A stretch of DNA of 64,000 bases, from contig MFPR01000004.1 in the NCBI GenBank assembly GCA_001784175.1, positions 248,001 through 312,000 of the forward strand. The letters run 5' to 3'. This DNA is from Candidatus Lindowbacteria bacterium RIFCSPLOWO2_12_FULL_62_27. Its GTDB lineage: Bacteria > Lindowbacteria > 2-12-FULL-62-27. Both the position numbers and the translations under genes were made by a program. The stretch's first letter is position 1. Each line of letters starts with the position of its first letter. This document shows positions 1-64,000 of the stretch, one piece after another. The notes below the pieces were generated by a model. That model searched no databases, was not told where the DNA came from, and saw only the letters and a program-made list of their open reading frames with translations.

Positions 1-774
1 CGCCACGCCCGGGACGCTGGACTCAAAGCCCAACGCCCGCATCATGCGGTCGCTCGGACCCTTGAGCGACCGGCCGCCGATGAGCGGACAGATCGCGATG
101 CGGGGCGCGCGCAGGTCCGCCAGCGTCTCGCGCACGCCCGGGACCGACAGAATGGGCCCGATGCTGGCGACGGGATTGCTGGGCGCGATGAAGACCACAT
201 CTGCCTCCCGCAACGCGACCAGAACCTCGCGCGCCGGCGCGCTGCGCTCCGCGCCCCGATAGGCGACGCCTAGAATTTCGGGCGCGCAGGCGCGCCTCAC
301 GAAAAATTCCTGAAAGTGCATCCACCCCTCCGGCGTCGACACTTCGGTCCAGATCACATCGTCTGTCACCGGCAATATCCGCGTGCGGACGAAGAGATGC
401 CGGCAGAGCCGTTCCGTGATCTCCGTGAGGGACCGCCCCTCCCGGCGGAGGGTGGTCCGGATCAGATGCGTGGCGAGGTCGCGGTCGCCGATCTGGAACC
501 ATGCGGCCGTGCCCCACCGCCGAAGTTCCGCGAGCGCCTGGAAGGTGTCTCCGGCGATCCCCCATCCGCGCTCCGGGTCGGCGATTCCGGCGAGCGTGTA
601 CATCATGGTGTCGAGGTCGGGGCTGATCCAAAGGCCATGCCGTTCGATGTCGTCCGCCGTATTGCCGATCACGGTCAGGTGCGCCGGATCGACCACGCGG
701 GCCAGGCCATCGACAAATTTCGCGGCGCCGACGCCGCCGGCGAGAACGGTGAATCGGGCTTGATGAATCTCCAT
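1..774 (-). CDS. cofD: 2-phospho-L-lactate transferase CofD (coenzyme F420 biosynthesis), 3' end outside window
   Basis: Manual translation from ATG 774: MEIHQARFTVLAGGVGAAKFVDGL..GNTADDIERHGLWISPDLDT..WFQIGDRDLATH..FQEFFV..APSNPVASIGPIL, typical CofD motifs. Missing from the ORF track because it runs off the window. Confidence 0.9.
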   Translation of the reverse strand, partial: MEIHQARFTVLAGGVGAAKFVDGLARVVDPAHLTVIGNTADDIERHGLWISPDLDTMMYTLAGIADPERGWGIAGDTFQALAELRRWGTAAWFQIGDRDLATHLIRTTLRREGRSLTEITERLCRHLFVRTRILPVTDDVIWTEVSTPEGWMHFQEFFVRRACAPEILGVAYRGAERSAPAREVLVALREADVVFIAPSNPVASIGPILSVPGVRETLADLRAPRIAICPLIGGRSLKGPSDRMMRALGFESSVPGVA

Positions 775-789
775 GGGCCGAGCGTATCT

Positions 790-1359
790 TTATTTTTTGT
801 CCGTGAACACTTCCGCCGTGAAAATCCAGAATCGGGCGCCGGGAAGCCGCCATGCGTTGACGGGCAGGCCGGCTTTTTTGCAGAGCGCCGACAGCGTTTC
901 CTCCCGGCCCCATTTCATGTCCGTGGCGACTTTCGGCAGAAACACGGCCTGACGGCTGTCCTTGGCAAGGAGGATACCGTGATCGCCGGGCAAGAACTCG
1001 TTCCAAGATGGGATTTCTTTCATCGGCGAGAGCACTGAGATTTCGATATCGATTTCGCCGCATTCCGATTCGCCGACCGGCGGGAACCGGTTGTCCTCGC
1101 AGGCGCTCGACCATGCGGCGTCGCGAACCGCCTCCCACAAGGGCGACTCCGGCTTGAGCGTGCCGACGCATCCGCGGAGCCGGCCGGCCAAGTGCAGCGT
1201 CACGAATGCGCCGCGCTTTTCGTCCAGGACCGGCGATCGATCGGCGGGCGGCGGCACGGAGTCGGGCGGCCGGCGGCGCGCGGCCGCCCGCATTGATGCC
1301 CGCGCCAGCGCCAGGAGGGCCGCGCGGCCGGCCGGGTCAATCCGATCTTCGGCGGTCAC
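790..1359 (-). CDS. amrA: AmmeMemoRadiSam system protein A (AMMECR1 domain)
   Basis: GAFVTL..LRGCVG..DNRFPPV..EISVLSP..HGILL..AVFLPKVA..W..L..KAG motifs. Confidence 0.92.
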   Translation of the reverse strand: MTAEDRIDPAGRAALLALARASMRAAARRRPPDSVPPPADRSPVLDEKRGAFVTLHLAGRLRGCVGTLKPESPLWEAVRDAAWSSACEDNRFPPVGESECGEIDIEISVLSPMKEIPSWNEFLPGDHGILLAKDSRQAVFLPKVATDMKWGREETLSALCKKAGLPVNAWRLPGARFWIFTAEVFTDKK

Positions 1360-2219
1360 GATTGAAAAAACGCCAGCGCAGCGTAGCTCACCATGTGATC
1401 GGTTTCGCCCGTCACCTCCGCGCTCTGGCTGTAATCAAGAAGTTCCGCCGTGGTCCCGTGCGGCAGCGTATCAAGGAGAACGGCGATCGGCATGATCCCG
1501 CAGATCGTGGCGCCCGTCGTGCGGCGATACGACAAAAGCCCCGCGGCATTCAGTGCGCGGATCCGCTTCACCGCGCCCTCGTCGATCTCGCGGACACCGG
1601 CCTGCACGTCAGGCCCGACCGGCGGGAGGTAATCGAAATCGGCGCCGTAGTGCACGAAATCCGAGCTTGCGACGAGGAGCGTCCGATCGTCGACGATGTC
1701 CCGCAGTCCGGCCGCGAGCCGCCGCCGGTCCGTGTCGGAGAGTTTTCCGAGAAGGAGGGGCACGATTTGAAAGGGTTTGAACGCGACCTGGAAAAACGGC
1801 AGAAGAATTTCGAGACAGTGTTCCTTCTCGTGGGGTCCGTCCGCGCACGAAACGCCGGACGCCATCAGCTTCGCGACAGCCGCCCGGTCCACGGGAACCC
1901 GGCCCAGCGGCGTTTCAAAGAAACTTGCGCCGGCCAGAACCGCGCCCTGAACGAACGCGCGGTGCGAAGGCCCCATGAGGATGATGCGAGACCATGCCGC
2001 CGGCTCCCTCGACGCCATCGCGACGCCGGCGCCGGTGGTGCGCCCGCTGTACTTGTGGCCGGCATGCGGGAGAATGAGGGCGAGCAACCTTTGTTCGTGT
2101 TCTTTGATGACCGACCGGCCTCTTGCGAGAAATGCTTCAACCGACATTCGCAAATCCTGCGGATCGTCCGGATACCACGCGCCGGCCAGCGCGCTCGGGC
2201 GGATGTTCAGAGAGTCCAT
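1356..2219 (-). CDS. amrB: AmmeMemoRadiSam system protein B (MEMO1 family)
   Basis: RPSALAGAWYP, PHAGHKYSG, GPSH, EHCLE, SSDFVHYG, TICG, VSYAA motifs; start placed at ATG 2219, 7 nt below a TACAAT -10 box. Confidence 0.92.
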   Translation of the reverse strand: MDSLNIRPSALAGAWYPDDPQDLRMSVEAFLARGRSVIKEHEQRLLALILPHAGHKYSGRTTGAGVAMASREPAAWSRIILMGPSHRAFVQGAVLAGASFFETPLGRVPVDRAAVAKLMASGVSCADGPHEKEHCLEILLPFFQVAFKPFQIVPLLLGKLSDTDRRRLAAGLRDIVDDRTLLVASSDFVHYGADFDYLPPVGPDVQAGVREIDEGAVKRIRALNAAGLLSYRRTTGATICGIMPIAVLLDTLPHGTTAELLDYSQSAEVTGETDHMVSYAALAFFQS

Positions 2220-2226
2220 GGGTGAA

Positions 2227-2255
2227 ATTGTATAGCAGTTCTCAGAGATGGGCAA
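2227..2255 (-). promoter_or_regulatory. sigma70 promoter TTGCCC-N17-TACAAT for amrB (leaderless-type)
   Basis: Hexamers at 2255-2250 and 2232-2227, ATG 7 nt downstream, no SD. Confidence 0.65.
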
Positions 2256-2274
2256 CAGGGATAATACATCCATG

Positions 2275-2409
2275 GTAAACAGGGGAAACCATTAGCCACA
2301 AACGACACGAACGATCACGAACGGACACGAAGAAAATATTCTTCCCATGTAAAAATGTTCGTGTTCGTTCGTGGCGGATGTTTATCGCCGCGCTTTACCG
2401 AGGCATTAC
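2275..2409. mobile_element. MITE-like non-autonomous element, copy 1 (CACGAA/TTCGTG palindromic type)
   Basis: Aligns end to end with 46023-46180; GTAA...TTAC termini; internal ACACGAAC / GTTCGTGT inverted arrays; flanked by CATCCATG direct repeats (2267-2274, 2410-2417). Confidence 0.6.
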
Positions 2410-2420
2410 CATCCATGTAT

Positions 2421-2455
2421 AAAAAGAGGTGCCCATTCACTGGGAATGGGCACCT
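2421..2455 (-). terminator. Rho-independent terminator
   Basis: Perfect 12-bp stem AGGTGCCCATTC/GAATGGGCACCT with 5-nt loop, followed by CTTTTT on the minus strand. Confidence 0.85.
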
Positions 2456-2780
2456 TCGAGAGGGGGAAATATGGGCGTAGACACGACTGACGTTAAACGC
2501 ACTCGGTTCGCTGTGATGACCAGCGTCCCCCCGAATATTTATTTGAGTTCCTCTTGAGCCGGCGTTTCCTCTAAATCCGATCTTCCGATCGGCGAAAGCC
2601 ATAACCTTAGGATAATGACAGTCGGCGGGTGCGTTCGCCCTCTCGATTGTTCAGGCAACCACCCCATTCGCCGCTTCCCTGCTCGGGGCTTGAGCCCCAT
2701 CGGTTCTGGATTCTACTCCGTAACCTTTTGGTCATCCCTGACCTAGGAATTACCTTCCCCAACTTCCAACTCGAATGGTT
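2421..2780 (-). ncRNA. Candidate structured non-coding RNA of unknown family (~330-360 nt)
   Basis: Bounded by its own promoter and terminator; 5'/3' end pairing; several hairpins with GNRA loops; CCUAAG..UAUGG receptor-like motif; no credible ORF. Confidence 0.6.
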
Positions 2781-2786
2781 CGGAAC

Positions 2787-2815
2787 ATCATCCCACAAAA
2801 ATTGTGGAAAATCAA
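2787..2815 (-). promoter_or_regulatory. sigma70 promoter TTGATT-N17-GATGAT with palindromic spacer CCACAA-aaa-TTGTGG
   Basis: -35 at 2815-2810, -10 at 2792-2787, AT-rich tract upstream; palindrome 2793-2807 overlaps a 1-mismatch DnaA-box-like 9-mer TTTTCCACA. Confidence 0.55.
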
Positions 2816-2867
2816 GTTATAAACCAAAATTTTTTGCTATTGTAACTATTTATATAGCAGGCTGTTA

Positions 2868-3989
2868 TTATAGATTCTGGCTTTCGGATAGTTTGGAAAG
2901 CACTTGCACAACCCTGGCTTGATGGCTCTTTGGAAGGCCCGGATAGAGCGGGAGGGACAGAACGGACTGCGCAGCCAGCTCAGATTCTGGGAAATCGCCA
3001 CGCCGGTATCCAAGTTTTTTAAAGCAAGGCTGGAGATGAAGCGGCACGGGATAATGAACCGCCGAGTCGATGCCGTGGGACCGGAGCGCTGCCGCTACGC
3101 TGTCCCTGTTTCTCACCCGAATCACATACAGGTGGTACGCATGGCGCGCCTTTGTGTGAACTTTCGGAAGAATCATCCGCAGATTCTTCAATGCCAGGTC
3201 ATACCGATGGGCCTGGGACCTGCGCTGGCGCACCCAGCGGTTCAGAAAGGGCAGTTTGGCCAAAAGGACCGCCGCCTGGACGCCGTCGAGCCGCTCATTG
3301 TATCCGACGAGGTCATGGGCGTACCTTGCGGTCCGGCCATGGTTTCTCAGCTTTCGGAGCCGCTCGGCCAGGTCCGGATCATCGGTCACGACGGCGCCGG
3401 CATCGCCGTAAGCGCCGAGATTTTTGCTTGGATAAAAGCTGAAAGCGGCCGCCCGGCCGAACGTTCCGGCCTTTCGCCCGTTCCACGTCGCCCCATGCGC
3501 CTGGGCCGCATCCTCGAGAATCTGGACTTTTCCTTTCCGGGCCATGGCCCCCAGGCGGTCCATATCGGCCGGATGGCCGTAGAGATGTACCGGAAGGATC
3601 ACTTTCGTGCGCCGCGTCAAAGCGCGATCGACCCCGGCCGGCGAAATGCAAAACGTTGCCGGATCGATGTCGACCAGAACCGGCCGCGCGCCTGCATGAA
3701 CGATGGCCTCGAGGGTTGCGGTAAAACTGAACGGCGTTGTGATCACCTCATCGCCCTGTCCCACCCCCATGGCTTTCAGCGCGAGGTACAGCGCGGCCGT
3801 GCCGGAATTCACGCCGACGACCTCCCGGACGCCGAGCCATCGGCCGAACGCGCGCTCAAACCGCTCCGTGGCGGCCGACTGGACATATTCCTGGCGGTCC
3901 AACACCCGCCGGATGGCTCGAAGGATCGCGGGGCGGGCCGGGCGATCCTGCTTTTTGAGGTCCAACACGGGGATCCGGTATGAATTCAT
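2868..3989 (-). CDS. DegT/DnrJ/EryC1/StrS family PLP-dependent sugar aminotransferase
   Basis: NSGTAAL, GDEVITTPFSF, PVHLYG, EDAAQAHGA, FSFYPSKNLGAYGDAG, LSLPLYP. Confidence 0.95.
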   Translation of the reverse strand: MNSYRIPVLDLKKQDRPARPAILRAIRRVLDRQEYVQSAATERFERAFGRWLGVREVVGVNSGTAALYLALKAMGVGQGDEVITTPFSFTATLEAIVHAGARPVLVDIDPATFCISPAGVDRALTRRTKVILPVHLYGHPADMDRLGAMARKGKVQILEDAAQAHGATWNGRKAGTFGRAAAFSFYPSKNLGAYGDAGAVVTDDPDLAERLRKLRNHGRTARYAHDLVGYNERLDGVQAAVLLAKLPFLNRWVRQRRSQAHRYDLALKNLRMILPKVHTKARHAYHLYVIRVRNRDSVAAALRSHGIDSAVHYPVPLHLQPCFKKLGYRRGDFPESELAAQSVLSLPLYPGLPKSHQARVVQVLSKLSESQNL

Positions 3990-4027
3990 GAAGGAAAGAT
4001 GTATCAGCGCGAAGAAAGGAGTTCAAG

Positions 4028-4036
4028 TTATCCACA
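4028..4036 (+). promoter_or_regulatory. Single perfect DnaA box TTATCCACA in the divergent degT/archease intergenic region
   Basis: Exact consensus match, immediately upstream of a TTGAAC -35-like hexamer for the degT gene. Confidence 0.35.
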
Positions 4037-4173
4037 AAGTTGCCGATAGGTGAAACATAGCGGTCAAAGGTTCCCTCCCTTTACCCTGTTATCCGAACTT
4101 ATGGAGCGGGCGGTTGCGGCAGCCGCCCGCTCCACCTTTTATATCGAGACCAAAGAGATATACTATATCCAAC

Positions 4174-4608
4174 ATGACCTACCGGTTCACGGACCATACG
4201 GCGGATTATGGCGTGGAGGTGTACGCGTTCACGGCCGAGGAGGCGTTTTGCGACGCTGCGCGGGCGCTGTACGAAATCCTGTACGGCAAGAACGCCGCCG
4301 TCCTATTTCGCGCGGGCCATCAGGGCGCGCCGGCGCCGGTGCGGATGGAGGAGGGCACGCTTGCCGACCTGCTTCACGCGTGGCTCTCGCTGCATCTCGA
4401 CCGCTGCGTGCAGGACCGGCGTGTGGCGAGCGGCTGGCGGATCCGGGTGGACTTCAGAAGGGCCCGGCTGGAGGGAGAAATATACATGACGGAAGCGGCG
4501 AAACTGGGTTTAACCCTGGAGCGGGAGGTCAAAGCCGTGACCTATCACGATCTGAGGGCGCAAGCGAGTTTGGAAAAAACGACGCTGCATTATATTGTGG
4601 ACGTCTGA
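4174..4608 (+). CDS. Archease
   Basis: N-terminal YRFTDHTADYG and C-terminal EVKAVTYHDL..YIVDV signatures; directly upstream of rtcB. Confidence 0.93.
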   Translation: MTYRFTDHTADYGVEVYAFTAEEAFCDAARALYEILYGKNAAVLFRAGHQGAPAPVRMEEGTLADLLHAWLSLHLDRCVQDRRVASGWRIRVDFRRARLEGEIYMTEAAKLGLTLEREVKAVTYHDLRAQASLEKTTLHYIVDV

Positions 4609-4610
4609 TC

Positions 4611-6017
4611 ATGGACGTGAAGATTCGCAAGGTTGGCGAGCACAAATACTGCATTCCGAAATCGGACCATCCGGGCCTTCGGGCCGACATTTACATTTAC
4701 GCGACGGAACAGATTCTGGGCGCGATCCGAGCCGACCAGACCTGCACGCAGATCGTGAACGTGGCGATGATGCCGGACATCGTGTCGCCCGTGCATCTTA
4801 TGCCGGACGCGCATTTCGGATACGGGTTTCCGATCGGCGCAGTGGCGGCGTTTGACGCGGTGGACGGCTGGGTCAGTCCGGGCGGCGTGGGCGCGGACAT
4901 CAACTGCGGCGTGCGTCTCATGTCGACGGACATCCCGGCGGACGAATTGAATGAGAAGCGCAGAAAGTCGCTGGTCGAGGCGCTGTTTCGGCGGGTCCCG
5001 AGCGGCCTCGGCGTCGGAGGGCCGCTGAAACTGTCCGGCCGGCCGCTGAACGACGTGCTGGAGCGCGGCGCGCCGGCGATCGTCGAGAAGGGGTTGGGGT
5101 TGCCGGAGGATTTGAGCCACATAGAAGATCAGGGATCGATCGAGGGCGCGGAAGCGGCAAGCGTGTCGGACGCCGCCAAGAAACGCGGGTTCGATCAATG
5201 CGGGACCATGGGATCCGGGAACCATTTTCTTGAAGTTCAGCGGGTGGAGAAAATTTTCGACCCGGCGACGGCCGGGCGGTGGCGCGTGTCGGAAGGGACG
5301 CTGGCGGTCATGATCCATTCCGGTTCCCGGGGGCTCGGATACCAGGTGTCGGACGAATTCTGGAAGCGGTCCAAGAAGGCGCTGCCGTCGTTCGGGATCG
5401 AGGTCGCCGACGCCCAGCTTTCCCCGCTGCCGATCCGCAGCGACCTGGGCCGCGAATATCTTGCGGCGATGCGGGCCGCCGCGAATTACGCGTTTGCGAA
5501 CCGGCAGGCGCTCATGCATCTGGTGCGCGGGGTCTTTCAGGACGAATTTTCGGGCACGGCCGAAGGCTTGGGCCTGCGGCTGGTCTACGACGTGGCGCAC
5601 AACATCGCGAAGGAGGAGTCGTACGAGTCGGCCGGCGTGACGCGCGCGCTGCTCGTGCACCGCAAGGGCGCAACGCGCGCGTTTCCGGACCAGCCGGTGA
5701 TCATCCCGGGCGACATGGGCACCGCGTCGTATCTTTTGGCGGGGACGGTGGCGGCGCGATCAAGTTATTATACCGTCTGTCACGGCGCCGGGCGTGTCCT
5801 GTCGCGCACCGCCGCCAAGAAGCGCGTGGATGTCGGGCGGCTCGTGCGGGAATTGCGGGATCAGGGAATAGAAGTGCGAGGCGGCTCGAAAGCGGGCCTT
5901 GCGGAGGAGGCGCCGGAGGCGTACAAGGACATAGAGCAGGTGGTGGACGCCGTCGAAGTCAACGGCCTGGCGCGGCGGGTCGCGCGATTGAAGCCGGTCT
6001 GCGTCATCAAAGGGTAG
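4611..6017 (+). CDS. rtcB: RtcB 3'-phosphate/5'-OH RNA ligase
   Basis: MPDAHFGYGFPIG, GGVGADINCGVR, GSGNHFLE, IHSGSRG, DVAHN, HRKGATRA, PGDMG, HGAGR, EEAPEAYKD. Confidence 0.97.
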   Translation: MDVKIRKVGEHKYCIPKSDHPGLRADIYIYATEQILGAIRADQTCTQIVNVAMMPDIVSPVHLMPDAHFGYGFPIGAVAAFDAVDGWVSPGGVGADINCGVRLMSTDIPADELNEKRRKSLVEALFRRVPSGLGVGGPLKLSGRPLNDVLERGAPAIVEKGLGLPEDLSHIEDQGSIEGAEAASVSDAAKKRGFDQCGTMGSGNHFLEVQRVEKIFDPATAGRWRVSEGTLAVMIHSGSRGLGYQVSDEFWKRSKKALPSFGIEVADAQLSPLPIRSDLGREYLAAMRAAANYAFANRQALMHLVRGVFQDEFSGTAEGLGLRLVYDVAHNIAKEESYESAGVTRALLVHRKGATRAFPDQPVIIPGDMGTASYLLAGTVAARSSYYTVCHGAGRVLSRTAAKKRVDVGRLVRELRDQGIEVRGGSKAGLAEEAPEAYKDIEQVVDAVEVNGLARRVARLKPVCVIKG

Positions 6018-6030
6018 GGAGGAGAAACCA

Positions 6031-7752
6031 TTGGCGCGCGATGGGAGAAAACATAGTTCTGACAAGAAACCCCAGAAACCCCCCCCTGCCCCCCCTTTGC
6101 AAGGGGGGGTGAAAGGCAGACTCCTGTGGCTGTGCGCGCTGCTTGTTCTGTCCGTGGTTGCGGCTGCGGCGAGTTATTACGTCGAACAAAATAATCTGAT
6201 CCAATTCAGAACCAGCCACCGCGTGGGGGACCTCGACATGAGGGGCGCGCGGATCGTTTTCCGAACGACGCCGGAGGAATTTCTGTCCCTGCCGTACGAA
6301 GCGCGGGCCAAACGGATCGCCTCATGGGTCGCGGCCGTGGTGGGCTGGACGCAGTCCTTCACGGGCAGCCGGGACATTACGGAGGTGGCGAGCCGGCTGA
6401 ACTTTGAGGCGAACCGGACTGTGCGGATCGGCGCGCCGGGGGATTATCTATCGGGCGCATTCCGGCTCAATTACGAGTTTACGAAAGATGTGCGATACCC
6501 GGATTCGCAGGACCGGTTCGTTCGCATGATGGTTTCATTCATCAATCAGACGGACGGCGCGCATTTGAGCTATGACGAGTATCTGAGAAAGATGCGGGGG
6601 TTCACCGACACGGGCTTTTTGCGGCCGACGTTATCTTCCGGCGCGCGCTGGTACGTCGAGCGGGCGATGATCCTTCGCGACATTGCGCGCGCCATCCCTG
6701 ATGCGGCCGGCGCGCCGGCCCGCGCGCTGCTGGATGCGCTGACCGAATGGACCTTCATCAACGTGTCGAACCATTTCGAGCGGGCCTTGCCCGGCCGGCC
6801 GGAATTCACGGACTACAACGACCTCCCGCTCGAACTCATGATCCGCGGCATGGGCAGTTGCGACCGCAGCGCCTGGGTGCTCTCAAAGCTGGCATACCAC
6901 GCGGGATTGGAGTCCAACATCGTCTATCTGCACAAACCGGGCATGGAGGGCAAGGGGTCCTTTCACACGATCGCCGAAGTCCGGGCGCCGGACGGGCGGT
7001 GGCGGGCGGTCGACCCGTTCAACAACATTATCTACGACAAGAGCGTCATCGAACTGGCGCGGGACACCGACTATTTCCGGAACTCATGGATTTTTCCGAA
7101 CCACGCGACGCCGAGCGCGTTTCTGCCCGTCATGAAGATTGCGGAGGACATCTGCCGGTTCTATGTGCCGGACCAGCGCCTGTTTTTCGACGTGGGCCGG
7201 ACCGTCACGACCTTCGTGGAGGAACATTTTCCGGACGCGCGGGCGGAGGCGGCGGGCAAAATCCTTATGGGGATGTGCCAGGGCTATGCCGTCAAGATGG
7301 ACCCGGACCCGGTCTCTCTGACGCGCTGGGAACTGCCGTTCTGGCTGCGGGGGTACTATTACCAGCGGGCGTATCTGGACTACAAATTCAAGAAGCTGCC
7401 GTTTCTGAAGAAAATCCGGGAGGCCCGGATACAGCAACTCCTGGGCCATTACGAGGCGGCCGAGGCGGGGTTCGAGGATATGCGGCGACTCGAAAACGGC
7501 GATGTCCTGTTCAACGAGGAGCGCGCCTATTTTGCCGTGTTGAACGATTACTACAAGGGCGATTATCCTTCGGTGGTCGAGAGCGTCCGGCGGTTTGAGG
7601 CGAAGTATCCGGCCATCCCGCGCAACCAGATGCTGAGGTATGTTCTCGCGAAGAGCCTGGTCCAGTTGAACCGCCCGGCCGAGGCGGCGATGGTGTATCC
7701 GGAGGGAAGGAATTTCGAGGCGCCGAAGAAGGCGTTGTTCGCGTCGCCATAG
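6031..7752 (+). CDS. Membrane-anchored transglutaminase-like protein with C-terminal TPR-like helices
   Basis: One N-terminal TM; GMGSCDR..HTIAEV..WRAVDP fits the Cys-His-Asp transglutaminase core; GGAGG SD before TTG. Confidence 0.65.
   Translation: MARDGRKHSSDKKPQKPPPAPPLQGGVKGRLLWLCALLVLSVVAAAASYYVEQNNLIQFRTSHRVGDLDMRGARIVFRTTPEEFLSLPYEARAKRIASWVAAVVGWTQSFTGSRDITEVASRLNFEANRTVRIGAPGDYLSGAFRLNYEFTKDVRYPDSQDRFVRMMVSFINQTDGAHLSYDEYLRKMRGFTDTGFLRPTLSSGARWYVERAMILRDIARAIPDAAGAPARALLDALTEWTFINVSNHFERALPGRPEFTDYNDLPLELMIRGMGSCDRSAWVLSKLAYHAGLESNIVYLHKPGMEGKGSFHTIAEVRAPDGRWRAVDPFNNIIYDKSVIELARDTDYFRNSWIFPNHATPSAFLPVMKIAEDICRFYVPDQRLFFDVGRTVTTFVEEHFPDARAEAAGKILMGMCQGYAVKMDPDPVSLTRWELPFWLRGYYYQRAYLDYKFKKLPFLKKIREARIQQLLGHYEAAEAGFEDMRRLENGDVLFNEERAYFAVLNDYYKGDYPSVVESVRRFEAKYPAIPRNQMLRYVLAKSLVQLNRPAEAAMVYPEGRNFEAPKKALFASP
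6079..6110. repeat. CCCCCCTTTGCAAGGGGGG-type palindromic repeat inside CDS
   Basis: Same family at 32428-32460 and 55676-55712. Confidence 0.7.
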
Positions 7753-8505
7753 ATGGGCCACCCTCACCCCGACCCTCTCCCGCCAATGGCGGGAGAGGGG
7801 GAGAGTAGCACGCTGATCATTCCGGCGCACAATGAAGCGCGGATCATCGAGGAATCGATCCGGGCCGTCCGCGCGGCCCTGGCGGGGTGCGGGCGGCCGT
7901 GGGAGATTCTGATCGTGGACGACGGGTCGACGGACGGAACGGCCGAGCGAGCGGCGGCGGCGCTCGGCGACGCCGGGCGCGTCGCGCGGCTGGCGCCGAA
8001 CCGGGGCAAGGCCGGCGCGATCGTGGCGGGCGTTCAGGCCTGTGTGACGGAGCGGCTCGTTTTCACGGATGCGGACCTGTCGGTGCCGCCGGAATTTTTC
8101 GAGCCGGCCGCCGCGAAGCTCGACGCGGCCGACGTCGTGATCGGCTCGCGGCACCTGCCGGGCTCGAGGCTGGTCCGGCGCCAGCCGTGGCTCAGGGAGC
8201 GGTGCGGGGAAACATTCCGTATTCTCGTCCAACGATTTTTTCTGCCGCAGATCACGGATTTCACGTGCGGCCTGAAGGGATTCCGGACCGCCGCCGCCCG
8301 GAAGTTGTTCGACGGCCTGGCCTGCCTCGACTGGACGTTCGACGTGGAGGTGCTTCTGCGGGCGGAGCGGGCCGGCCTGCTGATTGCCGAGATGCCGGTG
8401 TCGTGGATCAACCGGCCGGACTCGCATGTGCGGCTGGTCTCCGCCATTGCCGGATCTCTCCGGTCGCTGTGGCGGCTCGGGAGTATTTATGGCTGGAGGA
8501 GGTGA
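7753..8505 (+). CDS. GT2 polyprenol-phosphate glycosyltransferase (Dol-P-Glc/Man synthase-like)
   Basis: IIPAHNE, VDDGSTDGT, NRGKAGAI, FTDADLS, IGSR, DFTCGLKGF, FDVEVL. Confidence 0.92.
   Translation: MGHPHPDPLPPMAGEGESSTLIIPAHNEARIIEESIRAVRAALAGCGRPWEILIVDDGSTDGTAERAAAALGDAGRVARLAPNRGKAGAIVAGVQACVTERLVFTDADLSVPPEFFEPAAAKLDAADVVIGSRHLPGSRLVRRQPWLRERCGETFRILVQRFFLPQITDFTCGLKGFRTAAARKLFDGLACLDWTFDVEVLLRAERAGLLIAEMPVSWINRPDSHVRLVSAIAGSLRSLWRLGSIYGWRR
7761..7800. repeat. CCCTCACCCC..CCCTCTCCC-N-GGGAGAGGG palindromic repeat inside CDS start
   Basis: Same family at 24146-24263, 25539-25656, 44666-44704. Confidence 0.75.
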
Positions 8506-8511
8506 ATTACC

Positions 8512-10980
8512 ATGGAGCTTCTTGAATATTTATTGAACCAGCCGCCCTCCGTTTCGGTCATCCTCGGCACGGCCTTGTTTGCGGGTCTGTTCTTTTTGAC
8601 GCGCGCGGCCTCCTCGCTGTCCCGGCTCGTCTTTGCTTCGATCCTCATCGAGATCGCCGTCGTCACGCTCCATTACTCGAGCCTGTTCATGGACATTCTC
8701 ATCATCAAAGACGTCGTCTTTCAGGCCGTCAATTTCGCGATGTTTCTCCTCTGGCTCGCCCATTTCGCCGACCGGTCCACGTTTCGGGTGACGCCCACGC
8801 CGCTCAATGGCGCGGTCTTCGTTTTTTTCTGGCTCGGCATCTTGGGGGCCTTCGCGGCGCCCCGGCCATTCTGGTATTACGCGGCGGAGTGGGCCGTGCG
8901 GTTCGCCGCGGCCGTCCTGTTTTTTTATCTCATCGTCACGTTCCTCGACACGCGCCGCCGCTGGGACATCGCGCTTCACACGTACGTGGCGATGGTCCCG
9001 ATCACGTCAATTTACGCCATTCTTCAGATGCAGGGGCTGGGGGCGGAGAGATGGGGACAGGTTCTCAAAGACGCGACGTTCGGAAACAAGGATTTTTTCG
9101 CGTCGTTTCTCACCTATACCACGCCGGTCGCGCTGTGCCTGGGCGTAGGCGCGCGCCGGGCGGCCGGCGCGGCGGGATACGGCCTCATGGCGCTCCTGGG
9201 ACTCTACAACATCTGGGTGGGCGAGACGCGCGGGGCATGGCTGGGGATGATGGTGTTTTTCGTGCTGCTGGCGTGGTTCGAATGCCGGTTCGGCCGGCTG
9301 AGGGAGTGGGTGGCCGGGCGCCGGAAACTGCTCGTGGGCGTGGGGCTGGCGGCGCTCCTCGCCGTTTTTCTCAGCCTCGCGGTCATGTCGGCGCACCGGC
9401 GGGCGACGCTGCAGTCGATTTTCCAGGTTCGCGAGGGGACGAACATCATCCGGGTCTACATGTGGTGGGGCGCGGCGCGGATGCTGTGGGACAACCCGTG
9501 GTTCGGACAGGGGCTGGGGACTTCCTACGTCACCTTTCCGTTTTTCCGGCCCGACCGATACCGGCGGGTGGGGATGGCGCCGAGCACCGATTATGTGCAT
9601 TCGGAGCCCATGCAATTTTTGTGCGAGCAGGGAATCCTGGGATTTTCGGGATGGATGGCGCTCCTCGTCGTGTTTCTCACGATGGCCTACCGGCGGCTCC
9701 AACGGATGGAAGATGTGGCGGACCGGTACGCGCTGTTCGGTCTGGCGGGCGGATTTGCCGGCGCGGTGATTCACGACTCGCTGAACGTCAATCTGCGCTA
9801 CACGACGAGCATGCTGGCCTTCTGGGGATCGATGGGGCTGGCCGCGAGATTGGTGATTGGGTTTGAGCCGGAGATCAGAAAGCAGACGATGCAGGAAATC
9901 CGCCGGCGGGCCGAAGCCGTTACGGCGGCCGGCCACGCCCTGCGGCACTTTGTGATTGTGCCGGCGGCCCTGGCCGCATTTGCGTTTATGGTCTATTGCC
10001 AGTTCCGGGTGCTCCAAGGCAACTGGCTGTTCAAAAAAGCCATGCTTGGCGGCAACCGCGCCATTGCGTCGATTCCCCTCGGAACGAAGGCGCTGCAGTC
10101 GAACCCCTACTGCCCCCCGGGGGCCTACGCGCTCGCAAACGCCTATAACAGCGCGCAGGACTCCGCGGCGGCCATCGTTGCATACCGAACCACGATGCGG
10201 TTGGCGCCAAATTACAGTCATGTGCATCACAACAATGCCGTCAACTTCATGAACCTGCACCTCGCGACAAATCAGATGAAGTATCTGTACGAGGCGGGTC
10301 TGGAATATGAGGCCACCGCCGCCATGAACAACGACCTCGAGCCGCGCACGAACGCCGTCCGCCTGTATCGTGTCTTCATGCGCAACGATGCGCGCGCCCT
10401 GCATCACAACCAGTTCAAATACTGGCTGTCCCTCGAGGACGCCCACTTCAGCCATTCGCTGTTCTGGCGCGGCTGGAGCTGGGGCTACGGCAAGTATCCC
10501 GACCTCATTCATTACCAGTATCTGTTCGCCGCCTACCTTCAGTCGGGTGAAACGGCGCTGCAGGACTACTGGATCCATCGCGCCGAATTTGTCCAGAAAA
10601 ACGGCCGGCCGGTGGAGGATGTCCGATATACGATCAAAATGGCCGCGGGATTCATGCCGCAGAGACTGGATATCCTCCAACCCATTCTCGGCGGACTCGC
10701 AGGCATGGCCGAGCCGGAGACCGATCTTTTGTATCTGATCCGCATCCTCGAGAGCCTCCGGCCCGAACATCTGCCGCCGTCCCTTTGTCAGGGCATCGGG
10801 GATAAACTGGCTCAGGCGTCCAAGAACCGTGTCGACTCGCCGCTCCTCGATTATGCGATGGGCGTCCTGGCGCACCGCATGGGCGCGCGGGATGCGTCCG
10901 CCATGTTTTTCACATTGGCGCGGGAAAAAGCCGGGGATCGATATGGAAGGATCATGCGCGGGATCGGGAAATACGACTAA
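8512..10980 (+). CDS. O-antigen ligase / O-oligosaccharyltransferase-like (Wzy_C) membrane protein with TPR region
   Basis: Many TM segments; ATFGNKDFFAS, TRGAWLG, IRVYMW..DNPWFGQGLG, VHSEPMQFLCEQGILG. Confidence 0.85.
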   Translation: MELLEYLLNQPPSVSVILGTALFAGLFFLTRAASSLSRLVFASILIEIAVVTLHYSSLFMDILIIKDVVFQAVNFAMFLLWLAHFADRSTFRVTPTPLNGAVFVFFWLGILGAFAAPRPFWYYAAEWAVRFAAAVLFFYLIVTFLDTRRRWDIALHTYVAMVPITSIYAILQMQGLGAERWGQVLKDATFGNKDFFASFLTYTTPVALCLGVGARRAAGAAGYGLMALLGLYNIWVGETRGAWLGMMVFFVLLAWFECRFGRLREWVAGRRKLLVGVGLAALLAVFLSLAVMSAHRRATLQSIFQVREGTNIIRVYMWWGAARMLWDNPWFGQGLGTSYVTFPFFRPDRYRRVGMAPSTDYVHSEPMQFLCEQGILGFSGWMALLVVFLTMAYRRLQRMEDVADRYALFGLAGGFAGAVIHDSLNVNLRYTTSMLAFWGSMGLAARLVIGFEPEIRKQTMQEIRRRAEAVTAAGHALRHFVIVPAALAAFAFMVYCQFRVLQGNWLFKKAMLGGNRAIASIPLGTKALQSNPYCPPGAYALANAYNSAQDSAAAIVAYRTTMRLAPNYSHVHHNNAVNFMNLHLATNQMKYLYEAGLEYEATAAMNNDLEPRTNAVRLYRVFMRNDARALHHNQFKYWLSLEDAHFSHSLFWRGWSWGYGKYPDLIHYQYLFAAYLQSGETALQDYWIHRAEFVQKNGRPVEDVRYTIKMAAGFMPQRLDILQPILGGLAGMAEPETDLLYLIRILESLRPEHLPPSLCQGIGDKLAQASKNRVDSPLLDYAMGVLAHRMGARDASAMFFTLAREKAGDRYGRIMRGIGKYD

Positions 10981-12560
10981 TGCCGGAAATCGTAGATGTA
11001 GATCGAGTATCCGACGTGGGCGGTTGGACGGAAACGCTCGAGCCAGTCCCAGCGCGGATCGCGCAACCGCACCGACTGTTTTTTCAGCCAGACCACCCGG
11101 TGCGCGCTTAACGCATACACCGCCGGTTTCGGCGAAAGGTATTCCTCTTCGGTGACGATGGCGTGGCGCAGCCCATAGTGGGCTGCCCGTTCGGGCGCGC
11201 CGACGTCCTCTTTCGGCATCCGGACTTCATCGATCCCGAGCTCTTTCAGGCGCTCCGACAGGCGGGGCAGTCCCTGCCCCCAGTCGACGTTGCACTCGTC
11301 GAGCCTTCGGACGCCCGCCGCCGGGCCGCCGGCGGCCTCATTGAAAAAGGAAAGAGGGTGAGGATAGACGGAGATCGCGCTCACGACGAGCCAGAGCGCA
11401 GGCGCGCCGATTAGAAATTTTTTAAGCTTACCCGGCGCTTCCAGCCTCACGAGTTGGGACGCGAGCAGGATGAGGAACGGATAGACCGGAAGGATCCGGC
11501 GATTGCAGACGTTGTACGTGTCGAAGGCCGCCGCCGCAAACATGCAGAGGACCGGCGCGAGGATGAACCCGAGGGGGTGGACAGCGAGGGAGCAGCGGCG
11601 GCGGAGCGCAAGAACCAGGCACAGAACCAGGAGGAGGGGCAGGGGCGTTTTCATGAGGAAGGTCAACCCATAGTAATAGGGAACCGGCCGGTCGAAGACC
11701 CTGCCGAGCAGATAGGATTGATAGAGTCCGGGCGGCACGTTCACGGAGTAGACCTGCGCGGCCCCGCGAAGATAATTCATCGGATTGAATCCAGGCTGGC
11801 TGACCGTGACAACGGCGGCGGCCACGAGAAGTCCGAGCCCGATCTGGCCGAGCCACGATGGCGATATCGCCTTCCTTCCGCCCCGTGCGCCCTTTGACCA
11901 TTCAAACCACACGATCCCGGCGGCGAGCGCCGGCGCCATGACCAGCGCGGTGTACTTGGAGATCAGGGCCAGGCCCGCGGCGAGGCCCGCGACGAACGCG
12001 CGGCGCCAAGTGGGTTGTTCGAGCCAGCGCCAGACGGCGAAGGCCGCGATGAACACCGTCGCCGTGCAGAGCATGTCCCACGCCGCGACCCGGCTGTGCG
12101 TCAGAAGGTTCGGCTCGAAGGCCATGAGGAAAACAGCAAAGGCGCCGGCCAACGGGCCGCCGAGCCGAGCCGCCCAAAGATAGAGGCACAACCCCATCAG
12201 GCACGCCGAGAGGAGGACGCTCAGGCGGCAGTAAAACAGGATGCGATCGGGATCGTTGTGAACGTAGAGGAACGCGTAGCCATAATCGGATTCGGAGTTG
12301 TACGCGTCCGGCGAGTAAGGCGGCACGCGGGGTTTCATGCAGAGGAGCGCGGGCGCGTTGAGCCACGTATGGAGCGGCGGCGCGTAATCGGCCACGCGCC
12401 AGTCGCCGTTGAAGAGCCGGAGCGCGTCCGACGCGATCGCCAGGCCTTCGTCCCACGTGTCGGACTCGGACCGCATGGCGGTGAAGGACTGAAGGAAAAA
12501 CGCGAGCAGGCAGGCGCCGGCGCAGATGCGTGTGGCGGCCGGGCGGGTCGTTGAGTCCAT
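10977..12560 (-). CDS. ArnT/PMT-like (GT83/GT39) lipid-carrier-dependent glycosyltransferase
   Basis: TWDE motif, PPL, EPNLLTHS, GLALISKYTAL, KTPLP, DWGQGL; paralog of 40834-42693. Confidence 0.85.
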   Translation of the reverse strand: MDSTTRPAATRICAGACLLAFFLQSFTAMRSESDTWDEGLAIASDALRLFNGDWRVADYAPPLHTWLNAPALLCMKPRVPPYSPDAYNSESDYGYAFLYVHNDPDRILFYCRLSVLLSACLMGLCLYLWAARLGGPLAGAFAVFLMAFEPNLLTHSRVAAWDMLCTATVFIAAFAVWRWLEQPTWRRAFVAGLAAGLALISKYTALVMAPALAAGIVWFEWSKGARGGRKAISPSWLGQIGLGLLVAAAVVTVSQPGFNPMNYLRGAAQVYSVNVPPGLYQSYLLGRVFDRPVPYYYGLTFLMKTPLPLLLVLCLVLALRRRCSLAVHPLGFILAPVLCMFAAAAFDTYNVCNRRILPVYPFLILLASQLVRLEAPGKLKKFLIGAPALWLVVSAISVYPHPLSFFNEAAGGPAAGVRRLDECNVDWGQGLPRLSERLKELGIDEVRMPKEDVGAPERAAHYGLRHAIVTEEEYLSPKPAVYALSAHRVVWLKKQSVRLRDPRWDWLERFRPTAHVGYSIYIYDFRH

Positions 12561-12590
12561 GCGAGGACTTTAACACAGAGAATACAGGAT

Positions 12591-12619
12591 TTGCCATTTT
12601 GCGGGCTTCCATCTAGAAT
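12591..12619 (+). promoter_or_regulatory. sigma70 promoter TTGCCA-N17-TAGAAT for polX (leaderless-type)
   Basis: ATG 8 nt downstream of the -10. Confidence 0.7.
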
Positions 12620-12627
12620 CGGGGACG

Positions 12628-14307
12628 ATGGAGAATCCGCAGGTGTCGGAGTTGTTGTCGGAGATTGGCGTGGTACTCGAGCTATTGGGCGAGAACACAT
12701 TCAAGGTGCGGGCCTATGAGAACGCCGCGCGCGCCGTGGACGCTTACACGGGCCGGATCGCGGAGCTGGACGAGAAACAGCTTCAGGAAATTTCCGGGAT
12801 CGGCAAGGGGCTTGCCGAGAAAATCCACATGTACTGTTCGATCGGGTATCTTCCCTATTACGAGGATCTGAAGAAGAAAATTCCGCGGGGGCTGGTGGAA
12901 ATGCTGAGAATCCCATCCCTCGGGCCGAAACGGGCCAAGCTGCTGTTTGACAAACTGAAGATCGACTCCGTCGCGGCGCTGGAGACGGCCTGCGCGGAGG
13001 GGCGGCTCGCGGCGCTGGAGGGATTTGGCGAGAAATCGCAGGCAAAAATCATGGAAGGGATCCGGATGCTCTCCACGTTCCGCGACCAGCACCTCCTGGC
13101 GGAGGTTCTGCCGCTGGCGGAGCGGCTGGTGGCGCATTTAAAAAAATGCAAGGCCGTCCGGCGCATTGAAATTGCCGGGTCGATCCGGCGGCGAAAGAAG
13201 CTGGTGAAGGACCTGGACATTGTGGTGAGTTCGGACCGCCCGGGCGACGTGTCCGAGGCTTTTGTCGGCGCCGACGGCGTGACGGAAGTGATCGCGCGCG
13301 GTGACACGAAAACGAGCGTGCGGCTGGCCGACAAAATCCAGGCGGACCTCCGGGTGGTGGCGGACGACGAATTCCCGTACGCGCTCCATCATTTCACCGG
13401 GTCCAAGGCCCACAACATTGCGCTGCGAAGTTTGGCGAAGGACCGCGGGCTCAAGATCAGCGAGTACGGGGTGTTCAAGGGGAAGAAGAGAATCGCGGCG
13501 AAGGACGAGGAATCGTTTTTCAAAATTTTCGGGCTTGCCTTCATCCCGCCGGAACTTCGGGAAGACCGCGGAGAGATTGCGGCGGCGGCCGAGGGCGGCC
13601 TGCCGGACCTCGTGACCGATCGGGACATCAAGGGCATTTTGCACGTTCACACGAACTGGAGCGACGGCATGGCGGACCTCGAGGTGATGGTGAAGGAGGC
13701 GGCGCGGCGCGGGTATCAGTATATCGCCATCACCGACCACTCCCAAACGTCATACTACGCGAAGGGCCTGCCGGTGGAGCGGCTGAAAAAGCAGATGGCG
13801 GAAATTGCGGCGATCAACAAGAAGCGTCCCGGCATCCGGGTCCTGGCCGGCAGCGAGGTCGACATTCTGCCGGACGGCCGTCTCGATTACGACGACGATC
13901 TACTGGCGAGCCTCGACGTCGTGATCGCGGCCGTCCACAGCCATTTCGGGATGAAACCCGACGAGATGACGAAACGCATCTGCCGGGCGCTCGAACATCC
14001 CGAGGTCGACATCCTGGCGCATCCCACCGGCCGGCTCCTGCTCACGCGGCCGGGCTACGAGTTCGACTGGGAGGCGGCGCTGAAGTGCGCGGCGCGGCAC
14101 GGCAAGAGCGTGGAACTCAACGCCAATCCGCAGCGGCTGGACATCGATCCGGTCCATGCCAAACGCGCGGCGCAGCTTGGCGTCAAAATCAGCATCAATC
14201 CCGACGCGCACCGGGTCGAGGGACTGGACGACATGCGGTACGGCGTGTGGGCGGCGCGGCGCGGGTGGCTGGGCCGGAAGGATATTATCAATACGGAGAA
14301 TTGGTGA
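12628..14307 (+). CDS. polX: DNA polymerase X / PHP 3'-5' exonuclease
   Basis: HhH GIGKG/LGPKR, AGSIRR..KDLD, HFTGSKAHN, PPELRED, PHP HVHTNWSDG, TDHS, AHPTGR, DAH. Confidence 0.97.
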   Translation: MENPQVSELLSEIGVVLELLGENTFKVRAYENAARAVDAYTGRIAELDEKQLQEISGIGKGLAEKIHMYCSIGYLPYYEDLKKKIPRGLVEMLRIPSLGPKRAKLLFDKLKIDSVAALETACAEGRLAALEGFGEKSQAKIMEGIRMLSTFRDQHLLAEVLPLAERLVAHLKKCKAVRRIEIAGSIRRRKKLVKDLDIVVSSDRPGDVSEAFVGADGVTEVIARGDTKTSVRLADKIQADLRVVADDEFPYALHHFTGSKAHNIALRSLAKDRGLKISEYGVFKGKKRIAAKDEESFFKIFGLAFIPPELREDRGEIAAAAEGGLPDLVTDRDIKGILHVHTNWSDGMADLEVMVKEAARRGYQYIAITDHSQTSYYAKGLPVERLKKQMAEIAAINKKRPGIRVLAGSEVDILPDGRLDYDDDLLASLDVVIAAVHSHFGMKPDEMTKRICRALEHPEVDILAHPTGRLLLTRPGYEFDWEAALKCAARHGKSVELNANPQRLDIDPVHAKRAAQLGVKISINPDAHRVEGLDDMRYGVWAARRGWLGRKDIINTENW

Positions 14308-14323
14308 TAGAGTAGCGACTGCG

Positions 14324-15100
14324 ATGCCGAAGATCATGCTGGTGGATCAGGACCGCGAATTGTTCGGTCTTTTGACGGAGCGGCTGAAAGAATATCGGAT
14401 CGAGGTGATCCATGCGGAGACGGGCGGAGATGGATTCAAGCGCGCGGTCCGCGACCGGCCGGACGTGATCATCCAGGAACTGGCCCTGCCCGACATCAGC
14501 GGGTTTTACCTCCTCGAAAAAATCAGGACCACCGAAAGCACGGGGCACATTCCCGTGATCGTGCTGACGCACCGCAAGGACGCGAAGCTGGAAGAGCGCG
14601 TGAAGCAGTACGGGGTCAGCCTTTTTGTGCGGAAGCCCTATCCCGTGCGGACGTTCATCGCCCGCGTCAAGGACCTGGTGGCGCAGCCCCACGCGCGGGA
14701 AACGGCGCCCAGGGCGACGGCCATCCCGACGCCGTCCGCCGTCTATCGCCTGGTGACGGAGCGCCTCGAAGTGGAAGTGCGAACCGACCATTACCTGATG
14801 CGGGGCCTGTCGAGCGGGATCAACGAGAACGGCATGGGGGCCCACGTGAACGTCCTGGAGAAACAGACCGAGGACGCGCCGGCGCTCGAGGCGGGGCAGC
14901 CCTGCACCGTGTATTTCCGGTCCATCAAGTATCCGCTGGTTCCGTGCCAGGGTCAGATTCTGAGGCTGGAGGAAAGCTGGGACCGGCGATACCGTCAGTT
15001 CGTGGCCATCAAGTTCCTGGACGAGGAATCGGGCGGCATGCCGAACGCTGACCGCCAGTCTCTGCGGGAGTGGATTGAGGCTCAGATCAAGCTCGGGTAG
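14324..15100 (+). CDS. Atypical receiver domain plus PilZ-like C-terminal domain
   Basis: KIMLVDQD..PDVIIQELALPDISG..IPVIVLT..KPY receiver fold; C-terminal GINENGMG..GQILR..VAIKF beta-barrel pattern. Confidence 0.7.
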   Translation: MPKIMLVDQDRELFGLLTERLKEYRIEVIHAETGGDGFKRAVRDRPDVIIQELALPDISGFYLLEKIRTTESTGHIPVIVLTHRKDAKLEERVKQYGVSLFVRKPYPVRTFIARVKDLVAQPHARETAPRATAIPTPSAVYRLVTERLEVEVRTDHYLMRGLSSGINENGMGAHVNVLEKQTEDAPALEAGQPCTVYFRSIKYPLVPCQGQILRLEESWDRRYRQFVAIKFLDEESGGMPNADRQSLREWIEAQIKLG

Positions 15101-15106
15101 AACTCC

Positions 15107-16363
15107 TCAGACAATTTCATCCATCGGAACGAACAGCGCCGGAACATTCAGTTCATCGGCCGTGAGCGATCCGTGATTGGCGACTGAAAATCTTAGATAT
15201 TTTTCCTCTTTCGGCGGGGTGAACTCCACCCGCAGTTTCACGCCGGCGTGGAGGAGCAGCGTGTAATCTCCCAGCCGGCGCGCGTGGGCCGGAAGCGGTC
15301 CGGCGCCGCCGGCCAGCCGCCAGGACGTATGGCGCGGGACGACCGTGGCCTTGCCGCGGCATTTCAGGGCCAGCCACTTCTCAAGCGCGGGGTTCGGGAA
15401 GGCGCTCGAGTAGACATGGCCAAGCCGGCCGGAGGTTCCGAGGGCGACGAGTCCGGCGGTTTTTTTCTGCCGTTCAATTTCCATGTATGGAAAATGCAGG
15501 ATTCGGCCGGGCTGAAACACATTCTGGCCGTGATCGGACACCAGCGCGAAAAGCGTGCGGCGCTGGACGGCCCGGGGCAGGTGGCCGGCCAGCCACGCCA
15601 CGCCCTGTTCGATGTTGCGGATGGAAAACATGGCCTGGCTGGATTCGCCTCCGAATTTGTGCGTGCTTTCGTCCACGCCGTGCTGATAGAAATTGACGAT
15701 CCCGGCGCCGGCGCGGAGATAGTATTCGGCCTTTGCGAGACCCTCGATGTACTCGTCGTATCCTTCCCTCCGCATGTGGTCAGGGTAAATCATGTCCGAA
15801 ATGCCGGAGTGGATGATCGGGTGGGGCGAAATGTGGACGGCGCGGCGATTCCCAAGAAAGGTTTTGTCGAAGAGGGGCGGAACGCGCAGCCAGTGTTTGA
15901 TCGGCAGGCGGACGGACGTGAGCGGCCGGCCGACGCCGGGGATCTCCATTTTCAGGACGTCGACGAGCGTCCGGATCTCGTCGAAATAAATTTTGTGCCC
16001 CAAAATCCCGTGACGCGCCGGCGGCAGGCCCGTGTAGATCGAGCAGAGCGCCGTGCTGGTGATGGAGGGGAAGACAGACGTGAGGGCCAGTCCATGGGAT
16101 TTCAGGAGCCGGGCGAAAAGCCCGCCGCTTTTTTTGCAGGCTTCCAATCCGAGCGAATCGAGAAAATAAAAAAGGAGCCGGTCGAATTTCCGGCCGGCGC
16201 CGGAGGCGCTGATCCGGCCGGACAGCCACGGAATGTCCAGCGCGGCATAGGGTCTCGGCAGTTTGACGCCGAGCGCGCGCAGGGCCGTGGGAAGGACCAT
16301 GCAGATGCTATGGGGATAGTCCGGCGGGATCTGGCCGGGGCCGGGCGCCTGGACCGGATTCAT
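15107..16363 (-). CDS. Alkaline phosphatase superfamily / type I phosphodiesterase-nucleotide pyrophosphatase
   Basis: DSLG, SVFPSITSTA, HGILG, DESTH, SDHG, NHGSL. Confidence 0.85.
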   Translation of the reverse strand: MNPVQAPGPGQIPPDYPHSICMVLPTALRALGVKLPRPYAALDIPWLSGRISASGAGRKFDRLLFYFLDSLGLEACKKSGGLFARLLKSHGLALTSVFPSITSTALCSIYTGLPPARHGILGHKIYFDEIRTLVDVLKMEIPGVGRPLTSVRLPIKHWLRVPPLFDKTFLGNRRAVHISPHPIIHSGISDMIYPDHMRREGYDEYIEGLAKAEYYLRAGAGIVNFYQHGVDESTHKFGGESSQAMFSIRNIEQGVAWLAGHLPRAVQRRTLFALVSDHGQNVFQPGRILHFPYMEIERQKKTAGLVALGTSGRLGHVYSSAFPNPALEKWLALKCRGKATVVPRHTSWRLAGGAGPLPAHARRLGDYTLLLHAGVKLRVEFTPPKEEKYLRFSVANHGSLTADELNVPALFVPMDEIV

Positions 16364-16659
16364 CGTTTTGCGCGGGGGGCCGTTTCCGTGTCCGAAAGGA
16401 CTTCTTCGCCGGGCGCCACCATTCCAAAGCGGTTTCTCACTTCGCGTTCAATGGTCGCCGGGTCCGTTTCGAGTTTTCGGACTCTCTCCCGAAGCGTGTC
16501 GGCCTCGCGGCGGAGCTGAAAGATCTGCTCTTCGAGTTCCTCGACCTCGCTCTCGAAGACCCTGCTTTTTTTCTTGTAGATCATGAAATCCCGCGCGACG
16601 ACGAGGAAGGCGAGGATGAGGAGCGTGTTGAGAACCAGTTTGAGTTTTCCGGCGCCCAC
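16360..16659 (-). CDS. ftsB: Septum formation initiator (FtsB/DivIC family)
   Basis: TM + coiled coil + DPATIEREVRNRFGMVAPGE. Confidence 0.8.
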   Translation of the reverse strand: MGAGKLKLVLNTLLILAFLVVARDFMIYKKKSRVFESEVEELEEQIFQLRREADTLRERVRKLETDPATIEREVRNRFGMVAPGEEVLSDTETAPRAKR

Positions 16660-16666
16660 GGCCCGA

Positions 16667-16960
16667 TCACCCGCGGCGGAGCAGCCGGCTCAGCCACGTT
16701 CCCGGAAGGCGCGCGATGGTGAAGAGGTAGGCCGCCGTGCAGGACACGGCCAGCACGCGGCAGGTCACGATCACGGAAACGGCGGTGTTCGGGAAATTCG
16801 GACAGATGCGCTGGAACTTGAAATAGTAAATGACCGAGAGGAAAACGAAGGTGCCGCTGAGAAGGAAGTAATAGTACTTTCGCCGGACGACAGCCAGGAC
16901 GGTGAAGGCGAGGAAGTGGATGATGAACGCGAAGAGGAGAAAGCCGAACAGGATGTGCAT
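16667..16960 (-). CDS. Small hypothetical membrane protein (3 TM)
   Basis: Hydrophobic ORF in operon context. Confidence 0.55.
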   Translation of the reverse strand: MHILFGFLLFAFIIHFLAFTVLAVVRRKYYYFLLSGTFVFLSVIYYFKFQRICPNFPNTAVSVIVTCRVLAVSCTAAYLFTIARLPGTWLSRLLRRG

Positions 16961-16974
16961 TCGCGGCAGCGGCG

Positions 16975-19347
16975 CTATCGCGCCTCTTTGAGCGCCTTCA
17001 GAACCTTTTCCGGGGTGAAGGGGATGGACTTGAGCCGGATGCCGCAGGCGTTTTTGACGGCGTTGCTGATGGCCGGGGCCGGGCCGTTGATGTTGATCTC
17101 GGCGATGCTCTTGGCGCCGAACGGTCCCGACGGCTCGTACGACGGCACCAGGATGGTTTTCATGTCCGGCAGGTCCCGGGTGGAAAACAGTTTGTAGTCG
17201 AGGAAACTGGCGTTGGTCATCGCGCCGCGCGAATTGAAGACAAACTCCTCCGTCAGCGCGTAGGAAATGCCGTTCATGGCCGCGCCTTCGGACTGGCCCT
17301 CGGCCAGTTTCGGGTGGATGGCGACGCCGCAGTCGACGACCATCACGTACTTGATCAATTTCAAGTATCCCGTTTCGGTGTCGACGGCGACCTTGACGAA
17401 ATGCGCGGCGAAGGGCGGCGGGGACACGTAGGAGACGTGGGACTCGGTAGCCTCGATCTGGATCTGATTGCGGGAGTAGAGGGATCGCAGAGAGATATTT
17501 TTGTAGGAGATTTTCTTTTTGGATTTTTTCGACACCACGTGCCCGTCCTCACAGTGGAGGGTCTCGGGCTTTTCGGACAGGATTTCCGCCGCGACCGCGA
17601 TCATCTGCCGGCGGACGTTCTCGGCGGTCTTCTTGACGGCGCCGCCGGAAATGTAGGTGGTCGAGGATGCATAGGCGCCGACGTCGAAGGGCGTGAAGTC
17701 GGTGTCGGACGAATAGACGACGATTTTCTCCACCGGCACCGCCAGGGCCTCCGCCGCGATCTGGGTGAGAACGGTGTCGCTTCCGGTGCCAAGATCAGTG
17801 GCGCCGACGAGGAGGTTGAAGGACCCGTCCTCGTTCAACTTGATCGTGGCCGCGCCCATGTCGATGCCCGGAATGCCGGAGCCCTGCATGAGAATGGCGC
17901 AGCCGACGCCCGTCCGGACCGGACCGGCGCCGTGCTGTTTGCGCTCGCGGGCCCAGTTGATTTCCTTCGCGCCGATCTCGATGCACTGGTCGAGCTTGCA
18001 GGAACCGATGGACTGGTCGTAGCCTTCCTTGCCCTCGCCAAGCGCCGCAAATACCGGAGAGGTTTCGCCCTCGCGGATGTGATTTTTCCTGCGGATCTCG
18101 AGCGGATCCATGCGGAGCCGTTCGGCGATGTCGTCCATCAGGCCTTCGAGCGCGAAAAATCCCTGCGTGCCGCCGTAGCCGCGATAGGCGCCGCAGATGG
18201 GGAGGTTGGTGTAACAGGCCTCGCCGATGAATTTTGCATGTTTGCCCTTGTTGTACATCGGCAGGGTCTTCGATCCGGTGTTGCAGACCACCGTCAGGGC
18301 GTGGGTGCCGTAAGCGCCGGTGTTCGACAGCGCGTACATGTCGATCGCGTCGATCCGGCCGGATTTGTGGACGCCGACGCGGAGCTTGACGACATGCGGA
18401 TGGCGCGTGCGGGACGCGAAAAATTCCTCGGCGCGGGTCTGTTCGATTTTCGCCGGCCGCCGCGTCCGCAGCGCCACGAGGCCTGCGACGTATTCGAGAA
18501 ACACTTCCTGCTTGGCGCCGAATCCGCCGCCGATTCTCGGCTTGATGACACGTATCTGCCGCTCCGGGATTTGAAGGACCTGCGCGCAGATGCGGCGCGC
18601 GTGAAACGGAACCTGGGTGCTGGTGCGGATGACGAGCCGGTCGCGGTCGTCGAGATAGGCGATGCAGACATGAGGCTCGATCGGGCAGTGCTGGGCGTAT
18701 CCGAGGTCGTAGCGGTCCTCAAAGCGGTAGTCGGCCTGCGCGAGGCCCTTTTCGATGTCGCCGATTTCCACTTCGATCCGCGCCGCCAGATTCCGTTTGG
18801 GATCGTGCGCGCCGCGGATGTCGGGCTCGTCATGGATCACCGGCGCGCCCGCCTTGATGGCGGCCTCGGGGTCGAAGACGGCCGGAAGCTCCTCGTATTC
18901 GACCGCGATGAGCCGGCACGCCTCTTCGGCGATGTCCGCCGATTCCGCCGCCACCGCAGCCACGCGGTCGCCCACGAACCGCACCTTGTTGTCGAACATC
19001 ACGGCGTCGTAGGGCGAAGGCTCCGGATATCCCTGGCCGGCGGTGGTGTGCGGCACGCGGGGGACATTGCCGAAGTGGAGGACGCATTTTACGCCATTAA
19101 GTTTTTCGGCGCGCGTGGTGTCGATTTTGACAATCCGCGCGTGGGGATGCGGGCTGTAGAGGAACTTGATATAAAGCAATCCCCCGAATTTTTGGTCATC
19201 GACAAACTGTGCGACGCCGGTCGCCAGACACAGGCCGTCCACCTTCTCCACGTTGTGATGAACGACTTTAAATCCGGCGGCCGGATTTTTCGGCGCGGCG
19301 GCGCGGCGGCGCGTTCCGTGCCTGGCGGGGGACTTGACGGGCGGCAT
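16975..19347 (-). CDS. Xanthine dehydrogenase family molybdopterin-binding subunit
   Basis: SPHPHARI, STQVPF, IGGGFGAKQ, AYRGYG, GTGSDT, YASSTT, GPFGAKSIAE. Confidence 0.95.
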   Translation of the reverse strand: MPPVKSPARHGTRRRAAAPKNPAAGFKVVHHNVEKVDGLCLATGVAQFVDDQKFGGLLYIKFLYSPHPHARIVKIDTTRAEKLNGVKCVLHFGNVPRVPHTTAGQGYPEPSPYDAVMFDNKVRFVGDRVAAVAAESADIAEEACRLIAVEYEELPAVFDPEAAIKAGAPVIHDEPDIRGAHDPKRNLAARIEVEIGDIEKGLAQADYRFEDRYDLGYAQHCPIEPHVCIAYLDDRDRLVIRTSTQVPFHARRICAQVLQIPERQIRVIKPRIGGGFGAKQEVFLEYVAGLVALRTRRPAKIEQTRAEEFFASRTRHPHVVKLRVGVHKSGRIDAIDMYALSNTGAYGTHALTVVCNTGSKTLPMYNKGKHAKFIGEACYTNLPICGAYRGYGGTQGFFALEGLMDDIAERLRMDPLEIRRKNHIREGETSPVFAALGEGKEGYDQSIGSCKLDQCIEIGAKEINWARERKQHGAGPVRTGVGCAILMQGSGIPGIDMGAATIKLNEDGSFNLLVGATDLGTGSDTVLTQIAAEALAVPVEKIVVYSSDTDFTPFDVGAYASSTTYISGGAVKKTAENVRRQMIAVAAEILSEKPETLHCEDGHVVSKKSKKKISYKNISLRSLYSRNQIQIEATESHVSYVSPPPFAAHFVKVAVDTETGYLKLIKYVMVVDCGVAIHPKLAEGQSEGAAMNGISYALTEEFVFNSRGAMTNASFLDYKLFSTRDLPDMKTILVPSYEPSGPFGAKSIAEININGPAPAISNAVKNACGIRLKSIPFTPEKVLKALKEAR

Positions 19348-19349
19348 GG

Positions 19350-19841
19350 TCAGGCGATCCTGGCGGCGCGCGTCCCGCGGGTTTTGCGGGTTTCCTTGAC
19401 GGCGCGCGAGATGGCTTCGATTTGTTTGACGTATCCGGTACAGCGGCAGAGATTGCCGTCGAGGGCCTCTCGGATTTCGTCTTCGGTCGGCTCGGGATTT
19501 TCATCGATGAGCGCGGTGGCCGACACGACGATGCCCGGGACGCAGAAGCCGCACTGGATGCCGCCGGCCTCAGTCATTTCCTTCTGCACCGGGCTGGGCG
19601 CTTTTGGGTTGCCGATGCCCTCCACCGTCGTGATGGCCGCGCCCTGGACCTGCGCGGCGAAGAGAATGCAGGTGTTGACGGCCTTGCCGTCGACGATGCA
19701 GGCGCAGGCGCCGCAGTCGCCGGTGGAACACCCGCGTTTGACGCCCGTGTATCCCTCCTCACGGAGAATGTCGAGCAGCATGTCTTTGGGATGGATGTCG
19801 AATTCCTTCGGTTCGCCGTTGACGGTCACATTGAGTTTCAT
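19350..19841 (-). CDS. Xanthine dehydrogenase family 2x[2Fe-2S] subunit
   Basis: GCSTGDCGAC..C, QCGFCVPG, GNLCRCTGY. Confidence 0.95.
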   Translation of the reverse strand: MKLNVTVNGEPKEFDIHPKDMLLDILREEGYTGVKRGCSTGDCGACACIVDGKAVNTCILFAAQVQGAAITTVEGIGNPKAPSPVQKEMTEAGGIQCGFCVPGIVVSATALIDENPEPTEDEIREALDGNLCRCTGYVKQIEAISRAVKETRKTRGTRAARIA

Positions 19842-19860
19842 GAAACGCCTCCGATTTTTT

Positions 19861-20706
19861 CTACGACAAATTCTGAAACAGCCGCTTCACCAGCACCGCG
19901 GCGACTTCCCGGCGGTACTCGGCCGAGGCGCGCAGGTCGGAATCGGCCTGGATGCGCGCGGCGGCGCTTGCGGCGATGTCGGCGGCGGCCGCGGCCGTTT
20001 TGCCGCGAATCTTTTCCTCCGCCTCCTTGAGCCGGACCGGTTTGGAACCGTTGCCGACCGCGATCCGGGCCGACGCGATCGTCTTCCCTGACCCGGCCAA
20101 CGTCACTTTGGCCGCGGCGGAAAGGATCGAAATGTCCGTTTCGACCTTGGCCAGCCGGTTGTAGACGCACCGGCATGCCGGCGAGTCGCACGAGGGGATG
20201 CTGATTTCGCAGAGAATCCCGCCCGCGAGACTCTTTCGGGGACCCTTCTGGACGAATTCCTCAACCGGCGCTGAAATTTCCCTGGAAACGCCGGACGCGT
20301 CGAGCCCCGCGCGGATGCGGACCGACGCATCGAGCGCGACGAGGACGGTGACGAGGTCGGCCCAGAAATTTCCGGCGGCGAGGATCCCGCCCAAGGTCGC
20401 GCGGTTGCGGATGAGGGCCGTCAGATAATTCCGGGCGGCTTCCGCGACGATCCCGCCGGCCGACTGCCGCACCTGCTCGGACCGCTGGATTTCCCGGATC
20501 GCCGTCGTCGCGCCGATTCGAAGGCAACCGCGGTCCGCCATAATGCGCGTCAATCCCAGCGCGCCGAGATCCACGAGACCGTCCACGCCCCTGGGGTTCA
20601 GCGCGAGCGTAGTGCCGCCCGCCAGCGCGGAATTCTTGTCGGTCGGATCCGCCAGCAATTTCAATGCTTCTTCAAAGCCCGAAGGCCGATAATAGGTTTT
20701 GACCAA
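19861..20706 (-). CDS. Xanthine dehydrogenase family FAD-binding subunit
   Basis: LAGGTTL, IGAT, IRNRATLGG, SDLRASAEYR. Confidence 0.92.
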   Translation of the reverse strand: MVKTYYRPSGFEEALKLLADPTDKNSALAGGTTLALNPRGVDGLVDLGALGLTRIMADRGCLRIGATTAIREIQRSEQVRQSAGGIVAEAARNYLTALIRNRATLGGILAAGNFWADLVTVLVALDASVRIRAGLDASGVSREISAPVEEFVQKGPRKSLAGGILCEISIPSCDSPACRCVYNRLAKVETDISILSAAAKVTLAGSGKTIASARIAVGNGSKPVRLKEAEEKIRGKTAAAAADIAASAAARIQADSDLRASAEYRREVAAVLVKRLFQNLS

Positions 20707-20715
20707 GGGCGTATC

Positions 20716-21135
20716 CTAAGACTTGGGCTCCAAAATGTCAATCAGCAACGTGCCGGCCAGGTCCGGGGTCGGCGCCGGCTGCGCCTTCAAGCGCCGGTAG
20801 AGAGACTCCGCGATTTCGGACCGGAGGGGCAACCGGCGTGCGACGAGGGCGGCCACCATCGACAGCGCGGCCTCGTCTTCCGGCCAGCCGGCCGCGTGGG
20901 CCAGCTTGACGAAATCCTCGCGCTTGGGCGATACGACATCGGGGAAATCCGGGAACACAATCTGCAGAAGCGCTTTGCCGCCAGATTTGGCCATCACCCG
21001 GACATAAACGGTATCGCCGGGACCGTACGGGTCGCCGGTTTTTTGCGCGGCCATCTCGGCCGTATACATGCGGCCGGACAGATCGATTTGATAATAGCGC
21101 GGCGACAGTTGTTTCACGATCCGGCCGGCCACCAT
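20716..21135 (-). CDS. Hypothetical protein (loosely like the N-terminus of YlqG/FliK-associated proteins)
   Basis: ORF co-oriented downstream of rplS; small beta domain GDTVYVRV then helical hairpin; family guess weak. Confidence 0.5.
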   Translation of the reverse strand: MVAGRIVKQLSPRYYQIDLSGRMYTAEMAAQKTGDPYGPGDTVYVRVMAKSGGKALLQIVFPDFPDVVSPKREDFVKLAHAAGWPEDEAALSMVAALVARRLPLRSEIAESLYRRLKAQPAPTPDLAGTLLIDILEPKS

Positions 21136-21182
21136 TCGGCCGACAGGATATGGGAGGGCAACCTTTGGGACAAACGGGCGGT

Positions 21183-21707
21183 TCAGGAAGCCGGCTTCTG
21201 TTCCGGTGGCGCCGTTTCGGTGACAGATATTGCCGGCGCTTCCACGGGCGCCGCGGCCACCGGAGGCGCGGCCTCGGCCGCAGTCCCCGCCGCCCGGGTC
21301 AGGCCGCGGTCGGTGCTGCCCAGTCGGGACGCGCGCGCGGACCGGCCGCGAAGATAATACAGCTTGGCGCGGCGAACCTTTCCGTGCCGCTCGACCTTGA
21401 CGCGGTCGACCTTGGGCGAGTGCAGGAGGAACACGCGCTCGACGCCGACGCCCCAGGTGACCTTGCGGACCGTCACGGTCTGCCGGAGCCCGGATCCGTG
21501 GAGTGCGATCACGGTGCCTTCGAACTTCTGAATCCGTTCCTTCACCTCTTTGGCGCCTTCCTTCTTGCCGCGCTTGCCCTTCTCCTGCCTCACATCTTCC
21601 CCGCCCTCCTGGACCTTGACGAAGACAGACAGGGTGTCTCCGGGCTGGATCGGCGGGATATTTTTTTTGGCCTGCCTGGCTTCAAGCAGGGCGATTCGAT
21701 TGTCCAT
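21183..21707 (-). CDS. rplS: 50S ribosomal protein L19 with Lys/Glu-rich insertion and Ala/Pro C-terminal tail
   Basis: [56 protein letters not shown]. Confidence 0.97.
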
Positions 21708-22497
21708 TGAAAGCACCTTCCTTTTTCAGTTCGAGATAAATGCTGCCGTATGGCGACGCTAATATTTTTTTTTCCTCCAGCAGGTCCGGCCGGCGCCGGG
21801 CTGTGCGGAGGATGGCTTCGCGGGCGCGCCATTTGAAAATCGCGGCGTGGTCGCCGCTGCGAAGCGTCTCCGGAATCCCGCGGGTTTCGAACGCGGCCGG
21901 GCGCGTGTACTGCGGATATTCCAGCAGCCCGCCGGGCATCGCGAAGGATTCCTCCGCGCGCGACGCCTCCTTGCCCAGAACGCCGGGCACGTACCGCGAC
22001 ACGGCGTCAATCACGGCCAGCGCCGCAATCTCGCCGCCGCTCAGAACGAAACTCCCGACCGAAATCTCCCGCGCGCCGATCACTTCCAGCGCCCGCTGGT
22101 CGATGCCCTCATAACGGCCGCAGAGAAGACAAATCCGGCCGGCGTCGGAGACGCCGGCACTTGGGGCGCCGGAGGCGCTGATCCGGCGGCGCGCGCTCAG
22201 CTCCTGGGCCATCCGGTCGTCAAAGAGTTCACCGGACGCCGACAGGGCCAGGACCACTTCGGTTCCAGCCGCGCAGTCCCGAAACGCTCGGACGATCGGT
22301 TCCGGCTTCATCACCATGCCCGGGCCGCCGCCGTAGGGCGTATCGTCGCACACGCGATGGGGACCTTCCGCATAATCGCGGATGTTGACCGGCGTAACGG
22401 AGATTCTCCCGTCCGCCACCGCGTTTCCCAGGACGCTCTGCGCCAATACCGCGCCGCGGAACATGTCGGGGAACAGGGTGAGGACGATCCAGTCCAT
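21682..22497 (-). CDS. trmD: tRNA (guanine37-N1)-methyltransferase, with repeat-derived insertion
   Basis: [58 protein letters not shown]. Confidence 0.97.
22132..22191. repeat. ~60-bp GC-rich palindromic element inside trmD
   Basis: Near-identical reverse-complement copy at 39061-39121; internally shortened copy at 16189-16222. Confidence 0.8.
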
Positions 22498-22514
22498 CCT
22501 GCCGACCTCTTCTG

Positions 22515-22766
22515 TCACACTTTTTTAAAGAACCCGTGCCGGCGAAGGATGCTGCGAACCGTGTCGGACAGGACTGCGCCCTTGTCGATCCAGGAGCGGA
22601 TCCTGTCAGGTTTCAACTCGACCTTGGCCGGCTTTTTGAGCGGGTCGTAGGTGCCGACGATTTCGAGAAACCGCCCGTCGGTCGGCATCCGGTGATCGGT
22701 CGCGACGATCCTGTAAAACGGCTGCTTCTTTTTTCCCATCCTTCGCAATCTCAACGTCACTGCCAT
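22515..22766 (-). CDS. rpsP: 30S ribosomal protein S16
   Basis: MAVTLRLRRMGKKKQPFYRIV..DGRFLEIVGTYDP..GAVLSDTV. Confidence 0.98.
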   Translation of the reverse strand: MAVTLRLRRMGKKKQPFYRIVATDHRMPTDGRFLEIVGTYDPLKKPAKVELKPDRIRSWIDKGAVLSDTVRSILRRHGFFKKV

Positions 22767-22799
22767 TTGAAAAATCCGCCTCCTTCATTGCGCATGGCG

Positions 22800-24113
22800 C
22801 TATCCCAAACGCCCCATCATACCCATTTTCACGGCTTTTTTCATCATTTTTTTGAAATCTTCGAACCGCTTCACCAGCCGGTGAACCTCGTCGATCTGCA
22901 CGCCGCTGCCGCGGGCGATGCGGGTCCGGCGGGCCGGCGTCAAAAGATCGGGCCGGCGGCGCTCGGCCTTCGTCATGGACAGGATCATCGCCTCGACGCG
23001 CGTGAGGCCTTTTTCGCCGTCCTCGCCGACCGTGTCGAATTTGATTTTGCCGGTGAGTCCGCCAGGCAGATGCTGGAGGAGTTCGCCGAGTGGCCCCATT
23101 TTCCGGACGGCGCGAATCTGTTCCAGGAAATCCTCGAACGTCATCTCGCCCTTTGCCATGCGTTTCGCCGCGCGTTCCGCGTCCTCGACTTTGACCGACT
23201 GCTCAGCCTTCTCGACCAGCGACACGACGTCGCCCATGCCCAGGATCCGGCCGGCCATGCGGTCCGGGTGGAAGGGCGCGAGACGGTTCAGGGCCTCGCC
23301 TTCGCCGACGAAGAGGATCGGCGCGCGGAGGAGATGATAGACGGACAGCGCCGCGCCGCCGCGGGTGTCGGAATCGAATTTCGTCAGGATCACGCCGTCC
23401 ACGCCGACTTCGTCCGCGAACCCTTTCGCCACATTCACCGCGACCTGGCCGGTCATCGCGTCGATGACGAGGATTTTTTTCTCGACCGGCACCGCGTCCC
23501 GGACGGCGCGGAGTTCCGCGAAGACCGCGGGGTCGACTTCGGTGCGGCCGGCCGAATCGAGGATGACGACCGGCACGTTCTGGCGCTCGGCCTCGGCGAC
23601 GGCAGTTTTCGCGCTGGAGGGCGCGTCGGCCTGAGTTTTGAGAAACCGGACGCCGGCCTTTTTGGCAAGTTTCTCGAGTTGTTCCGACGCGGCAGGCCGG
23701 CTGCGGTCGAGGGTGACGAGGAGGGAAGATTTTTGCTGCGCGAGGAAAAACGCCGCGAGTTTCGCCGCCGTGGTGGTCTTGCCGCTGCCCTGAAGCCCCA
23801 TGAGGAGGAGGACGCTGGGCCGGCGGTCGAGCCGGATGGGGAAGACGGCGCCGCCGAGGAATTTGACGAGCGAGTCGTGGACGATCTTGACGAACGCGTC
23901 CGCCGGCCGGATCGAGTAGAGGACGTCCGCGCCGAGGGCCTTCATCCGGACCTCCTCGGTGAAGGCGCGGGTGACGGACAGATGCACGTCGGCCTCGAGG
24001 AGCGCGGTGCGGACCTCCTTGACGGCGTCGGCGACATTGGCCTCGGAGAGCCGGGCCTGTCCCCGGATTTTTTTGAACAACATGCCGAGCCTCCGGCTCA
24101 ACTGGTCAAACAT
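22800..24113 (-). CDS. ffh: Signal recognition particle protein Ffh
   Basis: ALLEADV, GLQGSGKTT, DSAGR, TKFDSDTRGGAALS, FHPDRMAGRILGMGD, M-domain RIARGSG. Confidence 0.98.
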   Translation of the reverse strand: MFDQLSRRLGMLFKKIRGQARLSEANVADAVKEVRTALLEADVHLSVTRAFTEEVRMKALGADVLYSIRPADAFVKIVHDSLVKFLGGAVFPIRLDRRPSVLLLMGLQGSGKTTTAAKLAAFFLAQQKSSLLVTLDRSRPAASEQLEKLAKKAGVRFLKTQADAPSSAKTAVAEAERQNVPVVILDSAGRTEVDPAVFAELRAVRDAVPVEKKILVIDAMTGQVAVNVAKGFADEVGVDGVILTKFDSDTRGGAALSVYHLLRAPILFVGEGEALNRLAPFHPDRMAGRILGMGDVVSLVEKAEQSVKVEDAERAAKRMAKGEMTFEDFLEQIRAVRKMGPLGELLQHLPGGLTGKIKFDTVGEDGEKGLTRVEAMILSMTKAERRRPDLLTPARRTRIARGSGVQIDEVHRLVKRFEDFKKMMKKAVKMGMMGRLG

Positions 24114-24145
24114 GTTCTTCTCTCACCTCCCGCCGGAAATCGTAT

Positions 24146-24263
24146 CCCCCTCTCCCGCCTTTGGCGGGAGAGGGTCGGGGTGAGGGTGGCAGTCTCAGGT
24201 CGTCGCCGTCCGCCCCCCTCACCTCAATCCTCTCCCCCCTTCGGGGGGAGAGGAAGTGAATAG
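24146..24263. repeat. 118-bp composite palindromic repeat, copy 1
   Basis: 4 mismatches to the direct copy at 25539-25656; two CCTCTCCC-N-GGGAGAGG hairpins. Confidence 0.9.
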
Positions 24264-25516
24264 TCACCCGAAATCTCAACGCCGCGTTCGAAAAACAAAT
24301 TGCATTTCTGGCAGAACATCGAGTCAAACACCGGGCGCTTGTAGAAATTCAGCGCGGCCAGACAGCGCTCGTATTTGACGCCGATGCGCATCCCGACGGC
24401 GGCGGGATAAAAGAACATGAATAGGACGAGCGCGCAAGCCGGCAGCGCACCGGCCGCCCGCCGATACTTGTCCCACAGCCGGTCCAGACAGACGGCTTCG
24501 AGAAGACACACGAGAGGCAGGACCGTCAGGACGTAGAAAAAATACGTCGGGCGCGCCACGAACATCCATGGCACGTAGAGACAGAGCGCCGCTTCGAGGA
24601 TCAGCCGGCCGGCCGGTCCCGAGCGCGCGCCGATCCAGATAGCGGGCCCGGCCAGCGCGAAGACGAGCAGGTTCATCGCGCCCATCACGACCTCGGCGGC
24701 CTGCGGGTCCGGCATCAGGCGCGCGTAGTAGAGATGCTGCGGGACCGCGAACCACGTCCACGCCGGGGAACCGTTGTGGGGCGAGAGGGCCTCGGAGGTC
24801 TGATGATAGTGGAGGGCCCACCATTGCCATTGAAAGAGGTCGAGGGGCGCGTGGTTCAAAAAATAGGCGCCGTTGCCGATGACGTAAAAGACGATCATGC
24901 CCGCGAGGAACCGCGCGGATTTTTTCCACGCGCGGCTCACCGCCAGACGCGCCAGCGCCCAGGGGACCAGCCAGACACCGATCCATTTGGCGCTCAGGGA
25001 AAGCCCAAGCGCGGCGCCGGCAAGACCGATGGCGGCGCGGTCGCCGGAAATTCGATCGGCCAGGAAAAAATAAAGGGCGGCCAGCAGGAAGCCGAGGGAA
25101 ACCATTTCCGGAGAAATCATGCGCGCGTGGACCCACAGGAGGGTGTTGGAGAACAAAAGCAGGGCCGCCAGGACCGCCGCGCGGGCGCTCAGGAATCGGA
25201 GCGCGATCGCGTAGGTGGCGGCGAGCGCGCCGGCGCCGGCGAGGAGCGACGGAACGCGCATGCCGACAATCGGATCGAACCCGAGCATGGCGGTGAGACC
25301 CGCGAATACTCCCTGCAGGGTTTTGGACAGGAGCGGATGTTCGAGATTCATCTGCGGCCCGCCCGAAAAAATCTCCCACGCGGCCGATCGGTACCGGAGT
25401 TCGTCACCGGCGAAGCCGGCGAGAAAGCCGAGGTTGTGGCCGGCGAAGATCAGGAAGAGGCAGACCAGCGACAGGATGAATTTGTGGCGCCGGAACCTGT
25501 CGGCGAACAAGGTCAC
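24224..25516 (-). CDS. Dolichyl-phosphate-mannose protein mannosyltransferase-like (GT39/PMT) membrane protein
   Basis: GDE loop motif, NLEHPLLSK, MRVPS, SAKWIG, HNGSPAWTW, LYVPW..RPTYFFY. Confidence 0.8.
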   Translation of the reverse strand: MTLFADRFRRHKFILSLVCLFLIFAGHNLGFLAGFAGDELRYRSAAWEIFSGGPQMNLEHPLLSKTLQGVFAGLTAMLGFDPIVGMRVPSLLAGAGALAATYAIALRFLSARAAVLAALLLFSNTLLWVHARMISPEMVSLGFLLAALYFFLADRISGDRAAIGLAGAALGLSLSAKWIGVWLVPWALARLAVSRAWKKSARFLAGMIVFYVIGNGAYFLNHAPLDLFQWQWWALHYHQTSEALSPHNGSPAWTWFAVPQHLYYARLMPDPQAAEVVMGAMNLLVFALAGPAIWIGARSGPAGRLILEAALCLYVPWMFVARPTYFFYVLTVLPLVCLLEAVCLDRLWDKYRRAAGALPACALVLFMFFYPAAVGMRIGVKYERCLAALNFYKRPVFDSMFCQKCNLFFERGVEISGDYSLPLPPKGGED

Positions 25517-25538
25517 AGAGAGAAACGGCTTTCAGCCA

Positions 25539-25656
25539 CCCCCTCTCCCGCCTATGGCGGGAGAGGGTCGGGGTGAGGGTGGCAGTCTCAGGTCGTCGCC
25601 ATCCGCCCCCCTCACCTCAATCCTCTCCCCCCTTTGGGGGGAGAGGAGGTGAATAG
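25539..25656. repeat. 118-bp composite palindromic repeat, copy 2
   Basis: Direct repeat of 24146-24263. Confidence 0.9.
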
Positions 25657-25680
25657 AAAGGCGAATAGATACGAGAAGAG

Positions 25681-27039
25681 TCACGAAAGCCCGTATTTTT
25701 TGAGTTTGTAGTTCAGCAGTTGCTTGGAAAGCCCGAGCGCCCGCGCGACGGAGGCCTTGTTCCGGTTGTGGCGCTGGAGCGCGTCCTGAATCAGCGTGCG
25801 CTCGTAGGCCTCGACCAGCGCCGCCAGCGTGCCAGCCGCGGCGGAGGCGGCCGGAATCGGCGCGGGGGAGGAGGCGTGTTCCGAAAGATCGATTTCGTCC
25901 GAAGGGGAGAGGAGCGCGGCGCGTTCGATGACGTTCTGAAGTTCGCGGACGTTGCCGGGCCACGGCGCGGTGAGCACGAATTTTCGCGAGGGTTCCGAGA
26001 GCCGCAACTCCGGCCGGTGATATTTTCGTCGAAGCTGATCGACAAAGCGGTCCACGAGCGGCGGAATATCGGCGCGCCGTTCCCGGAGGGGCGGGATGTG
26101 AAGGCGGCCGACATTGAGCCGAAAGAAGAGATCGTCGCGGAACCGGCCGGCGGCGACCTCCTCATCGATCTTGCGGTTCGTGGCCGCGATGATCCGCGCG
26201 TCGGAGGAGATCGTCGATTGCCCGCCGAGTCTCAGAAACCCGTGGCCGTCGAGGACGCGCAGGAGTTTGGGCTGGAGCGCCTGGGGAAGCTCGCCGATCT
26301 CGTCCAGAAAAAGCGTGCCGCCGGAGGCGAGTTCGAATTTGCCCTTGCGCAGGGCCGCGGCGCCGGTGAAAGCGCCTTTTTCGTAACCGAAGAGTTCCGC
26401 TTCGAGCAGAGGCTCTGGGATCGCGGCGCAATTGAGGGCGACAAACGCCTCGGAGGCGCGGCGGCTCCGCGAGTGAATGAACCGCGCCACCACCTCCTTG
26501 CCGGTCCCGCTCTCGCCGGTCAAAAGCACCGGCGCGTCCGCCGCCGCAAGCCGGACGGCGTCGGCGAACAACTGCGCGGTCCGCCGGTCCGCCTGAACGG
26601 GCGTCGCCATCGGGACGGCCCCGGCCCGCTCGACGGTGAGCGCCGCGAGATCCCGGACGCGGTCGCGCAGCCGCCAGGACTCAAAGGCGCGCCGGACGGT
26701 ATGAACGAGATGCTCGTCCTCGTAGGGTTTCTGGAGATAATCAAACGCGCCAAAGCGCAGTGCCTCGACCGCGGATTCGAGCGAGGCATTGCCTGTGAGC
26801 AAAATCACGGCGGGTTTCGTCGCGAGGTCCGCCGCGATCTTGAGCAAATCCAGCCCGGACCCATCCCCGAGCCGAAGATCGGTCAAAATCACCTCAGGCG
26901 CCGCGCGCTCCAGTTCCCGCCGCGCCCCGGCCACGCTGTCGACGCGGGCCACCGACACGCCGTTCATGCGCGACGCCAGCAGGCGCTCCAGCGCCACGCC
27001 GAGGGCGGGGTCGTCCTCCACCAGCAAGAGATGGCTCAT
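25681..27039 (-). CDS. NtrC-family sigma54-dependent response regulator
   Basis: LLVEDD..LTDLRL receiver; GESGTGKE, GAFTGA, LFLDEIGE, WPGNVREL; Fis-type HTH. Confidence 0.95.
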   Translation of the reverse strand: MSHLLLVEDDPALGVALERLLASRMNGVSVARVDSVAGARRELERAAPEVILTDLRLGDGSGLDLLKIAADLATKPAVILLTGNASLESAVEALRFGAFDYLQKPYEDEHLVHTVRRAFESWRLRDRVRDLAALTVERAGAVPMATPVQADRRTAQLFADAVRLAAADAPVLLTGESGTGKEVVARFIHSRSRRASEAFVALNCAAIPEPLLEAELFGYEKGAFTGAAALRKGKFELASGGTLFLDEIGELPQALQPKLLRVLDGHGFLRLGGQSTISSDARIIAATNRKIDEEVAAGRFRDDLFFRLNVGRLHIPPLRERRADIPPLVDRFVDQLRRKYHRPELRLSEPSRKFVLTAPWPGNVRELQNVIERAALLSPSDEIDLSEHASSPAPIPAASAAAGTLAALVEAYERTLIQDALQRHNRNKASVARALGLSKQLLNYKLKKYGLS

Positions 27040-27126
27040 GTTGGTCGGCAGTATACGCGCGCGGCGGTGCGCCTTCAAGCGGCCGCCTTGCAAAGGCGGC
27101 CGGAAGCGTGGCATAAGTAGCAAACG
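27040..27126. promoter_or_regulatory. 87-bp divergent promoter module, copy 1
   Basis: Leftward TTGAAG-N17-TATACT; rightward TTGCAA-N18-CATAAG with extended -10 TG; homologous to 35585-35671. Confidence 0.6.
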
Positions 27127-28734
27127 ATGAGCCAACCCCTCCCTTCGGAACCGAGGCGTTTCGCATGGTGGCCGTTCGCGCTGGTGGGATTCACGTGCGC
27201 GCTGTATTTCGACACCTTTTTTCATGAATTCACGTACGATGACATCGACTGCATATTGAAAAACGATGCCCTCCGGGATATATCGAATCTTGCCGCTCTT
27301 CTGGATCCCGCGCGTTACTTCGAAGTGGCCGTCGAGACGAGCTACCGGCCGGTGGTGACGCTGATGTACTTCATCGAGTCGGCGCTGTTCGGCACGAATC
27401 CGACCGGATTTCATGCGTTCGGGATCCTGCTTCACGCCGCCTGCGGCGTCCTGACGGCATCGCTCTGTCTCAGGCTTGGATTGGACAGGCCACCGGCGTT
27501 TTTTGCGGCGGCGGTCTTTTTGTCTCATCCGGCAGCGACCGAGGTCGTGAACAGCGTCGGATTTCATGAGGACCTGATCGCCCTTTTCTTCCTGCTTGCC
27601 GCTCTCACCATGACGCTCCATGGAACCGCCGGCAGGCCCGTTCAAATGGTTGGCGCAACACTTTTATATTTTCTGGCGCTGTTGTCGAAAGAGGTGTCGA
27701 TCTTCTTTCCGTGCGCTGTCTGGTTCATTCTTCGCCGGCAGGGGTGGGACGTCGGGCAGCGGCTCAGGATGATGGCGTGGCTGGGCGCGGCGCTCGCGAT
27801 CTATGCCATGTTGCGGTTCTCCGTGTTCCTGCCGCCGCCCGATGTCAGAACCATTTACAAACCCGGGGACATGCCGGTGAAGGAGACGGTGTTGACGATG
27901 TCGGTGATCGCCGTGAATTACATTCGTCTGTTTTTCCTCCCGATCGGCCTCTGCGCCGCCCATCCCGTGTTTGTTTATACGCAGATCAATGCCGTCGCGG
28001 CGGCGGCGATCGCGGTCCTTGCGGGGTTCGGCGCGCTGTTTGTCCGATCCCGGCTTTTCCCCGTGCGGCTGGGGGGACTGTGGTGCGCGCTATTTTTATT
28101 GCCGGTGTCTCAAATCGTCGCCACCGCGCAACCCTCGAGCGAACGGTTCCTGTACGTGCCCCTCGCCGGCGCCACCATCGCGTTCGTCGCGGCATGGGAT
28201 GACCATTTTTCCGATTCGCGCGTTTGGCGCCGATGGATTCCCTGCCTCATCGTACTCGCGCTGTCCGCGCTGACGTTCCAGCGCAATCCGGTCTGGCGGA
28301 CACAGGAAATATTGTTCAAGAATGTTGTGAGGAAATATCCCAACAGCAGTTTTGCGCTCAACGCGCTGGGCGCACGCGCATTTGGCCTCGGATACGATGC
28401 CCTGGCCGAATCCTATTTCAAACAGGCCATCGCCCATCAACCCGCCAACTACCACTACCTGGCCAACCTCGCCACGCTGTATTTTCGGATGATGCGATAC
28501 GCCGAATCGATCCCGATTCTCGAGGACATGATGGCGATCCATCCGGAAGACGGCAATCCCCGGCTGAAACTCGCGTGGTCCTACTGGATGACCGGCGACT
28601 ACGAGAAGTGCCGCCGGCAGGTCAAAACGCTCCGGCGTGTCCCGCTCCGCGACACGCGGGACCAGGCGTCCTTCAAGGAACTGGAAGGCAATATCGCGGC
28701 GCTAGGCGATACCGGATCCATCCGGCCGCGATAG
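27127..28734 (+). CDS. TMTC-like GT-C protein O-mannosyltransferase homolog with TPRs (subtype YDD)
   Basis: FTYDD, YRPV, HPAATEVV, LLSKE, SERFLYVP, RNPVW, TPR tail. Confidence 0.82.
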   Translation: MSQPLPSEPRRFAWWPFALVGFTCALYFDTFFHEFTYDDIDCILKNDALRDISNLAALLDPARYFEVAVETSYRPVVTLMYFIESALFGTNPTGFHAFGILLHAACGVLTASLCLRLGLDRPPAFFAAAVFLSHPAATEVVNSVGFHEDLIALFFLLAALTMTLHGTAGRPVQMVGATLLYFLALLSKEVSIFFPCAVWFILRRQGWDVGQRLRMMAWLGAALAIYAMLRFSVFLPPPDVRTIYKPGDMPVKETVLTMSVIAVNYIRLFFLPIGLCAAHPVFVYTQINAVAAAAIAVLAGFGALFVRSRLFPVRLGGLWCALFLLPVSQIVATAQPSSERFLYVPLAGATIAFVAAWDDHFSDSRVWRRWIPCLIVLALSALTFQRNPVWRTQEILFKNVVRKYPNSSFALNALGARAFGLGYDALAESYFKQAIAHQPANYHYLANLATLYFRMMRYAESIPILEDMMAIHPEDGNPRLKLAWSYWMTGDYEKCRRQVKTLRRVPLRDTRDQASFKELEGNIAALGDTGSIRPR

Positions 28735-28755
28735 CCGGCGGGAGCACGGGAGCCG

Positions 28756-29352
28756 CTACTCTTCCACCGCCAACATGCCCTCGAGGATCTGTTCCGACGC
28801 CGCCTTCAAACCTTTGACTCTCTCGATTTCTGGACAGTCCGGATACTTCGCGATCAGGATTTCCGCCTCTTTAATCGTCTTTGCGTGATCCTGCCGGGCC
28901 AGATAAAAATTGACGACTTCAAGATAATACATTCCGGCGCGTTTGGAATCCGGCTCGATCTGCGCGGATTTCTTGGCGTATTGGATGGCCTTGTCCAGGT
29001 GGCCAAGCTTGTCGTACGCCTTCGCCACCATGTGATACGCCTCCGGGGCGCCGGACAGATTCTCATTGACGACGACATTCAGGAGGCCGAACATCTCATG
29101 CAGGTGCGATTTTTGTTGAGTGGCGCCGTACAATTCAAAGGCCGTCGCGGCGCCCGCGATGAGGATGCGGCTGCGCGCGTCTCCGGTTTCGTCCACATAC
29201 GCTTCCTTCGAGAATTTCAGCGCCTCGACAAGATCCTTTTTTCGAGTTTTGAGAAAATGCATCCGGTTCAGTTTCGCTTCCGGCGTCATCCCTCCGCCGC
29301 AATTCAGAACGAACGCCAGCGCAACCGCCAGCATCGCCATCCGGGCATTCAT
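28756..29352 (-). CDS. TPR lipoprotein downstream of the pseudopilin genes
   Basis: Lipobox-like FVLNC; TPR-like AYHMVAKAYDKLG..AIQY..A..IEP. Confidence 0.65.
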   Translation of the reverse strand: MNARMAMLAVALAFVLNCGGGMTPEAKLNRMHFLKTRKKDLVEALKFSKEAYVDETGDARSRILIAGAATAFELYGATQQKSHLHEMFGLLNVVVNENLSGAPEAYHMVAKAYDKLGHLDKAIQYAKKSAQIEPDSKRAGMYYLEVVNFYLARQDHAKTIKEAEILIAKYPDCPEIERVKGLKAASEQILEGMLAVEE

Positions 29353-29400
29353 GGTGTCACACTATCTTGGGGAGGCACCTGAAGGAAGAGGGCGAAAACG

Positions 29401-30528
29401 TCAGAAATTGCTGTCGTAGATGAAAAACGAATTTTCGTAATCGTAACTGCTGTTGACAATGTAGGGCGGGACGGGGAGGTCCCGTTTTTCGAAATACCAT
29501 TCCCGATTGGCGCAGTCCTGGTAGCCGGTGGCGGACCGCTTGATGATGCGCATGACCTGATACTGTGCCTCCCGGCAGCCGACGGTGGGGTCCGGGCAGG
29601 AGCCGGCGCCGGGATCCTTGACGACCCATCCCTGGGATTTGATGAGAAAGAATCCCTCGGAATTGAGCCGGCCGTAATTCTGCGCCACCCAGTTGATCTG
29701 GGTTCTCTGCGCGGTGTTCGTCGTGGGCGATGTAAACGCCGTGGCGTACGCCGACCATGCGCCCAAGTTGTTTGCCACACCCGTCGGGTTGTTGTCCTTC
29801 GTCCAGTCGTCATACACGGCATTGGCGTCCTGGCCGCTCCCGCCACGCCGGCATCGGAGGAGTTTGCGCGAGTAGGTGGGGGCGTTGGTGGACGTCGATC
29901 CCGCCACCAGTTTCATCATGGCGCCGATGATGTCCGGCGGGTCGAGCGCGCTGTAATCATCCTTGAGGTCCACCGTGTTGATGTTGATGGCAACGTCCCG
30001 GCCGTACGGCGAAACCCCGGTCACCCGGTCGTCGGACAGGCCGCCGACAAACGCATATTCGGAGATCGTCCAGTAATCTCCGTTCACGCACGAATTCGCC
30101 GCGGCGGCGTCGTAATTCGGAACCTTGTCGATGAGGGAGGCCGACTTGGCGCTGTTGGTCGCGTTGGCCTTGGGCCGGCCGGAGAGATCCACCACCAGAA
30201 CATGGAAATAGACGCCCTGGACGGAATCGAGCGCATAGGGGACGGTCGCGCCGGCGGTACTTTCCGTCACGAGGTACCAGTTCTCCCCGTGATGGTCGAC
30301 AGCGGATGAGCTGACGACATCCTGGACGAGGAGGCCGGCCGTGAGGCGGACGCCGGCCAGGGCCGCGAGACGGGCCTGGTCGCCGGAGAGCAGAAGCTGT
30401 GCGACGTTGATTTCTTTCGACCCGGCCGTGAGGTAGGCACTGGCCAGAGAAATGATAAACGCCAGAATGACGAGCGCCAGCAATGAAATGAATCCTTTCT
30501 GTGGCCTGCGCTCCCTTGTTCCGTTCAT
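29401..30528 (-). CDS. GspK/PilX-like minor pseudopilin
   Basis: QKG|FISLL class III signal without Glu5; QARLAALAGV; DLSGR; ININT. Confidence 0.75.
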   Translation of the reverse strand: MNGTRERRPQKGFISLLALVILAFIISLASAYLTAGSKEINVAQLLLSGDQARLAALAGVRLTAGLLVQDVVSSSAVDHHGENWYLVTESTAGATVPYALDSVQGVYFHVLVVDLSGRPKANATNSAKSASLIDKVPNYDAAAANSCVNGDYWTISEYAFVGGLSDDRVTGVSPYGRDVAININTVDLKDDYSALDPPDIIGAMMKLVAGSTSTNAPTYSRKLLRCRRGGSGQDANAVYDDWTKDNNPTGVANNLGAWSAYATAFTSPTTNTAQRTQINWVAQNYGRLNSEGFFLIKSQGWVVKDPGAGSCPDPTVGCREAQYQVMRIIKRSATGYQDCANREWYFEKRDLPVPPYIVNSSYDYENSFFIYDSNF

Positions 30529-30559
30529 GACGGGTTCCTCCTTTTTATCACACGACGCA

Positions 30560-31264
30560 TCAGGGATACGTTGCGTTGTTTCTCATGGTGGAGACATCGA
30601 CGGCGAACGTATGATCATCCACCATGTTGTCCGGATCGTAAAAGGTAACCTTGATCCGGATTCTCGACGGGAACCCGAGTTCCGTTCCGGTATAGCTGTA
30701 GGTCCCGCTGCCGCCCGCCGGATTGCCGTCCTTGTCCCAAGCCGTAAAATCCAGGCTTCGCACATTCTGGGCGATCATCACATCGACGCCGCCGGTCCAG
30801 TAACTCGTCGCAATGGCGCTCAAGCGCCCCTCTTCCTGCCGGCGGTAGAGATACGTCTGCCCGCCCGAGGACACGACGTGATAATGGATTTCGGTGAGAT
30901 CGCCGTTTCGGGTCGCGCCCGACGTAAATTCGTCCTTCTGGTGCAGGTTGCCCGTGAAGGATATTTCCTCGCCGCCCACGCCGGCGGCCTGGATCACCAG
31001 CCACGGTTTGGGCGTCCGCGCGCTGGTTTCCCCATACATGCCGTAGGGGTGGAACGCGGAAGCGATTTCGCGCGTCATGCGCGTGAGGACGACCCTGGCC
31101 TGCTGGGCCATCTCGATTCTCTTTTTGAGGACACTGAGCGATTTTGTTCCATTGTAGATGACCTGCATCATCGCCATGAACATGAGTGACGAAATGGCCA
31201 CGGCCACCAGAAGTTCGATCAAGCTCATGCCCCGCCGGCTGTCCAAGTCTCTCACCGCCATCAT
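30560..31264 (-). CDS. GspJ/PilW-like minor pilin
   Basis: RG|MSLIELLVAVAI prepilin motif; R..L..M.REI. Confidence 0.85.
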   Translation of the reverse strand: MMAVRDLDSRRGMSLIELLVAVAISSLMFMAMMQVIYNGTKSLSVLKKRIEMAQQARVVLTRMTREIASAFHPYGMYGETSARTPKPWLVIQAAGVGGEEISFTGNLHQKDEFTSGATRNGDLTEIHYHVVSSGGQTYLYRRQEEGRLSAIATSYWTGGVDVMIAQNVRSLDFTAWDKDGNPAGGSGTYSYTGTELGFPSRIRIKVTFYDPDNMVDDHTFAVDVSTMRNNATYP

Positions 31265-31695
31265 CCCCCTCGAATCGTCTTGATCGACGACGCCTTGATC
31301 TGATGCTGCTTGCCCCTCAGGTCGTACGCTTTCACCGTGATCTCGACCTTGACCGATTTCCCCGTCAAATCGTACGGCGACGCCGACAGGCCGGCCGACG
31401 TGATGGGCGTCACCGCCGTCGTATAGGTGATGTTCCGGTAGGTCGGCACGTTAAACTCGGATTCAAAATCGCCGCCCGAGCTGGTGGGCAACGCCGCGGC
31501 GGCGTCGATCTGTTCCAGTTTCGACTGCGCGAGCATCCCCATCAGCATGTATTTTTTGTACATGTCCATTTCGGTCTGCATGTGAGTGATCATGTCGAGC
31601 GCCGCCGAAAGGCCGGTGGCGACGAGAAAGACGGCCACCAGCGCGTCGAGCAGCGCGAAGCCCTTCTCCTCGTGACTGCGGTTTGTCAGGGACAT
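31261..31695 (-). CDS. GspI/PilV-like minor pilin
   Basis: KG|FALLDALVAV prepilin motif (Asp at +5); LAQSKLEQI. Confidence 0.78.
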   Translation of the reverse strand: MSLTNRSHEEKGFALLDALVAVFLVATGLSAALDMITHMQTEMDMYKKYMLMGMLAQSKLEQIDAAAALPTSSGGDFESEFNVPTYRNITYTTAVTPITSAGLSASPYDLTGKSVKVEITVKAYDLRGKQHQIKASSIKTIRGG

Positions 31696-32276
31696 GACGT
31701 GGCCGCATCCGCACAATGTCGACGCTCCACCTGCACAAACGACGTTCGCTGATGAATAAAGAACGTAAACCACGCGGAATTGTCGCTCGTCGATGGCGTC
31801 GTCGGACCCGTGGACATTCTCATCATGACAAAATTCGAATAGGTTGGGGCGGTGCCGCCAGTCCCAGCCAGGTTGTAGCGCGAATCTCCCCGATGGAGAA
31901 ACTCCAATTTCGCCGGCGTTGTCGGTTTCACATACTCAAATTTCACGTCCGTCCATGTGGCCGGGATACTATACTGGCCGAACAGCGTTTCGGTACCCGC
32001 GTCGTAATCACGCTCATAATCGTTGTCGACCCAAATCAGAACCTGGTCGGTTCCCGACGGGTCGAGTTGCACCACCACATTCCGCCCGAGGGCCATGCCG
32101 GCCGCCGCCGCGCCCCTGATCAGCGACGCGACCTGCCCCGCGGCCGCAACAAGATGGTCTTTCGACTTGTCGCGCTTGTACTTCACAAAAGCCGCGCCGG
32201 CCGCCAAGGAGATGATCCCAACAACGACCAACAGCTCAATGAGTGAAAATCCGTACTCCGTTTTGCCATCGCGCAT
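31686..32276 (-). CDS. GspH/FimT-like minor pilin
   Basis: YG|FSLIELLVVVGII prepilin motif; FimT-like body. Confidence 0.85.
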   Translation of the reverse strand: MRDGKTEYGFSLIELLVVVGIISLAAGAAFVKYKRDKSKDHLVAAAGQVASLIRGAAAAGMALGRNVVVQLDPSGTDQVLIWVDNDYERDYDAGTETLFGQYSIPATWTDVKFEYVKPTTPAKLEFLHRGDSRYNLAGTGGTAPTYSNFVMMRMSTGPTTPSTSDNSAWFTFFIHQRTSFVQVERRHCADAATSCP

Positions 32277-32427
32277 AGATCATTACCCCGTGCAATATTC
32301 GTTCAACTTGCCCGTAGCCGGGCAGAAATGCCGTAAGGAACTGATCATTAGTTAGTAAATAAAACTGCCCCACCACAACGACCGCCCTTATGAGTAAAAA
32401 TAATTTGAAGATGGTAAAAAAATCAAG

Positions 32428-32460
32428 ACCCCCCTCTTTCCCCCCTTTGCAAGGGGGGAT
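32428..32460. repeat. CCCCCCTTTGCAAGGGGGG palindromic repeat
   Basis: Family shared with 6079-6110 and 55676-55712. Confidence 0.7.
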
Positions 32461-32513
32461 GAAGCGAGGGAATCCATATTCATTTGTCCACAGGACATGC
32501 TAATACATTGAAT

Positions 32514-34175
32514 ATGGCACAGGGAGCAGACCGCGCGAAACCATTTCTGGCTGGAGCGATCATCGTGTTGCTCACCTTCGCGGTATATGGGCAGACGTTG
32601 AAAGCGGGATTTGTCTGGGACGATGAAGGCAACATCCTGCGCAATCCCATGCTTCGATCGGTGGCCGGGCTTTTACGGATATGGACCGAGCCGCTGGCGG
32701 TCCCGCAGTATTATCCGATGACCTACACCACGTTTTGGATCGAGTACCGGCTTTGGGGACTCAATCCTTCCGGCTACCATGCCGTGAATGTACTGCTCCA
32801 TGCGTCCAATGCCGTTCTCCTCCACATCGTCCTGAGAACACTCGCCGTGCCCGGGGCGTGGCTGGCCGCTGCTGCCTTTGCCGTCCACCCTCTACACGTC
32901 GAATCGGTCGCGTGGGTGACGGAACGGAAGAACGTCCTGTCGACCTTCTTTTTTCTGCTGGCATTTCACAGGTTTCTGGCCTTCCGCCTAACGCGATCCG
33001 CCGGCGCCTATGTGGGCGCGCTCGGATTTTACATCTGCGCCCTCCTCAGCAAATCTACCGCGTGCATGATGCCGGTCATTCTTCTTGTCATCCTGTGGTG
33101 GAAGGAAGGCCGGCCGGGATGGAATGCAATCGCGCCGATCCTTCCGATGATGTTCCTCGGCGCGTGTATGGCGCTCGTGACGATGCGGGTGGAGACCGAG
33201 ATGGGGGCGTGGGGGCCCGAATGGTCACTGGGTGCAGGCGAGCGGATGGCGAATGCCGGCCGATCGCTGTGGTTTTATGTCTGGAAATTGATCTGGCCAA
33301 ATCCGCTGATGACGATGTATCCGCGCTGGTCGACGGACCCGGCGCAGGTCACGAGTTACATCTACGCCCTGTCCTCGGCCGCCGTCCTCTCCGCCCTCTG
33401 GCTCTTCCGCGACCGCATCGGCAAAGCGCCCGTAACGGCGGCGGCCGTGTATGCCGTCATGGTCTTTCCGTCGCTGGGATTTATCGATTTTTATTATATG
33501 CGGTACTCATTCGTGGCGGATCATTTCATCTATCCGGCCGACGCCGCGCTTCTGGCGGCATTTGCGTCGTGGCTGGGCCGGGGCCGGCGCCGATGGGTTG
33601 GCTGTGCGCTCCTGCTCGGCTGGGCGTGTCTCACGGCGAGCCACGCATCGGTGTTTCGAACCGAGGAGACCCTGTGGCGTGACACTCTGCGGAAAAATCC
33701 GCAGGCGTGGGCGGCTCACATCCACCTGGGTCTTGTGGAATCGAACCGCGGCGATGCGGTTGCCGCGAAAACGCATTTCCTGGCCGCTCTGAAGATCGAC
33801 CCCGGCAATCCGGAGGCGAACCTCGGCCTCGGCAACCTGCTCCTCGCCGAGGGCGACGCGGCCTCCGCGCTGAATCGCTATCTGGACGGCCTCCAAACCG
33901 ATCCCCATCGGGCCGAAACAAACATCAATGTCGCCCGCGTTCTCTTGGACTTGAACCGTCTGACGGAGGCCGAAGCGTACTTGTCGCGCGCCTTGGACCT
34001 TGATCCGGACCATCCCGTAGGCTTGAACAACTTTGGCGTCCTCCGCGCCCGGCAGGGCCGGTTGGCGGAGGCGATGGAGTATTTGACGCATGCCGTGAAC
34101 GCCGATCCGGACTACGAAGACGCGCGGCGAAATTACCGGACGGTCGATGCCGCGCTTCGCAAGTCCCGTCCCTAG
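32514..34175 (+). CDS. TMTC-like GT-C protein with TPRs (subtype WDD)
   Basis: FVWDD, QYYP, HPLHVESVAWVTERKNVLS, LLSK, SFVADHF, TPR repeats. Confidence 0.85.
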   Translation: MAQGADRAKPFLAGAIIVLLTFAVYGQTLKAGFVWDDEGNILRNPMLRSVAGLLRIWTEPLAVPQYYPMTYTTFWIEYRLWGLNPSGYHAVNVLLHASNAVLLHIVLRTLAVPGAWLAAAAFAVHPLHVESVAWVTERKNVLSTFFFLLAFHRFLAFRLTRSAGAYVGALGFYICALLSKSTACMMPVILLVILWWKEGRPGWNAIAPILPMMFLGACMALVTMRVETEMGAWGPEWSLGAGERMANAGRSLWFYVWKLIWPNPLMTMYPRWSTDPAQVTSYIYALSSAAVLSALWLFRDRIGKAPVTAAAVYAVMVFPSLGFIDFYYMRYSFVADHFIYPADAALLAAFASWLGRGRRRWVGCALLLGWACLTASHASVFRTEETLWRDTLRKNPQAWAAHIHLGLVESNRGDAVAAKTHFLAALKIDPGNPEANLGLGNLLLAEGDAASALNRYLDGLQTDPHRAETNINVARVLLDLNRLTEAEAYLSRALDLDPDHPVGLNNFGVLRARQGRLAEAMEYLTHAVNADPDYEDARRNYRTVDAALRKSRP

Positions 34176-35584
34176 CGCGGACCGCGCTTCGCCAGATCCT
34201 CCATCAGCTCGTTCGCTTCCACTTGGCGTCCCGTGGCGTTGTAGATGTGGGCCAGATTCACAAGACATGGGAAACACTCCGGCTTGAGTTCCAGCGCCCT
34301 TAGAACATACACTTCCGCAAGTTCATACCTCTCCTTCCGCAGGGCCGCCGACGCAAGATAATTAAACGCGATCATGTTGCGCGGATTCTTCCGGAGGGCG
34401 TCTTCAAAAAGACTTTCGTGCGTTCGCCATGCCGGGTTCCGCAGCAGGGTGAGACCGGCCAAAATCAACACCATGACCCAGGGAATCCGTCGATTCAAAA
34501 ATCCCGGGCCGGAAAATTGGGCGTCCCATGCAAAGACCAGCGCCCCACAGGCGCCGGCCAGCGGCACGTAGAGAAATCGTTCGCTTGAAAAATGGGAGAC
34601 GGGCACGATCTGGGCGACAGGCAAAATGAAAAGCAGACACCAGAGACCGCCCCATCGGACAAGGGACACCCGGGATTTCAAAAACAGGATAAAAAATCCG
34701 GCCAGCGTCAGAATCGTCAGGATCGTCCGCACCGACAGGTGAGACCGGATTTCCACCGCGTGCGCGACCGAAAGGCCGACCGGAACGAAGAAGAGCCGGA
34801 TGTAATTCAGCATGACGGCCGACATCGTAAACAGCGTTTCCTTGAACGGCAGCCGGAGCGGTTGCAGGACGGGCTCGATGGGCGGCCGGAAGATGAAAAA
34901 TCTCAGCGACAGATACAGGGCGAGCGCCGATCCCATCGAAAGCGCGAGCAGGATCAAGGAGCGCCGGTCCCATCCCTTCTCCCGCACCAGGATCACAAGC
35001 GCGACGGGGAAAAGGATGGCGACCTCCTTGGACAGGAGCGCGACAAGATAGGCGGCCGAGCAGGCCAAGGACTGAATTCCCCGCGGGCGCCGGTCCGAAA
35101 GCCCGACAGACATGGACAGCAGGAGAAAAAAGAGGGCCAGAATATCCTCCAAAAATCCAACGGCGTTGACGGCCTCCGCAGCCGCGGGATGCGCCAAAAA
35201 GAGGGCGCCGGCTAAAATCGCGCGGAGATCAGACAGACCCAGTTTCCGTCCCACCCACGCCAACCCCAGGCCGCAGCACGCATGGAGAAATATATTGACG
35301 GCATGATATCCGAAGGGGTTTACGCCGAAAAAAAACGCCTCCAGAAAATAAACCAGCGTGACCATGGGCCGGTAAGTCGTTTCGCTGGAAACCGGGAAGT
35401 AGTCCCGGGGAGAGATCAGTGCCTTCAAATTGTCAGGATCGTGAATCTTCTGATTTTCCGCCACCGCATGAAAATCGTCGTAGGAGAACTCGTGGGAAAA
35501 CGTGTCGAAATAGAGAATACAGGCGAAGGCAAACAAGGCGCCCAGCCACAGTGGAAAGGAATCCTTCTTGAAGAAACGATTCAT
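34172..35584 (-). CDS. TMTC-like GT-C protein with short TPR tail (subtype YDD; paralog of 27127)
   Basis: LYFDTFSHEFSYDD, TYRPMV, HPAAAEAV, LLSKE, SSERFLYVPLAG, RNPAW. Confidence 0.82.
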   Translation of the reverse strand: MNRFFKKDSFPLWLGALFAFACILYFDTFSHEFSYDDFHAVAENQKIHDPDNLKALISPRDYFPVSSETTYRPMVTLVYFLEAFFFGVNPFGYHAVNIFLHACCGLGLAWVGRKLGLSDLRAILAGALFLAHPAAAEAVNAVGFLEDILALFFLLLSMSVGLSDRRPRGIQSLACSAAYLVALLSKEVAILFPVALVILVREKGWDRRSLILLALSMGSALALYLSLRFFIFRPPIEPVLQPLRLPFKETLFTMSAVMLNYIRLFFVPVGLSVAHAVEIRSHLSVRTILTILTLAGFFILFLKSRVSLVRWGGLWCLLFILPVAQIVPVSHFSSERFLYVPLAGACGALVFAWDAQFSGPGFLNRRIPWVMVLILAGLTLLRNPAWRTHESLFEDALRKNPRNMIAFNYLASAALRKERYELAEVYVLRALELKPECFPCLVNLAHIYNATGRQVEANELMEDLAKRGPR

Positions 35585-35671
35585 TTTCTCTTATGCCACG
35601 TTTTCCACGGAACTTGCAAGAGACGTTCTCCTTGAAGACGGCGCCCGCCCTCTCGTATACTCCACGCCATC
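35585..35671. promoter_or_regulatory. 87-bp divergent promoter module, copy 2
   Basis: Leftward TTGCAA-N18-CATAAG, rightward TTGAAG-N18-TATACT; aligns with the reverse complement of 27040-27126. Confidence 0.6.
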
Positions 35672-37384
35672 ATGGAAACTCCGCCGTTGGCGTTCCAAAT
35701 ATCCACGAGAAAACTCTCCGCCGCCCTGCTTGGGATGGTCCTCATCGCCTATTTTCCCGCGCTTCGGGGCGAATTCATCTGGGACGACGACGATCACGTG
35801 TCGAACAACCGGCTCGTGCAGTCGGCCGATGGGCCGGCGGACATCTGGTTTCGGGTCGGCGCCACGAATCAGTACTATCCGCTGACGTACACATCGTTTT
35901 GGATCGAATATCGTCTGTGGGGACTCCATCCGACGGGTTACCATCTAACGAACGCGGGCCTGCACGGGATCAACGCGATTCTTGTGGGACAGGCGCTGCG
36001 TCATCTGTGCGTTCCGGGCGCGTGGGTGGCCGCGGCGCTGTTTGCCGTGCACCCAGTCCACGTGGAATCGGTCGCCTGGATTTCGGAACGCAAGAATGTC
36101 CTGTCCGGATTTTTTTATCTCTCCGCGCTGCTGGCATATCTCAACTCGATCTCCGACGGTTCAAAGAGGCGCGGCCGATTGTACGCGCTGTCGATCCTGT
36201 TGTACGTCTGCGCCCTGCTCAGCAAGACAGTGACGTGCACGCTGCCGGCGGTTCTGTTGCTCATCGTGTGGTGGAAGCGGGGCCGGATCGATGTGTGGGA
36301 CGTCGCGCGAATTGTTCCCATGATTCTTCTCGGCCTGGGATTCGGCGCCCTGACGGTGTGGGTGGAACGGCATCATGTGGGCGCGCTGGGACCGGAGTGG
36401 GGCCTGAGCATGGCCGAACGCGCGCTGATCGCCGGCCGGGCCGTCTGGTTTTATTTGTGGAAACTGGTGTGGCCGCATCCGCTGGCGTTCTTCTACCCGA
36501 GGTGGCCCGTCGACGCCGGCCAATTTTTCCAGTATCTCCCTCCCATCGCCGTTCTCGCGGTCCTCGCCGGACTCTGGAGGCTCCGCGCGCGATGGGGGAA
36601 AGGGCCTTGGGTGGCCGCCGCATATTTTCTGATCACGCTTTTTCCTGCGCTCGGATTTTTCAACGTGTATCCCATGAGATTTTCATTCGTCGCCGATCAT
36701 TTCCAGTATCTCGCCGCCATCGGCCCGATCGCCATGGGCGCGGCTGGGCTGGGACGCATGGCCGCGCCGCCCGCGCGTTTGTGTTCGGGGCTGCTGATCG
36801 TTCTGTTCGGTCTGCTGACTTGGAATCAGTCCATGATCTACCGGAGCGAGGAGCGGCTGTGGCGGGACACGATCGCCCAGAGTCCTGAGTCCTGGATGCC
36901 GCACGAGAATCTGGGGCTGCTGCTCGTGAAACAGGAACGCTTCGAGGAGGCGGCGCGACTGTTTGAAACCGCAATCCGCCTGAAGCCGGATCGCGCCCAT
37001 GCCTACAGCAATCTGGCCGGTTGTCTCGACCGGCTGGGCCGTCCGGAGGAGGCGCAGCGGCTTTGCGAGGAGGCGATTCGGATCGATCCCGGCCACGTCG
37101 AATCCCATTACAACCTGGGCCTCATTTTGGAAAGACGCGGTCGCATCGAGGAAGCCATCGCGGAGTACCTGGCATCGCTCAAAGGGAATCCCCATTATGT
37201 TTTCGCGCGGGCGAATCTCGGCATGCTCCTGGCCGGACAGGGCCGGCCGGCCGAGGCGTTGGCGCATCTCCGGGAGGCGGTTCGGATGGCGCCGGAGCGG
37301 ACGGAAGTTCGCGCCGTCCTGGATCGCGTGGCGGCGGAGGTGGAACAGCGGCGCGCAGAGACGGACGGGAGCGGATCGCCGTGA
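35672..37384 (+). CDS. TMTC-like GT-C protein with TPRs (subtype WDD)
   Basis: FIWDD, QYYPLT, HPVHVESVAWISERKNVLS, SFVADHFQY, multiple TPRs. Confidence 0.85.
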   Translation: METPPLAFQISTRKLSAALLGMVLIAYFPALRGEFIWDDDDHVSNNRLVQSADGPADIWFRVGATNQYYPLTYTSFWIEYRLWGLHPTGYHLTNAGLHGINAILVGQALRHLCVPGAWVAAALFAVHPVHVESVAWISERKNVLSGFFYLSALLAYLNSISDGSKRRGRLYALSILLYVCALLSKTVTCTLPAVLLLIVWWKRGRIDVWDVARIVPMILLGLGFGALTVWVERHHVGALGPEWGLSMAERALIAGRAVWFYLWKLVWPHPLAFFYPRWPVDAGQFFQYLPPIAVLAVLAGLWRLRARWGKGPWVAAAYFLITLFPALGFFNVYPMRFSFVADHFQYLAAIGPIAMGAAGLGRMAAPPARLCSGLLIVLFGLLTWNQSMIYRSEERLWRDTIAQSPESWMPHENLGLLLVKQERFEEAARLFETAIRLKPDRAHAYSNLAGCLDRLGRPEEAQRLCEEAIRIDPGHVESHYNLGLILERRGRIEEAIAEYLASLKGNPHYVFARANLGMLLAGQGRPAEALAHLREAVRMAPERTEVRAVLDRVAAEVEQRRAETDGSGSP

Positions 37385-39060
37385 ACCGGATCGCCGCCGT
37401 GGGGCTTGCGATCCTCCTGTTTCTGCTGGTCGTTCTTCTGTATCTTCCGTCGCTTCAAAACGGGTTTGTTTGGGACGATCACGCGAACATCGTCGACAAC
37501 CGCGAGCTGAGGACGGCGGAGGGACTGCGCCGCATCTGGCTGGAGCCCGGCGCGGTACTGCAGTATTATCCGCTGACGTACACAACATTCTGGCTGGAAC
37601 ACCGCCTGTGGGGAACCCATCCATTCGGTTATCACCTCGTAAATATTCTGCTTCACGCCGGCGCCGCCGTTCTCGTCTGGATGGCGCTGGGCCGTCTCGG
37701 CGTTCCAAACGCGTGGCTGGCCGCCGCCATTTTCGCGGCGCATCCGTTGCAGGTCGAGTCGGTGTCGTGGGCCAGCGAACGGAAGACGCTGCTCGCGGCG
37801 TTTTTTTCGCTGTGTTCATTTCTGGCGTATGTCCGATTTGCCGGTTTCCGTTCGGGCGCGGAACGCGAGAAAGAGCCGGAATGGGTATTCTATCGACTGT
37901 CGATGGGATTTTTCATCTGCGCCGTTCTAAGCAAGACGGTGGCATGCACCCTGCCGGTGGTGTTCTTCCTGCTGGCGTGGTGGAGAACGCCGAAGGTAAC
38001 GGTGCGGGAAGTAGAACCTCTGATCCCGATGGTCCTCATCAGTTTCGTGATGGGTCTGACGACGATGTGGGTCGAGGAGCGGATGGGATCGCAAGGAGCG
38101 GCTTGGGCGTTCTCCATCTTCGACCGGGTTCTCATCGCCGGGCAGTCCGTGTGGTTTTACGTCTGGAAACTGGTCTGGCCCTTCCCTTCCATATTTATAT
38201 ATCCCCGCTGGCCCCTCGATTCAGCGTGGCGGCTGGTGTTTCCGCTGGCGGCGATCGCGATCACCGGATTTCTGTGGGTCCGGCGAGACCGGTTGGGAAA
38301 AACGCCGCTTTTTGCGACCCTGTATTTTGTCGTGAGTCTCAGCCCGACCCTGGGATTCCTCAACTTTTTTTTCATGAAATACTCGTTCGTCGCCGACCGT
38401 TTCCAGTACCTGGCGGGCGTCGGACTCATCGGCGCGGCCGCCGCAGTGTCGGGCCGGCGGTGGAGATTCGCGCTGGTGATGGTCCTTGCGGGTCTTGCTC
38501 CCGCGACGTGGCAGTACCAGAAGGCGTTTCAGACGGAGGAGACGATCTGGCGGGACACGATTCGAAAAAATCCGGGCGCGTGGATGGCCTACAACAATTT
38601 GGGGAACGAACTGGCCCGGCGCGGAAATTTGCAGGACGCCGCCGGATATTTTACCGAAAGCGTCCGGATCAACCCTGACCACATCAGCGCCCGGATCAAT
38701 CTTGGCAACGCCCTCTGGCTCATGGGCCGCGCCGGCGAGGCCCTCGACGTCCTGTCCGAAACCGCGCGGATTTGGCCGGACCATGCGGACGCGCACTTCG
38801 TGCTGGGCACGGCTCTGGCGCAATCGGGGCGCGCCGCGGACGCGATGTCCCACTTCAGGGAGGCGGTGCGGCTGAATCCCGACCACGCCGACGCCCACCA
38901 CAATCTGGGCGTGGCGCTCGCCCGCGAGGGAAAATCGCGCGAGGCCGCCATCCATTTCGCCGAAGCGTTAAGAGTCCGGCCGGACTTCGAAAAGGCTCAC
39001 GAGCATCTCAATCGGATCTTGGCGGAACTGGAACGTCCCGCGGACGGCCGAACGCCTTAA
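37381..39060 (+). CDS. TMTC-like GT-C protein with TPRs (subtype WDD)
   Basis: GTG start overlapping the upstream stop; FVWDD, QYYPLT, HPLQVESVSWASERK, SFVADRFQY, TPRs. Confidence 0.85.
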   Translation: MNRIAAVGLAILLFLLVVLLYLPSLQNGFVWDDHANIVDNRELRTAEGLRRIWLEPGAVLQYYPLTYTTFWLEHRLWGTHPFGYHLVNILLHAGAAVLVWMALGRLGVPNAWLAAAIFAAHPLQVESVSWASERKTLLAAFFSLCSFLAYVRFAGFRSGAEREKEPEWVFYRLSMGFFICAVLSKTVACTLPVVFFLLAWWRTPKVTVREVEPLIPMVLISFVMGLTTMWVEERMGSQGAAWAFSIFDRVLIAGQSVWFYVWKLVWPFPSIFIYPRWPLDSAWRLVFPLAAIAITGFLWVRRDRLGKTPLFATLYFVVSLSPTLGFLNFFFMKYSFVADRFQYLAGVGLIGAAAAVSGRRWRFALVMVLAGLAPATWQYQKAFQTEETIWRDTIRKNPGAWMAYNNLGNELARRGNLQDAAGYFTESVRINPDHISARINLGNALWLMGRAGEALDVLSETARIWPDHADAHFVLGTALAQSGRAADAMSHFREAVRLNPDHADAHHNLGVALAREGKSREAAIHFAEALRVRPDFEKAHEHLNRILAELERPADGRTP

Positions 39061-39121
39061 CGCCGGCCGGGTCAGCGCCCCCGGCGCCCCAAGTGCCGGC
39101 GTCTCCGACGCCGGCCGGATT
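39061..39121. repeat. ~60-bp palindromic element at a convergent gene junction
   Basis: Reverse complement of the trmD-internal element 22132-22191. Confidence 0.8.
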
Positions 39122-40850
39122 CATCCGTGACCTTCAAGATAAATCGCGCGAAGGTGTCCTGGGGATCGAGGTCGATCGCGCGGGCGGCATGGGACCGCGC
39201 GGCATCCATGTCGCGCATCTGCAGCGCGCAGTAGGCCAGATTCGCGTGGGCACCGCGGCCTATATTTGGATCGTCCGCCACCCGCCGGTATAACTCCACA
39301 GCGCCCGACCACTGGCCCAAGTCTCTTCGAAGGTCGGCAAGCTGTCGAAGCGTTTCCGCGTCCGGCCGATACTGTCGCGCGGCGGACTCGAGCAATCCGG
39401 CCGCCGCGTTCAGCCGACCCTGCTGACGCAGGGCTTCCGCATAGTTGCCGGCCATGGTGAGCGCGTCTTGATCGGGGCGCGCCTGCGGCAGGGGAAGATG
39501 CGCGACCCATGCGGCCAACGCCATGACGGTGATGCCGGCCAGAAACCTCCGGTACGAACGGTCCAGAAGCCGATGGGACAGCCACACCACCGACGCGCCG
39601 GCCATCATCAAAAGGCTCGGGACCGCCGGCAAGCGAAACCGATAGCTCTGATAGAACAAGAGAACGCTGATGAAATAAACAAGCAAAAACCCGAGCGGCA
39701 AAAACCAGCGGCGGCCGGATACAACCGCAAGAAAAAATCCGATCGCGGCTAGGGGAAGAACGACCCCGATTCCGGCGAGGGGGAGGGACAACACGCGGCT
39801 CAGGCGCCGGCCGTAGCGGTAATCGCTGTTGTCCGGAGGCTCGTCCGCATTCCAGAACGCCAGCGCCTTCTTCGCAACCAGTTTCATCTGGCCGGCCGGA
39901 TCCGCGGCAATCTCGCGCGCGGCCTGGCGGGCCCAGTATCGGGACGATTCGCCGGCGGAAATCCGCCGGCCCAGATTCTGTTCGGCCATGCGCCTGAAGT
40001 CCCGATGTTCCGATTCGGGTCGCGCCGCGACAAACGGCGGGACGCTGTACCCGCCGCCGCCATCCTTGAGCGTGCCGATATACAGCAGTTGACCGCCGGA
40101 GGCTGTTGTCCAAATCCATTCTCCGGAGACGGCATAATTTCTGACGGAAATCGGCAGCACGGCCAGTAAGACGGCGGCCCCAAAAGACAGAGCACACAAA
40201 ACCGGCCGCCGACCGCCGGTCGACGGCCGGAGAATCCAGAGAACGGCGGGAACCGTCAGGAGCGCGGCATTCGGCCGAAGGTCTGTCGACAGACCAACGG
40301 CCACGCCGGCCAAGCACGCGATTCGCACCGAATCGGGACGGTCCACTTCCAGAAGCAACCTTAGAGCGAGGGTGTTGAGGAAGAGGACGAGGAATTCATT
40401 CTCGAGTGTTCCTTCCGAATAAATGAATATACCGTAAACTGCGGAGATCAATCCACCGGCCATGCCAGCCGCCGGGCCCGCGATACGGATGCCCGCGCGG
40501 CAGATGAGAGCGCAGGTGGCCGCGCCGATCACATGCTGGATCGCCTTCACGGCGGGCATGGAACCGCCTGTCAGTGCATGGAACAGCGCCAATATATACG
40601 GATACAATGGGCTCATCGAGAAAACTTCCTGACCCGCCAGCCAGTCTCCGGCGAGAATCGCGCGAGCTGTGCGAACATAGACGTCGGCGTCCAGAACGAA
40701 GACATCAAACAGGGGCGACCGGCGGGATTCGAACCAGTAGGCCATCCGAATCGCGAGCGCAAGGACGAAGACCGCGGCCGGGCCGTGACGTTGCAGCCAA
40801 GCCGACTCGCGCCCCTCCAAGTCGGAAGGCCGGTTATCGGCCGGTTTCAT
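39072..40850 (-). CDS. ArnT/GT39-like glycosyltransferase with C-terminal TPRs
   Basis: LDADVY, PLYPYILA, LRPN, RNYAVSG, RFRLP, TPR tail. Confidence 0.8.
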   Translation of the reverse strand: MKPADNRPSDLEGRESAWLQRHGPAAVFVLALAIRMAYWFESRRSPLFDVFVLDADVYVRTARAILAGDWLAGQEVFSMSPLYPYILALFHALTGGSMPAVKAIQHVIGAATCALICRAGIRIAGPAAGMAGGLISAVYGIFIYSEGTLENEFLVLFLNTLALRLLLEVDRPDSVRIACLAGVAVGLSTDLRPNAALLTVPAVLWILRPSTGGRRPVLCALSFGAAVLLAVLPISVRNYAVSGEWIWTTASGGQLLYIGTLKDGGGGYSVPPFVAARPESEHRDFRRMAEQNLGRRISAGESSRYWARQAAREIAADPAGQMKLVAKKALAFWNADEPPDNSDYRYGRRLSRVLSLPLAGIGVVLPLAAIGFFLAVVSGRRWFLPLGFLLVYFISVLLFYQSYRFRLPAVPSLLMMAGASVVWLSHRLLDRSYRRFLAGITVMALAAWVAHLPLPQARPDQDALTMAGNYAEALRQQGRLNAAAGLLESAARQYRPDAETLRQLADLRRDLGQWSGAVELYRRVADDPNIGRGAHANLAYCALQMRDMDAARSHAARAIDLDPQDTFARFILKVTDESGRRRRRRHLGRRGR

Positions 40851-42693
40851 GGGCCGTCAGAAGTTTTGCGTCGTACAGATAGATCGACCCGCCCAGAATT
40901 TCGAGCGGGCGCGCCCGGCGGAGCGGTTCATAGAACATCCGGACCTGCGGATCAAACGAGATTCCCTGAAGATTCGTGGCGCTGATCGCCGCCACACCGG
41001 GTTCCCATGGAATCTGCACCGGCGCCGTCCTGGCATACCCGCCGGGCAACGGCACGTACCGAACGCCGTAGAAGGACGGGTCGGCGGAACCGAAATAGCA
41101 CAAGTACAATTTTGTGTCGGGATGTCTCTTCTGCCACTCGGCAAGTTCCTTCAGGTCCTGTCCCCAGTCGATATTGGAGTCGCCGAGGAGCCTGAGGCCG
41201 CCCCGCGATCCGCCGGCGGCCCGATTGAAGAAACTCAAATAATCCGGAAACGCCAGAGCCGATTCAACGGCCAGGGCCACCAGAAGCGCCGGCAGGATGC
41301 GCCTGAGAGCCGGGCGATCCCATACCATCGACGCCCCCACGCCCATTCCCACGTAGAGGAACGGATACAGCGGCAGAACATGTCGGATGCCCAAATTCAA
41401 ATTCGACGTGACCGCCGCGAACCCGTATCCGGCCACGGGCGCCAGCAGGCAGAATTTTGTCCAGGGGTCCAGCCGTGGGAGCGATCCGGTCGATGGGTGA
41501 CGGGCGGCCCACAGGAGCATGAGCGCCACGGCCATCGTAGCGAGCGGTGTTTTAACAAGCATGGCGAAAGGGAAATAATACCACCAGCCAGTTGTGCGAT
41601 ATTCGCCGCAGAGAAACGCCGGGCGTGTTTGCGACGAACCAAGACTCCGGAGAATGCTGGACAGAAACGCATGGGGCAGAAGATGATGTTTTTCCGCAGC
41701 CGACGCGAATCGAAACAGGAACCCCGACCGTTTCAGCCGGATGTCCACCATCTCCGGCGTACGACCCGGCCGTTCGGCGGCCGCCTGGCTGGCCGCCGCG
41801 AAGAAGATGATTTCCTCTACGTTGTAGCTTAGGTGCGGGTCGGGCGTCGGCAGGAATCGAAATTGGTAGGACGCCCATGTGATCAGAATCGTCATCGCCA
41901 TGATCAGTAGGCAGAGGAACACAGCCACGCACATTCTGGCGCTTCGATTTCGGAGTTCGCGGCCCAAGACCGACCAATCCCACGGCGACAATGCCCGCAG
42001 AAACAGTACGAACGGCACCAGCGCCGCGTACAGGATGCCTGAGAATTTGATCATGAATCCCACTCCGGTCAGGATGGACGCCACGCCCGCCCGGGCCCAC
42101 GTGACCCGCCGGCCCAGCAGCCACAGCGACCATGCCAGGGCTAGCGTGGAGAAACTGAACGCGATGTCGTTTTTGACCAGAGGCGCATGGGCAAGGAAAT
42201 TCGGATCGAAAGCAAATAGGATGGACGCCACGACAGCCGCGCGGGGACCCGCCCATTGCCAGGACCAGCACGCGATGACGGCTCCCAGCGCGACGCCGAT
42301 GATCAACATCATCCTTCTGGACCGGCCGACCATCGCATCGCCGTCGTTTCCGGCGGTACGGAAGAGAACGTCGATCGGGTGGGGGATCGCCATGGGATCC
42401 ACAGGCCGGTCAGGCTCGGCGCGCACCGCCGTCCAATCGACGTTCAACGCTGTCCTCGAGTGGGGCAGGGCCGCCCAGTATTCCCAGAGCGGCGGGTGTT
42501 CCGGGTCGCCCCGAAAATCCCCGCGATGGCGGATCATCCAGCCCGCCATGGTGTGGAAGGGCTCATCAAAGGTCGGGCTTTTGGTCCGGACCGCCCTCCA
42601 GGACTGCACTGCAAACAGCGCATGCAAGAGGACGATGATCGCCACCGCCCACCGCGGGCTCAACACGGGTCGAGGTACGGGTGTCTCCTGCAC
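40834..42693 (-). CDS. ArnT/GT39-like glycosyltransferase
   Basis: SPTFDEPFH, EHPPL, DPNFLAHAPLVKND, KFSG, KTPL, DSNIDWGQDL. Confidence 0.85.
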   Translation of the reverse strand: MQETPVPRPVLSPRWAVAIIVLLHALFAVQSWRAVRTKSPTFDEPFHTMAGWMIRHRGDFRGDPEHPPLWEYWAALPHSRTALNVDWTAVRAEPDRPVDPMAIPHPIDVLFRTAGNDGDAMVGRSRRMMLIIGVALGAVIACWSWQWAGPRAAVVASILFAFDPNFLAHAPLVKNDIAFSFSTLALAWSLWLLGRRVTWARAGVASILTGVGFMIKFSGILYAALVPFVLFLRALSPWDWSVLGRELRNRSARMCVAVFLCLLIMAMTILITWASYQFRFLPTPDPHLSYNVEEIIFFAAASQAAAERPGRTPEMVDIRLKRSGFLFRFASAAEKHHLLPHAFLSSILRSLGSSQTRPAFLCGEYRTTGWWYYFPFAMLVKTPLATMAVALMLLWAARHPSTGSLPRLDPWTKFCLLAPVAGYGFAAVTSNLNLGIRHVLPLYPFLYVGMGVGASMVWDRPALRRILPALLVALAVESALAFPDYLSFFNRAAGGSRGGLRLLGDSNIDWGQDLKELAEWQKRHPDTKLYLCYFGSADPSFYGVRYVPLPGGYARTAPVQIPWEPGVAAISATNLQGISFDPQVRMFYEPLRRARPLEILGGSIYLYDAKLLTAHETGR

Positions 42694-42737
42694 AGTCGAG
42701 ATGTATCAGCGGCCGCCGGGATAGTATAGTGGCATCG

Positions 42738-43253
42738 ATGATGAATGCGACCCTTGACCCGGACACGCGTCGTGTCCGGGTCCGGCTTGCCGCCGTAGTC
42801 CTGCTGATCGCCATTTGTGTCCTTCTGCCCGCGCTCTCCGTGCAGTGCGGGGACGAATCATGGATCCGCTGGTTTCTGTGGCACGCGCGACGTGGGGAGC
42901 CCCTGAGCAAGATCTGGTTGATCCAGGATATCTCGGCGGAGGTTCAGAAGCTTGATGGCCGCACGATCGGGCTCAGGATGGAGATGCCGGAATATCCTGT
43001 GGTCGAAGTCGAGGCTGTCTATTACACGATGAACTATGTTCTTTATCCAAGGAGGGCGCGGGTGGGACCTCCGGAGGCGCCGGTGCGGAGCGGTCACGAC
43101 GTCCTCGAGCTTTTGGTGAAGCAGCGCGAGCGCGGATTCGCATGGGATACGGCCATCGAATCCGCGGTGACATTCTTTTCCGAGAAACACGGCACATGGG
43201 GATTTGAGACATCGGACACCATGACGGCCAGGCCGGTCAGAGTCTCGCGCTGA
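42738..43253 (+). CDS. Hypothetical membrane-anchored protein
   Basis: N-terminal TM; NYVLYPR motif; 2 nt from the next gene; TATAGT 7 nt above the ATG. Confidence 0.55.
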   Translation: MMNATLDPDTRRVRVRLAAVVLLIAICVLLPALSVQCGDESWIRWFLWHARRGEPLSKIWLIQDISAEVQKLDGRTIGLRMEMPEYPVVEVEAVYYTMNYVLYPRRARVGPPEAPVRSGHDVLELLVKQRERGFAWDTAIESAVTFFSEKHGTWGFETSDTMTARPVRVSR

Positions 43254-43254
43254 G

Positions 43255-44592
43255 ATGACACTGCTTCTTTCCGCGCTTTATGCCCTCGTCCTCGTCTGTC
43301 TGGGCGAAGCGATCCTCCGGCTGGTTCGGGCGCCGGGCGCCGGTGGACGGTTGAGCCGGGGGGCGATGAGTCTTGCTGTGGGCGCCGGCGCTCTGCCGAT
43401 TCTGTTGTTCTGGGTTTCGCTGCTCGGCCTTCGTCCAACCCGCCCTGTCACCCTGGGATGCGTCGCGGTCGTCGGGCTGTTCGGGCTTTTCAGGGAAGAC
43501 CGGCGGTTGGTCCGGCCCACGCACGAAAGGTTCGATGCGTTCGTGCTTCTGTGCGCCCTGCCGGCGCTGGGGTTCGTCGCCTTCGTGTCCATCGGCGTTC
43601 CCTTGTACGAATGGGACGCGCTGGCGATCTGGGGGCTGAAAGCCAAAGTGGTGTATTTCGAACCGGTCCGGCAGGCCGCGTACTTTCATGATGCGAGCAA
43701 AATCTACAGCCATCCGGATTATCCGCTCGGGTTGCCGTTTCTGACCGCGGGACTGTATGGACTGCTCGGCGGGGTCGACGAGATCTGGGGGAAGGCGATG
43801 CTGCCGTGCCTGTTTTTTGCGTTTGTGTTTGTGCTGTACCAAGGTCTTCGCGAATGTGTGGACCGGCGCGTGGCCCTTGTGCTGGCATGCGCGACCGCAT
43901 ATCTGCCCACCGTCATCCGCTGGGCCGGCGCGGGCACAGCCGACGCCGTCTTGACCCTCTACATCGCAGGATCACTGTACTATTGGATGAGGTGGTTCCG
44001 CCGGCCGGAATCTTCGGAGTGGTTGTTGGCCGCCTTTTTTTCAGCGTTCGGACTTTTCACCAAGACGGAAGGTCTGGCGACTGCGCTGGCGATTGGCCTG
44101 GCCGCCGCGCTGGCCGCGCCCCGGGGACGACGGCGCGTGGCTATATATTATGGAGGGGTGGTGGCGCTGATCAGCACTCCGTGGGTGCTGTTTCAGCAAA
44201 CGCTTCCTCCCTCCTTTGAACAGTATGCCTCCCACCTGACGGCACAGGACATCCTGGCGCATCTGGACCGGGTCGGTCCCATCGTTTCCGCGTTCGCCAT
44301 GGAATCGATCCGATTCAGCCAGTGGGGTGGATTCTGGATGTTGCCTGTGATCGGGCTGGTCATTGGATTTGGCGCGCTCAGGACATCCGCCGCGCGGTTT
44401 CTATGGATCGCATGGGCCCTACACCTCAGCGCGTATTTCACGGCCTATTTGGTGACGCCGCATCCTCTCGAAGGCCTTCTCAACGCGACGCTCAGCCGCC
44501 TGTGCCTGCATCTCGTGCCCGCGGGCGCGCTTCTCGCGGCAGTCCATTTCAACGACTTTCTTGCGCGACTTCCCAACCGGAATGAATCTTGA
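43255..44592 (+). CDS. Polytopic GT-C-like membrane protein
   Basis: WDALAIWGLKAK, HPDYPLGLP, AD, TKTEG; about 12 TM. Confidence 0.7.
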   Translation: MTLLLSALYALVLVCLGEAILRLVRAPGAGGRLSRGAMSLAVGAGALPILLFWVSLLGLRPTRPVTLGCVAVVGLFGLFREDRRLVRPTHERFDAFVLLCALPALGFVAFVSIGVPLYEWDALAIWGLKAKVVYFEPVRQAAYFHDASKIYSHPDYPLGLPFLTAGLYGLLGGVDEIWGKAMLPCLFFAFVFVLYQGLRECVDRRVALVLACATAYLPTVIRWAGAGTADAVLTLYIAGSLYYWMRWFRRPESSEWLLAAFFSAFGLFTKTEGLATALAIGLAAALAAPRGRRRVAIYYGGVVALISTPWVLFQQTLPPSFEQYASHLTAQDILAHLDRVGPIVSAFAMESIRFSQWGGFWMLPVIGLVIGFGALRTSAARFLWIAWALHLSAYFTAYLVTPHPLEGLLNATLSRLCLHLVPAGALLAAVHFNDFLARLPNRNES

Positions 44593-44605
44593 TAGTTTGT
44601 CCGGC

Positions 44606-45985
44606 ATGCGTATTGTGACGAATTCTTTGGTGAGGGAGACGGAGGTCGACGATCGAAGCCCGCCACCCTCACCCCAGCCCTCTCCCGCCTCCGGCGGGAG
44701 AGGGAGGATACAGTTGCTATCGCTGCTGATGGCGATCCTGCCGTGCAGCCCTTCGCAGGCCGCCGGCGATACCGCGCCCGCGCCGATCGACCGGGCGGCG
44801 GCGTTTGCCGAGGCGAAACGGTTAATCGCCGCGAAGGATGCGCCGCAGAAGCTGAGCGGCGCGCGGGCACTCGATCTTTGGTCGGAGGCGGCGATCTCGC
44901 AGGCGACGCCGGTGTCCTTCAAGGACGATCTGCCCGCGTGGGCGGCGGCGCTGGGCTGGTGCGTGGATCGGCAAACGCGGCCGGCGGCGGCCGGCGGGGT
45001 TCAGTTTCGGCGGATTCTGTTCCGGCATTCCTGGCACAAGGAACTTCTTGCCGGGTTGCCCGTGTCCGACCGCAAGAGATGGGTGGAGGAGATGACGGCG
45101 CTGATCCACGCCGACACGCCGGTGGTCGAGCCATTTTTTTTGAGCACGATCTGGAGCCTGCCGTCCGCCGACCGGATGGAGGCCGTGCGGCGGCTGGGCG
45201 AGCGGCTGAACCGGACAAGTTCGCGGCTGCTCGTGGCCCTCACGCTCTACACGCTCGTGCCGCAGGAGACGATCGACGCCGCGCGAAAGCACTTGATGAT
45301 TCACACGACCGGCGGCAAGGAGATATACCGGGATCTCGTTTCGGAAATCAACTCGCTGCGGGTAGGCGGCGACATGGATGTCAGCCGTCCCCGCCCGCCG
45401 TCCGACAGGGATGTCGGACACCCAGGCGGGGACGATACTGAGGAAGCGCTGTGGCTGAAGGACGCGATCCGGATCGGGCTGCGGTCCGCGGCCGACCGGG
45501 AGCGCGCGGCGGCGATGGGCCGGGCGGTCAGGCTGATTGAAAGCGGGCGGCTTCCCGCCGACCTTGGGCCGGCGCTCGTCGACGGCGTGACGGGCGTCAT
45601 TGACCAAAAGACGTTGCCGTTGTTTGGCGCCGCCTACCGTCTCATGACGAGCCTGTACGAAGCGAAGGCCTGTTCCTTTGATCTTCTCCGCCGGCATCTC
45701 AAGACCGCCCTGCAATACAATCCCTTCGATCCCGAGCGGGGCGGGCGATACATCGATTTGAGGGATTCCCGATATTACTGGATTCTTTATGTCGGTCTGG
45801 CCGCCCGGGAACCGGTCCTGCCGCGGGCCGACCGGCTGGATCTGGCGCGGTCCCTCATGGCCGTCCCGGTGGACGAGCGTTACGAAGAGGATCTGCGCGA
45901 AGTGATGAAATCGATCGTATCGGCCGGACTCATCGGCAAGGCCGAATATGAGAGGTGGGCGGAGAAGCGAAAAATCGGGGAGTGA
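44606..45985 (+). CDS. Hypothetical exported alpha-helical protein (start uncertain: 44582/44606/44729)
   Basis: Long ORF co-oriented with upstream genes; signal-peptide-like LLSLLMAILPCSPSQA; carries two repeat-derived segments. Confidence 0.6.
   Translation: MRIVTNSLVRETEVDDRSPPPSPQPSPASGGRGRIQLLSLLMAILPCSPSQAAGDTAPAPIDRAAAFAEAKRLIAAKDAPQKLSGARALDLWSEAAISQATPVSFKDDLPAWAAALGWCVDRQTRPAAAGGVQFRRILFRHSWHKELLAGLPVSDRKRWVEEMTALIHADTPVVEPFFLSTIWSLPSADRMEAVRRLGERLNRTSSRLLVALTLYTLVPQETIDAARKHLMIHTTGGKEIYRDLVSEINSLRVGGDMDVSRPRPPSDRDVGHPGGDDTEEALWLKDAIRIGLRSAADRERAAAMGRAVRLIESGRLPADLGPALVDGVTGVIDQKTLPLFGAAYRLMTSLYEAKACSFDLLRRHLKTALQYNPFDPERGGRYIDLRDSRYYWILYVGLAAREPVLPRADRLDLARSLMAVPVDERYEEDLREVMKSIVSAGLIGKAEYERWAEKRKIGE
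44666..44704. repeat. CCCTCACCCC..CCCTCTCCC-N-GGGAGAGGG palindromic repeat
   Basis: Family shared with 7761-7800 and the 118-bp repeats. Confidence 0.75.
45365..45434. repeat. 70-bp intragenic hairpin element, copy 1
   Basis: Inner stem GTCCGACA-GGGA-TGTCGGAC, outer stem CGTCCCCGCC/GGCGGGGACG; direct copy at 49776-49845. Confidence 0.8.
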
Positions 45986-46022
45986 GTCTTCAATCAGGAA
46001 ATTCGTCAAGAGAAACGAGTCG

Positions 46023-46180
46023 GTAAACAGTGGAAACCATTGGACACGAACGGACACGAACGATCACGAACAGACACGAAAAAAACATTCTTCCAATGTA
46101 AAAATGTTCGAGTTCGTTCGTGTTCCAAGTTCGTGTTCGTTCGTGGCGGATGTTTTCTCCGCGCTTTACTGAGGCATTAC
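46023..46180. mobile_element. MITE-like element, copy 2
   Basis: Homologous to 2275-2409; supplies the last codons and stop (VMPQ*) of the gene ending at 46166. Confidence 0.6.
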
Positions 46181-47578
46181 GTCGAGTGACAGCCGGCCTT
46201 CCTCTGACGCCGGCAAGCGCGCACGGATGACGAGCGGGGTGAGCGGCGCCGTTTCTACGCCGTCGAAACCATAAAATTTCTTGATCACGCGGAACGCGTG
46301 CGGGAACAGGCGGTAGTTTTGGATTTCCGGATACACCGGCGACGCCGGATGGTAGTGGGCGACCTCGCGGGCGATTCTGATCTGCTCCGCCAGCGCCGGG
46401 CCGTAATGGATGGTCTGATTGCCGGCCGTCGTGTGGAGCGACCCGATGATGAATCCCAGCACGACGGCGAGGCTCGCCGCATAGGCGGCCTGCGCGAGCC
46501 GGCGGAACGGAATGGCGCTGAAAGCGACCCATAAGAAATAGAAGGAACAAATCCACGTGGCGTTGTAATAATGCGGATGGCCGTAGGTCCGGGTCAGGCC
46601 GTTGAGGAGGCACTGCGCCGCGAGCGCGGCGGCGCAGATGAGGGTAGCGTGGGATTCCGCATCGAGGTCTTCGCCGGTTTTCAACCGGGCCCAGACCCGG
46701 CGGGCCGCCTGCGCGATTCCCAGCCACACAAGCGGTATGGCAATCCATGTAACGGCGTGAAAAAAGGAAACCCAGCCGGCGGACGGCCAGCGTTCGCCCA
46801 GAAAATAGTCCATGTCAAAAGACGAAAAAAACCGGCCGCCCATGAGCGGAAACAGCCAGCCCTTCCATGGCGACCCTTCCTGCAAGACCGTTTCGGGTTG
46901 GCCGGAGAACACCTTCATGAGGTAGGGAACCGTCAGCAGGCCCGATACCAAAACGATGCCGGGAAGGTTCGCGCCGCGCACGCGCAGCCGGGCCCTCTGC
47001 GCCCATGCGAAATGCGCGACCACCGCCACAATCCAAGGGACGCTCATGAGATGCGTGAGGAACATCCCCGTCAGCGCGAATCCCGCCAGCCACAATTTCC
47101 ATGCGGTGGGCCGAACGCAAAAAGCAAGATACGCGGCGGCGGACAGCGCCGCCAGCGGGATGAGAAAGGGATTGTCCCAGAGCTGGCGATGGTACAGCCA
47201 GAGACAGGGCGAAAGGAGCGCCAGCGCGCCGGCGGGCGGATCAAGCGACCGGCAGAGGGCCGCGATCCAGACGAGCGCGACCGCCGTGATCAGCGTCATC
47301 AGGAGCGCCTTCAGCCGCACGAGATCCACGAGGTCGTCCGTCACGTGGAGGAGCGCGGTGTAGGTCCAGAGCGGAAACGGGCCGTACAGAATGCCGCGGG
47401 AACCCATGAGGCCGTGGGACGGGATCATGCCCGACTCTTTGCAGAGCATCGCCAGTTCGACGAGTTTCGGTTCGTCGTTGATCCAAGGCGCGTCGCCCGG
47501 CCAGATCAGCGGGACAAGCCCGAGGATTGCGAGAAGCAGAATCAGGATCGAAAGCGAAAAACGGCGACGGGCGTCCAT
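46166..47578 (-). CDS. Polytopic GT-C-like glycosyltransferase
   Basis: WINDEP loop motif, YGPFPLW, RQLWDNP, HPHYY; many TM. Confidence 0.65.
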   Translation of the reverse strand: MDARRRFSLSILILLLAILGLVPLIWPGDAPWINDEPKLVELAMLCKESGMIPSHGLMGSRGILYGPFPLWTYTALLHVTDDLVDLVRLKALLMTLITAVALVWIAALCRSLDPPAGALALLSPCLWLYHRQLWDNPFLIPLAALSAAAYLAFCVRPTAWKLWLAGFALTGMFLTHLMSVPWIVAVVAHFAWAQRARLRVRGANLPGIVLVSGLLTVPYLMKVFSGQPETVLQEGSPWKGWLFPLMGGRFFSSFDMDYFLGERWPSAGWVSFFHAVTWIAIPLVWLGIAQAARRVWARLKTGEDLDAESHATLICAAALAAQCLLNGLTRTYGHPHYYNATWICSFYFLWVAFSAIPFRRLAQAAYAASLAVVLGFIIGSLHTTAGNQTIHYGPALAEQIRIAREVAHYHPASPVYPEIQNYRLFPHAFRVIKKFYGFDGVETAPLTPLVIRARLPASEEGRLSLDVMPQ

Positions 47579-47691
47579 GGAAGTCTCGTTTATCAAACTT
47601 GGGAACAAAAACCCAGCATGACTTTCCATCGGCCGCATTTTCGACCCTGTGGGACTCGACTCAGGGAGCCGTTCAAAGTTATTGTGCGGGC

Positions 47692-50259
47692 GTGGTCAAA
47701 TGCATCGCGATCTTTTGCGGGATGGCGATATGGCTCTACGCCGAGGGCGGCGCGGCCGGCGCGGATCCGACCGGGTATCTGAGGGCGGACGGGCGGCGGC
47801 TGGTCGACGAAGACGGCGAAACCGTGATGTTGCGCGGGATCGGCGTGAGCCGCGCGCCCGGGTTGGACATCATCCGCGCGCGGGAGGATTTGCTCAAGGC
47901 CGCCGCGCTGGGCGCGAACAGTGTCCGGCTGGATATCGATCCCTCGTGGTTCGCGGGCGACACCGCGCCCGGGGCGTTTGATTTCATCGACTCGTTTGTC
48001 ATGGTCGCCGCGCGGCAGAATCTCCGTGTGATTCTCAGCATGGACTGGCGGCCGGCCGACGACTTCACGGACGAGCCCGGCTGGGAGGATCCGGAACAGC
48101 AGGAGGAACTGGTCGGGCTGTGGATGACGATCGCGCGGAGATACCGGGACCGGCCGGAGATCGGCGCGTACCAGTTGATCCGGGCGCCGGCGCCGGAGAG
48201 CGCGCGCGAGTATGCGTTTTTCATTCAATATCTGATCGACAGCGTCCGGGAGGCCGACACGGAGCACCTGATCCTGGTGTCGGAGCCGAAAACCGGGAAC
48301 GGGCTATTTGAATTTGACGGCGTGCAGCTTGTCTATCCCATCGACCGCAACCTCGCCTACACGTTTTCGGAGTACGAGCCTGAAGCGTTCACGCGCCAGG
48401 GGCTGGACGACCGGCCGGAGGGGATTGTCTGGCCGGGAGACATTGTGGTGTCGGTGACGGAACTAGGCGAATGGAGCCGCCGGGCGGTTCAGGACAGCGT
48501 CAAGTCCACGCCGCTGAAGATCGAAGCGATCGCGCCGGATCACGCCGACTACGTCGCGCCCCGCGTCTACGTGCTGGGCGTCGGCCGCGGCCGGTTCGAG
48601 CGGATTTTGCTGGAGGAGGTGGCGGTCTTCCAGCGCGAGCCGGGCGACCTGCCGATTTTCAGCGACACCTTCAGCGCGATCCAGTCCCTCTGGCACATCG
48701 ATCCTCCGGGGGGTCGTGTCATGCTGGAACGCGGCGCGGCGGCCGGGGAGGGAAGCCTGATTCTCGAATCAAAAGGGACGATGCTTACCGCACAGCCATT
48801 CACGCCGCTGGACGCGCGGCGCATTCCCAAAGCCACGGTGAACCGGCGGTACCGGCTGACCGCGCGCGTATACGCGGGCGAGACGGCCGAGGCGGGAATC
48901 GGGCTCGTATTTTTGAGCGAGGACAAATATTTTTCAGAACCGCGGGACCTGCGCGCCCGCCTGCAGGACCGCATCGAATGGTCGCGAAAGGCGAACGCGC
49001 CGATTTTGCTCACGGAGTTTGCCGCGCCGAAACACGCGCCGGACCACATGGAAATTCAATGGATGAATGCGGTGGTCAGCGCGTGCGAGACCTACGGCGT
49101 GTCGTGGCAGTACCGGACGATGCGCGAGTACGATGATCCGGCGAGTCTGTCCGACCGGCAGGTCTACGGCTTGCTCTTCGGCCCGGCGGACGCCCCGGCC
49201 GACAGTTTCACCGTCTGGCCGGAACTTCAGAATTTTCTCCTGCAATCCTACAAAGTCCATTCGTTCGCCGAGGAGACTTTGAAGCTGGTCGAATCGCATC
49301 TCGCGGAAGGATCGCCGGCCAATCCGGTTTCGCCGCCGGCCGCCGGCTGCTGGGTCGGCGCGCAGGTTCAGGATTCCCCGCTGTCGGCGGCGCCGGCCGG
49401 GACGTTCGACGCCATCATGGACATGACCCGCAAGCTGGGCCGGCTGCCCGCGTGGGTACCGGTGTTCCGGCCCTGGGCCAACGCGCCGGGAGAATGGACG
49501 GCGTTTCCGGAGGATCATTTCCGGGACATTTCCGCGGGCGGGTCCACGCCGTTTCTGACCTGGGAGTCGCGCTGGGGTCTCGGCGAAATTTCATCGGCGA
49601 TGGTGCTGGAAGGATACGCCGACACGTACATCCGGGACTGGGCCGACGCCGCGCGCCGGTACGGGAAACCGTTTCTTCTCCGGCTCACGCGCGGAATCGA
49701 ATCGTCCGCCTACCGGCACGTCCAGAGCATTTTTGACGCGAGGGGCGTGACGAATATTTCGTGGATGTGGTCGCCGGCGGCGACACGGAGGTCAGCCGTC
49801 CCCGCCCACCGTCCGACAGGGATGTCGGACGCTCAGGCGGAGGCGGTGACGAGCGCACAGGACACGACGCATGTGGAGGACTTCGACTGGCCGTGGGATT
49901 CGCGCGTGGACTGGATCGGCCTCGGCGTCTATGACCGGCCGACGCCCGGCGGCGACGGCGAGGCAGAAGGCTTATTTCCGGCGGCGGAGGTCCGGGCGCA
50001 GGTGGACGCGGTCCGGAAATTTCACACGCCGATCTGTCTGGCCGAAATCGGCTGCGAGTCCATCCGGGGCCAGGCCGAATGGTGGGTCGACGCGCTACGG
50101 AAACTTCAGACGCCGGACCTCGCGCCGATTCGCGCGATCGTGCTGATGGAAAGCCCGCTGTTCGGCGGCGCCGCGCAGGCGGATTTCACGTTACGCAGCG
50201 GCAGCCTCTACTTCATCCACAAGGAACTCGCCAACCCGTATTTCGTGGGCGGGGACTAG
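47692..50259 (+). CDS. Secreted GH5-like + inserted beta-sandwich + GH26-like protein
   Basis: GYLRADGRRLVDEDGETVMLRG, LGANSVRL, W..IARRYRD, ILLTEF (GH5); LTWE, D.YIRDWA, WMWSP, VDWIGLGVYD, ICLAEIG (GH26). Confidence 0.75.
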   Translation: MVKCIAIFCGMAIWLYAEGGAAGADPTGYLRADGRRLVDEDGETVMLRGIGVSRAPGLDIIRAREDLLKAAALGANSVRLDIDPSWFAGDTAPGAFDFIDSFVMVAARQNLRVILSMDWRPADDFTDEPGWEDPEQQEELVGLWMTIARRYRDRPEIGAYQLIRAPAPESAREYAFFIQYLIDSVREADTEHLILVSEPKTGNGLFEFDGVQLVYPIDRNLAYTFSEYEPEAFTRQGLDDRPEGIVWPGDIVVSVTELGEWSRRAVQDSVKSTPLKIEAIAPDHADYVAPRVYVLGVGRGRFERILLEEVAVFQREPGDLPIFSDTFSAIQSLWHIDPPGGRVMLERGAAAGEGSLILESKGTMLTAQPFTPLDARRIPKATVNRRYRLTARVYAGETAEAGIGLVFLSEDKYFSEPRDLRARLQDRIEWSRKANAPILLTEFAAPKHAPDHMEIQWMNAVVSACETYGVSWQYRTMREYDDPASLSDRQVYGLLFGPADAPADSFTVWPELQNFLLQSYKVHSFAEETLKLVESHLAEGSPANPVSPPAAGCWVGAQVQDSPLSAAPAGTFDAIMDMTRKLGRLPAWVPVFRPWANAPGEWTAFPEDHFRDISAGGSTPFLTWESRWGLGEISSAMVLEGYADTYIRDWADAARRYGKPFLLRLTRGIESSAYRHVQSIFDARGVTNISWMWSPAATRRSAVPAHRPTGMSDAQAEAVTSAQDTTHVEDFDWPWDSRVDWIGLGVYDRPTPGGDGEAEGLFPAAEVRAQVDAVRKFHTPICLAEIGCESIRGQAEWWVDALRKLQTPDLAPIRAIVLMESPLFGGAAQADFTLRSGSLYFIHKELANPYFVGGD
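49776..49845. repeat. 70-bp intragenic hairpin element, copy 2
   Basis: Direct copy of 45365-45434, read in a different frame. Confidence 0.8.
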
Positions 50260-50325
50260 CACGACAACGCTATTTTTTCGACTATGGGCCAAGCCGACGG
50301 CCAAGGGTTCTCCTTCTTGGCACGC

Positions 50326-51333
50326 ATGAATCCGAACCAGATGACGATTTACGAGACCGAGGACGGGAAGGTTCGTGTCGAGGTTTTGTTCAAGGATGAA
50401 AACGTTTGGCTGACTCAAAAGCTGATGGCCGGGCTGTTTGAATGTTCCGTTGATAACGTCGCCCTCCATTTAAAAAACATCTTCTCCGAACGGGAACTGG
50501 ATGAAAAGTCAGTTACCGAGGAATCCTCGGCAACTGCCGCTGACGGCAAGAAGTACAGGACAAGATATTACAGCCTGGAAGCCATCATAGCCGTCGGTTA
50601 CAGGGTCAACACGGCCCGCGGCGCCCAATTCCGGACGTGGGCGACTGAGCGGCTGAAAAATTATATATTGAAGGGCTTCGCGATAGATAAGGACCGGTTT
50701 ATCAAGGGGTCGAAATTTGACGCGAGATATTTCGACGAGCTTCTCGAAGAGATCCGGGAGATCAGGGCCAGCGAGCGCATGGCCTATCAGAAAATCACCG
50801 ACATCTATGCGACGTCGGTGGATTATTCGCCGAACACGGCAGAAGCGGAGAGGTTCTTCGCGACAGTGCAAAATAAATTGCATTTCGCGATAACGGGAAA
50901 GACGGCGGCGGAGATCATCGCTTCGCGGGCGCGCAAGGACAAGCCCCACATGGGGCTAACCACTTGGCGGAAGGCGCCGAAGGGGAAGATATTGCCTTTG
51001 GACATTCGCCTCGCGAAAAATTATCTGAAAATTGAGGAAATGAAAAAGCTGAACCACATCGTGAACATGTATTTGGATTACGCCGAGTTCCAGGCCGGCA
51101 AGGGTCGCCTGATGCGCATGCGCGACTGGGCGGAGAAACTGGACGCGTTCCTCAAGTTCAACGAGCAGGACATTCTATTGGACAAGGGGAAAGTCTCCCA
51201 TGACGTCGCCATCGCCTTGGCCGAAAAACAATATGAAAGCTTCCGCATTGAGCAGGACAGGCGTTTCGAATCCGATTTCGATCGGGAAGTCAAAAAATTG
51301 TTGCGGAAAAAGAATAACAAGCCGGAGGATTGA
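50326..51333 (+). CDS. rhuM: Virulence RhuM family protein
   Basis: VWLTQKLMAGLF, HLKNIF, IIAVGYRVN..QFRTWAT, YFDELLEEIREIRASER..YQKITDIYA, VQNKLHFA. Confidence 0.93.
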   Translation: MNPNQMTIYETEDGKVRVEVLFKDENVWLTQKLMAGLFECSVDNVALHLKNIFSERELDEKSVTEESSATAADGKKYRTRYYSLEAIIAVGYRVNTARGAQFRTWATERLKNYILKGFAIDKDRFIKGSKFDARYFDELLEEIREIRASERMAYQKITDIYATSVDYSPNTAEAERFFATVQNKLHFAITGKTAAEIIASRARKDKPHMGLTTWRKAPKGKILPLDIRLAKNYLKIEEMKKLNHIVNMYLDYAEFQAGKGRLMRMRDWAEKLDAFLKFNEQDILLDKGKVSHDVAIALAEKQYESFRIEQDRRFESDFDREVKKLLRKKNNKPED

Positions 51334-51336
51334 CGC

Positions 51337-51586
51337 ATGTTCGAACCGCCGAAGCCCATCACCATCAAGGAACGGTTCTCTCTCCTGTTCTTGGAGCGGG
51401 GGAACTTGGACGTCATCGACGGCGCCTTCGTGGTGGTGGACAAGACCGGCGTTCGGACACAGATACCCGTCGGCGGGGTTTGCTGTTTGATGCTGGAGCC
51501 AGGCATCAGGGTGTCTCATGCGACGGTAGCTTTGGCGGCCCGGGTGGGGTGTCTTCTGGTGTGGGTGGGGGAGGCTGCGGTTCGAC
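51337..51586 (+). pseudogene. cas1: Truncated type I-E cas1 (N-terminal ~83 codons only)
   Basis: KERFSLLFLERGNLDVIDGAFV..G.RTQIPVG..CCLMLEPG.RVSHA.V.LAARVG.LLVWVGEA.VR matches the Cas1e N-terminus; similarity ends where the CRISPR repeat begins. Confidence 0.88.
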
Positions 51587-51615
51587 ACGTTCCCCACGCG
51601 CGTGGGGATGAACCC
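51587..51615 (+). CRISPR. Single orphan type I-E CRISPR repeat (no array)
   Basis: ACGTTCCCCACGCGCGTGGGGATGAACCC fits the I-E pattern GTTCCCC-N-GGGGAT.AACC; no second copy found. Confidence 0.8.
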
Positions 51616-51686
51616 CTTTCGCGTTCTTTCGCGTCTTTTCGTAGTTATTACTGGGAGCAGAAAAATATTTGACACTTCGGCAAGGT

Positions 51687-51769
51687 CGTCACCCCCGCGA
51701 AAGCGGGGGTCCAGTCGCCGTATCCGAGCGGGGGACAGCTTCTGGATTCCCGCTTTCGCGGGAATGACG
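51687..51769. repeat. REP doublet CGTCA(C/T)(C/T)CCCGCGAAAGCGGG..TCCAG, unit 1
   Basis: Two inverted GAAA-loop hairpins. Confidence 0.85.
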
Positions 51770-51854
51770 GGCGGGACATGTCAGACATTATCTGCTCTCC
51801 TTAGTAAGGGGTTTCCAGTCTGGGTGTCGGGTATTTCTGCTCCCCGTAGTAATT

Positions 51855-51967
51855 CTCGTCACCCCCGCGAAACCTGTCCCAGCATGTCGTAAGCGGCGAG
51901 CGGGGGTCCAGATACCCGTATCCGACTCGGCTGCTGCCTGGATTCCCGCTTTCGCGGGAATGACGAG
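51855..51967. repeat. REP doublet, unit 2, with ~26-bp insertion in the first loop
   Basis: Same arms as 51687-51769. Confidence 0.85.
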
Positions 51968-51996
51968 TGAAACACTACACCCGCCGCCCTCCCTGC

Positions 51997-53727
51997 CTAC
52001 TCCACCCAAAGATCGACGTGTTTGAAGGCTTTGGCGTCGACGAGGCCGCAATCGGTGATTTTGAGTTCGGGGATGACCGGCAGCGCGAGGAAGGCCAACG
52101 TCATGAAGGGGTCGCCGATGGGCGAGCCGAGCCGGTCGCGGAGCGCGTGGAAGAGGCGGTCCATCGCGTCGGAGACTTCCGGGAATGTTTTATCGCTCAT
52201 GAGTCCCGCGATGGGCAGCGGGAGTTGTTCGAGGACGGCCTCATTTTCGACGACGGCGATCCCGCCGCCGATTTTCCTGATTCGGATGATGGCTTTCATG
52301 AGATCGGCGTCGTTCATGCCGACGGCGATGACGTTGTGAGAATCGTGGGCGATGGTCTGGGCCCACGCGCCAGACTTCAAGCCAAATCCGCGAACAAATC
52401 CCACGCTGACGTGCCGCGCCTGGTGGCGGTCGACCACCACGATCTTGGCGATGTCCTTGTCCGCGTCCGGCACCGCCTCCTGCCCGCGGACCGTCGGCTC
52501 GACGTGGACTTCGCGCGTGTAGAGCGACTTGGGAATGATCTCGATCACACGGAGTTTCCCGTGCCGGACGGGCACGTAAAAGTCGGACGGCTCGAGCCAC
52601 TTGATGTTGACGGTGCTTCGGAGATGCAGGTCCTTGCGGACGGGCGGCGTATAGAGGAGATGGCCGTCACGCGCGACCAGCTCGCCGTTCTTGAAGACCA
52701 TCTCGACATTGAAAGACCGGAGATCATCCACGACCAGGAGGTCGGCGATGTAGCTGGGCGCGACGGCACCGAGATGTTCGAGTTTGAAATAGTGAGCGGT
52801 ATTGTAGGAAGCCATCTTGACCGCGAGGATCGGATCGAGTCCGAGCCGGATGGCCTTGCGGACAATCGCGTCCATGTGACCGTGGTCCCGGAGCGTGTGA
52901 GGGTGGCGATCGTCGGTCACGAACATGAACCGGGTGTGGTTGCGTTCTGTGACAAGGGGGAGTAGATCCTCAAGATTTTTGGCGAGGCTGCCCTCGCGGA
53001 TCATCACATGCATCCCTCGCGCCAGTTTTTCGGCCGCCTCCTCCAGGCTGATGCACTCGTGGTCGGATTTGATGTTGGCCGCAATATAAGCATTGAGGGG
53101 CTTACCGCGCAGGGCCGGCGCGTGGCCGTCGATGCGTTTGCCCATCGACTGGGCCAGGTCGATTTTTTCGAGGACGCTTTTGTCGGCGTTGATCACGCCG
53201 GGGTAATTCATCATTTCTGCGAGACCCACGACCCACTTATTCTGGAAAAAACTCCAGAGATCAAAGGCCGACAGTTTCGACCCGGCCGTTTCGAGGTCCG
53301 TGGCGGGGACGCAGGACGGCAGACACACAAACACGGTGAGCGGCTGATATTTCGAGGATTCGAGGATGAACCGGATGCCGTCCAGTCCGAGGACGTTGGC
53401 GATTTCGTGCGGGTCGATGATGATGGTGGTCGTCCCGTGCGGCACCACGCACCGGGCGAACTCGCCGACCGTGAGCATGGTGCTTTCGACGTGGAGGTGC
53501 CCGTCGAGGAGTCCGGGCACGAGGATTTTGCCTTTGAGATCGATTTCCTTTTCGCCGCGGTATTTTTCGGCCGACAGCCCGGCGATCTTGCCGCCCCAGA
53601 CCGCGACATCCAGTCCCTCGAGAATCCGGCCGTCGAACACATCGAGGACGTTCGCGTTCTTGAACACCAGTTGAGCCTGTTCCGCGCCGCCCGCGACGCG
53701 GATGAGATGTTCCAGTGAATCAATCAT
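51997..53727 (-). CDS. ade: Adenine deaminase
   Basis: PGLLDGHLHVES, DPHEIANV, PSCVPAT, AEMMN, DGHAP, SDHEC, IREGS, TDDRHP, AHDSHN, LPVIPELKIT. Confidence 0.97.
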   Translation of the reverse strand: MIDSLEHLIRVAGGAEQAQLVFKNANVLDVFDGRILEGLDVAVWGGKIAGLSAEKYRGEKEIDLKGKILVPGLLDGHLHVESTMLTVGEFARCVVPHGTTTIIIDPHEIANVLGLDGIRFILESSKYQPLTVFVCLPSCVPATDLETAGSKLSAFDLWSFFQNKWVVGLAEMMNYPGVINADKSVLEKIDLAQSMGKRIDGHAPALRGKPLNAYIAANIKSDHECISLEEAAEKLARGMHVMIREGSLAKNLEDLLPLVTERNHTRFMFVTDDRHPHTLRDHGHMDAIVRKAIRLGLDPILAVKMASYNTAHYFKLEHLGAVAPSYIADLLVVDDLRSFNVEMVFKNGELVARDGHLLYTPPVRKDLHLRSTVNIKWLEPSDFYVPVRHGKLRVIEIIPKSLYTREVHVEPTVRGQEAVPDADKDIAKIVVVDRHQARHVSVGFVRGFGLKSGAWAQTIAHDSHNVIAVGMNDADLMKAIIRIRKIGGGIAVVENEAVLEQLPLPIAGLMSDKTFPEVSDAMDRLFHALRDRLGSPIGDPFMTLAFLALPVIPELKITDCGLVDAKAFKHVDLWVE

Positions 53728-53735
53728 GGGATCAG

Positions 53736-53764
53736 AGTGTATCCGGGCAGGGAGGGCAAGTCAA
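53736..53764 (-). promoter_or_regulatory. sigma70 promoter TTGACT-N17-TACACT for ade (leaderless-type)
   Basis: ATG 8 nt downstream of the -10, no SD. Confidence 0.7.
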
Positions 53765-55660
53765 TCAAGGCACGGCAACGACCCGGAATCCCACGAACTG
53801 GCCCCGGTAGGCGGCTTTCAGGCCGCCCCGGTAGGCGGTGGCCATGCGTTCGGTCGTGTTGTTCCAGGATCCGCCCTTGCAGGCCCTCACCCAGCGGTTC
53901 TTGTCCGCGCCCGCGCCTTCCGCCGGACCTGTCGGATTTTTGGCCTTGCCGGTCGGCAGGCTCGCGAGATGCACGTCGCTCAGCCATTCCCAGACATTGC
54001 CGGCCATGTCATGCAGGCCGAACGGATTGGGCGGGAAACTGCCGACGGGCGCCGTCCGCTGGTTGTCCCACTGGGACCCGCACCCCTGGCAGTTGGCCAG
54101 GTTCGCGCCGGCCTCGCCGGTGCTCGTGGCGTACTCGAAATTCTTGCCGCCCCGCCCGGCGTAGACCCATTCGGCTTCCGTCGGGAGCCGGTAGGTCCGG
54201 CCGCTCATCTTGGAGAGCCATTCGCAGAACGTGTTGGCCTGGTTCCAGCTCACGCTGACGATGGGGCCGTTGTCGTCGGGCGAGTACCGGGACACGGGTT
54301 CGTCGCCGAAACTATTTTTCTCCCAGTTGAATTCGAGCCCGGTCTCTTCGAGGAATTTCCTCCACTGCCCCACCGTGATTTCGTATTTGCCCATCCAGAA
54401 TCCGTCGATCGTGACGTGGTAATCCGGCGTCAGGTCGAACGCGGCGCCGGACAGCGCGACCATGTCGATGTTGAGGTCGCCGGCCGATTCGGTGTAATCT
54501 TTGAAATCCCTGGGTGCTTTCGATTTTTTCGAGGGCCGGGGTGACGGCTTTTCTTTTTCCTTGGCCGGCGTCGGAGGCGGAGGTTCGCCGCCCAAGGCCG
54601 TGACGATTTCGGCGGGCAAGCCGGCCGAAGCGGTCCGGTCTTCCGGTTTGCCTTTCCCTGCGCCGGCCAGGACAAACTGCACGGGCGGGGCGGCGGAGGC
54701 GATCCTGTCGTCCGAGAGGGCGGCGTCGAGAATCACGAGGACGTGTTTCGCCGGGATCATATCGATCATTTCCATCAGTCTCGAAACGGAGATGGCGGAA
54801 GAAAAGTAATCGGCCGTCGGGCAGTCGGCGGGGATCAGATATCCCTTGCGCCTGCCGCCTCGCAGCTCTTGGGTGTATCCATGTCCGGCAAAATAAAGGA
54901 CGACGCGGTCGGCCTCGCTGACTTCGGCGGGCAGGCGTGTGGTGAGGAGGGACTCGATTTCTTTTCGCGTCGCCTGCTTGTTGAGCAGAATCTGCACCGA
55001 CTCAAACCCCATTTTTTTGAAGAGCCGGTCCTTGACCGCCTCCGCGCTTTTCTCGGCGAACGACAGCGCCGGCCACTGATCGTACTGGTCGATCCCGATG
55101 CATACGCCCCAGCTTTTCTTGTACGGCTGGTCCGGTCGCGCCGCAGGTTCCGCCGGCGGTTTCGGCGCCGCGACAGGCGGAGGCGGGGGCGGTGGTGGCG
55201 GAGGCGGGGGCGGAGGAGGAGGAGGTGGTGGCGGGGGAGGCGGCGGCGATGCCTTGCCGGTTTTCAGCGAGGCTGATTTCACCCACCCTGCGATGATGAC
55301 TCTGACGTAGTCATTATCCTGGACGACCATTTCCGGCCCGGACCCGCGAAAGATCAACCCGAGGATGCGCCCGTCCGGTTTTTCTTCTTTCATCGGGAGT
55401 CTCGCCGCGACTTGTGTGCGGCCGCCGGGTCCGGGGATCAACTTGAAGGCCGAAGCGTGGACCCAAGTCTGAAGTTGAATCTTCGACCAGTCGCCAAGCA
55501 CTTCCGTCCGCTTGACCGTGACTTCGCGTTCGAGGCTCGCCATGAGCCGCCCGTCCGGCTCTTCGTAGACGTTCGACGGCTCTTTGGTCGAGTAAATCTC
55601 GTCGACGGCAAACACCGGAAGACCAATTCCCAATCCGAGAATCGTGAGAAGGATTCGCAT
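53765..55660 (-). CDS. Secreted SH3-like x2 - polyPro - caspase-like (C14) - FGE/SUMF1 domain protein
   Basis: Signal peptide; GDWSKI..WV and GWVK SH3b-like; 24 Pro; IGIDQY..LLNKQAT..YFAGHG..LILDA; MGKYEITV..RLPTEAEW..PNPFGLHDMAGNVWEW..GGSW..GFR. Confidence 0.85.
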   Translation of the reverse strand: MRILLTILGLGIGLPVFAVDEIYSTKEPSNVYEEPDGRLMASLEREVTVKRTEVLGDWSKIQLQTWVHASAFKLIPGPGGRTQVAARLPMKEEKPDGRILGLIFRGSGPEMVVQDNDYVRVIIAGWVKSASLKTGKASPPPPPPPPPPPPPPPPPPPPPPPPVAAPKPPAEPAARPDQPYKKSWGVCIGIDQYDQWPALSFAEKSAEAVKDRLFKKMGFESVQILLNKQATRKEIESLLTTRLPAEVSEADRVVLYFAGHGYTQELRGGRRKGYLIPADCPTADYFSSAISVSRLMEMIDMIPAKHVLVILDAALSDDRIASAAPPVQFVLAGAGKGKPEDRTASAGLPAEIVTALGGEPPPPTPAKEKEKPSPRPSKKSKAPRDFKDYTESAGDLNIDMVALSGAAFDLTPDYHVTIDGFWMGKYEITVGQWRKFLEETGLEFNWEKNSFGDEPVSRYSPDDNGPIVSVSWNQANTFCEWLSKMSGRTYRLPTEAEWVYAGRGGKNFEYATSTGEAGANLANCQGCGSQWDNQRTAPVGSFPPNPFGLHDMAGNVWEWLSDVHLASLPTGKAKNPTGPAEGAGADKNRWVRACKGGSWNNTTERMATAYRGGLKAAYRGQFVGFRVVAVP

Positions 55661-55675
55661 CACACATAATAGATA

Positions 55676-55712
55676 CCCCCCTTTATCCCCCCTTGTAAAG
55701 GGGGGAAAGAGG
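55676..55712. repeat. CCCCCTT(G)TAAAGGGGG palindromic repeat
   Basis: Family shared with 6079-6110 and 32428-32460. Confidence 0.65.
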
Positions 55713-55751
55713 GGTTGACCCCTTTTCATCCCCCGGTTACATTCATCCGCC

Positions 55752-57638
55752 ATGTTCCTGACCGCCGCGCTGTTTGCCGTTTCGAGTCTCGCCTGGGGGC
55801 CCGACCTGCGCTTTGACACCGCATACGCGCTGGAACTCGACCGCCAGTTTGATTCGGCGCGCATTTTGTATCGGCAGGCCGTCACGTCGCCCACCGACCC
55901 GATCGAGGCGCACCTCGGACTTTTGCGCGTGGCCGAGGACGATCCGACGGAAAGCGTTCCGGTCTACCCGCCGGATTCCGCGCATCCCCGCGGACATCTC
56001 CTGCACCTGTATTCCCGCCGCCTGGCATTTCAGGAAGATCCTGCGGACACGTGGTGGGTTCTTCCCGACAGCGACATCCGGGCGCAGATCCGGCAGGATA
56101 GCAGCCTCATCCACGCATGGGTGATTCTTCTCGCGATTTCCTCCAAGAACAATGACGCCTTCGAGCGCCTTGTGGAGAGCCGAGATTCGTTTATCGGCCA
56201 CCCGCTGTTTGACCATGCATTGCTGAGCGCGGCGATGAGCAGGAATATCGACACAGGGTGGCTTGCACGACTGATGAAAGTATATGAAAGCCGGCCGATG
56301 TGGGGGCTCTTTCATTCCTACTGGTGTCATGCTCACAGAAACGCTCCGGATCATGACACGCTCCTTCGCGCCGCAGCGGCGACCGGCGACAGAATGAGGG
56401 ACGACGCGTTATTTCGAATGGCGATCAAAGCGATGCCCAAAGACACGCCGCAGGCCAAGGCGCATCTGGAGGAGATATTGAGCCAGGGATGGAATAACAG
56501 CACCTATGGCGCAGTCCTCGCCCTGGCCGGTGTCCACCGCAGACTCGGCGACGAAACCGCCGCTCTCCGCGTGATGGAGGATTACGAGCGCCGCTACGGC
56601 GCGCGATACGTCAGCATGGGAAGCGAGCTGGCCGAGGCGGCGGAAAAAGCCGGGTGCCCGGACACGCACGTTGCCGCGTACTGGCGCATGGCCCTTGATC
56701 ACCACAAAGGAACGAGACGAGCCGCATTCAGCGACGGCAAATTGCATATCCGCCACCAGTTGGCCCTCGCGCTGATCAAGAGCGGCCGGCCGGGCGAGGC
56801 GCTGGAGCAGGTGGATCAGGCGCGGGGTGAAGCCTCCGGCCGGATTGAGAAACTGATGGTGTTTGCGCTGCAGTGCCACGCCTACATCGTGTGGCAGCCG
56901 GCGGTGCTGACGGCGTGGATTCTGACTTACACGCTGGCCGTGCTGGTATTTCCGATCACGCTGATCTATTTCGTTCGCCTGCCCGGAACGACATCCGGCA
57001 GCAAGCTCGCGGCGGCGACGGTGACGACCGCGATCCTGTGCCTGCAGACGGCGGCGACGCCGGACTTTGGCGCCGATTTCTGGACCTGGTCGGCCTTTTC
57101 CGCCGCGCGGAATTTTCTGCTGGTCGCGACCTCCCTGACGATTCTCGCATCCGAGGGCATCCGGCATCGGTTCGGATGGAAGGGCCTCGTGGAGGCAGGC
57201 GCCGTCGTTCTGATCGGCGGCGCGTGGTCATACGCGCTGTACGGGATCGAGCGCCCGGAGATGTCGCCGATCCTCAAAACCGTCATGGATCTTCCCAGCG
57301 AGTTTGGAATTCCGCTCGGGCCGGGCTGGCCAGCGGAGAAAACGTTGTCGTTTGTCGTGTCGGCGGCGTTCACCGAGGAACTCCTGTGCCGCCTTCTGCC
57401 GGTGGCCATCGCCGTCCGATCATTCGGCGGCCGGCCCGCCGCGCAGGGGGCGGCGCTGGCGCTGGCGACGCTCGCGTGGGCCGCGGCGCACGCGGGGATG
57501 GTGACGCCGGAATGGTGGAAATTCGTTCAGGTGACGGGCCTCGGCGCGCTTTTGAGCGTGCTGTTTCTCCGCCGCGGGTTCGTTGCGTGCATGGCCGCGC
57601 ACGGGATTTTCAACGCCATTGCCGTTTTCGTCCCATGA
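55752..57638 (+). CDS. TPR-like exported domain fused to a CPBP (Abi/CAAX) intramembrane metalloprotease
   Basis: C-terminal EELLCR, WAAAH, AHGIFN motifs. Confidence 0.75.
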   Translation: MFLTAALFAVSSLAWGPDLRFDTAYALELDRQFDSARILYRQAVTSPTDPIEAHLGLLRVAEDDPTESVPVYPPDSAHPRGHLLHLYSRRLAFQEDPADTWWVLPDSDIRAQIRQDSSLIHAWVILLAISSKNNDAFERLVESRDSFIGHPLFDHALLSAAMSRNIDTGWLARLMKVYESRPMWGLFHSYWCHAHRNAPDHDTLLRAAAATGDRMRDDALFRMAIKAMPKDTPQAKAHLEEILSQGWNNSTYGAVLALAGVHRRLGDETAALRVMEDYERRYGARYVSMGSELAEAAEKAGCPDTHVAAYWRMALDHHKGTRRAAFSDGKLHIRHQLALALIKSGRPGEALEQVDQARGEASGRIEKLMVFALQCHAYIVWQPAVLTAWILTYTLAVLVFPITLIYFVRLPGTTSGSKLAAATVTTAILCLQTAATPDFGADFWTWSAFSAARNFLLVATSLTILASEGIRHRFGWKGLVEAGAVVLIGGAWSYALYGIERPEMSPILKTVMDLPSEFGIPLGPGWPAEKTLSFVVSAAFTEELLCRLLPVAIAVRSFGGRPAAQGAALALATLAWAAAHAGMVTPEWWKFVQVTGLGALLSVLFLRRGFVACMAAHGIFNAIAVFVP

Positions 57639-58405
57639 TTGAGATCCACGATCTCGTCAAATGCTACGACGGCAAGACCGCCGTCGACCATCTCAGCCTT
57701 GCGGTCGGCGCGGGGGAGTGGCTGGTCTTCGCGGGGCCCAACGGGTCCGGCAAGACGACCACCATCAAGATCCTCGCGGCGCTGGCCGCGCCGACCTCCG
57801 GCGCCGTCCGGGTGGCCGGCCATGACGTGACGCGCCGGCCGGTCGAAGTCAAGCGGTCGATCGGATATTTGCCGGAAGATCTTTCGGCCTTCGGATATCT
57901 GACCGGTCTGGAATATCTGCACGTCATCGCCGCGTGCCACGACCTCGCGCCGGGGATTGAACGCGATCGCGCGGAGCGGCTGATCGATCTCTTCGACCTG
58001 CGCGACTACCGGCAGACCCTGGTCCGGACCTATTCGGTCGGCCTGTCCCGGCGGCTCACCCTTGCCGGCGCGCTTTTGCCCGATCCGCCCATTCTGCTTT
58101 TGGACGAGCCGACCGCAAATCTGGATCCCGAAAGCGCCTATCTGGTGCGGCAGGTGCTGAGAGGCCTCGTGGAGCGCGGCCGGACGGTGTTCATGTCGAC
58201 GCATCTCTTGACGTCGGCCGAAAAGGACGCATCGCGCGTGGCCTTCATCAAGGAGGGGAAACTGCTTCTCGACCGCAGTCTCCCCGCGCTGCGCGAGTCG
58301 TTCCCCGGGGACGATCTCGAAACCATTTTTCTGCGCGTGACCGAGCAGAAGGGCGAGGAGCGCGTCCGTGCTTTTCTGGACGGCGTGCCCCGGGTCGAAA
58401 GATGA
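57635..58405 (+). CDS. ABC transporter ATP-binding protein
   Basis: GPNGSGKTT, YSVGL, LLLDEPT, STH; ATGA overlap with the upstream gene. Confidence 0.93.
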   Translation: MIEIHDLVKCYDGKTAVDHLSLAVGAGEWLVFAGPNGSGKTTTIKILAALAAPTSGAVRVAGHDVTRRPVEVKRSIGYLPEDLSAFGYLTGLEYLHVIAACHDLAPGIERDRAERLIDLFDLRDYRQTLVRTYSVGLSRRLTLAGALLPDPPILLLDEPTANLDPESAYLVRQVLRGLVERGRTVFMSTHLLTSAEKDASRVAFIKEGKLLLDRSLPALRESFPGDDLETIFLRVTEQKGEERVRAFLDGVPRVER

Positions 58406-60015
58406 GTCTCCGGAGCCTGCGCCTGGAGCTGTGGATGCAGTCCCGGGTTCTGATCAATTCCTTTCTCTCAAACCGCATCGTGGCCGTTGGACTCGTGCTT
58501 CTTTTGGCAGGATACGTTTTTCAATGTTCGTATCTCGCAAGCGGGGTCAGCCGCCGTTTCAACCCCGGCGCGGAACCTCTCTCCGCCGAGATACTGACCG
58601 GATTCGAGACCTTCGGATACTTTTACAGCCTCTTCACGTTTTCTCTGGGGTTCCTCATCGCCGGCCTTACGCTGCCGGCGTGGAACCGCACGCGGAGCAA
58701 ATTTTTCCTGCCGCTGAGCCCCGGACAGCTCGCGGACGTGATCCTGTTCTCGCACGTGGCGCCGCTCACAATGCTCATGGTTTTTTTCGTTTCACCGCCG
58801 GCCATCGCCGCCGTCATTGGAGGCGCCCTTTCCGCGCCGCGCGCCGCGGGGCTATTTTTATTTTTTTCGATGGAGCTTCTGGAAAACATTTTTGCGGCCT
58901 CCATCCTGTCCGACATCATTCTCGGGATCGCGATCACGGGCCGGACCCGGCGCGCGTTTCTGTGGCGGATGGGCGGCATGACGGCGTGCCTGGCGGGCGC
59001 CGTCACTTTTCTCTTCCACAAGCTGGGCGCGGCGGCGTTCACGCAGCCGTTTCCGGGCGCCGTGGAGTGCGTGTTCGGCGGCCGGATCGCGCAGGGCCTC
59101 GCGATTCATCTGTTCGCCGTCGGCGGCCTCTATTACGTGGCCCGCGTCCTGACCCGGGACATCACCATCGGTCACTGGGAGAAATTCGTTTCGTTCATTC
59201 AGTCGGGCAAACCCGGGATCGCCCGGAATGTCTGGCGCGCGGCGGGCTCGGCCCTCAGGGAACCACTGCGGTCTTTGGCGCTGCGGGAATGGCTGTCGCT
59301 GACGCGCGACACGGTTCTTCTGCCCTTCGGCGTCGGCGTTCTGGGCGGCGCGGCGGGGGTTCTGGCCGTGCTGGGGATCACCGGCGGGGACGTTCTCCGC
59401 GATCTGGGCCGGCACCGGCAGTTTCTGGCGGGACTCTTCTTCGCTGAAAGTCTCGGATTCTACTTCATCTATCTGCATCTCTGTTTTTTTCTCTCGACGT
59501 CCTCGTACGGCGGCGAAGGCCGCGACATGGAACTTCTGGCGGCCCAGCCCATCGGTCCGGATCAGGTCCTCCGCGCGAAAACCGCGGTTCACGGCGCGAT
59601 GCTGGCCGCGCCGGTTCCGGTGATCGCCGCCTTCGGCCTCTGGCTGTCGCGTTATCAGCCGAACGTGCCGCCGATGTTCGTGGCGGCGATGGCGGCGGTG
59701 GCGATCGGCATGGCGATGTTTCTCCAGTGGACGGCCGTCTGCATGGGCGCGATTCTGCCCGACCCGAGGCGGCCCAACCGGTACATGGCGATCAATTCGA
59801 CGGGTCTCGGCGTCGCCTTCCTCGTGTGGCTGATGGCCGGGGCCTCCGTGGTGATTTCCGTCGCCGTGACGCGCTGGCTGCCCGGCCGGTTTCTGCACCT
59901 GCCCCTGGTGATGATCCTGCTCTGGCTGATCGTCGGCCTGGTGCTGCACCGGGAAGCTTCGAGAGCGATGGCGGAGTCGCACTGGGCGAGACCGGCGCGG
60001 GGGGTTGATCTTTAA
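58402..60015 (+). CDS. Putative ABC exporter permease
   Basis: About 12 TM; REW..L.RD, GEGRDMELL..PI....L.AK pattern; coupled to the ATPase. Confidence 0.75.
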   Translation: MSLRSLRLELWMQSRVLINSFLSNRIVAVGLVLLLAGYVFQCSYLASGVSRRFNPGAEPLSAEILTGFETFGYFYSLFTFSLGFLIAGLTLPAWNRTRSKFFLPLSPGQLADVILFSHVAPLTMLMVFFVSPPAIAAVIGGALSAPRAAGLFLFFSMELLENIFAASILSDIILGIAITGRTRRAFLWRMGGMTACLAGAVTFLFHKLGAAAFTQPFPGAVECVFGGRIAQGLAIHLFAVGGLYYVARVLTRDITIGHWEKFVSFIQSGKPGIARNVWRAAGSALREPLRSLALREWLSLTRDTVLLPFGVGVLGGAAGVLAVLGITGGDVLRDLGRHRQFLAGLFFAESLGFYFIYLHLCFFLSTSSYGGEGRDMELLAAQPIGPDQVLRAKTAVHGAMLAAPVPVIAAFGLWLSRYQPNVPPMFVAAMAAVAIGMAMFLQWTAVCMGAILPDPRRPNRYMAINSTGLGVAFLVWLMAGASVVISVAVTRWLPGRFLHLPLVMILLWLIVGLVLHREASRAMAESHWARPARGVDL

Positions 60016-60063
60016 ATTCGACAAGGTATAACTTGCGTCAATATTTACAGGAGGAACGGAAAG

Positions 60064-60351
60064 ATGCCCACGTACGATTATGAATGCGGGTCGTGCGGCC
60101 ATCGCTGGGAGGCGTTTCAGAACATGACCGCGAGGCCCGCGAAGAAATGCCCGGACTGCGGCCGGCCCAAGGCCCGGCGGCTCCTGACGGCCGGCGGCGG
60201 GGTCCTTTTCAAGGGCAGCGGATTCCACACCACCGACTACCGGTCGGAATCCTACAAGAAAGCCGCGTCGGCCGATTCGGTCAAATCCGGCGGGGCGTCC
60301 ACACCCAAATCGGAAGGAAAACCCGCCGCGAGCAAGCCAGCGGAGAAATAA
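60064..60351 (+). CDS. FmdB-family zinc-ribbon protein
   Basis: MPTYDYECGSCGH..CPDCG..FKGSGF..TDY; AGGAGG SD. Confidence 0.92.
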   Translation: MPTYDYECGSCGHRWEAFQNMTARPAKKCPDCGRPKARRLLTAGGGVLFKGSGFHTTDYRSESYKKAASADSVKSGGASTPKSEGKPAASKPAEK

Positions 60352-60352
60352 T

Positions 60353-60907
60353 TCAGTCTTTCAGGCGGTCCTCGATCTTGTGGAGGATCCGGTGCGCGAG
60401 ATTTTTCGCGCCGAGCTCGTCCGTGTCGACGGCGACGTGGGCCACGCGCACGTAAAACGGCGCGCGGCGGCGCATGATGTCGCGCTCGGTCTGTCCGTCG
60501 CCGAGCGCCGGCCGGCAGGAGTCGGCGGCGACCCGGGATTCGAGCCGGGCGGGTTCGGCGCGCAGAAAGACGACGACGGCGCCGGTTCGCAGGAGCCGCG
60601 CCTTGCGGGCGCTGTATCGCTCGGCGCCGCGGCGGTCGAGGTCGACGACGACGCCGCCGCCGCAATCGACGATCACGTTTTCAAGCGCTGATATTTTTTT
60701 CAGGATTTCAAACTCTTTCTGCCGGAAAAACCGCCAAGCCGCGACCCCACCGCCTTTTTGCCGGATGATGTCCGCCACCGGCCGGCCGCCGCATTCGTAG
60801 GAAACCAGCACATCGGTGCTGATGACCGGCCGGCGCAGAAGCACGGACAGCCGGCGCGCGGCGCGGCTCTTGCCGGCGCCGCGGGGGCCGACGAGGCAAA
60901 TCCTCAT
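60353..60907 (-). CDS. aroK: Shikimate kinase
   Basis: GPRGAGKS, D, FRQKE, DCGGGVV, RPAL, R.PFY. Confidence 0.85.
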   Translation of the reverse strand: MRICLVGPRGAGKSRAARRLSVLLRRPVISTDVLVSYECGGRPVADIIRQKGGGVAAWRFFRQKEFEILKKISALENVIVDCGGGVVVDLDRRGAERYSARKARLLRTGAVVVFLRAEPARLESRVAADSCRPALGDGQTERDIMRRRAPFYVRVAHVAVDTDELGAKNLAHRILHKIEDRLKD

Positions 60908-62386
60908 CTACAAATTTTTATCGAGCGCGGCGCAGAGCGTTTCGAGGGCCTTGACGCGGGCCCAATACTTGCAGTTGCCTTCGATGACGGTCCACGGCGC
61001 GTGGGGCGTGCTGGTCTTCTCGATCATGTCCGATACGGCCTTTTCGTACTGCGGCCACTTCTCGCGGTTGCGCCAGTCCTCCTCGGTCAACTTCCACCGC
61101 TTGTATTCGATCGACTCGCGCTCCTTGAACCGCCGGAGCTGTTCGTCCTGATCGATGTGAATCCAGAACTTGACCAGAACCGTGCCGTAATTGGCGAGCT
61201 GCCGCTCGAACTCGTTGATCTCCTCAAAGGCCCGCCGCCATTCGTCCTCGGAACAAAATCCCTCCACCCGCTCGACCATGACGCGGCCGTACCAGGTGCG
61301 GTCGAAGACAGTGAGATGCCCGGCCTTGGGAAGGTGCCGCCAGAATCGCCAGAGGTAATGGTGGGTCGACTCGTCGCCCTTGGGCGCCGCGATGGGGATC
61401 ACCGAGTATCCGCGGGGATCGAGTTTTTCCGTGATCCGTTTGATGTTGCCGCCCTTGCCGGACGCGTCCCATCCCTCGTAGGTCACGATCACCGGCAGGC
61501 GCTTCGCGTACATCCGGTACTCGTAGTCCAGCAGCCGTTCCTGCAGGTCCTCGACCCGTTCGGCATATTCCTCCTTGGAGAGCTTCCGGCCGAGATCCGC
61601 CTTCGCCAGCGCTCCGGGCTTGGCGGCGGCCGCCGCCGGCGGCGCCTTGATGACGGGCGCTGCCAGTTTTTGGAACTTTTTGTCCAGCCCGGCCTTGATG
61701 GCCTCGATCACGGTCTGGACGGCCTTGACGGCGCTGTATCGCCGGTCATGAGCCTCGATGACCGTCCACGGCGCGTACGGCGTGCTGGTTTTCTTGAACA
61801 TGTCCTCGGCCGCCTCATAGAACTTCTCGTACGCCTTGTGATGCTTCCAATCGGTCTTGGACACCTTCCAGCCGCGGAAGGGGTCTTTCAGAAACCGTTT
61901 GAACCGCTGTTTCTGCTCTTTCTTGCTGATGTGGAGCCACAGCTTGACGAAGATCGCGCCGTCGGCCGCGAGGAGCCGTTCGAACTCGTTGATCTCGTCG
62001 TAGGCGCGGGACCATTCCTTTTTGGACGTGAGCTTGTCGACGCGCTCGACGAGGACACGGCCGTACCAGCTCCGGTCAAAAATTGCGATGTCGCCGCGGG
62101 CCGGAAGCTGGAGCCAGAATCGCCACAGGAAGGGCCGGAGCGCCTCCTCCTCGTTCGGCGCTTTGATGTGCCGCACCTTGAACCCGCGCGGATCGAGCCG
62201 CCGGACGAGCGTGCCGACGGTCGTGCCCTTGCCGGCGGCCTCCCAGCCTTCAAAGACGATGATGACCGGCGTTCCGGACTCCACGACTTTTCGCTGGAGC
62301 ACACCCAACTCGAACTGGAGTTTCTGAAAAATTTCGTGATGCTCTTTTTTGCCAAGTTTTATGTCGAAATTAGATTTTTCAAGCAC
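60908..62386 (-). CDS. ppk2: Two-domain polyphosphate kinase 2 (polyphosphate:AMP phosphotransferase-like)
   Basis: Two repeats of EGW(E/D)A(A/S)GKG..LDPRG..WRFW..FDR(S/T)WYGRV..EINEFE..K.W.HI; GTG start after AAGGAG. Confidence 0.93.
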   Translation of the reverse strand: MLEKSNFDIKLGKKEHHEIFQKLQFELGVLQRKVVESGTPVIIVFEGWEAAGKGTTVGTLVRRLDPRGFKVRHIKAPNEEEALRPFLWRFWLQLPARGDIAIFDRSWYGRVLVERVDKLTSKKEWSRAYDEINEFERLLAADGAIFVKLWLHISKKEQKQRFKRFLKDPFRGWKVSKTDWKHHKAYEKFYEAAEDMFKKTSTPYAPWTVIEAHDRRYSAVKAVQTVIEAIKAGLDKKFQKLAAPVIKAPPAAAAAKPGALAKADLGRKLSKEEYAERVEDLQERLLDYEYRMYAKRLPVIVTYEGWDASGKGGNIKRITEKLDPRGYSVIPIAAPKGDESTHHYLWRFWRHLPKAGHLTVFDRTWYGRVMVERVEGFCSEDEWRRAFEEINEFERQLANYGTVLVKFWIHIDQDEQLRRFKERESIEYKRWKLTEEDWRNREKWPQYEKAVSDMIEKTSTPHAPWTVIEGNCKYWARVKALETLCAALDKNL

Positions 62387-62792
62387 GCGATTTTCTCCTT
62401 TTCTTGTTCTTGGATTTCCCGGATGCCGGCGCGTCGGCCGGTTTTTCAGCGCCGTCCACAAGCTGATCAACAGCCATGCCAAGTACGACGAGGAGGTCCT
62501 CGAGTTTGCGGAGGTCCTTCCGGCGGCCCTTGTGGGGTTTCACGTTCAGGTCGCGGATCTTGCGCAGGATGATGGCAACCGCGCCGGCGTCGACCGCCGT
62601 CGCCTCTCCGAGCCGTCCGGCGATCTGCTCCGCCTGGGCCTCGAGCTTGGACACGTAGGCGGCAGCGATTTCCTTGGCGAGAGACCGGATGCGGCGGATT
62701 TCGATTTGCAAGGATTTGAGCGCCTCAAAGACGACCTGGGATCCCGGCTCGGCCTGGACCTTGGACTTCGACGACACGCCTGTTCTTCTCAT
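62379..62792 (-). CDS. Small basic helical hypothetical protein
   Basis: Overlaps both neighbouring genes; KPHKGRRKDLRKLE basic motif. Confidence 0.65.
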   Translation of the reverse strand: MRRTGVSSKSKVQAEPGSQVVFEALKSLQIEIRRIRSLAKEIAAAYVSKLEAQAEQIAGRLGEATAVDAGAVAIILRKIRDLNVKPHKGRRKDLRKLEDLLVVLGMAVDQLVDGAEKPADAPASGKSKNKKRRKSRA

Positions 62793-63496
62793 GACGGGAT
62801 CAGCGGCTCAATCTTGGCTTGAAGCTCCATCGAGACCCGCCGGGCCGAGCGGTTGGCATCGACGATGGTGAAACCGTAGATGGAACTCATGCGCATGAAC
62901 TCGGATTGAATGAGTTTCTGGTACCGGACGAAACTTTCGAACATGTCGCGGGAGAGGCCGATGTCCATGCCGGACTCCCAGTAGTTGAGGGTGGCATTTT
63001 TGAGGAAGTTTCGTTCGACGAGCTGTTTGGGATTGATCTTGAGATAAAAGACCGCGTCGGGCACGAGCGCCAGACCGTAGAGCGATTCGATCCACTGGCG
63101 GTCCGATCCCCGGACGAGGTCCCGGGCCATCAGCGTGTAGATGTATCGGTCGGCCAGGACCATGTAACCGGCCTTGAGGGCGGGGATCATGATATTTTCG
63201 AGCTGGTCGGCGAAGTCGGTGGCGTAGAAGAGGGAGAGGGTGACGGGATTGAGAACGTTTCCATCGAGGATCTCGCCGAGCTGTTTGCTGACGAGGTTGG
63301 AGCGCTTCAAGCCGATGTCGACGATGGCGTGTCCGCGGGACTCGAGCCACGATTTCAAAAATTCCACCTGCGTCGACCGGCCGGACCCGTCGGGGCCTTC
63401 GATCACGATCAGCATGCCCTTGAGGCTGTCGAGCGGGACACCGGAGAGTCCCTTGCCGTAGAATCGTTTGGACGGCAGGCGCTTTGCGGGGCTCAT
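62789..63496 (-). CDS. Thymidylate-kinase-like protein (copy 2)
   Basis: IEGPDGSGRST, DFADQLE..IPAL..G..VLADRYIYT..ARD, VPD. Confidence 0.88.
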   Translation of the reverse strand: MSPAKRLPSKRFYGKGLSGVPLDSLKGMLIVIEGPDGSGRSTQVEFLKSWLESRGHAIVDIGLKRSNLVSKQLGEILDGNVLNPVTLSLFYATDFADQLENIMIPALKAGYMVLADRYIYTLMARDLVRGSDRQWIESLYGLALVPDAVFYLKINPKQLVERNFLKNATLNYWESGMDIGLSRDMFESFVRYQKLIQSEFMRMSSIYGFTIVDANRSARRVSMELQAKIEPLIPS

Positions 63497-63999
63497 CGTT
63501 TGATTTTCCATTTAAAGACCGGCAGGTCGATTTTCTGAGCGACGATCCGCCGGACTTCCTTCTGCTGGTCCTCGATGCGGCGGGTGGCGTCGATGATCGT
63601 AAAGTTGTAGGGCCGGGCCATCGCGAGGTAGCGGTTGAGGATCCGGGACTGGAAAATTCTAAAGCTTTCATAAATGTCCGTCGAGAGATTCAGGTCCATG
63701 CCGGCTTCATGGTACTTGAGCTTGGGCCGCCCGTCCAGAATTCTCGTCAGGGCGACCTTGAGGGGTGTCTTGAAGAAAAACGTGATGTCGGGCTGGATCG
63801 CGAAACTGTAGAGCCGCGTAATCCAGTCCACGTTGCACCCGCGCACGATGTCGCGGGCGAAGGCCGTGTAGACGTAGCGGTCGCACAACACGATGTAGCC
63901 GGCGCGGAGGAGCGGCAGGACCTGGCTCTCGTAGCGGTCGGCGAAATCGGTGCAGTGGATGAGGCTGAAGGTGGTGGGCGTGAGAAGCTGGAGTTTTTT
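63493..63999 (-). CDS. Thymidylate-kinase-like protein (copy 1), 5' end outside window
   Basis: LTPTTFSLIHCTDFADRYE..G.IVLCDRYVYTAFARD..PDITF..YHEAGMD. Confidence 0.88.
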   Translation of the reverse strand, partial: KKLQLLTPTTFSLIHCTDFADRYESQVLPLLRAGYIVLCDRYVYTAFARDIVRGCNVDWITRLYSFAIQPDITFFFKTPLKVALTRILDGRPKLKYHEAGMDLNLSTDIYESFRIFQSRILNRYLAMARPYNFTIIDATRRIEDQQKEVRRIVAQKIDLPVFKWKIKR

Positions 64000-64000
64000 G

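What the first reader, a model, noticed from the sequence alone, without database searches (positions are those of the whole stretch)
2421..2815. Stand-alone ~350-nt structured ncRNA candidate of no recognised family
Seen: a long intergenic gap, lower in GC than the flanking genes, laid out as a complete minus-strand transcription unit. It has a promoter TTGATT-N17-GATGAT (2815-2787), a predicted start near 2780 and a perfect 12-bp terminator with U-tract (2455-2421). The ends can pair: UUCGAG 2775-2770 with CUCGAA 2460-2455, and GGGGAA 2760-2755 with UUCCCC 2468-2463. Internal hairpins: GGUCA-GGGA-UGACC (2743-2730) and CCGAUC-GGAA-GAUCGG (2592-2577), both GNRA loops; GGGGC-UCAA-GCCCC (2698-2685); CGCUG/CAGCG (2525-2509). 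There is a long-range CGACUG/CAGUCG pairing (2624-2619 with 2489-2484) and a CCUAAG-GU-UAUGG segment (2611-2599) containing both strands of the 11-nt tetraloop receptor, although with a very tight linker. Known: GNRA/receptor contacts are typical of large tertiary-folded RNAs (group I/II introns, RNase P). The hallmark motifs of RNase P, SRP, tmRNA, T-box and group II domain V are absent. The downstream amrB gene has its own promoter, which favours a trans-acting RNA over a riboswitch. Inference: an undescribed large ncRNA or ribozyme-like RNA.
Basis: partly seen in the sequence, partly recalled or inferred. Interest (0 to 1): 0.8.

Follow-up and report, generated by a model that had tools for sequence, protein, structure and literature searches.

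The report
Lineage-specific 355-nt regulatory RNA gene
A conserved, apparently independently transcribed RNA gene of about 355 bases, matching no described family and found so far in only three related uncultured bacteria, carries an invariant stretch that could pair with the start region of a cell-division/ribosome-methylase operon and so may regulate it.

Summary
The gap 2226-2867 holds a conserved minus-strand RNA gene. A promoter (TTGATT-17-TGn-NATNMT), about 355 nt of mosaic conservation and a 12-bp terminator recur at the same place in 3 of the 4 genomes held for this phylum. Their flanking genes are only about 64% identical.

- **Not a known family:** no Rfam family matches any copy. 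RNase P, tmRNA, 6S and SRP RNAs lie elsewhere.
- **Not coding, not a leader:** no reading frame is conserved. The downstream Memo/amrB gene has its own conserved promoter.
- **Structure:** hairpins H1, H3 and H6 show compensatory changes. The core hairpins are invariant, so untested.
the tetraloop receptor, long-range pair and end-to-end helix are G000-only or no better than shuffles. The ribozyme-like reading is unsupported.

New here: the invariant 19-nt C-rich stretch before the terminator is complementary (18-19 bp) to the only conserved island of the mraZ-rsmH spacer. That island is an SD plus AUG opening a short upstream ORF, and the match holds in all three genomes.

Best reading (0.4): a trans-acting antisense regulator of rsmH/dcw translation, with a structured 5' domain of unknown role. 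The statistics are modest (about 1 in 100), there are only three sequences, and there is no expression data.

The parts
2810..2815 (-). -35 hexamer TTGATT, within an invariant AACTTGATTT
   Evidence: Invariant in G000, G001 and G002. An A-rich run (AAAAAATT) lies upstream in 2 of 3 homologs.
2787..2795 (-). Extended -10: TG (2795-2794), one base, then GATGAT (2792-2787)
   Evidence: The 17-nt spacer and TGn + NATNMT are kept in all three homologs while the spacer sequence differs. Not listed by the consensus scan; I count 8 of 12 matches.
2421..2781 (-). Predicted transcript, about 355-360 nt. The 5' end is inferred, not mapped; a second -10-like TACAAT at 2844-2839 could give a longer form.
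   Evidence: Promoter and terminator positions; homologs of 350-360 nt.
2746..2758 (-). H1 hairpin GGAA-GGUAA-UUCC
   Evidence: GGAAGC/GCUUCC in G001 and GGUG/UACC in G002: one A-U to U-A exchange.
2730..2743 (-). H2 hairpin GGUCA-GGGA-UGACC (GUCARGGAKGAY block)
   Evidence: Sequence conserved with little variation. Unique in the genome.
2702..2725 (-). H3 hairpin GGUU-AC-GGA-GUAGAA-UCC-AG-AACC
   Evidence: The internal loop AC/AG becomes UU/AA pairs in G002. Outer pairs are G-C in G001 and C-G in G002.
2685..2698 (-). H3b optional hairpin GGGGC-UCAA-GCCCC
   Evidence: Present in G000 and G001, deleted in G002.
2623..2680 (-). Conserved core: AGGGAAGCGG junction (2680-2671) and the irregular hairpin H4 (CGGY/GCCG, GGRGNG/CNCNCC, UUGCCU/GGGCGA)
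   Evidence: Densest invariant columns outside the 3' end. A model built from G000+G001 finds G002 at 47.9 bits. 92% of cells pair against 35-54% when partners are slid, but there is no covariation.
2610..2616 (-). Invariant AUUAUCC
   Evidence: Conserved in all three once aligned by anchors. The local partner differs between homologs.
2577..2592 (-). H6 hairpin CCGAUC-GGAA-GAUCGG
   Evidence: CCGCA/UGCGG in G001 and CCGAC/GUCGG in G002. Two positions show compensatory exchanges, one of them with three different pair types.
2477..2565 (-). Variable 3' domain of constant length (89/90/89 nt) holding different hairpins
   Evidence: No common fold was found.
2457..2475 (-). Invariant C-rich seed CCCAUAUUUCCCCCUCUCG, complementary to the mraZ-rsmH leader island
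   Evidence: Part of a run of 33 invariant columns. Forms 19 bp with G000 C27:33110-33128, and 10+8 bp with the same island in G001 and G002.
2421..2455 (-). Intrinsic terminator: 12-bp stem (2455-2427) and U-tract (2426-2421)
   Evidence: The stem is invariant in all three except one U-A to U-G; the loops differ.

Best explanation
The locus is an independently transcribed gene for a trans-acting regulatory RNA of about 355 nt.

Its invariant, C-rich stretch just before the terminator (CCCAUAUUUCCCCCUCUCG) is an antisense seed. It pairs with the only conserved island of the mraZ-rsmH spacer in the dcw (division and cell wall) operon mRNA. That island, CGAGAGGGGG(G)AAUAUGGG, is a Shine-Dalgarno-like run plus an AUG that opens a short upstream ORF. 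This ORF ends at or next to the rsmH start in two of the three genomes.

Pairing would hide that ribosome-binding site. It would lower translation of rsmH, and possibly the stability or translation of genes behind it.

The conserved, structured 5' two-thirds (H1-H6 and the AGGGAAGCGG core) is inferred to be a protein- or ligand-binding, or stabilising, domain of unknown role.

Shown: conservation, gene anatomy, the complementarity in three genomes, and favourable duplex energies. Inferred: transcription, the pairing in the cell, its effect, and the coupling of the upstream ORF to rsmH.
For: - **Gene anatomy:** the promoter, about 355 nt and the terminator are conserved at the same place in G000, G001 and G002. 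Flanking genes are 64-66% identical in DNA and 63-64% in protein.
- **Invariant 3' end:** 50 of the last 56 columns are invariant, 33 of them in a row.
- **Top genome-wide match:** the best non-self match to the seed in G000 lies between mraZ and rsmH. It is 19 contiguous pairs with one G-U, at -39.2 kcal/mol.
- **Same island in the other genomes:** G001 and G002 carry it at the same place, giving 10+8 pairs with one bulged U at -35.0 kcal/mol.
- **Only conserved stretch:** the island is the only conserved part of an otherwise diverged spacer.
- **Translation signals:** the island holds an SD-like run and an AUG opening ORFs of 10, 14 and 32 codons. In G000 the stop overlaps the rsmH AUG (AUGA). 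In G001 it lies 4 nt before a TTG.
- **Occurrence:** the island pattern occurs once in each of the 3 RNA-bearing genomes and in none of the other 148 of 151 searched.
- **Co-folding:** folding the whole RNA with the leader keeps the seed-island duplex and gains -18.6, -22.4 and -18.8 kcal/mol over the monomers. For G000, 120 control leaders averaged -7.3 (sd 3.7) and none scored below -18.6.
- **Chance of an 18/19 match:** 0 of 66 random 19-mers with a G5 or C5 run had another such match.
- **Not MraZ boxes:** the AAGTGG repeats upstream of mraZ look different from the island.
Against: - **Modest statistics:**
  - 1 of 6 shuffled seeds reached a better genome-wide duplex, -40.3.
  - 104 of 4000 random 19-mers have another 18/19 match, and 79 more have an exact second copy.
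  - Two of the 120 control leaders came within 0.5 kcal/mol of the true leader.
- **Non-independence:** the three genomes are kin, so the three occurrences are not independent. Seed and island could each be conserved for their own reasons.
- **Generic RBS complement:** the seed's complement resembles a generic strong ribosome-binding site of this lineage. An unrelated gene has similar sites in all four genomes, at -24.6 to -32.6 kcal/mol.
- **Seed accessibility:** the seed is predicted to be mostly paired inside the RNA, though no more than in shuffles.
- **No compensatory change:** none links seed and island.
- **Upstream ORF in G002:** it overlaps the presumed rsmH start by many codons, so simple coupling does not hold there.
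- **Unexplained features:** a 355-nt RNA with a conserved structured core and an invariant terminator stem is more than an antisense seed needs.
- **G003:** it has neither the RNA nor an rsmH match, so it cannot test co-occurrence.
Confidence: 0.4

Rival explanations
1. A structured RNA that acts through its fold, as part of an RNA-protein complex or as a ligand-binding or scaffold RNA. On this reading the match to the rsmH leader is incidental, or a relic of common origin.
For: - The conserved irregular hairpin H4 has invariant internal-loop bases, and the AGGGAAGCGG and AUUAUCC blocks are invariant.
- There is an optional hairpin (H3b), and some hairpins vary in length and covary.
- The terminator stem is invariant in sequence, not merely in pairing.
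- The variable 3' domain keeps a constant length of 89/90/89 nt.
- The match statistics for the leader are only moderate.
Against: - No partner is identified.
- No known structured family matches.
- No homolog turned up in 147 genomes of other families.
- This reading does not explain why the most conserved single-stranded stretch is an exact complement of another conserved island.
Confidence: 0.28
2. A ribozyme or large tertiary-folded RNA held together by GNRA tetraloop-receptor contacts.
For: The size, and several hairpins with GNRA loops in G000: GGGA and GGAA.
Against: - The CCUAAG..UAUGG 'receptor' occurs only in G000 and its halves are 2 nt apart.
- GNRA loops are not kept in the homologs.
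- The long-range pair and the closing helix are not conserved.
- No ribozyme family matches.
Confidence: 0.06
3. A CsrB/RsmZ-type sponge that titrates the CsrA protein through GGA motifs in hairpin loops.
For: - G000 encodes CsrA (93.1 bits).
- H2 reads CA-RGGA-UG in a loop-closing context, like the high-affinity CsrA site as I recall it.
- GGA sits in the H6 loop in 2 of 3 homologs.
Against: - GGA is not enriched: 10/10/11 observed against 7.9-8.5 in shuffles, p 0.13-0.34.
- csrA lies beside ORFs that I read as FliW and flagellins. That points to the protein-antagonist type of Csr system; these names were not tested with a family search.
- Only about 5 GGA motifs are conserved.
Confidence: 0.05
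4. A cis-acting leader, attenuator or orphan riboswitch controlling read-through into amrB.
For: It lies upstream of amrB in all three genomes and ends in a terminator. G003 yielded neither the RNA nor amrB.
Against: - amrB has its own conserved promoter TTGCCY-17/18-TACAAT, with the ATG 7-12 nt after it and no SD, so it is probably leaderless.
- G001 has a HicB-like gene inserted between the two.
- No conserved anti-terminator was found: GAAUGGG is missing in G002.
- No riboswitch family matches.
Confidence: 0.05
5. Not an RNA gene. Either a conserved DNA element (operator or bidirectional terminator) or a short protein-coding gene.
For: The 12-bp inverted repeat is invariant as sequence. Short ORFs exist on both strands.
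Against: - Conservation extends over about 400 bp, with indels of 1-2 nt.
- Similarity shows in all six frames only over the invariant block, and no long frame is shared.
- The plus-strand ORFs behind the SD-like complement are 25, 8 and 11 codons and unrelated; I read this from the aligned sequences.
Confidence: 0.04

Closest known systems
StsR of Rhodobacter sphaeroides (PMC8266604; abstract read)
   Same: A trans-encoded RNA with its own promoter that base-pairs with the leader of the dcw (division and cell wall) operon mRNA and so links cell division to conditions.
   Different: - No sequence relation was tested or expected.
- StsR targets the 5' UTR before the cluster and the UpsM sRNA, and works through RNase E cleavage.
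- Here the site is the mraZ-rsmH spacer and the inferred effect is occlusion of a ribosome-binding site.
- This RNA is large and has a conserved structured domain.
DicF of Escherichia coli (recalled, not looked up here)
   Same: An antisense-type sRNA that blocks the ribosome-binding site of a cell-division gene.
   Different: DicF is about 53 nt, prophage-borne and targets ftsZ. No homology.
RsaE/RoxS-type C-rich sRNAs of Firmicutes (recalled)
   Same: C-rich unpaired motifs that pair with G-rich Shine-Dalgarno regions.
   Different: Those RNAs are about 100 nt with several short C-rich motifs and many targets. Here there is one 19-nt seed and one near-perfect conserved site. No Rfam match.
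mraW RNA motif (a cis element upstream of mraW/rsmH in Actinobacteria; name found in two papers; details recalled)
   Same: An RNA element tied to the rsmH (mraW) leader.
   Different: That motif lies in the mRNA itself. No Rfam family matched the three mraZ-rsmH loci at E<=1 or the RNA gene.
Large bacterial ncRNAs of unknown function (OLE, GOLLD, ROOL, raiA; recalled as Rfam families)
   Same: A size of hundreds of nucleotides, conserved irregular helices, and a narrow phylogenetic range.
   Different: No covariance-model match. Only three sequences are known. This RNA has an identifiable antisense seed.

Membership tests
Any family of Rfam 15 | Covariance-model score at or above the family's gathering score | tested here: not met
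   Window 1500-4000 at E<=10 gave one noise hit. Each homolog searched alone at E<=10 gave 2, 6 and 2 hits, the best at 18.3 bits against a cut-off of 62.
RNase P RNA, tmRNA, 6S RNA, SRP RNA | The genome's copy of the family lies at this locus | tested here: not met
   All four lie elsewhere in G000, above their cut-offs: C4:99517-99916 (212.4 bits), C6:181175-181535 (143.7), C4:314990-315219 (58.2) and C2:17519-17617 (71.6).
Cobalamin riboswitch (considered because AGGGAAGCGGYGAAU recalls its core; the resemblance is recalled) | Match to the family model; conserved core and B12 box | tested here: not met
   No match even at E<=10. The CCCGCCGACUGU resemblance is in G000 only.
CsrB/RsmZ-type CsrA sponge | Many GGA motifs, enriched and sitting in hairpin loops | tested here: not met
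   10/10/11 GGA against 7.9-8.5 in shuffles, p 0.13-0.34.
CsrB/RsmZ-type CsrA sponge | CsrA encoded in the genome | tested here: met
   PF02599 at 93.1 bits, C20:113210-113368. It lies beside ORFs that I read as FliW and flagellin (names not tested).
Group I/II-intron-like tertiary RNA | Conserved GNRA loop and 11-nt receptor | tested here: not met
   The receptor halves occur only in G000 and lie 2 nt apart. The loops are not kept as GNRA.
Trans-acting base-pairing sRNA | Own promoter and intrinsic terminator, outside any mRNA | tested here: met
   Both are conserved in three genomes. The neighbour gene has its own promoter. Transcription itself is not shown.
Trans-acting base-pairing sRNA | Conserved seed with a conserved complementary site in a target mRNA | tested here: met
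   18-19 bp with the mraZ-rsmH island in G000, G001 and G002. Significance is modest.
Trans-acting base-pairing sRNA | Seed accessible (unpaired) in the free RNA | tested here: inconclusive
   Predicted unpaired probability is 0.20-0.33, the same as with shuffled upstream sequence.
Trans-acting base-pairing sRNA | Regulation of the target shown by mutation and compensatory mutation | not testable with these tools
   Needs experiments.
Riboswitch or attenuator leader | Lies in the 5' UTR of the gene it controls | tested here: not met
   amrB has its own promoter immediately before its ATG in all three genomes. A HicB-like gene is inserted between them in G001.

The most novel reading that the evidence does not exclude
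A sensor-plus-seed riboregulator. The conserved structured 5' domain (H2-H4 core, AGGGAAGCGG, AUUAUCC) would bind a metabolite or protein and thereby gate the 3' antisense seed. The seed in turn would throttle translation of rsmH and the cell-division/cell-wall operon, through an upstream ORF. It would be a new class of large riboregulator, and the first regulatory RNA described for this candidate phylum.
Probability: 0.12. Interest if true: 0.75.

Novelty: new member of a known kind. Interest (0 to 1): 0.5.

Why it matters
Almost nothing is known about gene regulation in this uncultured phylum: 19 papers in the library mention its name, none in the title or abstract.

If the reading holds, a large lineage-specific RNA couples an unknown signal to the dcw operon and to the 16S rRNA methylase RsmH, through an upstream ORF. 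That would add a second, independent case of RNA control of the dcw leader beside StsR. It would also give a testable seed-target pair.

If the pairing is incidental, the RNA remains a clean candidate for a new structured RNA family, once more genomes of the lineage appear.

Tried and rejected
- **More homologs.**
  - Exact-pattern scans of genome contigs found 2 records.
  - The scan of metagenome contigs found 4 stretches. One search shows these are copies of the three known sequences plus one chance hit, L022.
  - The phylum holds only 4 genomes.
  - A covariance model of the core run over 151 genomes added two weak hits. G125 (23.2 bits) lies inside a 584-aa ORF. G007 (19.4 bits) is partial and overlapped by ORFs. 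I reject both.
- **Expression.** No RNA holder was listed, and read laying was not used.
- **Earlier notes of this scan.** Nothing turned up.
- **Global consensus fold.** RNAalifold on the MAFFT alignment gave 82 pairs with a positive covariation term, and partly misaligned hairpins. No common fold emerged for the 3' variable domain.
- **Closing helix.** Not conserved, and no different from shuffles.
- **Seed against rRNA.** The best duplex was -31.6 kcal/mol against up to -30.0 for 8 shuffled seeds, so not distinct.
- **Island as MraZ operator.** The AAGTGG repeats upstream of mraZ look different.
- **IS-element ends.** At least 6 copies carry a sequence similar to the seed (18 of 21) in the same sense as the transposase mRNA. 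I treat this as coincidence.
- **Other seed-complementary sites.** They sit at ribosome-binding sites of non-orthologous genes, or of one unknown gene shared by all four genomes. They look like generic SD+AUG contexts.
- **First pattern search for the island.** It missed G001 and G002 because of a 1-nt indel. This was corrected.
- **First control run.** It yielded only 6 leaders and was redone with 120.
- **G003.** An amrB query and an rsmH query found nothing. Its RtcB locus has other neighbours.

Full report
**What is there.** Between a DegT-family aminotransferase gene (2868-3989, minus strand; Pfam E 6.8e-120) and a Memo/AmmeMemoRadiSam-B gene (ATG at 2219, minus strand; E 3.4e-54) lies a 642-nt gap. 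Its GC is 0.45-0.55, against 0.60-0.65 in the flanks. On the minus strand it ends in a 12-bp hairpin (2455-2427) followed by a T-run. It starts behind TTGATT (2815-2810), a 17-nt spacer, TG, and GATGAT (2792-2787). The region is single-copy in the genome.

**Conservation.**
- The genome belongs to a phylum with only four genomes in the collection. Two genome contigs records hold the conserved stretch, and one is titled Candidatus Lindowbacteria.
- Three of the four genomes (G000, G001, G002; different genera) have the element at the same place, between the DegT and Memo genes. The divergent archease-RtcB pair lies on the far side of DegT in all three.
- The flanking genes are 64-66% identical in DNA and 63-64% in protein. 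The element is a mosaic.
  - The block AACTTGATTT is invariant. The 17-nt spacer and the TGn + NATNMT -10 are kept while the spacer letters differ.
  - Blocks such as GUCARGGAKGAY, AGGGAAGCGG, GGGCG..C.C.CC.GCCG and AUUAUCC are invariant.
  - 50 of the last 56 columns are invariant, 33 of them in a row.
- Scans of genome contigs and metagenome contigs brought only copies of these three sequences plus one chance hit.
- G003 (81% complete) shows neither the element nor the Memo gene, and its RtcB locus has other neighbours. Nothing can be concluded from it.

**Not a known family, not coding, not a leader.**
- cmscan against Rfam 15 at E<=10 gave only noise. This holds for the wider region and for each homolog searched alone.
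- RNase P, tmRNA, 6S and SRP RNAs are found elsewhere in G000 above their cut-offs.
- Six-frame comparison of the three gaps shows similarity in all six frames over the invariant block only, and no shared long frame. The conserved core carries 1-2-nt indels.
- The Memo gene has its own promoter TTGCCY-17/18-TACAAT, with the ATG 7-12 nt behind it and no SD, in all three genomes.
- G001 has a HicB-like gene inserted between the terminator and that promoter.

**Structure.**
- By hand, checked by script, the hairpins H1, H3 and H6 keep pairing through compensatory changes.
  - H6 has A-U/C-G/A-U at one position and U-A/A-U/C-G at the next.
  - H3 turns an AC/AG internal loop into two U-A pairs in G002, and its outer pair is G-C in G001 against C-G in G002.
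- H2, H3b, the irregular core hairpin H4 and the terminator are invariant, so they say nothing either way.
- A covariance model built from G000+G001 found G002 at 47.9 bits.
- On the model-guided alignment, 92% of cells pair against 35-54% when partners are slid. Covariation does not exceed shuffles: 1 pair with a double change, reached in 386 of 500 shuffles.
  - CCUAAG..UAUGG and CGACUG/CAGUCG are G000-only.
  - GNRA loops are not kept.
  - The 3' stretch pairs with a different partner in each homolog, and no more than with shuffled upstream sequence.
- The fold energy z-scores (-2.5 minus strand, -3.0 plus strand) do not discriminate.

**The seed and its match.** The invariant single-stranded stretch before the terminator is CCCAUAUUUCCCCCUCUCG (2475-2457).
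- Its best non-self complement in G000 lies in the spacer between mraZ and rsmH (C27:33110-33128). It forms 19 contiguous pairs with one G-U, at -39.2 kcal/mol.
- After fetching rsmH from G001 and G002, I found the same island at the same place. It forms 10+8 pairs with one bulged U, at -35.0 kcal/mol. My first pattern search had missed it because of a 1-nt indel.
- The island, A[CU]ACCGAGAGGGGG(G)AAUAUGGGAAC, is the only conserved stretch of that spacer.
- It reads as an SD-like run plus an AUG opening ORFs of 10, 14 and 32 codons. In G000 the stop overlaps the rsmH AUG. In G001 it lies 4 nt before a TTG that precedes the conserved H-x-P-V-L-L. In G002 the ORF overlaps the presumed start.
- The island pattern occurs once in each of the three RNA-bearing genomes and in none of the other 148 of 151 genomes searched.
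- Co-folding the whole RNA with the leader keeps the duplex and gains -18.6, -22.4 and -18.8 kcal/mol.

**Controls.** The support is real but modest.
- One of 6 shuffled seeds found a better genome-wide duplex, -40.3.
- 104 of 4000 random 19-mers have another 18/19 match and 79 more an exact copy. Among the 66 with a G5 or C5 run, none did.
- 120 control leaders gave a mean gain of -7.3 (sd 3.7). None scored below -18.6, but two came within 0.5 kcal/mol.
- The three genomes are kin, and there is no compensatory change between seed and island.
- The seed's complement also looks like a generic strong ribosome-binding site of this lineage. One unknown gene has similar sites in all four genomes, at -24.6 to -32.6 kcal/mol.

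**Other ideas tested.**
- **CsrA sponge.** CsrA is encoded and H2 resembles the CsrA site as I recall it. But GGA is not enriched, and csrA sits beside ORFs that I read as FliW and flagellins (names not tested).
- **rRNA as partner.** Not distinct from shuffles.
- **Island as MraZ operator.** The AAGTGG x3 boxes upstream of mraZ are different.
- **IS ends.** Similarity of 18 of 21 to the seed, in the sense of the transposase, treated as coincidence.
- **Homologs outside the phylum.** Two weak model hits in 151 genomes, both rejected.
- **Rfam on the mraZ-rsmH loci.** Nothing at E<=1.

**Comparison and verdict.**
- The RNA would work like StsR of Rhodobacter, which pairs with the dcw leader (PMC8266604, abstract read). 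It also resembles DicF or the C-rich RsaE/RoxS sRNAs (recalled). It is not a member of any of these families.
- Searches of the paper library found no RNA described for this phylum. I noticed no sRNA aimed at the mraZ-rsmH spacer among the 12 listed of 55 hits (listing only). Supplements were not consulted.
- I file it as a new member of a known kind: a trans-acting bacterial regulatory RNA. Confidence in the rsmH-leader mechanism is 0.4.
- The large conserved 5' domain remains unexplained and is the most interesting open part.
- The ribozyme-like reading is not supported.
- Interest is 0.5. This is a clean, conserved, undescribed RNA gene with a testable target, but it rests on three sequences and has no expression data.

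Noticed in passing
window 2217-2255 (minus strand); L002 2130-2176; L003 1400-1436: The Memo/amrB gene has a conserved promoter TTGCCY-17/18-TACAAT, with its ATG only 7-12 nt after the -10 and no Shine-Dalgarno. It is probably a leaderless mRNA in all three genomes.
   Followed up: partly
window 2298-2387: A long imperfect inverted repeat (CACGAACGAACACGAA ... TTCGTGTCCGTTCGTG) lies between the terminator and the amrB promoter. It is present only in G000, and Rfam gave only a noise miRNA-like hit. It could be an operator or a hairpin.
   Followed up: no
L002 1737-2060 (G001): A HicB-like antitoxin ORF (Pfam E 3.3e-9), followed by a short ORF that looks HicA-like by eye, is inserted between the RNA gene and amrB in G001 only.
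   Followed up: partly
window 4054-6014 (plus strand): This is an archease gene (4054-4605, Pfam E 3.9e-20) followed by RtcB. The 655-aa ORF listed at 4050-6017 is RtcB's frame running open over the archease gene. In G001 and G002 the two are separate ORFs.
   Followed up: partly
G000 C24:1-98, C44:1-95, C11:82931-83027, C4:221764-221861, C41:121354-121448, C37:123554-123643: The end of a repeated element with a DDE-transposase-like ORF occurs in at least 6 copies, several at contig ends. It carries a sequence 18 of 21 identical to the RNA's seed, in the sense of the transposase.
   Followed up: partly
G000 C27:33663-33740 (L028); also L045, L046: Upstream of mraZ lies TTGACA-17-TAGCAT, followed by three AAGTGG repeats at 10-nt spacing, conserved in three genomes. 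These are classical-looking MraZ boxes.
   Followed up: partly
G000 C27:33083-33128; L046 about 1100-1170; L045 about 2440-2470 (minus): rsmH has no evident SD of its own in G001 and G002. Its frame is open back through the conserved island, and its start may depend on the upstream ORF (10/14/32 codons).
   Followed up: partly
G000 C6:230581-231139; L065, L066, L067: A gene of unknown function (no Pfam family), shared by all four genomes, has an AGGGGG..AUGG ribosome-binding site partly complementary to the seed (-24.6 to -32.6 kcal/mol).
   Followed up: partly
G000 C20:110767-115279: csrA (85 aa) lies between ORFs that read as two flagellins, FliW and FlgL/FlgK. This is the partner-switch type of Csr module. 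The names come from my reading of the translations and were not tested.
   Followed up: no
G000 C4:314990-315219: The 6S RNA gene (58.2 bits) lies about 3 kb beyond the end of the window.
   Followed up: no
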